Assembly: GCA_051530055.1 (NCBI GenBank) | Contig: CM121341.1 | Coordinates: 124,001 to 188,000 of the forward strand | DNA from: Neoechinorhynchus agilis | Taxonomy: Eukaryota > Animalia > Acanthocephala | DNA: 64,000 nt | Direction of reading: 5' to 3' | Shown here: piece by piece, positions 1 to 64,000 of the stretch | Position numbering within the stretch: position 1 is the stretch's first letter | How the letters are laid out: the number at the start of each line of letters is the position of its first letter | Position numbers and translations under genes: made by a program | The notes under the pieces: generated by a model | Told to the model about the DNA's origin: nothing | Databases searched by the model: none | What the model saw: only the letters and a program-made list of their open reading frames with translations

Positions 1-1
1 G

Positions 2-845
2 GCTCAACTACGTAATTTAGGGAGCTGGAGGCCAATTACCATAGCATCGTGTCTTCTCAGGATGTTGCACCGAGTCCTTTTAAAGCGATTGAGCGTCTCG
101 TGCCAATTGGACACAGGACAGACGGCAGGTAGCGGATCGGCGTGTCTCGCTAACAATATGATTTTGAGAGGCACCCTTCGGCAATGCAGGTCTAGACGCG
201 TTGGAGTCGCGTTAGCAGTGCTGGATATATCAACGGCCTTCGACAAAGTTAGCCATCTTGCTATAATGCGGGAACTGGATCGACAGTCAGTACCGATATA
301 TCTGAAAAGATACATTGAGAGTTCTCTCCGGGATTCCTTTACAAGGCTACACTTTCCAAATCAGAGGCCGTCAGAGCAAATTGCCTTAAAGAGAGGCGTC
401 AAACAAGGCGACCCGTTATCTCCGCTCTTATTCGCCCTTGCTCTGGAGGAAACACTAAGGAAAATAGGCGCGCTTAGCGAGGATCTGGAAATCGACGGAT
501 TAAGGATTGGCCACCTCACATACGCGGACGATATTTTGTTGGTCAGAGACCCAACTTCAGAACAAACTCGATGTTGCAGTCACGGAACTGCGAAACATCG
601 GGTTGTCCTTGAACCCAGCAAAGTGTGTCTCGTATAGCCAAAGATTCCGTCAAGGCTCCATGATTATAGACGCGAATCCGGTAGTCACCATATCGAACGT
701 TAAATTGGGCAATGTCCTTGATGGGGATCCGGTCAAATACTTAGGCGGAAGACCCTGGGCGGTGTCCCGCAAGGAAGAATTTATTGATAAAATTGCCAGC
801 GCGTTTACGGCAACGAAAATAGCGGGTCTTTTCCCAACTCAAGCG
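2..845 (+). pseudogene. Fragment of a non-LTR retrotransposon reverse transcriptase (R2-group, lineage distinct from the 2047-6996 element), frameshifted; runs off the window start
   Basis: Reads WRPITIAS...LDISTAFDKVSH...RGVKQGDPLSP...HLTYADDILL, then after a frameshift at ~548 LQNKLD...NPAKC...VKYLGG...TQA. Collinear with the RT of ORF 3689-6838. Comparison with the 7722-7860 homolog indicates an ~8-nt deletion at ~548. Confidence 0.93.
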
Positions 846-849
846 GGCT

Positions 850-2046
850 GCTGCTGAGTGTCGGGTGTAAATGCGATGTCACCAAGTGGGCCATTTTTGG
901 TAAGCAGAACTGGCGATGTGGGATGAACCAAACGTTGAGCTAGGGTGCCAAAAGTGCCTCTCATGAGATACCATGAAAGGTGTCAGTCGATATTGACAGC
1001 AGGACGGTGGCATCAGAAGTAGGAATCCGCTAAGGAGTGTGTAAAAACTCACCTGCCGAATCGACTGGCTCTGAAAATGGATGGCGCTGGAGACGTATAT
1101 CCATGCTTGACCGTCGATGCCAGACACAAATGTACAAATGGCTTGACGTGTAGAAGGGCGTATGCGGTGGTGTTGAAACTTGCACCGTGAGGTGGAGTGA
1201 AGCCGCCGCTAGTGCAGATCTTGGTGGTAGTAGCAAGTATTCAAATGAGAGCATTGAAGACTGAAGTGGAGAAAGGTTCCATGTGAACAACATTTGGACA
1301 TGGATCAGCCGATCCTAAGAAAACGTGCAAATTCGGGATTAAGCGTGTTGCATTGCGCAATACAATCGAAAGGGAATTGGGTTAATATTTCCGAGCCAGG
1401 ATGCGGTTTATGCTTGATCTATTCAGATGTTCTTCTTGGGCAGATGATGTTCAGCATAAGTGGTGACACGAGCAATCCCAGAGAATAACTATACGAAGTC
1501 TGGAGAAGAGTTTTCTCTTCTTTGTTAGGAACTTTATCCCGGGAATTAGATCATCTGTTGATAGCGTACGCGTTCCGTAATGCAGCGCGATTCCTGCGAT
1601 GTACCGAGCGCTTAGTATTGTCCTTGAAAATCTGGGTGCGAGAATATTCAGACCGTACCTGTTCGTACTGATTTCCGCAGCAGGTCTCCAAGGTGAGTAG
1701 CCTCTAGTCGATTGGGAAACGTAGGCAAGGGAAGTCGGCAAATTAGATCCGTAACTTCGGAAAAAGGATTGGCTCTACAAGCTGAGCTGGCCGGGCTGTC
1801 GCGAGAAGCGGTATGTTGTCGACTCTTGGATCTGTCTCAGTTATTTGCTGTTGCGAAAGAGTCGATTTCGAGGACGGAACTTGGTGCTGCGTACTGTGGG
1901 CAGCGATAGCTATGCTCCGCGTTTGTTCGACGTATCCAGACGGGTACGCTCGCTTCTTGCGCGGGGATCCGATCAGCGTTAAACAGCTGGCCTAGAACTG
2001 GTATGGACAAGGGGAATCCAACTGTTTAATTAAAACAAAGCATTGC
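850..2046 (+). rRNA. 28S: 28S (LSU) rRNA gene fragment, diverged; 5' end joined to an RT fragment, 3' end truncated at the retroelement
   Basis: Conserved LSU blocks: AGTGGGCCATTTTTGGTAAGCAGAACTGGCG (~885), GACAGCAGGACGGTGG, GCAGATCTTGGTGGTAGTAGCAA, CCGCAGCAGGTCTCCAAGGTGA, GATCCGTAACTTCGG, ACTGTTTAATTAAAACAAAGCATTGC (ends 2046). The 5' boundary is approximate. Confidence 0.96.
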
Positions 2047-2520
2047 ACGTAACTTCCATCTATCATCAAAAGATATCAACATCTGCCGCTTTCAAATTTT
2101 AAAAAGATCTTCGCCTGACTTAAAATCTTAAGCGACAAGTATGTGAAGTGCTTTTGATAGAGCGTCACGTGGTTATCTAACTCGACGGGGTCTGAGCTCT
2201 TCTGTCTACGTCGTTCGCAGAGCACAGCCCTTTTAACCCGTGCCAATTCACGCTCCCAAAAGTTATCTTTATTTTGAATTTAAAGTCGCTCCTGGGGGTT
2301 ATCGACACCCCTAAACACGTTTTTTAAGTCTCCGCGAGATTTGCTTCGTCTTTCAGCGAGACGCAGTTTTTTTCGACGCTTCTTCCGCGTTTCTGTGACG
2401 TGATTTAGAAATTTTATTTACGTATTTTATCAATTTAATAGGGTCTCCGATAGGAATTTCTCGTAGATTTTAGATAATTAATAACAGTTTTATTTTCTTT
2501 TAAGCTTTTATCCAGTTCTT
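2047..2520 (+). other. Putative 5' UTR of the retroelement
   Basis: Non-rRNA sequence between the 28S breakpoint and the first ATG of the zinc-finger ORF. AT-rich, with a GC-richer, self-complementary island at ~2160-2255. Confidence 0.65.
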
Positions 2521-3279
2521 ATGAGTTCCTCAATAGACCGCGAGACGCCTGCTCTCTCGATGATCGAAGTTGGTTATCCGATCACGGCCGAAAATAACTT
2601 AGAATGTATTCTGTGCAATTTTCAGGCTATGGGCAGAACGAGGCACAGTCTCTTTCTTGAGCATATGAGGGGGAGTCATGCGCGAGGGCCAATCTCATGG
2701 GTGTGTAAAATCTGCAACAATTTTCGGAGCGCAGCCCCAGGAAGCGTTGGAGCGCATACTCGCCAATGCAAGAGTCTTAATGTCTCTGCATATAGAGAGA
2801 TCTTGAGAAAAATTGAGGAGGGTAACAAAACCTTTCCAGTGCTCAATGAGGCCGCAATTACCTACGCAGGGGGAACTTCACCAGCCGTCTGCCCGAGCTG
2901 CGATGAAAAATTTTTGGGTCGTGGGCAGTACAATTCTCTGGAAAACCACCTTAGAGTATGCCATTTGGCGAAGAGTATCACGTATATTTGCGCCCTCTGT
3001 AACACCCACTCCACTGCTTCGATCTACTCCGCCAGATCGCATTACTCACAGTGCTTTAAGCGAGTTAAGGTAAAAGACGCGGACACTGGGGTAACAACAA
3101 GTGAAGCCCAAGAAAGGAAAGACGGTTTATTTTGCGATAGGACCACTTACTGTGTCAGTGAGCACGCGGAAAGACCGGATATTTATGCCCCCGAAGAGGA
3201 TGCCGTTGTCTCTCGTAGTGCAAGCCTCCCCAGCACGGAAAAAACACATTTATTCCGGGGACGGGACTCATTTGTCTGA
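2521..3279 (+). CDS. Retroelement N-terminal zinc-finger ORF (252 aa; CCHH-CCHC-CCHH-CCHC)
   Basis: C29-x2-C-x15-H-x4-H53, C62-x2-C-x13-H-x3-C83, C124-x2-C-x15-H-x4-H148, C157-x2-C-x13-H-x3-C178. It may be a separate ORF1 or the disrupted N-terminus of a single ORF. Confidence 0.85.
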   Translation: MSSSIDRETPALSMIEVGYPITAENNLECILCNFQAMGRTRHSLFLEHMRGSHARGPISWVCKICNNFRSAAPGSVGAHTRQCKSLNVSAYREILRKIEEGNKTFPVLNEAAITYAGGTSPAVCPSCDEKFLGRGQYNSLENHLRVCHLAKSITYICALCNTHSTASIYSARSHYSQCFKRVKVKDADTGVTTSEAQERKDGLFCDRTTYCVSEHAERPDIYAPEEDAVVSRSASLPSTEKTHLFRGRDSFV

Positions 3280-3688
3280 CGGTCGCGACCCCAGTACACA
3301 TGCGCGCGATGCTGCTGAGCAGGGTGTGGGGAGCCGTGAGCTGTCCTGCCCGCCGGTCGGCTTTGTGCCGTCTGCAGGTCACCTTCGTGAGTTCGTAGAG
3401 GTGCTGCAAGGTCCTACTTCCACTTCGCCACACGAGTCGCGGAATATCTAGAGTCGACTTTTCGATTCTGTCGCGTCTGCAGCGCACATTTGGCATACTT
3501 CGGTGGCTCAAACCTTGAATTCGGAGCACCCGCGGAGGCGCGGGAGCGTCCTAGCAGATGCAGAGTCCTGGGCCGCCTACCCTACCACGAGTGTTCTCGG
3601 CGGACTCAGGAGGGTGTCCCGAGTTAGTTGAGTTGCGAGGGGCGGTAGTTTCTTTGGGTCCAACGAGGGCTTTGAAAACAGTGAAGAG

Positions 3689-6600
3689 TTGTCGACTCCT
3701 TGGGTGCGACGTCCCGATTCTTTGGCGTCCAGTTTTTCGACAGGCGGTACGCTAATTGAACATGGAGAGAGAAATGAATCACAATTTAGTATCGAAGAGG
3801 CTTATGAGGGCGTCGTGAAGTCTCTTAAAAAGAATGGCCTTCACCCCCGATATAGGTTCTATCTGGAAACGGAGCGCAACGTCTTACGCCATTCAGAAGG
3901 ACCGATCGATAAAGGCTTTGTCGAGATGGCTGCTACACGGTATGAAGATTACCTAAGATGCGGACGCAGTAAGGTGAGTCCCGAAGTCTCGAAAGCCAGA
4001 CAAGCCGGCCTTAGAATAATCAAATTGAGAAGAGGTGCAACACAATCGCTTTGCGCGATCGCGTACCATGTCTACCGAAACCCAGCACGATGGAAGAAAG
4101 TCTCTGAAAAATTGGTCAGTGAGATTAACAGTAACATAGGATACTATCGTTTGATAGCTAATAATGTTCCAGACGCCAACATTTCCCTAGAAGACCATCT
4201 GAACGGTTTTCTCTTGGGCAGAGCAATCTCTCCAATTTTCGCTTTGTTTGCTGCCGCATCTGCGTACTCTTGCGATTGGTTGGTCTACAGTCCGGATGAT
4301 CACAAAGTGCGTCGTATCCTCTGTCCGGGAACTGGGGCGAACGTCTTTTGTGTCTGGGCCGACGAAGGCAGTATCTATCCATGCACTCGCTGCCGAGGTC
4401 TGACAAAGGCCCATAATCGAGAGCTTGACAAAAGACGAAACAGAGCACTTTACTTCTCCAATACGTCGAGGCTGGCAAATGAAGTCTTTAAAAGTGCTGA
4501 CAGGGTTAATTGTCCATTGGAGTTCCAAGATACAGTTTCGCACTATCGCAACCTATTTGAAGGTGGTACTTCACTTGACACGTCGCATGGAAGTTCGTGC
4601 ATGACAGATAGGTATCCAGGAGTAGACCCATTTCCACTCGTCTCCGTCGATGAGGTAAAGGAGGCACTCGATAGTATCAAAGCTTCTAGCGCACAAGGTC
4701 CCGACAGAATAAGTATTAGAGACATACGGGCTTTCGACCCTCTTCTCATTGGGATGAACCTTCTATTCAATTATGTGCTACAATGCGGCGAGGCTCCTAA
4801 ATCATGGTTGGAGGCGAAAACAATTTTGATTCCTAAACCAAGTGCTCCTCCCGGAAAGCTACGCACACAAGATGGGTGGCGTCCAATTACCATATCTTCT
4901 ATTCTAATGCGGATATTTCACCGTATTATTTTGAAGAGGATCCGGGCAACGTGCAACATCGATGAGGGCCAAACAGCTTTTGACCCATCAGCCTGTATGG
5001 CCAACCTCCTTGTCCTCAAGTGCTTGCTAAGAGAAAAAAGGAACGCTAAGGAACCTGCGGCAGTGGCCATATTAGATATCAAGAGCGCGTTCGATACCGT
5101 CTCGCACCACGATATTGACGCGGCTCTTCGCTCAAAAGGATGCCCTCGATACTTACATAGATATATTTTGAAGTCATACAGTTCGAGTCGAACAAGAATA
5201 CGAATGAATAACTGCAAACCAAGCGAACCCATAAGTTTTCGAAGAGGAGTTAGGCAGGGAGACCCGCTCTCTCCTTTTGTTTTCGCTTTAGTTCTGGACG
5301 AAGCATTACAGAAAGTCAGACAACTTAACCTTGGAGTTAAACTAAAAACGGACGTTCGTATATCTCATCTGGTATATGCGGACGACATTCTTCTGGTTGC
5401 TGACGACTACCCGAACCTGCAAGGAATGATCGATGTATTACAAGAAACGTTGAGCAAGATGCAACTTATGCTATGCCCAGAAAAGTGCGTTACCTATCGA
5501 CAAACCTTCAAACGCGGCACATTGGTAGTCGATTATAAATCAGAGGTAAGCATTGGGGGCGTTAAATTAGCTACCGTGTTGGAAGGCGATCCCATTAGGT
5601 ACCTCGGGGGAACGCCGTGGAAAGATACTACACTAGAAGAAGCGCTCTTCGAATTGAATAGGCTTTTCGCACAGGTAAAAACTGCTCAGCTCACTAGGAC
5701 GCAAGCAGCTCATTTGCTTAATGATTATGGGGTTCCTCGCTTACTGGGTAGGTTGAACGCTGCTTGGGATGTCTCTGCTACTAGCCTTGCTCGCATAGAC
5801 GAGCAATGGCGCTCAAGAATTAAAAAATTGCTAGACCTACCTCGCTACGTAAATGACGGGGCATTCTATTTGCCTTTATCGAAAGGCGGTTTGGGATTTC
5901 GTTCCATAGCTCATGAAATTAGGAATGCCAGAATTAAAGCAATTCGAGCAGTTTTAAATAAGTACGGAAATCAAGTAGATATGGAAAAAGAGCTCAAATC
6001 ACTTGACATGGGCTCAAACAGTATAAGCATCGATATACGTAAAAATGAGGAACGTAGGGAACTGATCTGTCATGACAGCTTTGCTGAGGACTGCCTAAAA
6101 CATTGGAAGGCTACGACAACCCAAGGAACGGGTATTGAGTGCTTCGCCGGTGGTAAATTCGACCGAAGTTTGATTACGTTTAGACACAGACAGGGATACC
6201 ACAGTTCCTATGTTGAGCAAGTGAAGCTGCGTTTACAACTATTGGAAGTGGGCACCGTTTTAGGTCGGATGGATAAACAGCGCACAAAAGGATGCAGGCA
6301 CTGCACAGCAACGGCAGAGACGTGTGCACATGTACTCAACGCGTGCGATGCATCATCGATTCCTATGACCTGGCGCCACGATAAAGTTCAGGGACGATTA
6401 ATTTGGGATATTAAAAACAAATATGGTACACAGTTTGACGTCTCAAGTGAAAACAGGTTCCACGACAGTGAAGGACAACTATATAAACCTTACCTTATCC
6501 TTCGTCAGCGGGACACCGACAAGGTATACATTCTAGACGTTGCCGTTTATTATGAAACTAGTTTAAAACGTGCCGACGAAGTAATGACTCACAAGGAAGA

Positions 6601-6838
6601 AAAATATAGGTCGATTATATCAAGTGTCGCTGAAAAGTATAAAGTTCCTCAACATAAAGTCTCGACCATAGGCATTGCAGTAGGATCAAGAGGAACATTT
6701 AGTGCGGAACTTTTAAACCGCCTTCGTATACTCTCTCTAGGGCCAAAGACTGCTATCAACATGGCAAGGACGGCGGCGGAACAGTCCATTCGCGTCTTTC
6801 ACGCCTTCTGCGGAAGACGATTTATGCTCAAAAATTGA
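3689..6838 (+). CDS. Retrotransposon polyprotein: OTU-like region, reverse transcriptase, CCHC zinc knuckle and restriction-like endonuclease
   Basis: RT motifs WRPITISS, LDIKSAFDTVSH, RGVRQGDPLSP, HLVYADDILL, RYLGG. Knuckle CRHC-x8-H-x4-C at ~6293-6346. RLE RHD...KPYL...ILDV...KEEKY. The frame is open from 3632. The listed start is TTG, so the real start is uncertain. Confidence 0.95.
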   Translation: MSTPWVRRPDSLASSFSTGGTLIEHGERNESQFSIEEAYEGVVKSLKKNGLHPRYRFYLETERNVLRHSEGPIDKGFVEMAATRYEDYLRCGRSKVSPEVSKARQAGLRIIKLRRGATQSLCAIAYHVYRNPARWKKVSEKLVSEINSNIGYYRLIANNVPDANISLEDHLNGFLLGRAISPIFALFAAASAYSCDWLVYSPDDHKVRRILCPGTGANVFCVWADEGSIYPCTRCRGLTKAHNRELDKRRNRALYFSNTSRLANEVFKSADRVNCPLEFQDTVSHYRNLFEGGTSLDTSHGSSCMTDRYPGVDPFPLVSVDEVKEALDSIKASSAQGPDRISIRDIRAFDPLLIGMNLLFNYVLQCGEAPKSWLEAKTILIPKPSAPPGKLRTQDGWRPITISSILMRIFHRIILKRIRATCNIDEGQTAFDPSACMANLLVLKCLLREKRNAKEPAAVAILDIKSAFDTVSHHDIDAALRSKGCPRYLHRYILKSYSSSRTRIRMNNCKPSEPISFRRGVRQGDPLSPFVFALVLDEALQKVRQLNLGVKLKTDVRISHLVYADDILLVADDYPNLQGMIDVLQETLSKMQLMLCPEKCVTYRQTFKRGTLVVDYKSEVSIGGVKLATVLEGDPIRYLGGTPWKDTTLEEALFELNRLFAQVKTAQLTRTQAAHLLNDYGVPRLLGRLNAAWDVSATSLARIDEQWRSRIKKLLDLPRYVNDGAFYLPLSKGGLGFRSIAHEIRNARIKAIRAVLNKYGNQVDMEKELKSLDMGSNSISIDIRKNEERRELICHDSFAEDCLKHWKATTTQGTGIECFAGGKFDRSLITFRHRQGYHSSYVEQVKLRLQLLEVGTVLGRMDKQRTKGCRHCTATAETCAHVLNACDASSIPMTWRHDKVQGRLIWDIKNKYGTQFDVSSENRFHDSEGQLYKPYLILRQRDTDKVYILDVAVYYETSLKRADEVMTHKEEKYRSIISSVAEKYKVPQHKVSTIGIAVGSRGTFSAELLNRLRILSLGPKTAINMARTAAEQSIRVFHAFCGRRFMLKN
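4006..4385 (+). other. OTU-fold-like (pseudo-protease) domain within the polyprotein
   Basis: GLRIIKLRRGATQSLCAIAYHVY aligns without gaps to the OTU pattern GLKIVEVPGDGNCLFRAVAHQLY. It is followed by a W-containing helix, LEDHL, ALFAAASAYSCDWLVY and VWADEGSIY, in the OTU order. By-eye recognition only. Confidence 0.6.
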
Positions 6839-6996
6839 AAATACCAAGATAAGGAAGGACAGGTAACTATCCTTAAACAAAATATAATAGAGAAGACAAA
6901 TAAGTTGAGCAATAATTAACAACCGGAACTAATAATAATAAAATGATGTCGATTACGAGAAGCTTGTAATTTTTTTTCTTTGAATAAATGTAGCTC
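6839..6996 (+). other. 3' UTR of the retroelement (no poly(A) tract at the junction)
   Basis: AT-rich 158 nt between the stop codon and resumption of 28S. AATAAA at 6983-6988; ends ...GTAGCTC|TAGCCAAATG. Confidence 0.8.
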
Positions 6997-7028
<32 letters not shown>

Positions 7029-7072
7029 TGCATGAATGGATTATTGAGATTCCTACTGTCCCTGTCTGCAGC

Positions 7073-7106
<34 letters not shown>

Positions 7107-7113
7107 GAGTAAC

Positions 7114-7151
<38 letters not shown>

Positions 7152-7248
7152 AGTCTCTGTGAAGAAACATGATGGGCGTAGAATAGGTGGGAGGCCGCGC
7201 CGGTGAAATACCACTACCATCATTGTTTCTTTACTTACTCAGTGATTC
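6997..7248 (+). rRNA. 28S: 28S rRNA fragment starting exactly at the R2 cleavage site; truncated at its 3' end
   Basis: TAGCCAAATGCCTCGTCATCTAATTAGTGACG...AGCGAAACCACAGCCAAGGGAACGGGCTTGG...GAAAGAAGACCCTGTTGAGCTTGACTCTAG...GGTGAAATACCACTAC. Confidence 0.97.
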
Positions 7249-7254
7249 AGGTAG

Positions 7255-7721
7255 CGTTAATTCGCTACCCAAAAATGTTATCATTCAGATACAGACAGGG
7301 CCATCACAGGCAATACACGGAATTGATAAAAATGCGAGCTGAACTTCTAGAGGTTGGTGCCGTTATGGCAAGGATCTCAAACAATAGGACAAAAGCCTGT
7401 CGCCATTGCGCCCATCAAACAGAAACGTTCTTGCACGTAATTAATCAGTGTGACTTCTCGACGGAAGCAATGATTAAAAGACACGACGACGTCGTGAGTC
7501 TTTATAGGCGCACTAAATGCAGTTGAAGCAAAATCCGCCAAAAGAGATTCAATCCGAGGCATCAGTTACACCGTCGATAGAAAAAATCACATTATGGACG
7601 ACGGCGGCAACTTACACAAGTCCGACCTCATTGTTAGGACAAACATAAATGATCGGGTTTATATAGTAGATGTGGCGGTCTACTATGAGACCTCATTGGA
7701 ACGGGCAGCAGTTATGGCGAA
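7255..7721 (+). pseudogene. Retroelement fragment (second lineage): CCHC knuckle plus RLE, frameshifted
   Basis: FRYRQGHHRQYTELIKMRAELLEVG...CRHCAHQTETFLHVINQC...RHD, then in another frame HKSDLIV...YIVDVAVYYETSLERA. Homologous to 6175-6590. Confidence 0.92.
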
Positions 7722-7860
7722 GATGATATTTTGTTAGTCAGTAAGGATAAGGCCGGACTTCAGAATAAGCTCGATGTTGCGGTTACAGAATTGCGAAGCA
7801 TCGGATTGTCCTTCAATCCAGCAAAATGCGTTTCGTACAGCCACAGATTTTGTCAAGGCT
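7722..7860 (+). pseudogene. Short RT fragment (DDILL...NPAKC), close relative of the 2-845 fragment
   Basis: DDILLVSKDKAGLQNKLDVAVTELRSIGLSFNPAKCVSYSHRFCQG. 85/102 nt identical to 555-656 by manual alignment. Confidence 0.92.
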
Positions 7861-8276
7861 TCAAGTCTCGGCCTCAAAATTATAAAGCTAAAGAAAAATT
7901 CAACAATGGTACTGGTGACCGCCGCCTTTCTCGTCCTCGAGAAACCTACACAATGGAGGAGAGTAAAGGACCGCAGCTTGGACCCTGTTTCACTTCATAT
8001 AGTAAAAATGATTCTTGATGCAAATCTCACATTAAATGACACACTGGATGCTACTAAAAATTACAACGAACTATCAGTTCACTTCATCTTGAGGGCCGCA
8101 GCGACTGCCTATCAATGCAATTTTGTCGGGCAAACTCCAAGCGACGATGTTCCTCTTCGAATTCGATCTCGCACAGCCACGAATTCGTCGTTTGGATTAA
8201 TGAGTCAGGTACTTATCCCTGCGAAAGTTCTCGAGGCCTCAAATCAAAGCAGTCACACGACCCTATTAAAAGACGT
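7852..8276 (+). pseudogene. Retroelement fragment carrying the OTU-like region (second lineage), frameshifted near 8180
   Basis: KASSLGLKIIKLKKNSTMVLVTAAFLV...W...DANLTLND...FILRAAATAYQC, then FVVWINESGTYPCESSRGL...KRR. Homologous to KARQAGLRIIKL...DANISLED...FAAASAYSC...FCVWADEGSIYPCTRCRGL...KRR. Confidence 0.88.
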
Positions 8277-8280
8277 TAAC

Positions 8281-8432
8281 CTTCTAAACGACTATGCAAT
8301 TCCATCCTTAATGGTTAAGCTCGAAGCCTCATGCGACATCGCCCCGCTAATCTAGGACGTAAAGACGAGCAATGGAGGTGCAGACTAAAGAAGATTCTTA
8401 AACTTACAAGGAACTTAGGCGAAGGAGCTTTC
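8281..8432 (+). pseudogene. Retroelement fragment from the post-RT (thumb/linker) region, with a stop and a frameshift
   Basis: LLNDYAIPSLMVKLEASCDI...DEQWRCRLKKILKLTRNLGEGAF versus main ORF LLNDYGVPRLLGRLNAAWDV...DEQWRSRIKKLLDLPRYVNDGAF. Confidence 0.88.
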
Positions 8433-8483
8433 GATGAGTGTGAGCTGAGTCTAATCTCTCCAAGCAATGCTTTAGTGTGGTAG

Positions 8484-8669
8484 ATGAATAAAGCAAAAAT
8501 AACTTCCATTCAAAGGTACAGATGCTTTCTGGAGACGGAGAGCGATATCCTCCATCGATCAGAAGGCTCCATTGATAGGGAAAAATACGTTTCCAACAAA
8601 TTACTTACGTTCACAGACGCTCAAAGATGCCTTCATAAGCCCATAGCTCCAAAATCGCTCATTTCATAG
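8484..8669 (+). pseudogene. Retroelement fragment from the region just upstream of the OTU-like domain
   Basis: QRYRCFLETESDILHRSEGSIDR versus main ORF PRYRFYLETERNVLRHSEGPIDK. Confidence 0.82.
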
Positions 8670-10049
8670 GCGAACAAAAAAGAACGATACAGGAACATGG
8701 AGGCAGCTATAGGAAACAGGCAGCAATTTATAATGTGCAGAAAACGAAAGAATTATTGTTTGCGTAATCATTTGGCGCGCGTTTAAATTTTTATTACTGT
8801 TTTTTAATCGAAAAATAATTTATGAGGAGTAACCATGTAATGTGCTTTTCGAAGGTCTTTTTAAATCAACTGCGATTTTAATCGTCTTCTTAAGTGCTTT
8901 TTAATGTTCGTTATTGAATTGACGGAAAGTTTTAAGTTTCTCAAATGAAAATTTACAATCGATTTTTAAAGCTGGTAGAATAAAAAATTCAATCAGATGA
9001 ATCGATTAGTGCCGTAATTAGATACGTTAAAAACCACTACGTTTTGAAAATGGATACAGCATCCAAAAATTTGCAACCTATCTTTGCCGTGGAGAATGAC
9101 AAGCAGCCACCTTATCTTAAAAAGGTTCACTTAATCTCGGAGAAGAGATCCCAGTAAGGGCTAGGCATAGCATATGAGCTACGACGTGAATGAGTGCTTA
9201 TAAATGACGTCAGTCGAAGCTCTTGGAACCCGCTAAGAATTGATGACTAGATTTGTTGTCGACGTTTCGTGAAATTAACTACATCATTGAAAGTTAAAAA
9301 GTTCTGAACATTAGCTGATTGAACGTGTTTTGTTTCGATTGAATTGTATCATAAAAAGAGCCTTGTGACGCTAGCAAAATTACATTGCAGCACGTTAAAT
9401 TTTGAGACAAACTACCTTGATTATTGATATAAAAACGTCAGCGAATTTAAGATCAAATTAACTTTTCTAGATCTACTTTTGACGCTAAGTCCACCTGCAA
9501 TAACAATTTTAGGTTGCTTTTTAAACTTTTACACTTAGTTTAAGGATTAAAGTTCATAAAAGACACCTGAATTAAATCTGTGGTACTCGTAAGTTGTTAT
9601 GAAATGATAAAACATTTTGAGCATATCTAAATCGCTGATTTCAATGGTGTTGACCAATTTTAATGAACCTTGCAAATTTTGTGATCTTTCACTCGTGACC
9701 ATTTACCAAATATGATAATGCAATATCCGATTCAAATATTTAAGCTGTAGTTTAGAGAGTCAGTAAGTTTAGTACATCTTAACGCGCTGATTCCAAATCT
9801 GTATCATGATTTGCGATAGCTTTAATTGTTCTTGAGTTATTCGTTGTTCAATTTTGAGACAAACAACCTTGATTATTGATATTAAAACGCAGATCAATTT
9901 AAGATCAAATTAACTTTTCTACATTTACATTTGACGCTGAATTCACCTGCAATAACAGCTTAATGTGGCTTTTTAAACTTTTGCACTTAGTTTAAGGTTA
10001 CGAAATGCAAAAACATTTTGAGCATATCTAATGCGCTGATTTCAATGGT

Positions 10050-13000
10050 GTTATCTGATTTTAATGATTCTTGCAAATTTAGTGATCTTTCACTCTTGTG
10101 AATATTAGCAAAATATGACAATGCAATTTCCGATGCGAATATTACGGCTGTAGTGTAAGGAATCAGCTAATTTTGTACATCTTAACGCGCTGATTCCAAA
10201 CCTGTTTTTGGATTTGCGATAGCTATCATGGTTCTTGAGTTATTTGTTGTTACATTTTGAGACCAACTAAATTGATTATTCATATTAAAACATCAATCAA
10301 TTTAAGATCAAATTAACTTTTCTAGATATACTTTTGACGCTGAATTCACCTGCAATTACGGTTTGATGTTACTTGTTAGACTTCGACACTTAGTTTCAGG
10401 ATTGAAGTTGATAAAAGACTCCTGAATTAAATCTGTGGTGCTCGAAAGTTGTTACGAAATACAAAAACATTTTGAGCATATCTAATGCGCTGATGTCAAT
10501 GGAGTTATCTGATTTTAATGATTCTTGCAAATTTAGTGATCTTTCACTCTTGTGAATATTGGCAAAATATAACAATGCGATTTCCGATGCGAATATAACA
10601 GCTGTAGTGTACGGAATCAGCTAATTTAGTACATCTTAACGCGCTGATTCCAAATCTGTTTTCGTATTTGCGATAGCTGTCATGGTTCTTGAGTTATTGG
10701 TTGTTAGATTTTGAGACAAACTACCTTGATTATTGATATTAAAACATCAATCAATTTAAGATCAAATAAACTTTTCTATATCTACTTTTGACGCTGAATT
10801 CACCTGCAATAACGGTTTGATGTTACTTGTTAAATTTTAACACTAAGTTTTAGGATTGAAGTTCATAAAAGACACCTAAATTAAATCTGTGGTGCACGAA
10901 AGTCGCTACGTAAAGAAAAAACATGTTGAGCATATCTGATGCGGTGATTTCAATTGTGTTATCTAATTTTCATGAATCTTGCAAATGTAGTGATCTTTCA
11001 CTCTTATGAATATTGACAAAATATGATAATGCGATTTCCGGCGCGAATATTACAGCTGTAGTGTACCGAATCAGCTAATTTAGTGCACCTTAACGCGCTG
11101 ATTCCAAATCTGTTTTTGGATTTGCGATAGCTATCATGGTTCTTGAGTTATTTGTTGTTACATTTTGAGACCAACTACCTTGATTATTGATATTAAAACA
11201 TCAATCAATTTAAGATCAAATTAACTTTTCAAGATATACCTTTTACGCTGAATTCACCTGAAATTACGGTTTGATGTCACTTGTTAAATTTTGACACTTA
11301 GTTTAAGGATTGAAGTTGATAAAAGACACCTCAGTTAAATCTGTGGTGCTCGAAAGTTGTTACGAAATAGAAAAACATTTTGAGCATATATGATGCGCTG
11401 ATTTCAATGGTGTTATCTAATTTTAATGAATCTTGCAAATTTGGTTATTTTTCTCTCTTGTGAATATTGTCAAAATATGACAATGCGATTTCCGATGCGA
11501 ATATTACAGCCGTAGTGTACGGAATCAGCTAATTTAGTACATCTTAACGCGCTGATTCCATATCTGTTTTTGGATTTGCGATAGCTATTATGGTTCTTGA
11601 GTTATTTGTTGTTACATTTTGAGACCAACTACCCTGATTATTGATATTAAAACATAAATCAATTTAAGATCGAATTAACTTTTCTAGATCTACTTTTCAC
11701 GCTGAATTCACCTGATATTACGGTTTGATGCTACTTGTTAAATTTGGCACTAAGTTTTAGGATTGAAGTTGATAAAAGACACCTGAATTAAATCTGTGGT
11801 GCTCGAAAGTTGTTACGAAATACAAAATCATTTTGAGCATATTCAATGCGCTGATTTCAATGGTGTTATCTGATTTTAATGATTCTTGCAAATTTAGTGA
11901 TCTTTCACTCTTGTGAATATTGGCAAAATATGGTAATGCGATTTTTGATGCGAATATTACAGCTGAAGTGTACGGAATCAGCTAGTTTAGTACATCTTAA
12001 CGCGCTGATTCCTAATCAGTTTTCGGATTTCCGATGGCTGTCATGTTTCTTGAGTTATTTCTTGTTACATTTTGAGACCAACTACCTTGATTATTGATAT
12101 TAAAACATCAATCAATTTAAGATCAAATTAGTTTTTCTAGATCTACTTTTGACGCTGAATCCACCTGAAATTACGGTTTGATGTTACTTGTTAAATTTTT
12201 ACACTTAGTTTAAGGATTGAAGTTCATAAAAGACACCTCAGTTAAATCTGTGGTGCTCGAAAGTTGCTACGAAATAGAAAAACATTTTGAGCATATCTGA
12301 TGCGCTGATTTCAATTGTGTTATCATATTTTAACGATTCTTGCAAATTTAGTGGTCTTTCACTCTTGTTAATATTGGCAAAATAAAATAATGCGATTTCC
12401 TATGCGAATATTACAGCCGTAGTGTACCGAATCAGCTAATTTAGTGCACCTTAACGCGCTGATTCCAAATCTGTTTTTGGATTTGCAATAGCTATCATGG
12501 TTCTTGAGTTATTTTTTGTTAGATTTTTAGACCAACTACCTTGATTATTGATATTAAAGCATCAATCAATTTAAGATCAAATTAACTTTTCTAGATTTAC
12601 TTTTGAAGCTGAATTCACCTGCAATAACGGTTTGATGTTGCTTGTTAAATTTTGACACTTAGTATTAGGAATGAAGTTCATAAAAGACACCTCAGTTAAA
12701 TCTGTTGTGCTCGAAAGTTGTTACGAAATTCAAAAACATTTTGAGCATATCTTATGCGCTGATTTCAATGGTGCTATCTGATTTTAATGATTCTTGCAAA
12801 TTTAGTGGTCTTTCACTCTTGTTAATATTGGCAAAATAAAATGATGCGATTTCCGATGCGAATATTACAGCTGTGGTGTATGGAATCAGCTAATGCAGTA
12901 CATCTTAACGCGCTGATTCCAAATCTGTTTTCGGATTTGCGATAGCTATCATGGTTCTTGAGTTATTTGTTGTTACATTTTGAGACCAACTACCTGAATT

Positions 13001-16000
13001 ATTGATATTAAAACATCAATCAATTTAAGATCAAATTAACTTTTCTAGATCTACTTTTCACGCTTTATTCACCTGCAATTACGGTTTGATGCTTCTTGTT
13101 AAATTTTGACACTTAGTTTTAGGATTGTAGTTCATTAAACAAACCTCAGTTAAATCTGTTGTGCTCGAAAGTTGCTACGAAATAGAAAAACATTTTGAGC
13201 ACATCTGATGCGCTGATTTCAATGGTTTTATCTAATTTTAATGAATCTTGCAATTTTGGTGATTTTTCTCTCTTGTGAATATTGGCAAAATAATACAATG
13301 CGATTTCCGATTCGAATATTACAGCTGTAGTGTACGGAATCAGCTAATTTAGTACATCTTAACGCGTTGATTCCAAATCTGTTTTCGGATTTGCGATAGC
13401 TATCATGGTTCTTGAGTTACTTGTTGTTACATTTTGAGACCAACTACCTTGATTATTGATATTAAAACATCAATCAATTCAAGATCAAATTAAATTTTCT
13501 AGATCTACCTTTGACGCTGAATTAACCTGAAATAACGGTTTGATGTTAATTGTTAAATTTTTACACTTAGTTTTAGGATTGAAGTTCATAAAAGACAGCT
13601 AAGTTAAATCTGTTGTGCTCGAAAGTAGTTACGAAATAGTAAAACATTTTGAGCATATCTAATGCGCTGATTTCAATGGTGTTATCTTATTTTAATGATT
13701 CTTGCAAATTTAGTGATTTTTCCCTCTTGTGAATATTGGCAAAATATGATAATGCGATTTCCGATGCGAATATTACGGCTGTGGTGTACGGAATCAGCTA
13801 ATTTAGTACATCTTAACGCGCTGATTCCAAATCGCTTTTCGGATTCTCGATAGCTGTCATGGTTCTTGAGTTATCTGTTGTAACATTTTGAGACCAACTA
13901 CCTTGATTATTGATATGAAAACATCAATCAATTTTAGATATAATTAACTTTTCTAGATCTACTTTTTACGCTGAATTCACCTGCAACAACGGTTTGATGT
14001 TGCTTGTTAAATTTTGACACTTAGTTTTAGGATTGAAGTTCATAAAAGACAGCTAAGTTAAATCTGTTGTGCTCGAAAGCAGTTACGAAATAGTAAAACA
14101 TTTTGAGCATATCTAATGCGCTGATTTCAATGGTGTTATCTGATTTTAATGATTCTTGCAAATTTAGTGATTTTTCCCTCTTGTGAATATTGGCAAAATA
14201 TGATAATGCGATTTCCGATGCGAATATTACGGCTGTAGTGTACGGAATCAGCCAATTTAGTACATCTTAACGCGCTGATTCCAAATCTGTTTTCGGATTC
14301 TCGATAGCTATCATGGTTCTTGAGTTATTTGTTGTTACATTTTGAGACCAACTACCTTGATTATTGTTATTAAAAAATCAATCAATTTAAGATATAATTA
14401 ACTTTTCTAGATCTACTTTTGACGCTGAATTCACCTGCAATAACGGTTTGATGTTGCTTGTTAAATTTTGACACTTAGTTTTAGGATTAAAGTTCATAAA
14501 AGACAGCTAAGTTAAATCTGTTGTGCTCGAAAGTAGCTACGAAATAGTAAAACATTTTGAGCATATCTAATGCGCTGATTTCAATGGTGTTATCTGATTT
14601 TAATGATTCTTGCAAATTTAGTGATTTTTCCCTCTTGTGAATATTGGCAAAATATGCTAATGCGATTTCCGATGCGAATATTACGGCTGTAGTGTACGGA
14701 ATCAGCTAATTTAGTACATCTTAACGCGCTGATTCCATATCTTTTTTCGGATTCTCGATAGCTGTCATGGTTCTTGTGTTATTTGTTGTTACATTTTGAG
14801 ACCAACTACCTTGATTATTGATATTAAAAAATCAATCAATTAAAGATATAATTAACTTTTCTAGATCTACTTTTGACGCTGAATTCACCTGCAATAACGG
14901 TTTGATGTTGCTTGTTAAATTTTGACACTTAGTTTTAGGATTGAAGTTCATAAAAGACAGCTAAGTTAAATCTGTTGTGCTCGAAAGTAGTTACGAAATA
15001 GTAAAACATTTTGAGCATATCTAATGCGCTGATATCAATGGTGTAATCTGATTTTAATGATTCTTGCAAATTTAGTTTTTTTTTCCCTCTTGTGAATATT
15101 GGCAAAATATGATAATGCGATTTTCGATGCGAATATTAAAGCTGTAGTGTACGGAATCAGCTAATTTAGTACATCTTAACGCGCTGATTTTAAATCTATT
15201 TTCGGATTCTCGATAGCTGTCATGGTTCTTGAGTTATTTGTTGTAACATTTTGAGACCAACTACCTTGATTATTGATATGAAAACATCAATCAATTTAAG
15301 ATATAATTAACTTTTCTAGATCTTCTTTTGACGCTGAATTCACCTGCAATAACGGTTTGATCTTGCACTTGTAAAATTTTGACACTTAGTTTTAGGATTG
15401 AAGTTCATAAAAGACCGCTAAGTCAAATCTGTTGTGCTCGAAAGTAGTTACGAAATAGTAAAACATTTTGAGCATATCTAATGCGCTGATTTCAATGGTG
15501 TTATCTGATTTTAATGAGTCTTGCAAGTTTAGTGATTTTTCATTCTTGTGAATATTGGCAAAATATGATAATGCGATTTCCGATGCGAATGTTACGGCTG
15601 TAGTGTACGCAATAAGCTAATTTAGTACATTTTAACGCGCTGATTCCAAATCTGTTTTCGGATTCTCGATAGCTGTCATGGTTCTTGTGTTATTTGTTGT
15701 TACATTTTGAGACCAACTACCTTGATTATTGATATTAAAAAATCAATCAATTTAAGATATAATTAACTTTTCTAGATCTACTTTTTACGCTAAATTCACC
15801 TGCAATAACGGTTCGATGTTGCTTGTTAAATTTTGACACTTAGTTTTAGGATTGAAGTTCATAAAAGACAGCTAAGTTAAATCTGTTGTGCTCAAAAGTA
15901 GTTACGAAATAGTAAAACATTTTGAGCATATCTAATGCGCTGATTTCAATGGTGTTATCATATTTTAATGATTCTTGCAAATTTAGTGATTTTTCCCTCC

Positions 16001-19000
16001 TTTGAATATTGGCAAAATATGATAATGCGATTTCCGATGCGAATATTACGGCTGTAGTGTACGGAATCAACTAATTTAGTACATCTTAACGCGCTGATTC
16101 CAAATCTGTTTTCGGATTCTCGATAGCTGTCATGGTTCTTGAGTTATCTGTTGTAACATTTTGAGACCAACTACCTTGATTATTGATATGAAAACATCAA
16201 TCAATTTTAGATATAATTAACTTTTCTAGATCTACTTTTTACGCTGAATTCACCTGCAATAACGGTTTGATCTTGCTTGTAAAATTTTGACACTTAGTTT
16301 TAGGATTGAAGTTCATAAAAGACCGCTAAGTCAAATCTGTTGTGCTCGAAAGTAGTTACGAAATAGTAAAACATTTTGAGCACATCTAATGCGCTGATTT
16401 TAATGGTGTTATCTGATTTTAATGAGTCTTGCAAATTTAGTGATTTTTCCCTCTTGTGAATATTGGCAAAATATGATAATGCGATTTCCGATGCGAATGT
16501 TACGGCTGTAGTGCACGGAATAAGCTAATTTAGTACATCTTAACGCGCTGATTCCAAATCTGTTTTCGGATTCTCGATAGCTGTCATGGTTCTTGTGTTA
16601 TTTGTTGTTACATTTTGAGACCAACTACCTTGATTATTGATATTAAAAAATCAATCAATTTAAGATCAAATTAAATTTTCTAGATCTACTTTTAACGCGT
16701 AATTCACCTGCAATAACGGTTTAATGTTGCTTGTTAAATTTTTACACTTAGTTTTAGGATTGAAGTTGATAAAAGACACCTGAATTAAATCTGTGGTACT
16801 CGAAAGTTGTTAAAAAATAGACTAACTTTTTGAGCATATCTTATGCGCTGATTTTAATGGTGTTATCTAATTTTAATGAATCTTGCAAATTTAGTGATTT
16901 TTCTCTCTTGTGAATATTGGCAAAATATGACAATGCGATTTTCGATGCGAATATTACAGCTGTAGTGTACGTAATCAGCTAATTTAGTACACCTTAACGC
17001 GCTGATTCCAAATCTGTTTTCGGATTATCGATAGCTATCATGGTTCTTTAGTTATGTGTTGTTACATTTTTAGACCAACAAACTTTATTATTGATATTAA
17101 AACGTCAATCAATTTAAGATCAAATTAACTTTTCTAGCTCTACTTTTTACGCTGAATTAACCTGAAATTACGGTTTGATGTTGCTTGTTAAATTTTTACA
17201 CTTAGTTTTAGGATTGAGGTTTATAAAGGACACCTCAGTTAAATCTGTGGTACTCGAAAGTTGTTACGAAATAGAAAAACTTTTTGAGCATATCTTATGC
17301 GCTGATTTCAATGGTGTTATCTAATTTTAATGAATCTTGCAAATTTATTGATTTTTCTCTCTTGTGAATATTGGCAAAATATGACAATGCGATTTTCGAT
17401 GCGAATATTACAGCTGTGGTGTACGGAATTAGCTAATTTAATACATCTTAACGCGCTGATTCCAAATCTGTTTTCGGATTTGCGATAGCTATCATGGTTC
17501 TTTAGTTATTTGTTGTTACATTTTTAGACCAACTACCTTGATTATTGATATTAAAACATCAATCAATTTAAGATCAAATTAACTTTTCTAGATCTACTTT
17601 TAACGCTGAATTTACCTAAAATTACGGTTTGATGTTGCTTGTTAAATTTTGACACTTAGTCTTAGGATTTAGGTTGATAAAAGACACCTCAGTTAAATCT
17701 GTGGTACTCGAAAGTTGTTACGAAATAGAAAAACTTTTTGAGCATATCTTATGCGCTGATTTCAATGGTGTTATCTAATTTTAATGAATCTTGCAAATTT
17801 ATTGATTTTTCTCTCTTGTTAATATTGGCAAAATATGACAATGCGATTTCCGATGCGAATATTACAGCTGTAGTGTACGGAATCAGCGAATTTAGTAGAT
17901 CTTAACGCGCTGATTCCAAATCTGTTTTCGGATTTGCGATAGCTATCATGGTTCTTGAGTTATTTGTTGTTAGATTTTGAAACCAACTACCTTGATTATT
18001 GACATTAAAACATCAATCAATTTAAGATCAAATTTACTTTTCTAGATCTACTTTTGACGCTGAATTAACCTGAAATTACGGTTTGATGTTAATTGTTAAA
18101 TTTTTACACTTAGTTTTAGGATAGAAGTTGATAAAAGACAACTGAATACAATCTGTGGTACTTGAAAGTTGTTACGAAATAGAAAAGTTTTTGTGCATAT
18201 CTTATGCGCTGATTTCAATGGTGTTATCTAATTTTAATGAATCTTGCAAATTTACTGATTATTCTCTCTTGTGAATATTGGCAAAATATGACAATGCGAT
18301 TTTCGATGCGAATATTACAGCTGTGGTGTACGGAATCAGCTAGTTTAGTACACCTTTACGCGCTGATTCCAAATCTGTTTACGGATTTTCGATAGCTATC
18401 ATGGTTCTTGGGTTATTTGTTGTTACATTTTGAGACCAACTACCTTCATTATTGATATTAAAACATCAATATATATAAGATCAAATTAAATTTTCTAGAT
18501 CTACTTTTGACGCTGAATTCACCTGCAATAACGGTTTGATGTTGCTTGTTAAATTTTGACACTTAGTTTTATTATTGAAGTTGATAAAAGACACCTGAAT
18601 TAAATCTGTGGTGCTCGAAAGTTGTTACGAAATAGAAAAACTTTTATAGCATATCTTATGCGCTGATTTCAATGGTGTTATCTAATTTTAATGAATCTTG
18701 CAAATTTACTGATTTTTCTCTCTTGTGAATATTGGCAAAATATGACAATGCGATTTTCGATGCGAATATTACAGCTGTGGTGTACGGAATCAGCTAATTT
18801 AGTACACCTTTACGCGCTGATTCCAAATATGTTTTCGGATTATCTATAGCTATCATGGTTCTTGAGTTATGTGTTGTTACATTTTTAGACCAACTACCTT
18901 GATTATTGATATTAAAACATCAATCAATTTAAGATCAAATTAACTTTTCTAGATCTACTTTTAACGCTGAATTAACCTGAAATTACGGTTTGATGTTACT

Positions 19001-22000
19001 TGTTAAGTTTTGACACTTGGTTTTAGGATTGAAGTTCATAAAAGACACCTCAGTTAAATCTGTGGTGCTCGAAAGTTGTTACGAAATAGAAAAACTTTTT
19101 GAGCATATCTTATGCGCTGATTTCAATGGTGTTATCTAATTTTAATGAATCTTGCAAATTTACTGATTTTTCTCTCTTGTGAATATTGGCAAAATATGAC
19201 AATGCGATTTTCGATGCGAATATTACAGCTGTAGTGTACGGAATCAGCTAATTTACTACATCTTAACGCGCTGATTCCAAATCTGTTAATCGGATTATCT
19301 ATAGCTATCATGGTTCTTGAGTTATGTGTTGTTACATTTTGAGACCAACTACCTTGATTATTGATATTAAAACATCAATCAATTTAAGATCAAATTAACT
19401 TTTCTAGATCTACTTTTGACGCTGAATTCACCTGCAATTACGGTTTGATGTTACTTGTTAAATTTTGACACTTAGTTTTAGGATTGATGTTCATAAAAGA
19501 CACCTCAGTTAAATCTGTTGTGCTCGAAAGTTGTTACGAAATACAAAAACGTTTTGAGCATATCTTATGCGCTGATTTCAATGGTGTTATCTAATTTTAA
19601 TGAATCTTGCAAGTTTAGTGATTTTTCTCTCTTGTGAATATTGGCAAAATAATACAATGCGATTTCCGATGCGAATATTACAGCTGTAGTGTACGGAATC
19701 AGCTAATTTAGTACATCTTAACGCGCTGATTCCAAATCTGTTTTCGGATTTGCGATAGCTATCATGGTTCTTGAGTTACTTGTTGTTACATTTTGAGACC
19801 AACTACCTTGATTATTGATATTAAAACATCAATCAATTTAAGATCAAATTAAATTTTCTAGATCTACTTTTGACGCTGAATTAACCTGAAATTACGGTTT
19901 GATGTTGCTTGTTAAATTTTTACACTTAGTTTTAGGATTGAAGTTCATAAAAGACACCTCAGTTAAATCTGTGGTGCTCGAAAGTTGTTACGAAATAGAA
20001 AAACTTTTTGAGCATATCTGATGCGCTGATTTCAATGGTGTTATCTAATTTTAATGAATCTTGCAAATTTAGTGATTTTTCTCACTTGTGAATATTGGCA
20101 AAATATGACAATGCGATTTTCGATGCGAATATTACAGCTGTAGTGTACGGAATCAGCTAATTTAGTACATCTTAACGCGCTGATTCCAAATCTGTTTTCG
20201 GATTTGCGATAGCTATCATGGTTCTTGAGTTATTTGTTGTTACATTTTGAGACCAACTACCTTGATTATTGATATTAAAACATCAATCAATTTAAGATCA
20301 AATTAACTTTTCTAGATCTACTTTTAAGCTGAATTTACCTGCAATAACGGTTTGATGTTGCTTGTTAAATTTTGACACTTAGTTTTAGGATTGAAGTTGA
20401 TAAAAGACACCTGAATTAAATCTGTGGTGCTCGAAAGTTGTTACGAAATAGAAAAACTTTTTGAGCATATCTGATGCGCTGATTTCAACGGTGTTATCTA
20501 ATTTTAATGAATCTTGCAAATTTAGTGATTTTTCTCACTTGTGAATATTGGCAAAATATGACAATGCGATTTCCGATGCGAATATTACAGCTGTAGTGTA
20601 CGGAATAAGCTAATTTAGTACATCTTAACGCGCTGATTCCAAATCTGTTTTCGGATTTGCGATAGCTATCATGGTTCTTGAGTTATTTGTTGTTACATTT
20701 TGAGACCAACTACCTTGATTATTGATATTAAAACATCAATCAATTTAAGATCAAATTAAATTTTCTAGATCTACTTTTGACGCTGAATTCACCTGAAATA
20801 ACGGTTTGATGTTGCTTGTTAAATTTTGACACTTAGTTTTAGGATTGAAGTTGATAAAAGACACCTGAATTAAATCTGTGGTGCTCGAAAGTTGTTACGA
20901 AATAGAAAAACTTTTTGAGCATATCTTATGCGCTGATTTCAATGGTGTTATCTAATTTTAATGAATCTTGCAAATTTACTGATTTTTCTCTCTTGTGAAT
21001 ATTGGCAAAATATGACAATGCGATTTTCGATGCGAATATTACAGCTGTAGTGTACGGAATCAGCTAATTTAGTACACCTTTACGCGCTGATTCCAAATCT
21101 GTTTTCGGATTTGCGATAGCTATCATGGTTCTTGAGTTACTTGTTGTTACATTTTGAGACCAACTACCTTGATTATTGATATTAAAACATCAATCAATTT
21201 AAGATAAAATTAAATTTTCTAGATCTACCTTTGACGCTGAATTAACCTGAAATTACGGTTTGATGTTGCTTGTTAAATTTTTACACTTAGTTTTAGGATT
21301 GAAGTTGATAAAAGACACCTCAGTTAAATCTGTTGTGCTCGAAAGTTGTTACGAAATACAAAAACGTTTTGAGCATATCTTAATCGCTGATTTCAATGGT
21401 GTTATCTAATTTTAATGAATCTTGCAAATTTACTGATTTTTCTCTCTTGTGAATATTGGCAAAATATGACAATGCGATTTTCGATGCGAATATTACAGCT
21501 GTAGTGTACGGAATCAGCTAATTTACTACATCTTAACGCGCTGATTCCAAATCTGTTTTCGGATTATCGATAGCTATCATGGTTCTTGAGTTATGTGTTG
21601 TTACATTTTTAGACCAACTACCTTGATTATTGATATTAAAACATCAATCAATTTAAGATCAAATTAACTTTTCTAGATCTACTTTTAACGCTGAATTTAC
21701 CTAAAATTACGGTTTGATGTTACTTGTTAAATTTTGACACTTAGTTTTAGGATTGATGTTCATAAAAGACACCTCAGTTAAATCTGTTGTGCTCGAAAGT
21801 TGTTACGAAATACAAAAACGTTTTGAGCATATCTTATGCGCTGATTTCAATGGTTTTATCTAATTTTAATGAATCTTGCAAGTTTGGTGATTTTTCTCTC
21901 TTGTGAATATTGGCAAAATAATACAATGCGATTTCCGATGCGAATATTACAGCTGTAGTGTACGGAATCAGCTAATTTAGTACATCTTAACGCGCTGATT

Positions 22001-25000
22001 CCAAATCTGTTTTCGGATTTGCGATAGCTATCATGGTTCTTGAGTTACTTGTTGTTACATTTTGAGACCAACTACCTTGATTATTGATATTAAAACATCA
22101 ATCAATTTAAGATCAAATTAACTTTTCTAGATCTACTTTTGAGCTGAATTTACCTGCAATAACGGTTTGATGTTGCTTGTTAAATTTTGACACTTAGTTT
22201 TAGGATTGATGTTCATAAAAGGCACCTCAGTTAAATCTGTGGTGCTCGAAAGTTGTTACGAAATAGAAAAACCTTTTCAGCATATCTGATGCGCTGATTT
22301 CAACGGTGTTATCTAATTTTAATGAATCTTGCAAGTTTGGTGATTTTTCTCTCTTGTGAATATTGGCAAAATAATACAATGCGATTTCCGATGCGAATAT
22401 TACAGCTGTAGTGTACGGAATCAGCTAATTTAGTACATATTAACGCGCTGGTTCCAAATCTGTTTTCGGATTTGCGATAGCTATCATGGTTCTTGAGTTA
22501 TTTGTTGTTAGATTTTGAGACCAACTACCTTGATTATTGACATTAAAACATCAATCAATTTAAGATCAAATTTACTTTTCTAGATCTACTTTTGAGCTGA
22601 ATTTACCTGCAATAACGGTTTTATGTTGCTTGTTAAATTTTGACACTTAGTTTTAGGATTGATGTTCATAAAAGACACCTCAGTTAAATCTGTGGTGCTC
22701 GAAAGTTGTTACGAAATAGAAAAACCTTTTAAGCATATCTGATGCGCTGATTTCAACGGTGTTATCTAGTTTTAATGAATCTTGTAAATTTAGTGATTTT
22801 TCTCACTTGTGAATATTGGCAAAATATGACAATGCGATTTCCGATGCGAATATTACAGCTGTAGTGTACGGAGTAAGCTAATTTAGTATATCTTAACGCG
22901 CTGATTCCAAATCTGTTTTCGGATTTGCGATAGCTATCATGGTTCTTTAGTTATTTGTTGTTACATTTTGAGACCAACTACCTTGATTATTGATATTTAA
23001 ACATCAATCAATTTAAGATCAAATAAAATTTTCTAGATCTACTTTTGACGCTGAATTAACCTGGAATAACGGTTTGATGTTAATTGTTAAATTTTTACAC
23101 TTAGTTTTAGGATTGAAGTTGATAAAAGACAACTGAATACAATCTGTGGTACTTGAAAGTTGTTACGAAATAGAAAATTTTTTGTGCATATCTTATGCGC
23201 TGATTTCAATGGTGTTATCTAATTTTAATGAATCTTGCAAATTTACTGATTATTCTCTCTTGTGAATATTGGCAAAATATGACAATGCGATTTTCGATGC
23301 GAATATTACAGCTGTAGTGTACGGAATCAGCTAATTTAGTACACCTTTACGCGCTGATTCCAAATCTGTTTTCGGATTTGCGATAGCTATCATAGTTCTT
23401 GAGTTATTTGTTGTTACATTTTGAGACCAACTACCTTCATTATTGATATTAAAACATCAATATATTTAAGATCAAATTAAATTTTCTAGATCTACTTTTG
23501 ACGCTGAATTCACCTGCAATAACGGTTTGATGTTGCTTGTTAAATTTTGACACTTAGTTTTAGGATTGAAGTTGATAAAAGACACCTGAATTAAATCTGT
23601 GGTGCTCGAAAGTTGTTACGAAATAGAAAAACTTTTTGAGCATATCTTATGCGCTGATTTCAATGGTGTTATCTAATTTTAATGAATCTTGCAAATTTAG
23701 TGATTTTTCTCTCTTGTGAATATTGGCAAAATATGACAATGCGATTTTCGATGCGAATATTACAGCTGTAGTGTACGGAATCAGCTAATTTAGTACATCT
23801 TAACGCGCTGATTCCAAATCTGTTTTCGGATTATCGATAGCTATCATGGTTCTTGAGTTATTTGTTGTTACATTTTTAGACCAACTACCTTGATTATTGA
23901 TATTAAAACATCAATCAATTTAAGATCAAATTAACTTTTCTAGATCTACTTTTGACGCTGAATTTACCTAAAATAACGGTTTGATGTTGCTTGTTAAATT
24001 TTGACACTTAGTTTTAGGATTGATGTTCATAAAAGACACCTCAGTTAAATCTGTTGTGCTCGAAAGTTGTTACGAAATACAAAAACGTTTTGAGCATATC
24101 TTATGCGCTGATTTCAATGGTTTTATCTAATTTTAATGAATCTTGCAAATTTGGTGATTTTTCTCTCTTGTGAATATTGGCAAAATAATACAATGCGATT
24201 TCCGATGCGAATATTACAGCTGTAGTGTACGGAATCAGCTAATTTAGTACATCTTAACGCGCTGATTCCAAATCTGTTTTCGGATTTGCGATAGCTATCA
24301 TGGTTCTTGAGTTATTTGTTGTTACATTTTGAGACCAACTACCTTGATTATTGATATTAAAACATCAATCAATTTAAGATCAAATTAACTTTTCTAGATC
24401 TACTTTTGAGCTGAATTTACCTGCAATAACGGTTTGATGTTGCTTGTTAAATTTTGACACTTAGTTTTAGGATTGAAGTTCATAAAAGACACCTCAGTTA
24501 AATCTGTGGTGCTCGAAAGTTGTTACGAAATAGAAAAACATTTTGAGCATACTTGATGCGCTGATTTCAATGGTGTTATCTAATTTTAATGAATCTTGCA
24601 AATTTAGTGATTTTTCTCTCTTGTGAATATTGGCAAAATATGACAATGCGATTTCCGATGCGAATATTACAGCTGTAGTGTACGGAATCAGCTAATTTAG
24701 TACATCTTAACGCGCTGATTCCAAATCTGTTTTCGGATTATCGATAGCTATCATGGTTCTTGAGTTATTTGTTGTTACATTTTGAGACCAACTACCTTGA
24801 TTATTGATATTAAAACATCAATCAATTTAAGATCAAATTAACTTTTCTAGATCTACTTTTGACGCTGAATTCACCTGCAATTACGGTTTGATGTTACTTG
24901 TTAAATTTGACACTTAGTTTGAGGATTGAAGTTGATAAAAGACACCTGAATTAAATCTGTGGTACTCGAAAGTTGTTACGAAATAGAAAAACATTTTGAG

Positions 25001-25585
25001 CATATCTAATGCGCTGATTTCAATGGTGTTATCTAATTTTAATGAATCTTGCAAATTTAGTGATTTTTCTCTCTTGTGAATATTGGCAAAATATGACAAT
25101 GCGATTTCCGATGCGAATATTACAGCTGTAGTGTACGGAATCAGCTAATTTAGTACATCTTAACGCGCTGATTCCAAATCTGTTTTCGGATTATCGATAG
25201 CTATCATGGTTCTTGAGTTATGTGTTGTTACATTTTGAGACCAACTACCTTGATTATTGATATTAAAACATCAATCAATTTAAGATCAAATTAACTTTTC
25301 TAGATCTACTTTTGACGCTGAATTCACCTGCAATTACGGTTTGATGTTGCTTGTTAAATTTTTACACTTAGTTTAAGGATTGAAGTTCATAAAAGACACC
25401 TGAATTAAATCTGTTGTACTCGAAAGTTGTTACGAAATAGAAAAAATTTTGAGCATATCTAATGCGCTGATTTCAATGGTGTTATCTAATTTTAATGAAT
25501 CTTGCAAATTTAGTGATTTTTCACTCTTGTGAATATTGGCAAAATATGACAATGCGATTTCCGATGCGAATATTACAGCTGTAGT
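10050..25585. repeat. Satellite subfamily A domain (~35 monomers)
   Basis: Diagnostic strings: GAGACCAAC, AACATCAATC, CTCGAAAG, GAATATTGGCAAAA, GTGTACGGAATCAGC, CTGTTTTCGG, CTATCATGG. Confidence 0.93.
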
Positions 25586-28500
25586 TTAGAAAGTCAGTTA
25601 ATGTAGTCCATCTTAACGCGCTGATTCCAAATCTGTATCCAGATTTGCGCTAGCTGTAATGGTTCGTGAGTTATGCGTTGTTAAATTTTGAGACAAACTA
25701 CCTTGATTATTGATATTAAAACGTCAATAAATTTAAGATATAATTAACTTTTCTAGATATCCTTTTGACGCTCAATTCACCTGCAATCACTGTTTGATGT
25801 GGCTTTTTAAATTTTTACACTTAGTTTAAGGATTGAAGTTCATAAAAGACACCTGAATTAAATCTGTAGTACTCGTAAGTTGTTAGGAAATGATAAAAAA
25901 TTTTGAGCATATCTAATGCGCTGATTTCAATTGTGTTATCTAATTTTAATGAATCTTGCAAATTTAATGATCTTTGACTCTTGTGACTTTTGACCAAATA
26001 TGATAATGCGATTCCCGCATCGAATATTGCAGTTGTAGTTTAGAAAGTCAGTTAATCTGGTCCATCTTAACGCGCTGATTCCAAATCTGTATCCAGATTT
26101 TCGCTAGCTGTAATGGTTCGTGAGTTATGCGTTGTTCAATTTTGAGACAAACTACCTTGATTATTGATATTAAAACGTCAATAAATTTAAGATAAAATTA
26201 ACTTTTCTAGATATCCTTTTGACGCTCAATTCACCTGCAATCACTGTTTGATGTGGCTTTTTAAATTTTTACACTTAGTTTAAGGATTGAAGTTCATAAA
26301 AGACACCTGAATTAAATCTGTAGTACTCGTAAGTTGTTAGGAAATGATAAAACATTTTGAGCATATCCAATTCGCTTATTTCAATTGTGTTATCTAATTT
26401 TAATGAATCTTGCAAATTTAATGATCTTTGACTCTTGTGACTTTTGACCAAATATGATAATGCGATTCCCGCTTCGAATATTGCAGTTGTAGTTTAGAAA
26501 TTCAGTTAATCTCGTCTATCGTAACAAGCTGATTTTAAATCTGTATCCAGATTTTCAATAGCTGTAATAATTCGTGAGTTATGCGTTGTTCAATTTGGAG
26601 ACAAACTAACTTGATTATTGATATTAAAACGTCAATAAATTTAAGATATAATTAACCTTTCTAGATATCCTTTTGACGCTTAATTCACCTGCAATCACTG
26701 TTTGATGTGGCTTTTTAAATTTTTACACTTAGTTTAAGGATTGAAGTTCATAAAAGACACCTGAATTAAATCTGTAGTACTCGTAAGTTGTTAGGAAATG
26801 ATAAAACATTTTGAGCATATCCAATGCGCTGATTTCAATTGTGTCATTTAATTTTAATGAATCTTGCAAATTTAATGATCTTTGACTCTTGTGACTTTTG
26901 ACCAAATATGATAATGCGATTCCCGCTTCGAATAATGCAGTTGTAGTTTAGAAAGTCAGTTGATGAGGTACATCTTAACGCGCTGATTCCAAATCTGTAT
27001 CCAGATTTGCGCTAGCTGTAATGGCAAGTAAGTTATGCGTTGTTCAATTTTGAGACATACTACCTTGATTATTGATATTAAAACATCAATAAATTTAAGA
27101 TAAAATTAACTTTTCTAGATATCCTTTTGACGCTTAATTCACCTGCAATCACTGTTTGATGTGGCTTTTTAAATTTGTACACTTAGTTTAAGGATTGAAG
27201 TTCATAAAAGACACCTGAATTAAATCTGTAGTACTCGTAAGTTGTTAGGAAATGATAAAACATTTTGAGCATATCCAATGCGCTGATTTCAATTGTGTTA
27301 TTTAATTTTAATGAATCTTGCAAATTTAGTGATCTTTTACTCTTGTGACTTTTGACCAAATATGATAATGCGATTCCCGCTTCGAATATTGCAGTTGTAG
27401 TTTAGAAAGTCAGTTGATGTTGTCCACCTTAACGCGCTGATTCCATATCTGTATAAAGATTTGCGCTAGCTTTAATGGTTCGTGAGTTATGCGTTGTTCA
27501 ATTTTGAGACAAACTGCCTTGATTATTGATATTAAAACGTCAATAAATTTAAGATATAATTAACTTTTCTAGATATCCTTTTGACGCTCTATTCACCTGC
27601 AATCACTGTTTGATGTGGCTTTTTAAATTTTTACACTTAGTTTAAGGATTGAAGTTCATAAAAGACACCTGAATTAAATCTGTAGTACTCGTAAGTTGTT
27701 AGGAAATGATAAAACATTTTGAGCATAACCAATTCGCTTATTTCAATTGTGTTATCTAATTTTAATGAATCTTGCAAATTTAATGATCTTTGACTCTTGT
27801 GACTTTTGACCAAATATGATAATGCGATTCCCGCTTCGAATATTGCAGTTGTAGTTTAGAAATTCAGTTAATCTCGTCTATCTTAACAAGCTGATTTTAA
27901 ATCTGTATCCAGATTTTCAATAGCTGTAATGGCAAGTAAGTTATGCGTTGTTCAATTTTGAGACATACTACCTTGATTATTGATATTAAAACGTCAATAA
28001 ATTTAAGATAAAATTAACTTTTCTAGATATCCTTTTGACGCTTAATTAGCCTGCAATCACTGTTTGATGTGGCTTTTTAAATTTTTACACTTAGTTTAAG
28101 GATTGAAGTTCATAAAAGACACCTTAATTATATCTGTAGTACTCGTAAGTTGTTAGGAAATGATAAAACATTTTGAGCATATCAAATTCGCTGATTTCAA
28201 TTGTGTTATCTAATTTTAATGAATCTTGCAAATTTAATGATCTTTGACTCTTGTGACTTTTGACCAAATATGATAATGCGATTCCCGCTTCCAATATTGC
28301 AGTTGTAGTTTAGAAAGTCAGTTGATGTTGTCCATCTTAAAGCGCTGATTCCAAATCTGTATCCAGATTTGCGCTAGCTGTAATGGTTCGTTAGTTATGC
28401 GTTGTTCAATTTTGAGACAAACTGCCTCGATTATTGATATTAAAACGTCAATAAATTTAAGATATAATTAACTTTTCTAGATATCCTTTTGACGCTCAAT

Positions 28501-31500
28501 TCACCTGCAATCACTGTTTGATGTGGCTTTTTAAATTTTTACACTTAGTTTAAGGATTGAAGTTCATAAAAGACACCTGAATTAAATCTGTAGTACTCGT
28601 AAGTTGTTAGGTAATGATAAAACATTTTGAGCATATAAAATTCGCTGATTTCAATTGTGTGATCTAATTTTAATGAATCTTGCAAATTTAATGATCTTTG
28701 ACTCTTGTGACTTTTGACCAAATATGGTAATACGATTCCCGCATCGAATATTGCAGTTGTATTTTAGAAAGTCAGTTATTCTGGTCTATCTTAACGCGCT
28801 GATTCCAAACCTGTATCCAGATTTTCGCTAGCTGTAATGGCTCGTTAGTTATGCGTTGTTCAATTTTGAGACACACTACCTTGATTATTGATATTAAAAC
28901 GTCAATAAATTTAAGATAAAATTAACTTTTCTAGGTATCCTTTTGACGCTCTATTAACCTGCAATCACTGTTTGATGTGGCTTTTTAAATTTTTACACTT
29001 AGTTTAAGGATTGAAGTTCATAACAGACACCTGAATTAAATCTGTAGTACTCGTAAGTTGTTAGGAAATGATAAAACATTTTGAGCATATCCAATTCGCT
29101 TGTTTCAACTGTGTTATCTAATTTTAATGAATCTTGCAAATTTAATGATCTTTGACTCTTGTGACTTTTGACCAAATATGATAATGCGATTCCCGCTTCG
29201 AATATTGCAGTTGTAGTTTAGAAATTCAGTTAACCTCGTCTATCGTAACAAGCTGATTTTAAAACTGTATCCAGATTTTCAATAGCTGTAATAATTCGTG
29301 AGTTATGCGTTGTTCAATTTGGAGACAAACAAACTTGATTATTGATATTAAAACGTCAATAAATTTAAGATATAATTAACCTTCTAGACATCCTTGACGC
29401 TTAATTCACCTGCAATCACTGTTTGATGTGGCTTTTTAAATTTTTACACTTAGTTTAAGGATTGAAGTTCATAAAAGACACCTGAATTGAATCTGTTGTA
29501 CTCGTAAGTAGTTATGAAATGATAAAACATTTTGAGCATATCCAATGCGCTGATTTCAATTGTGTTATCTAATTTTAATGAATCTTGCAAATTTAGTTAT
29601 CTTTGACTCTTGTGACTTTTGACCAAATATGATAATGCGATTCCCGCTTCGAATATTGCAGTTGTAGTTTAGAATGTCAATTGATGAGGTCCATCTTAAC
29701 GCGCTGATACCAAATCTGTATCCAGATTTGCGCTAGCTGTAATGGCAATTGAGTTATGCGTTGTTCAATTTTGAGACAAACTATCTTGATTATTGATATT
29801 AAAACTTAAATAAATTTTAGATAAAATTAACTTTTCTAGATATCCTTTTGACGCTTAATTCACCTGCAATCACTGTTTGATGTGGCTTTTTAAATTTTTA
29901 CACTTAGTTTAAGGATTGAAGTTCATAAAAGACACCTGAATTGAATCTGTTGTACTCGTAAGTAGTTATGAAATGATAAAACATTTTGAGCATATCCAAT
30001 GCGCTGATTTCAATTGTGTTATCTAATTTTAATGAATCTTGCAAATCGAAAGGATCTTTTACTCTTGTGACTTTTGACCAAATATGATAATGCGATTCTG
30101 CCTGAATATTGCAGTTGTAGTTTTCTCTAGAAAGTCAGTTAATGTTGTCCACCTTAACGCGCTGATTCCATATCTGTATAAAGATTTGCGCTAGCTTTAA
30201 TGGTTCGTGAGTTATGCGTTGTTCAATTTTGAGACAAACTGCCTTGATTATTGATATTAAAACGTCAATAAATTTAATATATAATTAACTTTTCTAGATA
30301 TCCTTTTGACGCTCTATTCACCTGCAATCACTGTTTGATGTGGCTTTTTAAATTTTTACACTTAGTTTAAGGATTGAAGTTCATAAAAGACACCTGAATT
30401 AAATCTGTAGTACTCGTAAGTTGTTAGGAAATGATAAAACATTTTGAGCATAACATATTCGCTTATTTCAATTGTGTTATCTAATTTTAATGAATCTTGC
30501 AAATTTAATGATCTTTGACTCTTGTGACTTTTGACCAAATATGATAATGCGATTCCCGCTTCGAATATTGCAGTTGTAGTTTAGAAATTCAGTTAATCTC
30601 GTCTATCTTAACAAGCTGATTTTAAATCTGTATCCAGATTCTCAATAGCTATAATGGCTCGTTAGTTATGCGTTGTTCAATTTTGAGACACACTACCTTG
30701 ATTATTGATATTAAAACGTCAATAAATTTAAGATAAAATTAACTTTTCTAGGTATCCTTTATACGCTTAATTCACCTGCAATCACTGTTTGATGTGGCTT
30801 TTTAAATTTTTACACTTAGTTTAAGGATTGAAGTTCATAAAAGACACCTGAATTAAATCTGTAGTACTCGTAAGTTGTTATGAAATCATAAAACATTTTC
30901 AGCAAATCCAATCCGCTGATTTCAATTGTGTTATTTAATTTTAATGAATCTTGCAAATTTAGTGATCTTTGACTCTTGTGACTTTTGACCAAATATGATA
31001 ATGCGATTCCCGCTAGGAATATTTAAGTTGTAGTCTAGAAAGTCAGTTAATCTGGTGTACCTTAACGCGCTGATTCTAAATCTACATCCAGATTTGCAAT
31101 AGCTGTAATGGTTCGTGAGTTAAACGTTGTTCAATTTTGAGACAAACTACCTTGATTATTGATATAAAAACGTCAATAAATTGAAGATATAATTAACTTT
31201 TCTAGATCTACTTTTGACGCTGAATTCACCTGAAATCACTGTTCGATGTGGCTTTTTAAATTTGTACACTTAGTTTAAGGATTGAAGTTCATAAAAGACA
31301 CCTGAATTAAATCTGTAGTACTCGTAAGTTGTTAGGAAATGATAAAACATTTTGAGCATATCCAATACGCTGATTTCAACTGTGTTATTTAATTTTAATG
31401 AATCTTGCAAATTTAATGATCTTTGACTCTTGTGACTTTTGACCAAATATGATAATGCGATTTCCGCATCGAATATTGCAGTTGTAGTTTAGAAAGTCAG

Positions 31501-34500
31501 TTGATGTAGTCCATCTTAACGCGCTGATTCCAAATCTGTATAAAGATTTGCGCTAGCTGTAATGGTTCGTGAGTTATGCGTTGTTCAATTTTGAGACAAA
31601 CTGCCTCGATTATTGATATTAAAACGTCAATAAATTTAAGATATAATTAACTTTTCTAGATATCCTTTTGACGCTCAATTCACCTGCAATCACTGTTATA
31701 TGTGGCTTTTTAAATTTTTACACTTAGTTAAAGGATTGAAGTTCATAAAAGACACTTGAATTAAATCTGTAGTACTCGTAAGTTGTTAGGAAATGATAAA
31801 ACATTTTGAGCATATCCAATGCGCTGATTTCAATTGTGTTATTTAATTTTAATGAATCTTGAAAATTTAGTGATCTTTGACTCTTGTGACTTTTGACCAA
31901 ATATGATAATGCGATTCCCGCTTCGAATATTGCAGTTGTAGTTTAGAAATTCAGTTAATCTCGTCTATCGTAACAAGCTGATTTTAAATCTGTATCCAGA
32001 TTTTCAATAGCTGTAATAATTCGTGAGTTATGCGTTGTTCAATTTCGAGACAAACTACCTTGATTATTGATATTAAAACGTCAATAAATTTAAGACATAA
32101 TTAACCTTTCTAGATATCCTTTTTACGCTTAATTCACCTGCAATCACTGTTTGATGTTGCTTTTTAAATTTTTACAATTTAGTTAAAGGATTGAAGTTCA
32201 TAAAAGACACCTGAATCAAATCTGTAGTACTCGGAAGTTGTTATGAAATGATAAACATTTTGAGCAAATCCAATCCGCTGATGTTAATTGTGTTATTTAA
32301 TTTTAATGAATCTTGCAAATTTAATGGTCTTTGACTCTTGTGACTTTTGACCAAATATGATAATGCGATTCCCGCTTCGAATATTGCAGTTGTAGTTTAG
32401 AATGTCAGTTAGTCTGGTCTATCTTAACGCGCTGATGCCAAATCTGTATCCAGACTTGCGATAGCTCTAATGGTTCGTGGGTTATGCGTTGTTCAATTTT
32501 GAGAATAACTACCTTTATTATTGATATTAAAACGTCAATAAATTTAAGATAAAATAAACTTTTCTAGATATCCTTTTGACGCTGAATTCACTTGCAATCA
32601 CTGTTTGATGTGGCTTTTTAAATTTGTACACTTAGTTTAAGGATTGAAGTTCATAAAAGACACCTGAATCAAATCTGTAGTACTCGGAAGTTGTTATACA
32701 ATCATAAAACATTTTCAGCAAATCCAATCCGCTGATTTCGATTGTGTTATTTAATTTTAATGAATCTTGCAAATTTAGTGATCTTTGACTCTTGTGACTT
32801 TTGACCAAATATGATAATGCGATTTCCGCTTCGAATATTGCAGTTGTAGTTTAGAAAGTCAGTTGATGTAGTCCATCTTAACGCGCTGATTCCAAATCTG
32901 TATAAAGATTTGCGCTAGCTGTAATGGTTCGTGAGTTATGCGTTGTTCAATTTCGAGACAAACTACCTTGATTATTGATTGATATTAAAACGTCAATAAA
33001 TTGAAGATATAATTAACTTTTCTAGATATCCTTTTGACGCTCAATTCACCTGCAATCACTGTTTGATGTGGTTTTTTAAATTTTTACACTTAGTTAAAGG
33101 ATTGAAGTTCATAAAAGACACCTGAATTAAATCTGTAGTACTCGTAAGTTGTTAGAAAATGATAAAACATTTTGAGCATATCCAATGTGCTGATTTCAAT
33201 TGCGTTATTTAATTTTAATGAATATTGCAAATTTAATGATCTTTGACTTCGTGACTTTTGACCAAATATGATAATACGATTCCCGCTTCGAATATTGCAG
33301 TTGTAGTTTAGAAAGTCAGTTGATGTTGTCCATCCTAACGCGCTGATTCCAAATCTGTATCAAGATTTGCGCTAGCTGTAATGGTTCGTGAGTTATGCGT
33401 TGTTCAATTTTGAGACAAACTGCCTTGATTATTGATATTAAAACGTCAATAAATTTAGGATATAATTAACTTTTCTAGATCTAATTTTGACGCTCAATTA
33501 ACCTGCAATCACCCTTTTATGTGGCTTTTTGAATTTGTAAACTTAGTTTAAGGATTGAAGTTCATAAAAGACACCCGAATTAAATCTGTAGTACTCGTAA
33601 GTTGTTAGGAAATGATAAAACATTTTGAGCATATCCAATGCGCTGATTTCAATTGTGTTATTTAATTTTAATGAATCTTGCAAATTTAATGGTCTTTGAC
33701 TCTTGTGACTTTTGACCAAATATGATAATGCGATTCCCGCTTCGAATATTGCAGTTGTAGTTTAGAAGGTCAGTTAGTCAGGTCCATCTTAACGCGCTGA
33801 TTCCAAATCTGTATCCAGATTTGCGCTAGCTGTAATGTTTCGTGAATTATGCGTTGTTCAATTTTGAGACAAACTACCTTGATTATTGATATTAAAACGT
33901 CAATAAACTTAAGATAAAATTAACTTTTCTAAATATCCTTTTGACGCTCTATTCACCTGCAATCGCTGTTTTATGTGGCTTTTTAAATTTTTACACTTAG
34001 TTAAAGGATTGAATTTCATAAAAGACACCTGAATTAAATCTGTAGTACTCGTAAGTTGTTAGGAAATGATAAAACATTTTGAGCATATCCAATGCGCCGA
34101 TTTCAATTGTGTCATTTAATTTTAATGAATCTTGCAAATTTAATGATCTTTGACTCTTGTGACTTTTGACCAAATATGATAATGCGATTCCCGCTTCGAA
34201 TATTGCAGTTGTAGTTTAGAAAGTCAGTTGATGAGGTACATCTTAACGCGCTGATTCCAAATCTGTATCCAGATTTGCAATAGCTGTAATGGTTCGTGAG
34301 TTATGCGTTGTTCAATTTTGAGACAAACTACCTTGATTATTGATATTAAAACGTCAATAAATTGAAGATATAATTAACTTTTCTAGATCTACTTTTGACG
34401 CTGAATTCACCAGCAATCACTGTTTGATGTGGCTTTTTAAATTTGTACACTTAGTTTAAGGATTGAAGTTCATAAAAGGCACCTGAATTAAATCTGTAGT

Positions 34501-37500
34501 ACTCGTAAGTTGTTAGGAAATGATAAAACATTTTGAGCATATCCAATGCGCTGATTTCAATTGTGTTATTTAATTTTAATGAATCTTGCAAATTTAGTGA
34601 ACTTTGACTCTTGTGACTTTTGACCAAATATGATAATGCGATTCCCGCTTCGAATATTGCAGTTGTAGTTTAGAAAGTCAGTTGATGTAGTCCATCTTAA
34701 CGCGCTGATTCCAAATCTGTATAAAGATTTGCGCTAGCTGTAATGGTTCGTGAGTTATGCGTTGTTCAATTTTGAGACAAACTGCCTTGATTATTGATAT
34801 TAAAACGTCAATAAATTTAAGATATAATTAACTTTTCTAGATATCCTTTTGACGCTCAATTCACCTGCAATCACTGTTTGATGTGGCTTTTTAAATTTTT
34901 ACACTTAGTTTAAGGATTGAAGTTCATAAAAGACACCTGAATTAAATCTGTAGTACTCGTAAGTTGTTAGGAAATGATAAAACATTTTGAGCATATCAAA
35001 TTCGCTGATTTCAATTGTGTTATCTAATTTTAATGAATCTTGCAAATTTAATGATCTTTGACTCTTGTGACTTTTGACCAAATATGATAATGCGATTCCC
35101 GCTTCGAATATTGCAGTTGTAGTTTAGAAAGTCAGTTAATCTGGTCTATCTTAACGCGCTGATTCCAAATCTGTATCCAGATTTTCAATAGCTGTAATAA
35201 TTCGTGAGTTATGCGTTGTTCAATTTTGAGACAAACTACCTTGATTATTGATATTAAAACGTCAATAAATTTAAGATATAATTAACTTTTCTAGATATAC
35301 TTTTGACGCTCAATTCACCTGCAATCACTGTTTGATGTGGCTTTTTAAATTTTTACACTTAGTTTAAGGATTGAAGTTCATAAAAGACACCTGAATTAAA
35401 TCTGTAGTACTCGTAAGTTGTTAGGAAATGATAAAACATTTTGAGCATATCAAATTCGCTTATTTCAATTGTGTTATCTAATTTTAATGAATCTTGCAAA
35501 TTTAATGATCTTTGACTCTTGTGACTTTTGACCAAATATGATAATGCGATTCCCGCTTCGAATATTGCAGTTGTAGTTTAGAAGGTCAGTTGATGTTGTC
35601 CATCTTAACGCGCTGATTCCAAATCTGTATCAAGATTTGCGCTAGCTGTAATGGTTCGTGAGTTATGCGTTGTTCAATTTTGAGACAAACTACCTTGATT
35701 ATTGATATTAAAACGTCAATAAATTTAAGATATAATTAACTTTTCTAGATATCCTTTTGACGCTCAATTCACCTGCAATAACTGTTTAATGTGGCTTTTT
35801 AAATTTTTACACTTAGTTTAAGGATTGAAGTTCATAAAAGACACCTGAATTAAATCTGTAGTACTCGTAAGTTGTTAGGAAATGATAAAACATTTTGAGC
35901 ATATCAAATTCGCTGATTTCAATTGTGTTATCTAATTTTAATGAATCTTGCAAATTTAATGATCTTTGACTCTTGTGACTTTTGACCAAATATGATAATG
36001 CGATTCCCGCTTCGAATATTTCAGTTGTAGTTTAGAAAGTCAGTTGATGTGGTCCATCTTAACGCGCTGATTCCAAATCTGTATCCAGATTTGCACTAGC
36101 TGTAATGGTTCGTGAGTTATGCGTTGTTCAATTTTGAGACAAACTACCTTGATTATTGATATTAAAACGTCAATAAATTTAAGATATAATTAACTTTTCT
36201 AGATATCCTTTTGACGCTCAATTCACCTGCAATCACTGTTTGATGTGGCTTTTTAAATTTTTACACTTAGTTTAAGGATTGAAGTTCATAAAAGACACCT
36301 GAATTAAATCTGTAGTACTCGTAAGTTGTTAGGAAATGATAAAACATCTTGAGCATATCAAATTCGCTGATTTCAATTGTGTTATCCAATTTTAATGAAT
36401 CTTGCAAATTTAATGATCTTTGACTCTTGTGACTTTTGACCAAATATGATAATACGATTCCCGCTTCGAATATTTCAGTTGTAGTTTAGAAGGTCAGTTG
36501 ATGAGGTCCATCTTAACGCGCTGATTCCAAATCTGTATCCAGATTTTCGCTAGCTGTAATGGTTCGTGAGTTATGCGTTGTTCAATTTTGAGACAAACTA
36601 CCTTGATTATTGATATTAAAACGTCAATAAATTTAAGATATAATTAACTTTTCTAGATATCCTTTTGACGCTCAATTCACCTGCAATATCTGTTTGATGT
36701 TGCTTTTTAAATTTTTACACTTAGTTTAAGGATTGAAGTTCATAAAAGACACCTGAATTAAATCTGTAGTACTCGTAAGTTGTTAGGAAATGATAAAACA
36801 TCTTGAGCATATCAAATTCGCTGATTTCAATTGTGTTATCCAATTTTAATGAATCTTGCAAATTTAATGATCTTTGACTCTTGTGACTTTTGACCAAATA
36901 TGATAATACGATTCCCGCTTCGAATATATCAGTTGTAGTTTAGAAAGTCAGTTGATGAAGTCCATCTTAACGCGCTGATTCCAAATCTGTATCCAGATTT
37001 GCACTAGCTGTAATGGTTCGTGAGTTATGCGTTGTTCAATTTTGAGACAAACTACCTTGATTATTTATATTAAAACGTCAATAAATTTAAGATATAATTA
37101 ACTTTTCTAGATCTAATTTTGACGCTGAATTCACCTGCAATCACTCTTTTATGTGGCTTTTTAAATTTTTACACTTAGTTTAAGGATTGAAGTTCATAAA
37201 AGACATCTGAATTAAATCTGTAGTACTCGTAAGTTGTTATGAAATGATAAAACATTTTGAGCATATCCAATTCGCTGATTTCAATTGTGTTATCTAATTT
37301 TAATGAATCTTGCAAATTTAATGATCTTTGACTCTTGTGACTTTTGACCAAATATGATAATGCGATTCCCGCTTCGAATATTGCAGTTGTAGTTTAGAAA
37401 GTCAGTTGATGAGGTCCATCTTAACGCGCTGATTCCAAATCTGTATCCAGATTTGCGCTAGCTGTAATGGTTCGTGAGTTATGCGTTGTTCAATTTTGAG

Positions 37501-40500
37501 ACAAACTACCTTGATTATTGATATTAAAACGTCAATAAATTTAAGATATAATTAACTTTTCTAGATATCCTTTTGACGCTCAATTCACCTGCAATCACTG
37601 TTTGATGTTGCTTTTTAAATTTTTACACTTAGTTTAAGGATTGAAGTTCATAAAAGACACCTGAATTAAATCTGTAGTACTCGTAAGTTGTTAGGAAATG
37701 ATAAAACATTTTGAGCATATCAAATTCGCTGATTTCAATTGTGTTATCTAATTTTAATGAATCTTGCAAATTTAATGATCTTTGACTCTTGTGACTTTTG
37801 ACCAAATATGATAATACGATTCCCGCTTCGAATATTTCAGTTGTAGTTTAGAACGTCAGTTGATGAGGTCCATCTTAACGCGCTGATTCCAAATCTGTAT
37901 CCAGATTTGCGCTAGCTGTAATGGTTCGTGAGTTATGCGTTGTTCAATTTTGAGACAAACTACCTTGATTATTGATATTAAAACGTCAATAAATTTAAGA
38001 TAAAATTAACTTTTCTAGATCTACTTTTGACGCTGAATTCACCTGCAATAACTGTTTGATGTGGCTTTTTAAATTTTTACACTTAGTTTAAGGATTGAAG
38101 TTCATAAAAGACACCTGAATTAAATCTGTAGTACTCGTAAGTTGTTATGAAATGATAAAACATTTTGAGCATATCCAATGCGCTGATTTCAATTGTGTTA
38201 TCTAATTTTAATGAATCTTGCAAATTTAATGATCTTTGACTCTTGTGACTTTTGACCAAATATGATAATACGATTCCCGCTTCGAATATTGCAGTTGTAG
38301 TTTAGAAAGTCAGTTGATGAGGTCCATCTTAACGCGCTGATTCCAAATCTGTATCCAGATTTGCGCTAGCTGTAATGGTTCGTGAGTTATGCGTTGTTCA
38401 ATTTTGAGACAAACTACCTTGATTATTGATATTAAAACGTCAATAAATTTAAGATAAAATTAACTTTTCTAGATATCCTTTTGACGCTCAATTCACCTGC
38501 AATCACTGTTTGATGTTGCTTTTTAAATTTTTACACTTAGTTTAAGGATTGAAGTTCATAAAAGACACCTGAATTAAATCTGTAGTACTCGTAAGTTGTT
38601 AGGAAATGATAAAACATTTTGAGCATATCCAATGCGCTGATTTCAATTGTGTTATCTAATTTTAATGAATCTTGCAAATTTAATGATCTTTGACTCTTGT
38701 GACTTTTGACCAAATATGATAATGCGATTCCCGCTTCGAATATTGCAGTTGTAGTTTAGAAAGTCATTTAGTCTGGACTATCTTAACGCGCTGATTCCAA
38801 ATCTGTATCCAGATTTGCAATAGCTGTAATGGTTCGTGAGTTATGCGTTGTTCAATTTTGAGACAAACTACCTTGATTATTGATATTAAAACGTCAATAA
38901 ATTTAAGATAAAATTAACTTTTCTAGATATTTTTGACGCTGAATTCACCTGCAATCACTGTTTGATGTTGCTTTTTAAATTTTTACACTTAGTTTAAGGA
39001 TTGAAGTTCATAAAAGACACCTGAATTAAATCTGTAGTACTCGTAAGTTGTTAGGAAATGATAAAACATTTTGAGCACATCCAATGCGCTGATTTCAATT
39101 GTGTTATCTAATTTTAATGAATCTTGCAAATTTAGTGATCTTTGACTCTTGTGACTTTTGACCAAATATGATAATGCGATTCCCGCTTCGAATATTGCAG
39201 TTGTAGTTTAGAAAGTCAGTTAATCTGGTCAGCTTTAATGGTTCGTGAGTTATGCGTTGTTCAATTTTGAGACAAACTACCTTGATTATTGATATTAAAA
39301 CGTCAATAAATTTAAGATAAAATTAACTTTTCTAGATCTACTTTTGACGCTCAATTCACCTGCAATCACTGTTTGATGTGGCTTTTTAAACTTTTGCACT
39401 TAGTTTAAGGATTGAAGTTCATAAAAGACACCTGAATTAAATCTGTAGTACTCGCAAGTTGTTAGGAAATGATAAAACATTTTGAGCATATCCAATGCGC
39501 TGATTTCAATTGTGTTATCTAATTTTAATGAATCTTGCAAATTTAGTGATCTTTGACTCTTGTGACTTTTGACCAAATATGATAATACGATTCCCGCTTC
39601 GAATATTGCAGTTGTAGTTTAGAAAGTCAGTTAGTCTGGTCAGCTGTAATGGTTCGTGAGTTATGCGTTGTTCAATTTTGAGACAAACTACCTTGATTAT
39701 TGATATTAAAACGTCAATAACTTTAAGATATAATTAACTTTTCTAGATACCCTTTTGACGCTCAATTCACCTGCAATCACTGTTTGATGTGGCTTTTTAA
39801 ATTTGTACACTTAGTTTAAGGATTAGGAAATGATAAAACATTTTGAGTGTATCAAATTCGCTGATTTCAATTGTGTTATCTAATTTTAATGAATATTGCA
39901 AATTTAATGATCTTTGACTCTTGTGACTTTTGACCAAATATGATGATGCGATTCCCGCTTCGAATATTGCAGTTGTAGTTTAGAAAGTCATTTAGTCTGG
40001 TCTATCTTAACGCGCTGATTCCAAATCTGTATCCAGATTTGCAAAAGCTGCAATGGTTCGTGAGTTATGCGTTGTTCAATTTTGAGACAAACCACCTTGA
40101 TTATTGATATTAAAACGTCAATAAATTTAAGATATAATTAACTTTTCTAGATCTTCTTTTGACGCTGAATTCATCTGCAATTACTGATTGATGTGGCTTT
40201 TTAAATTTGTACACTTAGCTTAAGGATTGAAGTTCATAAAAGACACCTGAATTAAATCTGTGATACTCGTAAGTTGTTAGGAAATGATAAAACATTTTGA
40301 GCATATCAAATGCGCTGATTTCAATTGTGTTATCTAATTTTAATGAATCTTGCAAATTTAATGATCTTGACTCTTGTGACTTTTGACCAAATATGATAAT
40401 ACGATTCCCGCTTCGAATATTGCAGTTGTAGTTTAGAAAGTAAGTTAATCTGGTCTATCTTAACGCGCTGATTCCAAACCTGTATCCAGATTTGCGCTAG

Positions 40501-43500
40501 CTGTAATGGTTCGTGAGTTATGCGTTGTTCAATTTTGAGACAAACTACCTTGATTATTGATATTAAAACGTCAATAAATTTAGATATAATTAACTTTTCT
40601 AGATATCCTTTTGACGCTCAATTCACCTGCAATAACTGTTTGATGTTGCTTTTTAAATTTTTACACTTAGTTTAAGGATTGAAGTTCATAAAAGACACCT
40701 GAATTAAATCTGTAGTACTCGTAAGTTGTTAGGAAATGATAAAACATCTTGAGCATATCAAATTCGCTGATTTCAATTGTGTTATCCAATTTTAATGAAT
40801 CTTGCAAATTTAATGATCTTTGACTCTTGTGACTTTTGACCAAATAAGAAAGTCAGTTGATGAGGTCCATCTTAACGCGCTGATTCCAAATCTGTATCCA
40901 GATTTGCGCTAGCTGTAATGGTTCGTGAGTTATGCGTTGTTCAGTTTTGAGACAAACTACCTTGATTATTGATATTAAAACGTCAATAAATTTAAGATAA
41001 AATTAACTTTTCTAGATATCCTTTTGACGCTCAATTCACCTGCAATCACTGTTTGATGTGGCTTTTTAAATTTTTACACTCAGTTTAAGGATTGAAGTTC
41101 ATAAAAGACACCTGAATTAAATCTGTAGTACTCGTAAGTTGTTAGAAAATGATAAAACATTTTGAGCATATCCAATGCGCTGATTTCAATTGTGTTATCT
41201 AATTTAAATGAATCTTGCAAATTTAGTGATCTTTGACTCTTGTGACTTTTGACCAAATATGATAATGCGATTCCCGCTTCGAATATTGCAGTTGTAGTTT
41301 AGAAATTCATTTAGTCTGGACTACCTTAACGCGCTGATTCCAAATCTGTATCCAGATTTGCAATAGCTGTAATGGTTCGTAAGTTATGGTTATTCAATTT
41401 TGAGACAAACTACCTTGATTATTGATATTAAAACGTCAATAAATTTAAGATATAATTAACTTTTCTAGATCTATTTTTGACGCTCAATTCACCTGCAATA
41501 ACTGTTTGATGTTGCTTTTTAAATTTGTACACTTAGTTTAAGGATTGAAGTACATAAAAGACACCTGAATTAAATCTGTAGTACTCGTAAGTTGTTAGGA
41601 AATGATAAAACATTTTGAGCATATCCAGTGCGCTGATTTCAATTGTATTATCTAATTTTAATGAATCTTGTAAATTTAGTGATCTTTGACTCTTGTGACT
41701 TTTGACCAAATATGATAATACGATTCCCGCTTCGAATATTGCAGTTGTAGTTTAGAAAGTCAGTTATTCTGGTCTATCTTAATGCGCTGATTCCAAACCT
41801 GTATCCAGATTTGCGCTAGCTGTAATGATTCGTGAGTTATGCGTTGTTCAATTTTGAGACAAACTACCTTGATTATTGATATTAAAACGTCAATACATTT
41901 AAGATAAAATTAACTTTTCTAGATATCCTTTTGACGCTCAATTCACTTGCAATCACTGTTTGATGTTGCTTTTTAAATTTGTACACTTAGTTTAAGGATT
42001 GAAGTACATAAAAGACACCTGAATTAAATCTGTAGTACTCTTAAGTTGTTAGAAATGATAAAAAATTTTGAGCATATCAAATTCGCTGATTTCAATTGTG
42101 TTATCTAATTTTAATGAATCTTGCAAATTTAGTGATCTTTGACTCTTGTGACTTTTGACCAAATATGATAATGCTATTCCGTTCGAATATTGCAGTTGTA
42201 GTTTAGAAAGTCATTTATTCTGGACTATCTTAACGCGCTGATTCCAAATCTGTATCCAGATTTGCAATAGCTGTAATGGTTCGTGAGTTATGCGTTGTTC
42301 AATTTTGAGACAAACTACCTTGATTATTGATATTAAAACGTCAATAAATTTAAGATAAAATTAACTTTTCTAGATATCCTTTTGACGCTTAATTCACCTG
42401 CAATCACTGTTTGATGTTGCTTTTTAAATTTGTACACTTAGTTTAAGGATTGAAGTTCATAAAAGACACCTGAATTAAATCTGTAGTACTCGTAAGTTGT
42501 TAGGAAATGATAAAACATTTTGAGCACATCCAATGCGCTGATTTCAATTGTGTTATCTAATTTTAATGAATCTTGCAAATTTAGTGATCTTTGACTCTTG
42601 TGACTTTTGACCAAATATGATAATACGATTCCCGCTTCGAATATTGCAGTTGTAGTTTAGAAAGTCAGTTAGTCTGGTCAGCTTTAATGGTTCGTGAGTT
42701 ATGCGTTGTTCAATATTGAGACAAACTACCTTGATTATTGATATTAAAACGTCAATAAATTTAAGATAAAATTAACTTTTCTAGATCTACTTTTGACGCT
42801 CAATTCACCTGCAATCACTGTTTGATGTGGCTTTTTAAATTTTTACACTTAGTTTAAGGATTGAAGTTCATAAAAGACACCTGAATTAAATCTGTAGTAC
42901 TCGCAAGTTGTTAGGAAATGATAAAACATTTTGAGCATATCCAATGCGCTGATTTCAATTGTGTTATCTAATTTTAATGAATCTTGCAAATTTAGTGATC
43001 TTTGACTCTTGTGACTTTTTACCAAATATGATAATACGATTCCCGCTTCGAATATTGCAGTTGTAGTTTAGAAAGTCAGTTAGTCTGGTCAGCTGTAATG
43101 GTTCGTGAGTTATGCGTTGTTCAATTTTGAGACAAACTACCTTGATTATTGATATTAAAACGTCAATAACTTTAAGATATAATTAACTTTTCTAGATACC
43201 CTTTTGACGCTCAATTCACCTGCAATCACTGTTTGATGTGGCTTTTTAAATTTGTACACTTAGTTTAAGGATTAGGAAATGATAAAACATTTTGAGTGTA
43301 TCAAATTCGCTGATTTCAATTGTGTTATCTAATTTTAATGAATCTTGCAAATTTAATGATCTTTGACTCTTGTGACTTTTGACCAAATATGATAATGCGA
43401 TTCCCGCTTCGAATATTGCAGTTGTAGTTTAGAAAGTCATTTAGTCTGGTCTATCTTAACGCGCTGATTCCAAATCTGTATCCAGATTTGCAATAGCTGT

Positions 43501-46500
43501 AATGGTTCGTGAGTTATGCGTTGTTCAATTTTGAGACAAACTACCTTGATTATTGATATTAAAACGTCAATAAATTTAAGATATAATTAACTTTTCTAGA
43601 TCTACTTTTGACGCTGAATTCACCTGCAATCACTGTTTGATGTGGCTTTTTAAATTTGTACACTTAGTTTAAGGATTGAAGTTCATAAAAGACACCTGAA
43701 TTAAATCTGTAGTACTCGTAAGTTGTTAGGAAATGATAAAACATTTTCAGCATATCCAATGCGCTGATTTCAATTGTGTTATCTAATTTTAATGAATCTT
43801 GCAAATTAAATGATCTTAGACTCTTGTGACTTTTGACCAAATATGATAATGCGATTCTCGCTTCGATTATTGCAGTTGTAGTTTAGAAAGTAATTTATTC
43901 TGGTCTATCTTAACGCGCTGATTCCAAACCTGTATCTAGATTTGCGCTAGCTGTATTGGTTCGTAAGTTATGCGTTGTTCAATTTTGAGACAAACTACCT
44001 TGATTATTGATATGAAAACGTCAATAAATTTAAGATATAATTAACTTTTCTAGATATCCTTTTGACGCTCAATTCACCTGCAATCACTGGTTGATGTGGC
44101 TTTTTAAATTTTTACACTTCGTTTAAGGATTGAAGTTCATAAAAGACACCTGAATTAAATCTGTAGTACTCGTAAGTTGTTAGGAAATGATAAAACATTT
44201 TGAGCATATCAAATTCGCTGATTTCAATTGTGTTATCTAATTGTAATGAATCTTGCAAATTTAATGATCTTTGACTCTTGTGACTTTTGACCAAATATGA
44301 TAATACGATTCCCGCTTCAAATATTGCAGTTGTAGTTTAGAAAGTCAGTTGATGTTGTCCATCTTAACGCGCTTATTCCAAATCTGTATCAAGATTTGCG
44401 CTAGCTGTAATGGTTCGTGAGTTATACGTTGTTCAATTTTGAGACAAACTACCTTGATTATTGATATTAAAACGTCAATAACTTTAAGATATAATTAACT
44501 TTTCTAGATATCCTTTTGACGCTCAATTCACCTGCAATCACTGTTTAATGTGGCTTTTTAAATTTGTACACTTAGTTTAAGGATTGAAGTTCATAAAAGA
44601 CACCTGAATTAAATCTGTAGTACTCGTAAGTTGTTAGGAAATGATAAAACATCTTGAGCATATCAAATTCGCTGATTTCAATTGTGTTATCCAATTTTAA
44701 TGAATCTTGCAAATTTAATGATCTTTGACTCTTGTGACTTTTGACCAAATATGATAATACGATTCCCGCTTCGAATATATCAGTTGTAGTTTAGAAAGTC
44801 AGTTGATGAGGTCCATCTTAACGCGCTGATTCCAAATCTGTATCCAGATTTTCGCTAGCTGTAATGGCAAGTGAGTTATGCGTTGTTCAATTTTGAGACA
44901 TACTACCTTGATTATTGATATTAAAACGTCAATAAATTTAAGATAAAATTAACTTTTCTAGATATACTTTTGACGCTTAATTCACCTGCAATCACTGTAT
45001 GATGTGGCTTTTTAAATTTTTACACTTAGTTTAAGGATTGAAGTTCATAAAAGACACCTGAATTATATCTGTGGTACTCGTAAGTGCTTAGGAAATGATA
45101 AAACATTTTGAGCATATCAAATTCGCTGATTTCAATTGTGTTATCTAATTTTAATGAATCTTGCAAATTTAATGCTCTTTGACTCTTGTGACTTTTGACC
45201 AAATATGATAATACGATTCCCGCTTCGAATATATCAGTTGTAGTTTAGAAAGTCAGTCGATGAGGTCCATCTTAACGCGCTGATTCCAAATCTGTATCCA
45301 GATTTGCGCTATCTGAAATAACAAGTGAGTTATGCGTTGTTCAATTTTGAGACGTACTACCTTGATTATTGATATTAAAACGTCAATAAATTTAAGATAA
45401 AATTAACTTTTCTAGATCTACTTTTGACGCTTAATTCACCTGCAATCACTGTTTGATGTGGCTTTTTAAATTTTTACACTCAGTTTAAGGATTGAAGTTC
45501 ATAAAAGACACCTGAATTAAATCTGTAGTACTCGTAAGTTGTTAGGAAATGATAAAACATTTTGAGCGTATCCAGTGCGCTGATTTCAATTGTATTATCT
45601 AATTTTAATGAATCTTGCAAATTTAATGCTCTTTGACTCTTGTGACTTTTGACAAAATATGATAATACGATTCCCGCTTCGAATATTGCGGTTGTAGTTT
45701 AGAAAGTCAGTTTATGTGGTCCATCTTAACGCGCTGATTCCAAGTCTGTATCCAGGTTATCGCTAGCTTTAATGGTTCGTGAGTTATGCGTTGTTCAATT
45801 TTGAGACAAACTAAATTGATTATTGATATTAAAACGTCAATAAATTTAAGATATAATTAACTTTTCTAAATCTATTTTTGACGCTGAATTCACCTGCAAT
45901 ATCTGTTTGATGTTGCTTCTTAAATTTGTACACTTAGTTTAAGGATTGAAGTTCATAAAAGACATCTGGATTAAATCTGTAGTACTCGGAAGTTGCTATG
46001 AAATGATAAAGCATTTTGAGCATATCCAATCCGCTGATTTCAATTGTGTTATTTAATTTTAATGAATCTTGCAAATTTTATGATCTTTGACTCTTGTGAC
46101 TTTTGACCAAATATGATAATACGATTCCCGCTTCGAATATATCAGTTGTAGTTTAGAAAGTCAGTTGATGAGGTCCATCTTAACGCGCTGATTCCAAATC
46201 TGTATCCAGATTTGCGCTAGCTGAAATTGCAAGTGAGTTATGCGTTGTTCAATTTTGAGACATACTACCTTGATTATTGATATTAAAACGTCAATAAATT
46301 TAAGATAAAATTAACTTTTCTAGATCTAATTTTGACGCTCAATTAACCTGCAATCACTCTTTTATGTGGCTTTTTAAATTTTTACACTTAGTTAAAGGAT
46401 TGAAGTACATAAAAGACACCTGAATTAAATCTGTAGTACTCGTAAGTTGTTAGGAAATGATAAAACATTTTGAGCATATCCAATTCGCTGATTTCAATTG

Positions 46501-49500
46501 TGTTATCTAATTTTAATGAATCTTGCAAATTTTATGATCTTTGACTCTTGTGACTTTTGACCAAATATGATAATACGATTCCCGCTTCGAATATATCAGT
46601 TGTAGTTTAGAGAGTCAGTTGATGAGGTCCATCTTAACGCGCTGATTCCAAATCTGTATCCAGATTTGCGCTATCTGAAATAACAAGTGAGTTATGCGTT
46701 GTTCAATTTTGAGACGTATTACCTTGATTATTGATATTAAAACGTCAATAAATTTAAGATAAAATTAACTTTTCTAGATCTACTTTTGACGCTGAATTCA
46801 CCTGCAATTGCTGTTTGATGTGGCTTTTTAAATTTTTACACTTAGTTTAAGGATTGAAGTTCATAAAAGGCACCTGAATTATATCTGTAGTACTCGTAAG
46901 TTGTTAGGAAATGATAAAACATTTTGAGCATATCGAATTCGCTGATTTCAATTGTGTTATCTAATTTTAATGAATCTTGCAAATTTAATGCTCTTTGACT
47001 CTTGTGACTTTTGACCAAATATGATAATACGATTCCCGCTTCGAATATATCAGTAGTAGTTTAGAAAGTCAGTTTATGAGGTCCATCTTAACGCGCTGAT
47101 TCCAAATCTGTATCCAGATTTGCGCTAGCTGTAATGGCAAGTGAGTTATGCGTTGTTCAATTTTGAGACAAACTACCTTGATTATTGATATTAAAACGTC
47201 AATAAATTTAAGATATAATTAACTTTTCTAGATAACCTTTTGACGCTCAATTCACCTGCAATATCTGTTTGATGTTCCTTTTTAAATTTTTACACTTAGT
47301 TTAAGGATTGAAGTTCATAAAAGACGCCTGAATTAAATCTGTAGTACTCGTTAGTTGTTAGGAAATGATAAAACATCTTGAGCATATCAAATTCGCTGAT
47401 TTCAATTGTGTTATCCATTTTTAATGAATCTTGCAAATTTAATGATCTTTGACTCTTGTGACTTTTGACCAAATATGATAATACGATTCCCGCATCGAAT
47501 ATATCAGTAGTAGTTTAGAAAGTCAGTTGATGAGGTCCATCTTAACGCGCTGATTCCAAATCTGAACCAAGATTTGCGCTAGCTTTAATGGCAAGTGAGT
47601 TATGCGTTGTTCAATTTTGAGACATACTACCTTGATTATCTATATTAAAGCTTCAATAAATTTAAGATAAAATTAACTTTTCTAGATATCCTTTTGACGC
47701 TTAATTCACCCGCAATTGCTTTTTGATGTGGCTTTTTAAATTTTTACACTTAGTTTAAGGATTGAGGTTCATAAAAGACACCTGAATTAAATCTGTAGTA
47801 CTCGTAAGTTGTTATTAAATGATAAAACATTTTGAGCATATCAAATTCGCTGATTTCAATTGTGTTATCTAATTTTAATGAATCTTGCAAATTTAATGCT
47901 CGCTTCGAATATTGCAGTTGTAGTTTAGAAAGTCAGTTGATGAGGTCCATCTTAACGCGCTGATTCCAAATCTGTATCCAGATTTGCGCTAGCTGTAATG
48001 GCTCGTAGTTATGCGTTGTTCAATTTTGAGACAAACTACCTTGATTATTGATATTAAAACGTCAATAAATTTAAGATATAATTAACTTTTCTAGATCTAA
48101 TTTTGACGCTCAATTCACCTGCAATCACTCTTTTATGTGGCTTTTTAAATTTTTACACTTAGTTTAAGGATTGAAGTTCATAAAAGACACCTGAATTAAA
48201 TCTGTAGTACTCGTAAGTTGTTAGGAAATGATAAAACATTTTGAGCATATCAAATTCGCTGATTTCAATTGTGTTATCTAATTTTAATGAATCTTGCAAA
48301 TTTAATGCTCTTTGACCCTTGTGACTTTTGACCAAATATGAAAATACGATTCCCGCTTCGAATATTTCAGTTGTAGTTTAGAAGGTCGGTTGATGAGGTC
48401 CATCTTAACGCGCTGATTCCAAATCTGTATCCAGATTTGCGCTAGCTGTAATGGTTCGTGAGTTATGCGTTGTTCAGTTTTGAGACAAACTACCTTGATT
48501 ATTGATATTAAAATGTCAATAAATTTAAGATATGATTAACTTTTCTATGTTTCCTTTTGACGCTCAATTCACCTGCAATATCTGTTTGATGTTGCTTTTT
48601 AAATTTTTACACTTAGTTTAAGGATTGTAGTTCATAAAAGACACCTGAATTAAATCTGTAGTACTCGTAAGTTGTTAGGAAATGATAAAACATCTTGAGC
48701 ATATCAAATTCGCTGATTTCAATTGTGTCATCCAATTTTAATGAATCTTGCAAATTTAATGATCTTTGACTCTTGTGACTTTTGACCAAATATGATAATA
48801 CGATTCCCGCTTCGAATATATCAGTTGTAGTTTAGAACGTCAGTTGATGAGGTCCATCTTAACGCGCTGATTCCAACTCTGTATCAAGATTTGCGCTAGC
48901 TGAAATGGCAAGTAAGTTATGCGTTGTTCAATTTTGAGACATACTACCTTGATTATTGATATTAAAACGTCAATAAATTTAAGATAAAATTAACTTTTCT
49001 AGATATACTTTTGACGCTCAATTCACCTGCAATCACTGTTTTATGTGGCTTTTTAAATTTTTACACTTAGTTTAAGGATTGAAGTTCATAAAAGACACCT
49101 GAATTAAATCTGTAGTACTCGTAAGTTGTTAGGAAATGATAAAACATCTTGAGCATATCAAATTCGCTGATTTCAATTGTGTTATCTAATTTTAATGAAT
49201 CTTGCAAATTAAATGCTCTTTGACTCTTGTGACTTTTGACCAAATATGATAATGCGATTCCCGCTTCGAATATTGCAGTTGTAGTTTAGAATGTTAGTTG
49301 ATGTTGTCCATCTTAACGCGCTGATTCCAAATCTGTATCAAGATTTGCGCTAGCTGTAATGGTTCGTGAGTTATGCGTTGTTCAATTTTGAGACAAACTG
49401 CCTTGATTATTGATACTAAAACGTTAATAAATTTAAGATATAATTAACTTTTCTAGATATCCTTTTGACGCTCAATTCACCTGCAATCACTGTTTGATGT

Positions 49501-52500
49501 GGCTTTTTAAATTTTTACACTTAGTTTAAGGATTGAAGTTCATAAAAGACACCTGAATTAAATCTGTAGTACTCGTAAGTTGTTAGGAAATGATAAAACA
49601 TTTTGAGCATACCAAATTCGCTGATTTCAATTGTGTTATCTAATTTTAATGAATCTTGCAAATTTAATGATCTTTGACTCTTGTGACTTTTGACCAAAAA
49701 TGATAATACGATTCCCGCTTCGAATATTGCAGTTGTAGTTTAGAACGTCAGTTGATGAGGTCCATCTTAACGCGCTGATTCCAAATCTGTATCCAGATTT
49801 GCGCTAGCTGTAATGGTTCGCGAGTTATGCGTTGTTCAATTTTGAGACACACTACCTTTATTATTGATATTAAAACGTCAATAAATTTAAGATATAATTA
49901 ACTTTTCTAGGTATCCTTTTGACGCTCTATTCACCAGCAATAACCGTTTAATGTGGCTTTTTAAATTTTTACACTTAGTTAAAGGATTGAAGTTCATAAA
50001 AGACACCTTAATTAAATCTGTAGTACTCGTAAGTTGTTAGGAAATGATAAAACATTTTGAGCATATCCAATTCGCTGATTTCAATTGTGTTATTTATTTT
50101 TATGAATCTTGCAAATTTAATGATCTTTGGCTCCTGTGACTTTTGACCAAATATGATAATGCGATTCCCGCTTCGAATATTTCAGTTGTAGTTTAGAAGG
50201 TCAGTTGATGAGGTCCACCTTAACGCGCTGATTCCAAATCTGTATCCAGATTTGCGCTAGCTGAAATGGCAAGAAAGTTATGCGTTGTTCAATTTTGAGA
50301 CATACTACCTTGATTATTGATATTAAAACGTCAATAAATTTAAGATAAAATTAACTTTTCTAGATCTAATTTTGACGCTGAATTCACCTGCAATCACTGT
50401 TTGATGTGGCTTTTTAAATTTTTACACTTAGTTTAAGGATTGAAGTTCATAAAAGACATCTGAATTAAATCTGTAGTACTCGGAAGTTGTTATGAAATGA
50501 TAAAACATTTTGAGCATATCCAATTCGCTGATTTCAATTGTGTTATTTAATTTTAATGAATCTTGCAAATTTAATGATCTTTGACTCTTGTGACTTTTGA
50601 CCAAATATGATAATACGATTCCCGCTTCGAATATATCAGTTGTAGTTTAGAAAGTCAGTAGATGAGGTCCATCTTAACGCGCTGATTCCAAATCTGTATC
50701 CAGATTTGCGCTAGCTGTAATGGCTCGTGAGTTATGCGTTGTTCAATTTTGAGACAAACTACCTTGATTATTGATATTAAAACGTCAATAAATTTAAGAT
50801 AAAATTAACTTTTCTAGATATAATTTTGACGCTCAATTCACCTGCAATCACTGTTTGATGTGGCTTTTTAAATTTTTACACTTAGTTTAAGGATTGAAGT
50901 TCATAAAAGACACCTGAATTAAATCTGTAGTACTCGTAAGTTGTTAGGAAATGATAAAACATTTTGAGCATATCCAATTCGCTGATTTCAATTGTGTTAT
51001 CTAATTTTAATGAATCTTGCAAATTTAATGATCTTTGACTCTTGTGACTTTTGACCAAATATGATAATGCGATTCCCGCTTCGAATATTGCAGTTGTAGT
51101 TTAGAAAGTCAAATAATCTGGTCTATCTTAACGCGCTGATTCCAAATCTGTATCCAGATTTGCGCTAGCTGTAATGATTCGTGAGTTATGCGTTGTTCAA
51201 TTTTGAGACAAACTACCTTGATTATTGATATTAAAACGTCAATAAATTTAAGATAAAATTAACTTTTCTAGATATCCTTTTGACGCTCAATTCACCTGCA
51301 ATTACTGTTTGGTGTGGCTTTTTAAATTTGTACACTTAGTTTAAGGATTGAAGTTAATAAAAGACACCTGAATTAAATCTGTAGTACTCGTAAGTTGTTA
51401 GGAAATGATAAAACATTTTGAGCATATCAAATTCGCTGATTTCAATTGTGTTATCTAATTTTAATGAATCTTGCAAATTTAATGATCTTTGACTCTTGTG
51501 ACTTTTGACCAAATATGATAATGCGATTCCCGCTTCGAATATTGCAGTTGTAGTTTAGAAAGTTATTTAGTCTGGACTATCTTAACGCGCTGATGCCAAA
51601 TCTGTATCCAGATTTGCAATAGCTGTAATGGTTCGTGAGTTATGCGTTGTTCAGTTTTGAGACAAACTACCTTGATTATTGATATTAAAAAGTCAATAAA
51701 TTCAAGATAAAATTAACTTTTCTAGATATCCTTTTGACGCTTAATTCACCTGCAATCACTGTTTGATGTGGCTTTTTAAATTTTTACACTTAGTTTAACT
51801 ATTGAAGTTCATAAAAGACACCTGAATTTAATCTGTAGTACTCGTAAGTTGTTAGGAAATGATAAAACATTTTGAGCATATCAAATTCGCTGATTTCAAT
51901 TGTGTTATCTAATTTTAATGAATCTTGCAAATTTAATGATCTTTGACTCTTGTGACTTTTGACCAAATATGATAATGCGATTCCCGCTTCGAATATTGCA
52001 CTTGTAGTTTAGAAAGTCAGTTATTCTGGTCTATCTTAATGCGCTGATTCCAAATCTGTATCCAGATTTGCGCTAGCTGTAATGATTCGTGAGTTATGCG
52101 TTGTTCAATTTTGAGACAAACTACCTTGATTATTGATATTAAAACGTCAATAAATTTAAGATAAAATTAACTTTTCTAGATATCCTTTTGACGCTCAATT
52201 CACCTGCAATTACTGTTTGGTGTGGCTTTTTAAATTTGTACACTTAGTTTAAGGATTGAAGTTCATAAAAGACACCTGAATTAAATCTGTAGTACTCGTA
52301 AGTTGTTAGGAAATGATAAAACATTTTGAGCATATCCAATTCGCTGATTTCAATTGTGTTATCTAATTTTAATGAATCTTGCAAATTTAATGATCTTTGA
52401 CTCTTGTGACTTTTGACCAAATATGATAATGCGATTCCCGCTTCGAATATTGCAGTTGTAGTTTAGAAAGTTATTTAGTACATCTTAACGCGCTGATTCC

Positions 52501-55500
52501 AAATCTGTATCCAGATTTGCGATAGCTGTAATGGTTCGTGAGTTATGCGTTGTTCAATTTTGAGACAAACTACCTTGATTATTGATATTAAAACGTCAAT
52601 AAATTTAAGATAAAATTAACTTTTCTAGATCTACTTTTGACGCTGAATTCACCTGCAATCACTGTTTGATGTGGCTTTTTAAATTTTTACACTTAGTTTA
52701 AGGATTGAAGTTCATAAAAGACACCTGAATTAAATCTGTAGTACTCGTAAGTTGTTAGGAAATGATAAAACATTTTGAGCATATCCAATGCGCTGATTTC
52801 AATTGTGTTATCTAATTTTAATGAATCTTGCAAATTTAGTGATCTTTGACTCTTGTGACTTTTGACCAAATATGATAATGCGATTCCCGCTTCGAATATT
52901 GCAGTTGTAGTTTAGAAAGTCAGTTAGTCTGGTCTATCTTAACGCGCTGATTCCAAATCTGTATCAAGATTTTCGCTAGCTGTAATGGTTCGTGAGTTAT
53001 GCGTTGTTCAATTTTGAGACAAACTACCTTGATTATTGATATTAAAACGTCAATAAATTTAAGATAAAATTAACTTTTCTAGATCTACTTTTGACGCTGA
53101 ATTCACCTGCAATCACTGTTTGATGTGGCTTTTTAAATTTGTACACTTAGTTTAAGGATTGAAGTTCATAAAAGACACCTGAATTAAATCTGTAGTACTC
53201 GTAAGTTGTTAGGAAATGATAAAACATTTTGAGCATATCCAATGCGCTGATTTCAATTGTGTTATCTAATTTTAATGAATCTTGCAAATTTAGTGATCTT
53301 TGACTCTTGTGACTTTTGACCAAATATGATAATGCGATTCCCGCTTCGAATATTGCAGTTGTAGTTTAGAAAGTCAGTTATTCTGGTCTATCTTAACGCG
53401 CTGATTCCAAATCTGTATCCAGATTTGCGCTAGCTGTAATGGTTCGTGAGTTATGCGTTGTTCAATTTTGAGACAAACTACCTTGATTATTGATATTAAA
53501 ACGTCAATAAATTTAAGATATAATTAACTTTTCTAGATCTACTTTTGACGCTGAATTCACCTGCAATATCTGTTTGATGTGGCTTTTTAAATTTGTACAC
53601 TTAGTTTAAGGATTGAAGTTCATAAAAGACACCTGAATTAAATCTGTAGTACTCGTAAGTTGTTAGTAAATGATAAAACATTTTGAGCATATCCAATGCG
53701 CTGATTTCAATTGTGTTATCTAATTTTAATGAATCTTGCAAATTTAATGATCTTTGACTCTTGTGACTTTTGACCAAATATGATAATGCGATTCCCGCTT
53801 CGAATATTGCAGTTGTAGTTTAGAAAGTCAGTTAGTCTGGTCTATCTTAACGCGCTGATTCCAAATCTGTATCAAGATTTTCGCTAGCTGTAATGGTTCG
53901 TGAGTTATGCGTTGTTCAATTTTGAGACAAACTACCTTGATTATTGATATTAAAACGTCAATAAATTTAAGATATAATTAACTTTTCTAGATATCCTTTT
54001 GACGCTCAATTCACCTGCAATCACTGTTTGATGTGGCTTTTTAAATTTTTACACTTAGTTTAAGGATTGAAGTTCATAAAAGACACCTGAATTAAATCTG
54101 TAGTACTCGTAAGTTGTTAGGAAATGATAAAACATTTTGAGCATATCAAATTCGCTGATTTCAATTGTGTTATCTAATTTTAATGAATCTTGCAAATTTA
54201 ATGATCTTTGACTCTTGTGACTTTTGACCAAATATGATAATGCGATTCCCGCTTCGAATATTGCAGTTGTAGTTTAGAAAGTCATAATGAGGTCCATCTT
54301 AACGCGCTGATTCCAAATCTGTATCCAGATTTGCGCTAGCTGTAATGGTTCGTGAGTTATGCGTTGTTCAATTTTGAGACAAACTACCTTGATTATTGAT
54401 ATTAAAACGTCAATAAATTTAAGATAAAATTAACTTTTCTAGATATCCTTTTGACGCTTAATTCACCTGCAATCACTGTTTGATGTGGCTTTTTAAATTT
54501 TTACACTTAGTTTAAGGATTGAAGTTCATAAAAGACACCTGAATTAAATCTGTAGTACTCGTAAGTTGTTAGGAAATGATAAAACATTTTGAGCATATCA
54601 AATTCGCTGATTTCAATTGTGTTATCTAATTTTAATGAATCTTGCAAATTTAATGATCTTTGACTCTTGTGACTTTTGACCAAATATGATAATGCGATTC
54701 CCGCTTCGAATATTGCACTTGTAGTTTAGAAAGTCAGTTAGTCTGGTATATCTTAACGCGCTGATTGCAAATCTGTATCCAGATTTGCGCTGGCTGTAAT
54801 GGTTCGTGAGTTATGCGTTGTTCAATTTTGAGACAAACTACCTTGAATATTGATATTAAAACGTCAATAAATTTAAGATATAATTAACTTTTCTAGATCT
54901 TCTTTTGACGCTGAATTCACCTGCAATTACTGTTTGATGTTCCTTTAAAAATTTGTACACTTAGTTTTAGGATTGAAGTTCATAAAAGACACCTGAATTA
55001 AATCTGTAGTACTCGGAAGTTGTTATGAAATGATAAAACATTTTGAGCATATCCAATCCGCTGATTTCAATTGTGTTATTTAATTTTAATGAATCTTGCA
55101 AATTTAATGATCTTTGACTCTTGTGACTTTTTACCAAATATGATAATGCGATTCCCGCTTCGAATATTGCAGTTGTAGTGTAGGAAGTTAGTTGATGTGG
55201 TCCATCTTAACGCGCTGATTCCAAATCTGTATCCAGATTTGCAATAGCTGCAATGGTTCGTGAGTTATGCGTTGTTCAATTTTGAGACAAACTACCTTGA
55301 TTATTGATATTAAAACGTCAATAAATTTAAGATATAATTAACTTTTCTAGATATCCTTTTGACGCTCAATTCACCTGAAATCACTGTTTTATGTGGCTTT
55401 TTAAATTTTTACACTTAGTTTAAGGATTGAAGTTCATAAAAGACACCTGAATTAAATCTGTAGTACTCGTAAGTTGTTAGGAAATGATAAAACATTGTGA

Positions 55501-58500
55501 GCACATCCAATGCGCTGATTTCAGTTGTGTTATCCAATTTTAATGAATCTTGCAAATTTAGTGATCTTTGACTCTTGTGACTTTTGACACAATATGATAA
55601 TGCGATTCCCGCTTCGAATATTGCAGTTGTAGTTTAGAAAGTCAGTTGATGAGGTCCATCTTAACGCGCTGATTCCAAATCTGTATCCAGATTTGCGCTA
55701 GCTGTAATGGCTCGTGAGTTATGCGTTGTTCAATTTTGAGACAAACTACCTTCATTATTGATATTAAAACGTCAATAAATTTAAGATAAAATTAACTTTT
55801 CTAGATATCCTTTTGACGCTTAATTCACCTGCAATCACTGTTTGATGTGGCTTTTTAAATTTTTACATTCAGTTTAAGTATTGAAGTTCATAAAAGACAC
55901 CTGAATTATATCTGTAGTACTCGTAAGTTGTTAGGAAATGATAAAATATTTTTAGCATATCAAATTCGCTGATTTCAATTGTGTTATCTAATTTTAATGA
56001 ATTTTGCAAATTTAATGATCTTTGTCTTTTGTGACTTTTGACCAAATATGATAATGCGATTCCCGCTTCGAATATTTCACTTGTAGTTTAGAGAGTCAGC
56101 TAGTCTGGTCTATCTTAATGCGCTGATTCCAAATCTGTATCAAGATTTGCGCTAGCTGTAAAAATTCGTGAGTTATGCGTTGTTCAATTTTGAGACAAAC
56201 TACCTTGATTATTGATATTAAAACTTCAATAAATTTAAGATATAATTAACTTTTCTAGATATCCTTTTGACGCTTAATTCACCTGCAATCACTGTTTGAT
56301 GTGGCTTTTTAAATTTTTACACTTAGTTTAAGGATTTAAGTTTATAAAAGACACCTGAATTAAATCTGTAGTACTCGTAAGTAGTTAGGAAATTATAAAA
56401 CATTTTGAGCATATCAAATTCGCTGATTTCAATTGTGTTATCCAATTTTAATGAATCTTGCAAATTTAATGATCTTAGACTCTTGTGACTTTTGACCAAA
56501 TATGATAATGCGATTCCCGCTTCGAATATTTCATTTGTAGTTTAGATAGTAACTTAGTCTGGTCTATCTTAACGCGCTGATTCCAAATCTGTATCCAGAT
56601 TTACGCTAGCTCTAATAATTCGTGAGTTATGCGTTGTTCAATTTTTAGACAAACTACCTTGATTATTGATATTAAAACGTCAATAAATTTCAGATATAAT
56701 TAACTTTTCTAGATCTATTTTTGACGCTCAATTCACCTGCCATCTCTGTTTTATGTGGCTTTTTTAATTTTTACACTTAGTTAAAGGATTGAAGTTCATA
56801 AAAGACACCTGAATTAAATCTGTAGAACTCGTAAGTTGTTAGGAAATGATAAAACATTTTGAGCATATGCAATGCGCTGATTTCAATTGTGTTATCCAAT
56901 TTTAATGAGTCTTGCAAATTTAATGATCTTAGACTCTTGTGACTTTTGACCAAATATGATAATGCGATTCCCGCTTCGAATATTGCACTTGTAGTTTAGA
57001 AAGTCAGTTAGTCTGGTCTATCTTTACGCGCTGATTGCGAATCTTTATCCAGATTTGCGCTGGCTGTAATGGTTCGTGAGTTATGCGTTGTTCAATTTTG
57101 AGACAAACTACCTTTATTATTGATATTAAAACGTCAATAAATTTAAGATATAATTAACTTTTCTAGATCTTCTTTTGACGCTGAATTCACCTGCAATTAC
57201 TGTTTGGTGTGGCTTTATAAATTTGTACACTTAGTTTAAGGATTGAAGTTCATAAAAGACACCTGAATAAAATCTGTAGTACTCGTTAGTTGTTAGGAAA
57301 TGATGAAACATTTAGAGCATATCCAATGCGCTGATTTAAATTGTGTTATCCAATTTTAATGAATCTTGCAAATTTAATGATCTTAGGCTCTTGTGACTTT
57401 TGACCAAATATGATAATGCGATTCCCGCTTCGAATATTCCAGTTGTAGTTTAGATAGCAACTTAGTCTGGTCAATCTTAACGCGCTGATTCCAAACCTGT
57501 ATCCAGATTTTCAATAGCTGTAATAATTCGTAAGTTATGCGTTGTTCAATTTTGAGACAAACTACCTTGATTATTGATATTAAAACGTCAATAAATTTAA
57601 GATATAATTAACTTTTCTATATATCCTTTTGACGCTCAATTCACCTGCAATCACTGTTTGATGTTGCTTTTTAAATTTGTACACTTAGTTTACGGATTGA
57701 AGTTCATAAAAGACACCTGAATTAAATCTGTTGTACTCGGAAGTTGTTATAAAATGATCAAACATTTTGAGCATATCAAATCCGCTGATTTCAATTGTGT
57801 TATTTAATTTTAATGAATCTTGCAAATTTAATGATCTTTGACTCTTGTGACTTTTTACCAAGTATGATAATACGATTCCCGCTTCGAATATTGCAGTTGT
57901 AGTTTAGATAGTCACTTGATGAGGTCCATCTTAACGCGCTGATTCCAAATCTGTATCCAGATTTGCAATAGCTGTAATGGTTCGTGAGTTATGCGTTGTT
58001 CAATTTTGAGACAAACTACCTTGATTATTGATATTAAAACGTCAATAAATTTAAGATATAATTAACTTTTCTAGATCTTCTTTTGACGCTGAATTCACCT
58101 GCAATTACTGTTTGATGTGGCTTTTCAAATTTTTACACTTAGTTTAAGGATTGAAGTTCATAAAAGAAACCTGAATTAAATCTGTAGTACTCGGAAGTTG
58201 TTAGGAAATGATAAAACATTTAGAGCATATCAAATTCGCTGATTTCAACTGTGTTATCTAATTTTAATGAATCTTGCAAATTTAATGATCTTTGACTCTT
58301 GTGACTTTTGACCAAATATGATAATACGATTCCCGCTTCGAATATTGCAGTTGTAGTTTAGATGGTCACTTGATGAGGTCCATCTTAACGCGCTGATTCC
58401 AAATCTGTATCAAGATTTGCGCTAGCTGTAATGGCTCGTGAGTTATGCGTTGTTCAATTTTGAGACAAGCTACCTTGATTATTGATATTAAAACGTCAAT

Positions 58501-61500
58501 AAATTTAAGATATAATCAACTTTTCTAGATCTACTTTTGACGCTGAATTCACCTGCGATCACTGTTTGATGTGGCTTTTTTAATTTTTACACTTAGTTTA
58601 AGGATTGAAGTTCATAAAAGAAACCTGAATTAAATCTGTAGTACTCGGAAGTTGTTATGAAATGATAAAACATTTTGAGCATATCCAATCCGCTGATTTA
58701 AATTGTGTCATTTAATTTTAATGAATCGTGCAAATTTAATGATCTTTGACTCTTGTGACTTTTTACCAAATATGATAATGCGATTCCCGCTTCGAATATT
58801 GCAGTTATAGTGTAGGAAGTCATTTAGTCTGGTATATCTTAACGCGCTGATTCCAAATCTGTATCAAGATTTACGCTAGCTGGAATAATTCGTGAGTTAT
58901 GCGTTGTTCAATTTTGAGACAAACTACCTTGATTATTGATATAAAAACGTCAATAAATTTAAGATATAATTAACTTTTCTAGATCTTCTTTTGACGCTGA
59001 ATTCACCTGCAATCACTGTTTGATGTTTCTTTTCAAATTTTTACACTTAGTTTAAGGATTGAAGTTCATAAAAGACACCTTAATTAAATCTGCAGTACTC
59101 GTAAGTTGTTGGGAAATGATAAAACATTTTGAGCATATCAAATTCGCTGATTTCAACTGTGTTATCTAATTTTAATGAATCTCGCAAATTTAATGATCTT
59201 TGACTCTTGTGACTTTTGACCAAATATGATAATGCGATTCCCGCTTCGAATATTGCAGTTGTTGTTTAGAAAGTCAGTTGATGAGGTCCACCTTAACGCG
59301 CTGATTCCAAATCTGTATCCAGATTTACGCTAGCTCTAATAATTCGTGAGTAATGCGTTGTTCAATTTTGAGACAAACTACCTTGATTATTGATATTAAA
59401 ACGTCAATAAATTTAAGATATAATTAACTTTTCTAGATCTACTTTTGACGCTAAATTCACCTGCAATCACTGTTTTATGTGGCTTTTTTAATTTTTACAC
59501 TTAGTTTAAGGATTGAAGTTCATAAAAGACACCTGAATTAAATCTGTAGAACTCGTAAGTTGTTAGGAAATGATAAAGCATTGTGAGCATATCCAATGCG
59601 CTGATTTCAGTTGTGTTATCCAATTTTAATGAATCTTGCAAATTTAGTGATCTTTGACTCTTGTGACTTTTTTCCAAATATGATAATGCGATTCCCGCTT
59701 CGAATATTGCAGTTGTAGTTTAGAAGGTCAGTTATTCTGGTCTATCTTAATGCGCTGATTCCAAATCTGTATCAAGATTTTCGCTAGCTGTAATGGTTCG
59801 TGAGTTATGCGTTGTTCAATTTTGAGACAAACTACCTTGATTATTGATATTAAAACGTCAATAAATTTGAGATAAAATCAACTTTTCTTGATCTACTTTT
59901 GACGCTGAATTCACCTGCAATCACAGTTTGATGTGGCTTTTTGAATTTGTACACTTAGTTTAAGGATTGAAGTTCATAAAAGACACCTGAATTAAATCTG
60001 TAATACTCGTAAGTTGTTAGGAAATGATAAAACATTTTGAGCACATCCAATGCGCTGATTTCAATTGTGTTATCTAATTTTAATGAATCTTGCAAATTTA
60101 GTGATCTTTGACTCTTGTGACTTTTGACCAAATATGATAATACGATTCCCGCTTCGAATATTGCAGTTGTAGTTTAGAAAGTCAGTTATTCTGGTCTATC
60201 TTAATGCGCTGATTCCAAATCTGTATCAAGATTTTCGCTAGCTTAAATGGTTCGTGAGTTATGCGTTGTTCAATTTTGAGACAAACTACATTGATTATTG
60301 ATATTAAAACGTCAATAAATTTGAGATATAATCAACCTTTCTTTATCTACTTTTGACGCTGAATTCACCTGCAATCACTGTTTGATGTGGCTTTTTGAAT
60401 TTGTACACTTAGTTTAAGGATTGAAGTTCATAAAAGACACCTTAATTAAATGTGAAATACTCGTAAGTTGTTAGGAAATGATAAAACATTTTGAGCATAT
60501 CCAATGCGCTGATTTCAATTGTGTTATCTAATTTTAATGAATCTTGCAAATTTAGTGATCTTTGACTCTTGTGACTTTTGACCAAATATGATAATACGAT
60601 TCCCGCTTCAAATGTTGCAGTTGTAGTTTAGTAGGTCAGTTATTCTGGTCTATCTTAATGCGCTGATTCCAAATCTGTATCAAGATTTTCGCTAGCTGTA
60701 ATGGTTCGTGAGTTATGCGTTGTTCAATTTTGAGACAAACTACCTTGATTATTGATATTAAAACGTCAATAAATTTGAGATAAAATCAACTTTTCTTGAT
60801 CTACTTTTGACGCTGAATTCACCTGCAATCACAGTTTGATGTGGCTTTTTGAATTTGTACACTTAGTTTTAGGATTGAAGTTCATAAAAGACACCTGAAT
60901 TAAATCTGTAATACTCGTAAGTTGTTTGGAAATGATAAAACATTTTGAGCATATCCAATGCGCTGATTTCAATTGTGTTATCTAATTTAAATGAATCTTG
61001 CAAATTTAGTGATCTTTGACTCTTGTGACTTTTGACCAAATATGATAATACGATTCCCGCTTCGAATATTGCAGTTGTAGTTTAGAAAGTCAGTTATTCT
61101 GGTTTATCTTAATGCGCTGATTCCAAATCTATATCCAGATTTGCGCTAGCTGTAATGGTTCGTGAGTTATGCGTTGTTAACTTTTGAGACAAACTACCTT
61201 GATTATTGATATTTAAACGTAATTAAATTTGAGATATAATCAACTTTTCTTGATCTACTTTTGACGCTGAATTCACCAGCAATATCTGTTTTATTTGGCT
61301 TTTTAAATTTGTACACTTAGTTTAAGGATTGAAGTTCATAAAAGACACCTGAATTAAATCTGTAATACTCGTAAGTTGTTAGTAAATGATAAAACATTTT
61401 GAGCATATCCAATGCGCTGATTTCAATTGTGTTATCTAATTTTAATGAATCTTGAAAATCTAGTGATCTTTGACTCTTGTGACTTTTGACCAAATATGAT

Positions 61501-64000
61501 AATGCGATTCCCGCTTCAAATATTGCAGTTGTAGTTTAGAAAGTCAGTTGATGTGGTCCATCTAAACGCGCTGATTCCAAATCTGTATCAAGATTTTCGC
61601 TAGCTGTAATGGTTCGTGAGTTATTCGTTGTTCAATTTTGAGACAAACTACCTTGATTATTTATAATAAAACGTCAATAAATTTAAGACCAAATTATCTT
61701 TTCTAGATATCCTTTTGACGCTCAATTCACCTGCAATCACTGTTAGATGCGGCTTTTAAAATTTTTACACTTAGTTTAATTATTGAAGTTCATAAAAGAC
61801 ACCTGAATTGAATCTGTTGTACTCGTAAGTAGTTATGAAATGATAAAACATTTTGAGCATATCCAATGCGCTGATTTCAATTGTGTTATCTAATTTTAAT
61901 GAATCTTGCAAATTTAGTTATCTTTGACTCTTGTGACTTTTGACCAAATATGATAATAGGATTCCCGCTTCGAATATTGCAGTTGTTGTTTAGATAGTCA
62001 CTTAATCTGGTCTACCTTAACGCGCTGATTCCAAATCTGTATCAAGATTTGCAATAGCTGTAATGGTTCATGAGTTATGCGTTGTTCAATTTTGAGACAA
62101 ACTACATTGATTATTGATATTAAAACGTCAATAAATTTAAGATATAATTAACTTTTCTACATCTTCTTTTGACGCTGAATTCACCTGCAATCACTGTTTG
62201 ATGTGGCTTTTTAAATTTTTACACTTAGTTTAAGGATTGAAGTTCATAAAAGACACCTGAATTAAATCTGTAGTACTCGTAAGTTGTTAGGAAATGATAA
62301 AACATTTTAAGCATATCCAATCCGCTGATTTCAATTGTGTTATTTAATTTTAATGAATCTTGCAAATTTTATGATCTTTGACTCTTGTGACTTTTGACCA
62401 AATATGATATAACGATTCCCGCTTCGAATATGGCAGTTGTAGTTTAGAAGGTCAGTTGATGTGGTGTATCTTAACGCGCTGATTCCAAATCTGTATCCAG
62501 ATTTGCGCTAGCTGTAATGGTTCGTTAGTTATGCGTTGTTCAATTTTGAGACAAACTACCTTGATTATTGATATTAAAACGTCAATAAATTTAAGATATA
62601 ATTAACTTTTCTAGATCTACTTTTGACGCTGAATTCGCCTGCAATCACTGTTTGATGTGGCTTTTTAAATTTGTACAATTAGTTTAAGGATTGAAGTTAA
62701 TAAAAGACACCTGAATTAAATCTGTAGTACTCGGAAGTTGTTATGAAATGATGAAACATTTTGAGCATATCCAATGCGCTGATTTCAATTGTGTTATCTA
62801 ATTTTAATGAATCTTGCAAATTTTGTGATCTTTGACTCTTGTGACTTTTGACCAAATATGATAATGCGATTCCCGCATCGAATATTGCAGTTTTATTTTA
62901 GAAAGCCAGTTGATGTTGTCATTCTTAACGCGCTTATTCCAAATCTGTATCAAGATTTTCGCTAGCTGTAATGGTTCGTGAGTTATGCGTTGTTCAATTT
63001 TGAGACAAACTACCCTGATTATTGATATTAAAACGTCAATAAATTTGAGATATAATCAACTTTTCTTTATCTACTTTTGACGCTGAATTCACCTGCAATC
63101 ACTGTTTGATGTGGCTTTTTGAATTTGTACACTTAGTTTAAGGATTGAAGTTCATAAAAGACACCTGAATTAAATCTGTAATACTCGTAAGTTGTTAGGA
63201 AATGATAAAACATTTTGAGCATATCAAATTCGCTGATTTCAATTGTGTTATCTAATTTTAATGAATCTTGCAAATTTAGTGATCTTTGACTCTTGTGACT
63301 TTTGACCAAATATGATAATGCGATTCCCGCTTCGAATATTGCAGTTATAGTGTAGGAAGTCATTTGGTCTGGTCTATCTTAACGCGCTGATTCCAAATCT
63401 GTATCAAGATTTACGCTAGCTGTAATAATTCGTGAGTTATGCGTTGTTCAATTTTGAGACAAACTACCTTGATTATTGATATTAAAACGTCAATAAATTT
63501 AAGATATAATTAACTTTTCTAGATCTACTTTTGACGCTGAATTCACCTGCAATCACTGTTTGATGTTGCTTTTCAAATTTTTACACTTAGTTTAAGGATT
63601 GAAGTTCATAAAAGACACCTTAATTAAATCTGCAGTACTCGTAAGTTGTTAGGAAATGATAAAACATTTTGAGCATATCAAATTCGCTGATTTCAATTGT
63701 GTTATCTAATTTTAATGAATCTTGCAAATTTAATGATCTTTGACTCTTGTGACTTTTGACCAAATATGATAATGCGATTCCCGCTTCGAATATTGCAGTT
63801 GTAGTTTAGAAAGTCAGTTGATGTGGTCCACCTTAACGCGCTGATTCCAAATCTGTATCAAGATTTGCGCTAGCTGTAATAATTCGTGAGTTATGCGTTG
63901 TTCAATTTTGAGACAAACTACCTTGATTATTGATATTAAAACGTCAATAAATTTAAGATATAATTAACTTTTCTAGATATCCTTTTGACGCTTAATTCAC
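25586..64000. repeat. Satellite subfamily B domain (~85 monomers)
   Basis: Diagnostic strings: GAGACAAAC, AACGTCAATA, CTCGTAAG, GACTTTTGACCAAA, GTTTAGAAAGTCAG, CTGTATCCAG, CTGTAATGG. Confidence 0.93.

What the first reader, a model, noticed from the sequence alone, without database searches (positions are those of the whole stretch)
2605..3054. Four zinc fingers formed by exact duplication of a CCHH+CCHC module, with no Myb domain
Seen: two finger pairs with identical spacing (C-x2-C-x15-H-x4-H, x8 linker, C-x2-C-x13-H-x3-C) repeat at a 95-aa period. I found no Myb-type W-x-x-E-E pattern in any + frame between 2521 and the RT. Established: described R2 clades have one to three N-terminal fingers plus Myb, and these recognise the 28S target. 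Inference: a different DNA-recognition solution for the same target, pointing either to a non-R2 lineage (NeSL/R5/Utopia-like) converging on the R2 site or to an R2 whose N-terminus was replaced.
Basis: partly seen in the sequence, partly recalled or inferred. Interest (0 to 1): 0.72.

Follow-up and report, generated by a model that had tools for sequence, protein, structure and literature searches.

The report
Myb-less R2-type retrotransposon, doubled finger pair
The four zinc fingers are real and belong to a dead copy of an undescribed family of ribosomal-DNA-targeting jumping genes from thorny-headed worms, which hits the classic R2 site in 28S rDNA without the Myb domain treated as an R2 hallmark, using a doubled finger pair plus a catalytically dead OTU-type domain.

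Summary
ORF 2521-3279 carries two modules, at 2605-2769 and 2890-3054. Both read C-x2-C-x15-H-x4-H-x8-C-x2-C-x13-H-x3-C and lie 95 aa apart. Only the spacing is exact; the two modules are 29% identical.

The host is Neoechinorhynchus agilis or a very close relative. The element spans about 2055-6996 and ends at the canonical R2 site (TAG|CCAAATGCC).

Relatives in N. agilis, Pomphorhynchus laevis and unnamed assemblies keep all 16 zinc ligands down to 22% identity. They encode fingers, linker, RT and endonuclease in one ORF.

Each module resembles the co-folded ZnF3:2 pair of lineage-A R2 proteins (Foldseek to R2Tg: 1.4 Å over 68 columns).

No Myb was detected by Pfam, by an R2-specific Myb HMM, or by profile-profile comparison.

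Its catalytic Cys is lost.

The RT-endonuclease body matches A-clade R2 best. In my tree the family is a separate deep clade, unresolved against the A-like and D-like R2 groups. No Utopia or NeSL references were available.

The window copy is dead: a frameshift, two in-frame stops and a substituted nuclease Asp. It also looks recombinant.

Verdict: a new variant of a known kind.

The parts
880..2054 (+). 28S rRNA gene fragment upstream of the element. It lacks 93 nt between window 2046 and 2047 relative to the 28S of locus L007.
   Evidence: Rfam LSU_rRNA_eukarya; the model end at 2165 is a forced alignment.
2055..6996 (+). The whole R2-type element, a dead copy
   Evidence: 5' boundary from comparison with L007, L006 and L001. 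3' boundary at TAG|CCAAATGCCTCGTCATC.
2055..2520 (+). 5' untranslated region. It is 87% identical in DNA, together with the finger ORF, to the 5' end of a second family (L001 copy B).
   Evidence: No Rfam ribozyme match.
2521..3279 (+). Finger ORF (252 aa), cut short by a frameshift near 3256
2605..2769 (+). Finger module 1: CCHH, 8-aa linker, CCHC (aa 29-83)
2890..3054 (+). Finger module 2: CCHH, 8-aa linker, CCHC (aa 124-178). This is the module that aligns by sequence to ZnF3:2 of the solved R2 proteins.
   Evidence: One search adds a structural match of one module to R2Tg, but does not show which module.
3257..3688 (+). Decayed linker. The coding frame shifts near 3256, with in-frame stops at 3449-3451 and 3629-3631. 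Sister copy L008 reads through and lacks 3495-3671.
3689..6838 (+). Open reading frame of 1049 aa: helical region, OTU-like domain, RT, zinc knuckle, restriction-like endonuclease
3785..3960 (+). Three predicted helices with the conserved motifs F-[ST]-x-x-E-A and LHPRYR. Role unknown; not Myb-like by profile comparison.
3980..4390 (+). OTU-fold domain with the catalytic Cys column occupied by Gln (Leu, Met, Thr or Asp in relatives): a pseudo-protease
   Evidence: AF2 model pLDDT 81.7. Foldseek to OTUD3, OTUD5, OTUD1 and viral OTUs. A profile search recovers true Pfam OTU proteins. Alignment.
4829..5608 (+). Reverse transcriptase core (Pfam RVT_1; YADD box at 5375-5386)
6293..6346 (+). C-terminal CCHC zinc knuckle, CRHC-x8-H-x4-C, with the same spacing as R2Tg
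6374..6613 (+). Restriction-like endonuclease. Codon 6491-6493 is Tyr where R2Tg and family relatives have the Asp of the K-P-D motif.
6839..6996 (+). 3' untranslated region, ending in an AATAAAT...TAG motif shared by all families seen
6997..7240 (+). 28S rRNA fragment resuming at the R2 site, then broken off
   Evidence: Rfam model positions from about 2281 onwards

Best explanation
The region is the N-terminal nucleic-acid-binding array of a site-specific, restriction-like-endonuclease non-LTR retrotransposon of the R2 kind. It belongs to a lineage so far seen in acanthocephalans (Neoechinorhynchus agilis, Pomphorhynchus laevis) and in a few unnamed assemblies.

The full protein of the lineage is a single ORF of about 1,300-1,500 aa, with these parts in order:
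1. CCHH+CCHC pair
2. CCHH+CCHC pair
3. a variable linker
4. three helices
5. an OTU-fold domain without its catalytic Cys
6. RT
7. a CCHC knuckle
8. a PD-(D/E)xK endonuclease

Each finger pair is the same kind of unit as the co-folded ZnF3:2 of lineage-A R2 proteins. The pair was duplicated before the acanthocephalan families diverged. The ZnF1-Myb part of ordinary R2 proteins is absent.

How it most likely works (inferred, not shown here):
- The element is co-transcribed with 28S rRNA.
- Its protein nicks the 28S R2 site and primes reverse transcription there.
- One finger pair sits next to the nick on the upstream DNA, and perhaps on the 3' UTR RNA, as ZnF3:2 does in R2Tg/R2Pm.
- The second pair takes over the further-upstream DNA contacts that ZnF1-Myb makes in other R2s.
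- The dead OTU domain serves as a binding or scaffold module, not as a protease.

The copy in the window is inactive. It has a frameshift, two in-frame stops and a replaced nuclease Asp. It lies in a decayed rDNA fragment beside a 454-bp satellite. Its 5' UTR plus finger region was exchanged with a second co-resident family.
For: Shown:
- The finger pattern and period are present as described.
- All 16 ligands are invariant in 7 relatives down to 22% identity.
- The finger ORF has been under purifying selection (dN/dS 0.25-0.27).
- Fingers through endonuclease lie in a single ORF in P0002, L004 and P0089. P0078 and P0082 carry fingers through part of the RT. L007 10458-14417 is a 5'-truncated copy with module 2 through the endonuclease.
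- Named members come from N. agilis and P. laevis.
- The 3' junctions lie at TAG|CCAAATGCC in the window, L001 (two), L007 (two), L004 and L005.
- The 5' junctions lie at 28S ...GTAACTATGACT in both N. agilis and P. laevis.
- L007 is a complete 18S-5.8S-28S unit carrying the element.
- RT through RLE aligns to A-clade R2Tg/R2Pm at E 1e-76, against 8e-43 for R2Bm.
- The bit-score ratios R2Tg:R2Bm:L1 for the window (261:149:59) parallel those of an A-type R2 (444:249:100), not those of a one-finger R2 (408:370:92).
- The finger model has pLDDT 82. It superposes on R2Tg at 1.4 Å over 68 columns with probability 1.0, whereas ordinary finger arrays fit at 14-21 Å.
- The finger profile hits R2Pm residues 12-68 and R2Tg residues 229-285.
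- A-type R2 proteins in my hit set have the same CCHH, 7-8 aa linker, then C-x2-C-x12-19-H-x3-C pair; P0012 matches the x8 and x13 spacing exactly.
- No Myb was found.
- The OTU fold is supported and the catalytic Cys is lost.

From the literature:
- ZnF2 and ZnF3 fold together. They sit between ZnF1 and RLE near the nick. ZnF2 reads bases and ZnF3 binds 3' UTR RNA (PMC11601368).
Against: - The placement among RLE clades is not settled. In my ML tree the family is a 100/99 clade in an unresolved trichotomy with the A-like and D-like R2 groups. No Utopia, NeSL, R4, HERO, CRE, R8 or R9 references were included.
- By the working definition of the 2026 R2 survey, a Myb-less relative would be filed as Utopia.
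- Foldseek E for the R2Tg match is only 0.016, and CTCF finger pairs score as well as R2 by sequence profile.
- The division of labour between the two modules and the role of the OTU domain are inference only.
- A very diverged Myb-like three-helix unit at 3785-3960 is not structurally excluded.
Confidence: 0.72

Rival explanations
1. The family is a Utopia/NeSL-clade element (Myb-less, zinc fingers only, sometimes carrying a cysteine-protease domain) that converged on the R2 site. It is not an R2 that lost its Myb.
For: - There is no Myb.
- The R2 survey files Myb-less R2 homologues as Utopia and predicts a co-folded finger pair (ZnF2:1) in Utopia proteins.
- Utopia proteins have one to three N-terminal fingers, and the nematode Utopia/NeSL members have an N-terminal Ulp1 cysteine protease. 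A protease-like domain upstream of RT therefore has a precedent there.
- The tree does not place the family inside either R2 group.
Against: - Every junction seen is in 28S at the R2 site, not in U2 snRNA genes.
- RT through RLE aligns full length to solved R2 proteins, with a score profile like an A-type R2.
- The zinc knuckle is CRHC-x8-H-x4-C, as in R2Tg.
- The extra domain is OTU, not Ulp1.
- No Utopia sequence was available for a direct comparison, so this rival is weakened but not tested.
Confidence: 0.15
2. A Myb is present but has diverged beyond sequence recognition. The three helices at 3785-3960 (F-S-I-E-E-A..., LHPRYR...) would be its remnant and would still bind upstream 28S DNA.
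For: - Three confident helices (pLDDT 83-90) lie between the fingers and the RT, where a Myb would lie.
- The first helix begins with aromatic-[ST]-x-x-E-[EA]-x-x-x-L, reminiscent of W-T-x-E-E-x-x-x-L in R2 Mybs.
- The region is conserved across the family.
Against: - The R2 Myb HMM scores nothing there.
- hhalign probability is 8%. Its only local match is to the tail of the Myb profile rather than to its helices.
- Pfam finds no Myb or SANT.
- The helices may simply be an N-terminal extension of the OTU fold.
Confidence: 0.1
3. The finger ORF and the RT ORF of the window belong to two unrelated things (nested insertion, assembly chimera or a captured host finger gene). On this reading 'four fingers plus RT' is an artefact.
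For: - In the window the two ORFs are in different frames and separated by about 400 nt without a clean frame.
- The finger region is 85% identical to family B, while the RT is only 44% identical to it.
Against: - The same order of domains occurs in uninterrupted ORFs in at least five other loci from at least three sources.
- Sister copy L008 reads from the fingers into the OTU domain in one frame.
- The discordance is explained by exchange between two families that both have four fingers.
Confidence: 0.02

Closest known systems
R2 lineage A (A-clade) elements, e.g. R2Tg (zebra finch) and R2Pm (turtle); structures 9dou, 9nl2, 9nl3
   Same: - Single-ORF RT, CCHC knuckle and restriction-like endonuclease, alignable end to end (E 1e-76).
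- Insertion at the same 28S site.
- An N-terminal CCHH+CCHC pair of the co-folding ZnF3:2 type, with a similar short linker and similar second-finger spacing.
- The same zinc-knuckle spacing.
   Different: - No ZnF1 and no Myb.
- The ZnF3:2-type pair is present twice.
- An OTU-fold domain and a long linker lie between the fingers and the RT.
- The family forms its own deep clade.
Utopia (NeSL clade), U2 snRNA gene-targeting non-LTR retrotransposons (Kojima and Jurka 2015)
   Same: - A Myb-less N-terminus made only of zinc fingers.
- A co-folded finger pair predicted next to the RT side.
- Some relatives carry a cysteine-protease-type domain (Ulp1) upstream of RT.
   Different: - The target is the 28S R2 site, not U2 snRNA genes.
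- There are four fingers rather than one to three.
- The extra domain is OTU-fold and inactive, not Ulp1.
- RT relatedness could not be tested here.
R2 lineage D (R2Bm of Bombyx mori; 8gh6, 8ibw)
   Same: The same target site and the same RT-RLE body plan.
   Different: - One finger plus Myb at the N-terminus.
- Clearly weaker similarity (E 8e-43).
- CRAGC-type knuckle spacing in the one-finger R2 proteins of my hit set.
OTU domains carried by Ginger1 and Helitron DNA transposons (Bao, Kapitonov and Jurka 2010)
   Same: A transposable element that carries an OTU-family domain.
   Different: - Those are DNA transposons whose OTU domains are recognisable by Pfam.
- Here the host is a non-LTR retrotransposon.
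- The domain fails Pfam and has lost the catalytic Cys.
Ctenophore Bolinopsis forskalii R2 protein with four possible N-terminal fingers (Genome Biol 2026 survey)
   Same: Four N-terminal fingers in an R2-site element.
   Different: That protein is reported to lack the ZnF3:2 co-fold and to have short linkers between its three most N-terminal fingers. Here the four fingers are two copies of the co-fold unit, 95 aa apart.

Membership tests
R2 (as defined in the 2026 Genome Biology survey: R2 homology, 28S site, Myb) | Protein homologous to known R2 proteins across RT, zinc knuckle and restriction-like endonuclease | tested here: met
   phmmer against PDB: R2Tg/R2Pm E 1e-76 in two stretches covering query residues 250-757 and 801-1043; R2Bm 8e-43. 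Family member P0002 gives the same result.
R2 (as defined in the 2026 Genome Biology survey: R2 homology, 28S site, Myb) | Insertion at the conserved 28S rDNA R2 target site | tested here: met
   3' junction TAG|CCAAATGCCTCGTCATCTAATTAGTGACG in the window and in six further copies. 5' junctions lie 9-15 nt upstream in N. agilis and P. laevis.
R2 (as defined in the 2026 Genome Biology survey: R2 homology, 28S site, Myb) | Hallmark N-terminal Myb domain | tested here: not met
   Pfam at E<=10 finds none. The R2-specific Myb HMM finds 21 R2 proteins but nothing in six-frame pieces of the window, L001 or L002. hhalign probability is 8%.
R2 (as defined in the 2026 Genome Biology survey: R2 homology, 28S site, Myb) | At least one N-terminal zinc finger | tested here: met
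   Four fingers.
R2 (as defined in the 2026 Genome Biology survey: R2 homology, 28S site, Myb) | RT phylogeny inside the R2 clade rather than NeSL/Utopia, R4, HERO or CRE | tested here: inconclusive
   ML tree: the family is monophyletic (100/99) in an unresolved trichotomy with the A-like and D-like Myb-bearing R2 groups. APE-type LINEs are the only outgroup and no other RLE clades were available.
R2 lineage A | Co-folded ZnF3:2 pair (CCHH then CCHC) | tested here: met
   AF2 model pLDDT 82. Foldseek match to R2Tg 9dou_A at 1.4 Å over 68 columns, probability 1.0. Profile hit to R2Pm residues 12-68. Similar spacing in A-type hits P0012 and P0014.
R2 lineage A | ZnF1 followed by Myb, C-terminal to the ZnF3:2 pair | tested here: not met
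   A second CCHH+CCHC pair follows the first. No third single CCHH finger and no Myb are present.
Utopia / NeSL clade | Insertion in U2 snRNA genes (Utopia) or spliced-leader genes (NeSL) | tested here: not met
   All junctions are in 28S rDNA.
Utopia / NeSL clade | N-terminus of one to three zinc fingers without Myb | tested here: inconclusive
   The Myb-less condition is met, but there are four fingers rather than one to three.
Utopia / NeSL clade | RT groups with Utopia/NeSL references | not testable with these tools
   No Utopia or NeSL protein sequences could be obtained. The supplementary table that holds them was cut when stored.
OTU cysteine proteases (Pfam PF02338) | OTU fold | tested here: met
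   Foldseek to OTUD3 4bou E 5.7e-6, TM 0.77 on the target; also OTUD5, OTUD1, yeast Otu1 and nairovirus OTUs. The family profile recovers Pfam-positive OTU proteins.
OTU cysteine proteases (Pfam PF02338) | Catalytic Cys in the D-G-N-C motif, with a partner His | tested here: not met
   The Cys column holds Q in the window and L, M, T or D in relatives. The C-terminal strand region has P-C rather than H-Y, but the true OTU rows end before that region, so the His was judged by eye.
OTU cysteine proteases (Pfam PF02338) | Pfam model match above the gathering score | tested here: not met
   No PF02338 hit even at E<=10.

The most novel reading that the evidence does not exclude
Acanthocephalans carry a third deep lineage of R2-site retrotransposons, alongside A and D. 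It recognises the universal 28S R2 site without any Myb, reading the DNA with two tandem copies of the ZnF3:2-type co-folded finger unit. It has also recruited a catalytically dead OTU domain as an obligatory binding module, for ubiquitin-like proteins, a host factor or nucleic acid. This would make Myb dispensable for R2-site specificity. It would also be the first OTU-fold domain that I could find reported in a non-LTR retrotransposon.
Probability: 0.4. Interest if true: 0.75.

Novelty: new variant of a known kind. Interest (0 to 1): 0.62.

Why it matters
- R2 proteins are the main model for site-specific target-primed reverse transcription. They are being developed for transgene insertion at rDNA.
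- Current work treats the Myb domain as a hallmark of R2 and uses finger number to sort lineages.
- A family that hits exactly the same site with no detectable Myb and a doubled ZnF3:2-type unit would show the co-folded pair working as a self-sufficient, duplicable targeting module. That bears on how lineage A arose and on how to re-target these proteins.
- The conserved dead OTU domain adds a possible link between LINE retrotransposition and ubiquitin-type pathways. Until now such links were seen only as Ulp1 in NeSL/Utopia and as OTU or Ulp1 in DNA transposons.
- The exchange of the 5' UTR plus finger block between two co-resident families is direct evidence that the targeting module moves as a unit.

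Tried and rejected
- Pfam scans of all ORF pieces found only RVT_1 and weak generic finger hits. They found no Myb and no OTU.
- The first Rfam result suggested that the 28S ended at its 3' end at 2165, so that the element lay in the spacer. That was a forced global alignment. Comparison with L007 shows the upstream 28S stops close to the R2 site.
- I first read the window element as a chimera of unrelated parts. Sister copy L008 and other single-ORF relatives showed the architecture is genuine and only the 5' block was exchanged between families.
- A word-based homologue search with the N-terminal region of P0002 found only P0002 itself.
- A profile of the OTU region against PDB sequences found no OTU. 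Only the 1.8-billion-protein library and the fold search did.
- Rfam found no HDV-like or other ribozyme in the 5' UTR.
- Literature searches for OTU in non-LTR elements and for acanthocephalan R2 returned nothing relevant.
- Searches for the assembly and run accessions of the unnamed relatives returned nothing.
- Reference proteins for Utopia, NeSL, R4 and HERO could not be obtained from paper supplements.
Full report
**What is at 2605-3054.** ORF 2521-3279 (252 aa) contains two matches to C-x2-C-x15-H-x4-H-x8-C-x2-C-x13-H-x3-C. They lie at aa 29-83 (nt 2605-2769) and aa 124-178 (nt 2890-3054), 95 aa apart. The two modules share 16 of 55 residues, 8 of which are the zinc ligands. The duplication is therefore exact in spacing only.

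**Setting and host.**
- The finger ORF is 80% identical to a hypothetical protein of the acanthocephalan Neoechinorhynchus agilis.
- Another contig of that assembly (L008) is 98-99.6% identical to window 2039-4167. The window therefore comes from this species or a very close relative.
- Upstream of the element lies 28S rDNA (about 880-2054).
- The first Rfam hit, which ended at the 3' end of the 28S model, was a forced alignment. Comparison with an ordinary 18S-5.8S-28S unit (L007) shows that the upstream 28S stops close to the R2 site and also lacks 93 nt.
- Downstream, the 28S resumes at TAG|CCAAATGCCTCGTCATCTAATTAGTGACG, which is the canonical R2 site.
- The element therefore spans about 2055-6996.
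- Beyond it lie a 245-nt 28S stub, scrambled pieces of a third related family (also at 1-857), and about 120 copies of a 454-bp satellite running to the end of the window.

**The rest of the element.**
- ORF 3689-6838 (1049 aa) has an RT core (Pfam RVT_1), a CCHC knuckle and a restriction-like endonuclease.
- It aligns to the solved A-clade R2 proteins R2Tg/R2Pm at E 1e-76, in two stretches covering RT, thumb, linker, knuckle and nuclease. It aligns to D-clade R2Bm at 8e-43.
- As a yardstick I compared bit scores against R2Tg, R2Bm and L1:
  - a three-finger, Myb-bearing R2 from my hit set scores 444, 249 and 100;
  - a one-finger R2 scores 408, 370 and 92;
  - the window scores 261, 149 and 59.
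- The window has the same proportions as the A-type protein, at greater overall divergence.

**This copy is dead.**
- Relative to sister copy L008, the reading frame shifts near 3256.
- There are in-frame stops at 3449-3451 and 3629-3631.
- The Asp of the nuclease K-P-D motif is a Tyr at 6491-6493.
- Relatives read in one uninterrupted frame:
  - P0002 (1492 aa), P0089 (1339 aa) and a 1379-aa ORF in L004 run from the fingers through the endonuclease;
  - P0078 and P0082 run from the fingers into the RT;
  - a 1319-aa ORF in L007 is 5'-truncated and has only module 2.
- The architecture is therefore genuine and single-ORF.

**The fingers are conserved and selected.**
- In seven family members down to 22% identity, all 16 ligands are invariant. 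So are a Tyr upstream of module 2 and a Gly within it.
- dN/dS between the window copy and copy B in L001 is 0.25-0.27 at dS 0.28.
- Non-ligand columns of module 1 and module 2 resemble each other far more than shuffled columns do (z 8.8). Both modules also resemble the first two fingers of A-type R2 proteins (z 6.2 and 7.1).
- That shuffle control also removes the generic finger pattern, so it overstates how specific the resemblance is.

**What the modules are.**
- A-type R2 proteins in my hit set (P0012, P0014, P0026) begin with CCHH, a 7-8 aa linker, then C-x2-C-x12-19-H-x3-C. P0012 matches the window spacing exactly. After that pair come a CCHH finger and a Myb.
- Published cryo-EM work shows that ZnF3 and ZnF2 of A-clade R2 fold together through beta strands. 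They sit on target DNA between ZnF1 and the nuclease, close to the nick. ZnF2 reads bases and ZnF3 contacts the 3' UTR pseudoknot (PMC11601368).
- The 2026 survey calls this the ZnF3:2 co-fold. It found the co-fold elsewhere only in predicted Utopia proteins.
- An AlphaFold model of the window's finger region (pLDDT 82) superposes on R2Tg (9dou) at 1.4 Å over 68 columns with probability 1.0. CTCF-type arrays fit at only 14-21 Å.
- A sequence profile of the region hits R2Pm residues 12-68 and R2Tg residues 229-285 through module 2. CTCF finger pairs score similarly there, so this last point is supportive rather than specific.
- Conclusion: the lineage carries two copies of a ZnF3:2-type unit.

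**No Myb.**
- Pfam finds none at E<=10.
- I built an HMM from the Myb regions of the R2 proteins found here. It recovers 21 of them at E 1e-25 to 2e-5. It gives nothing better than E about 1 in any six-frame piece of window 1-9500, L001 or L002.
- The only candidate is a conserved three-helix stretch at 3785-3960, with the motifs F-[ST]-x-x-E-A and LHPRYR. It matches the Myb profile with 8% probability.

- Between those helices and the RT lies a conserved region of about 140 aa (3980-4390).
- Its AlphaFold model (pLDDT 81.7) matches OTU deubiquitinases: OTUD3 at E 5.7e-6 with TM 0.77 on the target, and also OTUD5, OTUD1, yeast Otu1 and nairovirus OTUs.
- A profile of the region, searched against 1.8 billion proteins, returns about 30 family members and then bona fide Pfam OTU proteins.
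- In the alignment, the Cys of the D-G-N-C motif is Gln in the window and Leu, Met, Thr or Asp in relatives. The His-bearing strand has no counterpart His.
- This is a pseudo-protease kept by selection.
- I found no paper describing an OTU domain in a non-LTR retrotransposon. OTU is known in Ginger1 and Helitron DNA transposons, and Ulp1 is known in NeSL and Utopia.

**Distribution and target.**
- Named members come from N. agilis and Pomphorhynchus laevis, which belong to two acanthocephalan classes (from my own knowledge of their taxonomy, not checked here). All are annotated as hypothetical proteins.
- P. laevis copies follow 28S ending at the same position...GTAACTATGACT.
- Two unnamed assemblies (L004, L005) end at TAGCGAAATGCCTCGTCATC.
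- The 5' junctions lie 9-15 nt upstream of the 3' junction. This implies either a short target deletion or 28S-like first bases in the element.

**Phylogeny.**
- An ML tree of the RT-to-RLE region gives the family 100/99 support. It places the family in an unresolved trichotomy with an A-like and a D-like group of Myb-bearing R2 proteins. APE-type LINEs were the outgroup.
- I could not obtain Utopia, NeSL, R4, HERO or CRE references. The choice between 'R2 that lost Myb' and 'Utopia-like element at the R2 site' therefore remains open.
- The R2-like score profile, the knuckle spacing and the target favour the first.

**Recombination.**

| Comparison with the window | 5' UTR + finger block (DNA) | Fingers (aa) | OTU (aa) | RT (aa) |
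|---|---|---|---|---|
| Family B (L001) | 87% | 85% | 31% | 44% |
| Family A' (L001) | not aligned | 39-44% | 54% | 55-64% |

The switch lies just after finger 4, near 3146. The targeting block has therefore been exchanged between co-resident families.

**Mechanism: what is shown and what is inferred.**
- Shown: the domain order, the conservation, the target junctions, the fold assignments and the loss of catalytic residues.
- Inferred from the R2Tg/R2Pm structures: one pair binds beside the nick, and perhaps the 3' UTR RNA. The other pair substitutes for ZnF1-Myb on upstream DNA. The OTU domain acts as a binding module.

Noticed in passing
window 2055-3146 versus L001 9521-10626: The 5' UTR plus finger ORF is 87% identical in DNA (85% aa) to a second family whose OTU and RT are only 31% and 44% identical. 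The family with the closest RT has fingers only 39-44% identical. The targeting block seems to have been swapped between co-resident families, with the break just after finger 4.
   Followed up: partly
window 6491-6493: The Asp of the endonuclease K-P-D motif is Tyr in this copy. R2Tg and family relatives have Asp there.
   Followed up: yes
window 1-857 and 7240-9390: Scrambled fragments of a third related family: RT, knuckle/RLE and OTU-region pieces, in the wrong order. They are joined to 28S at non-R2 positions. The same arrangement recurs at 98% identity in L001 14948-17062, so the whole block is a segmental duplicate.
   Followed up: partly
window 9596-64000: About 120 tandem copies of a 454-bp AT-rich (31% GC) satellite, 93% alike, directly abutting the decayed rDNA. 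The same satellite follows the homologous block in L001 and L008.
   Followed up: partly
window 2046/2047: The upstream 28S lacks 93 nt relative to the 28S of L007. The same gap is in L001, so this rDNA unit was already defective when the block was duplicated.
   Followed up: yes
L007 5989-8904: In an otherwise normal 18S-5.8S-28S unit, the element's ORF is open right through the 5' junction. The annotated ATG (6001) lies inside 28S sequence (AACTATGACT). This fits translation from a 28S co-transcript without a start codon of the element's own.
   Followed up: no
L006 5840-5890 and L004 85-140: The 5' UTRs of the P. laevis element and of an unnamed relative share GCGCGTCCCC(A/G)GGTTGCGGATAGGGGAA. 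This is followed by a hairpin with compensatory changes (CCTGTAGATATACAGG versus CCCTCCAGATATGGAGGG). It is a candidate structured RNA, possibly a self-cleaving ribozyme. The window's 5' UTR gave no Rfam match.
   Followed up: no
window 6975-6999; L001 5560-5584 and 14500-14525; L007 9725-9747 and 14570-14594; L004 4660-4684: All families, including the distant ones, end with AATAAAT followed by 6-10 nt and then TAG at the junction. This looks like a conserved 3' end signal.
   Followed up: no
L007 10458-14417: A 1319-aa uninterrupted ORF with module 2 only, followed by linker, helices, OTU, RT, knuckle and RLE with the K-P-D Asp intact. It is a 5'-truncated copy with an otherwise intact body, preceded by AT-rich sequence rather than 28S.
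   Followed up: partly

What the first reader, a model, noticed from the sequence alone, without database searches (positions are those of the whole stretch)
4006..4385. Catalytically dead OTU-like domain in a 28S-targeting retrotransposon, conserved in two lineages
Seen: the region before the RT aligns without gaps to the OTU protease N-terminal motif. The catalytic Cys position is Gln (GATQSL for DGNCLF) and the expected C-terminal His-Tyr is Ile-Tyr. The independent, diverged fragment at 7852-8276 has the same region, again without Cys or His (NSTMVL; GTY). Established: canonical R2 has zinc fingers plus Myb and no protease; NeSL-clade elements carry a Ulp1-like cysteine protease in this position; OTU folds bind ubiquitin-like modifiers, and pseudo-OTU proteins exist. 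Inference: this family retains a non-catalytic OTU fold, perhaps as a ubiquitin/chromatin-binding or RNP-scaffold module. I know of no R2-site element with this architecture, but cannot search to confirm novelty.
Basis: partly seen in the sequence, partly recalled or inferred. Interest (0 to 1): 0.85.

Follow-up and report, generated by a model that had tools for sequence, protein, structure and literature searches.

The report
Inactive OTU-fold domain in worm R2 retrotransposons
A family of R2 jumping genes in the ribosomal DNA of thorny-headed worms carries a deubiquitinase-like (OTU) domain that has lost all its catalytic residues yet is kept by selection, in the place where ordinary R2 elements have their Myb DNA-binding domain.

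Summary
Window 4004-4396 (aa 106-236 of ORF 3689-6838) encodes an OTU-fold domain. A 17-sequence family profile hits human OTUD5 first in the PDB (E=0.0055). hhalign against OTUD5/1/3 gives P=7e-6. An AlphaFold model (pLDDT 84) returns only OTU domains as its top 50 Foldseek hits (OTUD3 E=1.7e-6). The catalytic Cys position is Gln here and Leu or Met in relatives. No relative has His or Asp/Asn in the His strand. This is not decay: three intact full-length ORFs (1177, 1319 and 1492 aa) lack the triad too, and nonsynonymous divergence (pN 0.45-0.48) stays far below saturated synonymous divergence. The host is the acanthocephalan Neoechinorhynchus agilis, and the family also occurs in Pomphorhynchus laevis. 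The elements are true R2: four copies abut TAGC[C/G]AAATGCC at the 28S R2 site, and their RT-endonuclease part matches lineage-A R2 proteins best (E~1e-76). The N-terminus has duplicated CCHH+CCHC finger pairs and no detectable Myb. The function is untested. I favour a non-enzymatic scaffold or nucleic-acid-binding module over a ubiquitin reader. I found no published R2 with this architecture. The window copy itself is decaying.

The parts
1..860 (+). Fragment of a lineage-B R2-like reverse transcriptase, joined to internal 28S sequence
   Evidence: ORFs 62-637 and 507-857. RVT_1 E=3.1e-16. The sequence matches the lineage-B piece at 7731-7850.
868..2046 (+). 28S rRNA gene fragment upstream of element A. 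It ends ...AAAACAAAGCATTGC, about 110 bp short of the R2 site, so there is a deletion at the 5' junction.
   Evidence: Rfam LSU_rRNA_eukarya. Sequence. Compared with the uninterrupted 28S in L006 7885-8009.
2047..6996 (+). R2 element copy A (4950 bp) at the canonical 28S R2 site. The copy is decaying.
   Evidence: 3' junction ...aataaatgtagctc|TAGCCAAATGCCTCGTCATC at 6997. The RT-RLE part has lineage-A R2 proteins as its best PDB hits (E=7e-77).
2521..3279 (+). N-terminal zinc-finger segment in frame 1. It has two tandem CCHH+CCHC pairs: 2605-2679 with 2704-2769, and 2890-2964 with 2989-3054. No Myb follows them.
   Evidence: The two pairs are an internal duplication (29% identity over 55 aa, E=6e-10). 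A weak alignment to R2Tg ZnF3:2 was seen for relative P0017. No Myb in Pfam.
3254..3667 (+). Damaged linker. It has a 1-bp insertion near 3255, a stop at 3449-3451, and a 176-bp stretch (3492-3667) containing another stop that is absent from the sister copy L001.
   Evidence: Alignment and three-frame translation against L001, where the ORF runs on from the fingers into the OTU-like region (P0001, 491 aa).
3689..6838 (+). Open part of the R2 ORF (1049 aa): helical extension, pseudo-OTU, NTE-1, RT, thumb, CCHC, RLE.
3809..4003 (+). Conserved helical extension N-terminal to the OTU core (LHPRY...YxxYL).
   Evidence: Conserved columns in A1. AF2 helices with pLDDT 62-75.
4004..4396 (+). Pseudo-OTU core (aa 106-236). 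Gln119 (4043-4045) sits at the catalytic Cys position. Ser228/Ile229 (4370-4375) sit at the His position. The Pro-Cys at 4379-4384 is conserved in almost every sequence that reaches it.
4433..4489 (+). NTE-1-type motif RRNRALYFSNTSRLANEVF directly after the pseudo-OTU. Homology to solved R2 proteins begins here.
   Evidence: The alignment to 9nl3_A starts at residue 344 (RFQRLFYLDRGKLAK). It is the most conserved stretch of A1/A3.
4829..5608 (+). Reverse transcriptase domain (YADD at 5375-5386).
   Evidence: Pfam RVT_1 E=1.1e-33, aa 381-640..
6293..6556 (+). CCHC knuckle (6293-6346) and restriction-like endonuclease core. The catalytic 'KPD' reads KPY at 6485-6493 in this copy.
6997..7245 (+). 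28S rRNA sequence resuming exactly at the R2 site.
7260..8355 (+). Scrambled, dead lineage-B pieces. They are a CCHC/RLE piece (7263-7526), the RT C-terminal end (7731-7850), a pseudo-OTU (7870-8252, frameshift near 8190; Met at the Cys position, Thr-Tyr at the His position), and a thumb piece.
   Evidence: The same arrangement is 98% identical in L001 13188-14757.

Best explanation
Shown. An R2 lineage of acanthocephalans (Neoechinorhynchus agilis, Pomphorhynchus laevis and relatives) encodes, as an integral part of its single ORF, a domain with the OTU deubiquitinase fold. In this domain Cys, His and the third triad residue are all replaced, mostly by aliphatic residues. The domain lies between duplicated ZnF3:2-type finger pairs plus an acidic linker and the NTE-1 motif of the RT. 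That is where canonical R2 proteins have ZnF1, Myb and the spacer, and no Myb is detectable here. The elements still insert precisely at the R2 site. The domain is kept by purifying selection only slightly weaker than that on the RT.

Inferred. An ancestral R2 captured an OTU protease, as Helitrons and Ginger1 did and as NeSL/Utopia did with Ulp1. The domain later lost catalysis and now works non-enzymatically. I think it is most likely a rigid adaptor or nucleic-acid-contacting module of the R2 ribonucleoprotein, one that positions the finger modules on the 28S target or contacts the RNA and so takes over part of the job of the lost Myb and spacer.

The stated confidence applies to this mechanism. 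I put confidence in the descriptive part at about 0.9.
For: Fold and homology: profile against PDB has OTUD5 on top at E=0.0055. hhalign gives E=7.3e-6. AF2 gives pLDDT 84. The Foldseek top 50 are all OTU, with OTUD3 at E=1.7e-6 and TM 0.79. The viral OTU library agrees.

Family-wide loss of the triad: column residues are Q/L/M at the Cys position and I/L/V/C/S/T at the His position in 17 sequences plus L006. This includes intact ORFs P0012, P0017 and L006:12458-16417.

Selection: pN is 0.45-0.48 in the domain against 0.39-0.41 in NTE+RT, while pS is saturated at 0.77-0.85. The domain aligns with few gaps across two acanthocephalan classes, whereas the upstream linker is unalignable.

R2 identity and site.

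No Myb: no Pfam hit. In P0012 the stretch from the fingers through the start of the domain is acidic and proline-rich and contains no Trp.

Shift to basic charge: net +2 to +5 and pI 8.4-9.1 in most members, against -1 to -9 in OTUD5/1/3.
Against: There is no direct evidence of DNA or RNA binding. The OTU fold is not an established nucleic-acid binder. The charge shift is modest, and two members are neutral. I could not inspect the model's surface or superpose it on OTU-ubiquitin complexes. Myb absence rests on sequence methods that can miss divergent Myb domains. The third finger could be a ZnF1 homologue. The duplicated ZnF3:2 pairs alone might supply target recognition, which would leave the domain some other role.
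Confidence: 0.4

Rival explanations
1. Ubiquitin or ubiquitin-like reader. The dead OTU keeps its S1 ubiquitin-binding surface and tethers the R2 protein to ubiquitylated or SUMOylated chromatin or repair factors at rDNA, or shields the protein from degradation, without cleaving anything.
For: Ubiquitin-like modifiers are the normal ligands of the fold. All the best structural matches are DUBs, several solved with Ub or ISG15. Transposons repeatedly carry OTU or Ulp1 domains, which suggests a link between transposition and ubiquitin or SUMO pathways (PMC2836005, PMC4640811).
Against: All three triad positions and the loop Asp are replaced, mostly by bulky aliphatic residues that would fill the cleft which holds the ubiquitin tail. 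The OTU-class pseudo-DUB OTULINL/FAM105A does not bind ubiquitin (PMC7862380). Conservation of the S1 surface could not be examined.
Confidence: 0.25
2. Functionless relic. The domain is a decaying leftover that serves only as a spacer of roughly the right length.
For: It is the least conserved structured region of the protein: mean pairwise identity 0.24 against 0.38 for the RT. Both window copies are damaged.
Against: pN is far below the saturated pS. Fold-defining hydrophobic positions and an NP and a PC motif are conserved. The co-variation in only 17 sequences is enough for a confident AF2 fold. The domain is retained in at least three intact ORFs and in two acanthocephalan classes. The adjacent true linker has diverged beyond alignment.
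Confidence: 0.08
3. Cryptic enzyme. The fold is still a hydrolase that uses other residues, for example the conserved Cys of the Pro-Cys motif in the last strand.
For: One Cys is conserved in almost all sequences that reach it (13 of 15, the exceptions being fragment rows), and it lies 3-4 residues after the His position. Some 'pseudo-DUBs' have later proved active (USP53/54, PMC12037411 abstract).
Against: No conserved His, Asp or Asn is available as a partner. The only other near-invariant polar residues are the Asn-Pro pair, an Asp (11 of 15) and a Ser (12 of 16). The canonical nucleophile helix starts with Leu or Met.
Confidence: 0.05
4. Not an OTU homologue at all, only a chance or convergent resemblance.
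For: Single sequences fail Pfam OTU and phmmer against PDB. The single-sequence AF2 model was poor (pLDDT 41). Sequence identity to OTUs is 11-16%.
Against: Three independent lines point to the same family. These are HMM against PDB, profile-profile comparison, and template-free structure prediction followed by Foldseek in two libraries with exclusively OTU top hits. The register of the Cys-loop helix is identical.
Confidence: 0.03

Closest known systems
R2 non-LTR retrotransposons, lineage A (e.g. R2Tg of zebra finch, PDB 9dou; 9nl3/9nl2)
   Same: Insertion at the same 28S site (TTAAGG|TAGCCAAATGCC). A single ORF with NTE-1, RT, thumb, CCHC knuckle and PD-(D/E)xK endonuclease. These are the best sequence matches (E about 1e-76, against 4e-43 for lineage-D R2Bm). 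CCHH+CCHC finger pairs of the ZnF3:2 type.
   Different: There is no detectable Myb, which the 2026 survey treats as the hallmark of R2 (PMC13188248). The finger pair is duplicated. A 130-aa pseudo-OTU domain with a 65-aa helical extension sits before NTE-1. The host phylum (Acanthocephala) is not in published R2 inventories (PMC13580325).
[quoted passage not shown]
   Same: A restriction-like-endonuclease retrotransposon that carries an N-terminal papain-superfamily, ubiquitin-like-modifier protease fold (PMC4640811).
   Different: The protease family differs (Ulp1/C48 against OTU/C85). Those targets are spliced-leader or U2 genes, not the R2 site. The RT here groups with R2. As far as I know their protease domains are described as cysteine proteases; this one lacks the triad.
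OTU domains of animal Helitrons and Ginger1 DNA transposons
   Same: Capture of an OTU-family domain by a mobile element (PMC2836005).
   Different: Those are DNA transposons and their domains match Pfam OTU (pfam02338). This one is in a retrotransposon, is too diverged for Pfam, and has no catalytic residues.
OTUD-type deubiquitinases (OTUD3, OTUD5/DUBA, OTUD1)
   Same: Closest fold and profile matches. They share the Cys-loop helix motif (xLxFRxxA) and the helix preceding the central strand (AAAxxY against QAMAEMY).
   Different: Cys becomes Gln/Leu/Met, His becomes Ile/Leu/Val/Ser/Thr, and the loop Asp becomes Gly/Ser/Thr. The domain is basic rather than acidic. It is embedded in a retrotransposon protein.
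OTU-class pseudo-deubiquitinase OTULINL/FAM105A
   Same: An OTU fold with a disrupted triad and a non-catalytic role that probably involves protein-protein interaction (PMC7862380).
   Different: It belongs to an unrelated OTU subfamily (OTULIN-like) and is a cellular ER-membrane protein. It keeps His residues. There is no link to mobile elements.
R9 of bdelloid rotifers
   Same: An R2-derived, 28S-specific element in the same superphylum (Syndermata) (PMC5035012). The tandem elements in L006 are separated by a 93-bp 28S repeat, which recalls R9's long target duplication.
   Different: R9 uses a different 28S site. A phmmer search of 1.84 billion representative proteins with the pseudo-OTU found convincing matches only in acanthocephalan genomes and four unnamed assemblies or read sets, so R9 showed no detectable homologue of the domain. 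R9 itself was not examined here.

Membership tests
OTU superfamily (fold and homology) | Papain-like alpha/beta OTU fold | tested here: met
   The AF2 model has pLDDT 84. The Foldseek PDB top 50 are all OTU domains, with OTUD3 at E=1.7e-6 and TM 0.79 per target. BFVD gives OTU proteins as well.
OTU superfamily (fold and homology) | Significant sequence-profile similarity to OTU proteins | tested here: met
   Family HMM against PDB: OTUD5 is the top hit at E=0.0055. hhalign against OTUD5/1/3 gives probability 84% and E=7.3e-6. Single sequences do not pass Pfam PF02338; the best is E=0.13 in 1 of 17.
OTU deubiquitinases (active enzymes) | Catalytic Cys at the N-terminus of the Cys-loop helix (D-G-x-C) | tested here: not met
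   Gln119 in the window copy and Leu or Met in all relatives. The loop Asp is Gly, Ser or Thr.
OTU deubiquitinases (active enzymes) | Catalytic His plus Asp/Asn two residues later in the C-terminal strand | tested here: not met
   No His, Asp or Asn in the x-[SGN]-[ILVC]-[YFL]-P-C strand of any member. The register is uncertain by one residue.
OTU deubiquitinases (active enzymes) | Isopeptidase activity or ubiquitin binding | not testable with these tools
   This needs biochemistry.
R2 retrotransposons | Insertion at the conserved 28S site ...TTAAGG|TAGCCAAATGCC | tested here: met
   3' junctions lie at TAGCCAAATGCC in window 6997, in L006 at 11745 and 16592, and in L002 (TAGCGAAATGCC). 5' junctions lie at or next to the site in L006 and L005.
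R2 retrotransposons | Single ORF with RT, CCHC knuckle and restriction-like endonuclease, related to known R2 proteins | tested here: met
   Solved R2 proteins are the best PDB hits over RT and RLE, at E=7e-77. Intact single ORFs are seen in relatives. The window copy itself is broken.
R2 retrotransposons | N-terminal zinc finger(s) | tested here: met
   Two CCHH+CCHC pairs. A weak alignment to R2Tg ZnF3:2 was seen for relative P0017.
R2 retrotransposons | Myb domain after ZnF1 (the 'hallmark' in PMC13188248) | tested here: not met
   No Myb family hit in Pfam at E<=1 in five full-length relatives or the window ORFs. In P0012 the stretch from the fingers through the start of the domain is acidic and Pro-rich with no Trp. 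Sequence methods could miss a very divergent Myb.
R2 retrotransposons | HDV-like self-cleaving ribozyme at the 5' end | tested here: inconclusive
   No Rfam hit at E<=1 in 1950-7100. The 5' junction of this copy carries a deletion, and R2 ribozymes are often missed by Rfam models.
NeSL / Utopia | Ulp1 (C48) protease; spliced-leader or U2 snRNA gene target | tested here: not met
   The fold matches are OTU, not Ulp1. The target is the 28S R2 site. The RT is closest to R2.

The most novel reading that the evidence does not exclude
In this R2 lineage a protease fold has been converted into a nucleic-acid recognition or positioning module that replaced the Myb domain. Together with duplicated ZnF3:2 fingers, it now helps read the same 28S target. 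This would be an OTU fold repurposed for sequence-specific retrotransposon targeting, and a natural example of R2 keeping its site while exchanging its DNA-binding hardware. That would bear on current efforts to re-engineer R2 proteins for gene insertion.
Probability: 0.2. Interest if true: 0.8.

Novelty: new variant of a known kind. Interest (0 to 1): 0.62.

Why it matters
R2 is the main model for target-primed reverse transcription and is now being engineered for gene insertion. Its N-terminal DNA-binding architecture (fingers plus Myb) is treated as defining. A lineage that keeps exact R2-site specificity without a recognisable Myb, and with a selectively maintained dead OTU domain in that position, makes two points. 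First, target recognition in R2 can be rebuilt from different parts. Second, it adds a retrotransposon case to the recurrent but unexplained capture of ubiquitin or SUMO protease folds by mobile elements. Here catalysis is demonstrably dispensable, which narrows the range of what such domains might be doing. It also extends R2 to Acanthocephala, with many coexisting lineages in one genome.

Tried and rejected
- Single-sequence methods found nothing. This covers Pfam, phmmer against PDB and single-sequence AF2 (pLDDT 41).
- The word-indexed protein search was nearly useless here. It found only P0001 with the domain, nothing with alignment A1, and two hits with the full ORF. One of those, P0021, is a different RLE element without the domain.
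- The genome-contig collection holds only prokaryotes and gave nothing.
A degenerate NTE-1 DNA pattern found nothing in metagenomes.
- dN/dS proper could not be computed because synonymous sites are saturated, so I used pN against pS instead.
- P0009, a wasp tandem-repeat ORF from the representative search, was rejected as a summed-repeat false positive.
- An Rfam search for an R2 or HDV ribozyme or a 3'UTR element gave no hit.
- The R9 paper (Gene 2009) is not held, so R9's domain content was not checked.
- I considered whether the helical region before the core could be a Myb remnant. AF2 shows two long helices, with no Myb hit, so I treat it as an extension of the OTU-like domain, but without proof.
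Full report
WHERE THE WINDOW COMES FROM. The N-terminal part of the element is 99% identical to a hypothetical protein of the acanthocephalan Neoechinorhynchus agilis (P0001). That protein's contig (GCA_051530055.1, L001) shares most of window 847-9400 at 96-100% identity, in rearranged blocks, together with the downstream satellite.

The window is the edge of an rDNA array and has these parts:
- A lineage-B RT fragment at 1-860.
- A 28S fragment at about 868-2046.
- Element A at 2047-6996.
- 28S sequence again at 6997-7245.
- Scrambled lineage-B pieces at 7260-8355.
- A 454-bp AT-rich satellite from about 9400 to the end.

THE ELEMENT IS A GENUINE R2. The 3' end of element A abuts TAGCCAAATGCCTCGTCATC at 6997. 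This is the canonical R2 target, and it occurs only once in the window. Upstream, the 28S stops about 110 bp short of the site, so there is a deletion at the 5' junction.

The same precise 3' junction is seen for two other lineages inside one 28S gene of N. agilis chromosome CM121342.1 (L006). It is also seen for a P. laevis-like element in L002. In P. laevis (L005) and L006 the 5' junctions lie at or next to the site.

From the motif RNRALYF onward the protein aligns to solved R2 proteins. Lineage-A R2 (9nl3, R2Tg 9dou) scores E about 1e-76, R2Bm scores 4e-43, and LINE-1 ORF2p only 1e-15. RT, CCHC and RLE are all present.

THE OBSERVATION.

Single-sequence tools see nothing. A phmmer scan of 1.84 billion representative proteins returned 17 hits. 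One is a wasp repeat artefact. The rest are from N. agilis, Pomphorhynchus laevis, two unnamed NCBI assemblies and two Logan read sets.

The evidence from their alignment (A1) is as follows:
- As a profile it hits OTUD5 first in the PDB, at E=0.0055 over 100 residues.
- I obtained tool-verified OTUD5, OTUD1 and OTUD3 sequences and aligned them (A2). hhalign of A1 against A2 gives probability 84% and E=7.3e-6.
- AlphaFold2 with A1 and no templates gives pLDDT 84, with the core above 90.
- The top 50 Foldseek PDB hits are all OTU domains. OTUD3 scores E=1.7e-6 with TM 0.79 per target, followed by OTUD5, OTUD1, OTUD2, yeast Otu1, viral OTUs and A20.
- The viral structure library agrees.

The domain is therefore an OTU fold.

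THE CATALYTIC RESIDUES ARE ABSENT. both give the register RRGATQSLCAIAY over KEDGACLFRAVAD. Gln119 stands on the catalytic Cys and Gly116 on the loop Asp. Relatives have Leu or Met at the Cys position.

The C-terminal hairpin VFCVWADEGSIYPC corresponds to IRVSYHRNIHYNSV. No member has His at that position or Asp/Asn two residues later.

Lineage B shows the same pattern: NSTMVL at the Cys position and ESGTYPC at the His position, after a frameshift near 8190.

THIS IS NOT DECAY. The window copies are damaged. Copy A has four defects:
- A 1-bp insertion near 3255.
- A stop at 3449-3451.
- A second stop inside the 176-bp stretch 3492-3667.
- Tyr in place of the endonuclease Asp of 'KPD'.

Copy B is a scrambled fragment.

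However, three full-length ORFs without a stop carry the same triad-less domain. They are P0012 (1177 aa), P0017 (1492 aa) and L006:12458-16417 (1319 aa, inside a 28S gene).

Between lineages the synonymous sites are saturated (pS 0.77-0.85). Nonsynonymous divergence in the domain is 0.45-0.48, close to the 0.39-0.41 of NTE+RT. The domain aligns with few gaps across two acanthocephalan classes, while the preceding linker cannot be aligned. The domain is therefore maintained by selection, somewhat more loosely than the RT (identity 0.24 against 0.38).

ARCHITECTURE. The N-terminus holds two CCHH+CCHC finger pairs. They are duplicates of each other (E=6e-10), and in relative P0017 they align weakly to the ZnF3:2 pair of R2Tg. 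L002 also has two pairs when read upstream of the called start.

An acidic, proline-rich linker follows the fingers. After it come a conserved helical extension (LHPRY...), the pseudo-OTU core, and immediately the NTE-1 motif.

No Myb is found by Pfam in any full-length member. In P0012 the stretch from the fingers through the start of the domain contains no Trp. The pseudo-OTU therefore occupies the place of ZnF1, Myb and the spacer of canonical R2.

MECHANISM. What is shown is a conserved, non-catalytic OTU fold in an R2 that still finds its site.

I infer a non-enzymatic role. I rank a structural or nucleic-acid-contacting adaptor first (0.4). The reasons are its position, the missing Myb, the aliphatic filling of the catalytic cleft, and a shift to basic charge (net +2 to +5 against -1 to -9 in OTUD enzymes).

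A ubiquitin or ubiquitin-like reader comes second (0.25). It is supported by the usual ligand of the fold and by the recurrent OTU and Ulp1 captures by transposons (PMC2836005, PMC4640811). It is weakened by the loss of the cleft and by the precedent of OTULINL, which does not bind ubiquitin (PMC7862380).

Three further readings are less likely: a functionless relic, a cryptic enzyme using the conserved Pro-Cys, and a false homology.

COMPARISON AND NOVELTY. NeSL and Utopia-1_TSP carry Ulp1 domains (PMC4640811). Helitrons and Ginger1 carry OTU domains (PMC2836005).

The 2026 R2 survey and review describe only finger and Myb combinations. They treat Myb as the hallmark of R2, do not mention OTU or a protease domain, and list no Acanthocephala or Rotifera among R2-bearing phyla (PMC13188248; PMC13580325). 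Rotifer R9 is a derivative of R2 at another 28S site (PMC5035012).

I therefore file this as a new variant of a known kind: an R2 with a pseudo-OTU domain and no Myb. The library I searched is incomplete (Repbase reports and subscription journals are missing), so prior description cannot be excluded.

Noticed in passing
window 9400-64000 (also L001 18000-21476): A single 454-bp AT-rich satellite array of about 120 copies at about 93% identity, with some 403-413-bp variant units. It directly flanks the decayed rDNA and R2 junk.
   Followed up: partly
window 6485-6493: In copy A the endonuclease catalytic motif 'KPD' reads KPY. Three intact relatives keep Pro-Asp. Together with the frameshift and the stops, this marks the window copy as inactive.
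   Followed up: yes
L006 7989-16611 (N. agilis chromosome CM121342.1): One 28S gene carries two different pseudo-OTU R2 lineages in tandem. They are separated by a 93-bp repeat of the 28S segment that starts at the R2 site (11745-11838, and again from 16592). This may be a long target duplication like that of rotifer R9, or it may result from nested or tandem insertion.
   Followed up: partly
L006 8001-8010: The ORF of the upstream element (P0004) begins at the ATG inside the 28S sequence AACTATGACT, just before the R2 site. The reading frame is therefore open across the 5' junction, which fits translation from a 28S co-transcript.
   Followed up: no
N. agilis genome (P0002-P0008, P0010, P0015, window A and B, L006): At least six to eight R2 lineages coexist in one genome's rDNA and rDNA-derived junk. 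They are only 30-49% identical to one another in this domain.
   Followed up: partly
model m3f1d8591f957 against BFVD: Baculovirus VP80/P87 capsid proteins and an iridovirus 'virion core protein' rank among the best structural matches, alongside viral OTU enzymes. They may be further non-enzymatic OTU folds in structural proteins that associate with nucleic acid.
   Followed up: no
window 1-880: A lineage-B RT fragment is fused directly to internal 28S sequence (Rfam model position about 1100), far from the R2 site. This indicates rearrangement or recombination in this rDNA-edge region. L001 and L005 also show scrambled and inverted rRNA pieces.
   Followed up: no
window 4379-4384 and the equivalent position in relatives: A Pro-Cys pair in the last strand of the pseudo-OTU is conserved in almost every sequence that reaches it (Pro 14 of 14, Cys 13 of 15, the exceptions being fragment rows; it is invariant in the nine full-domain sequences of A3). 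It is the only conserved Cys of the domain. Its role is unknown.
   Followed up: partly
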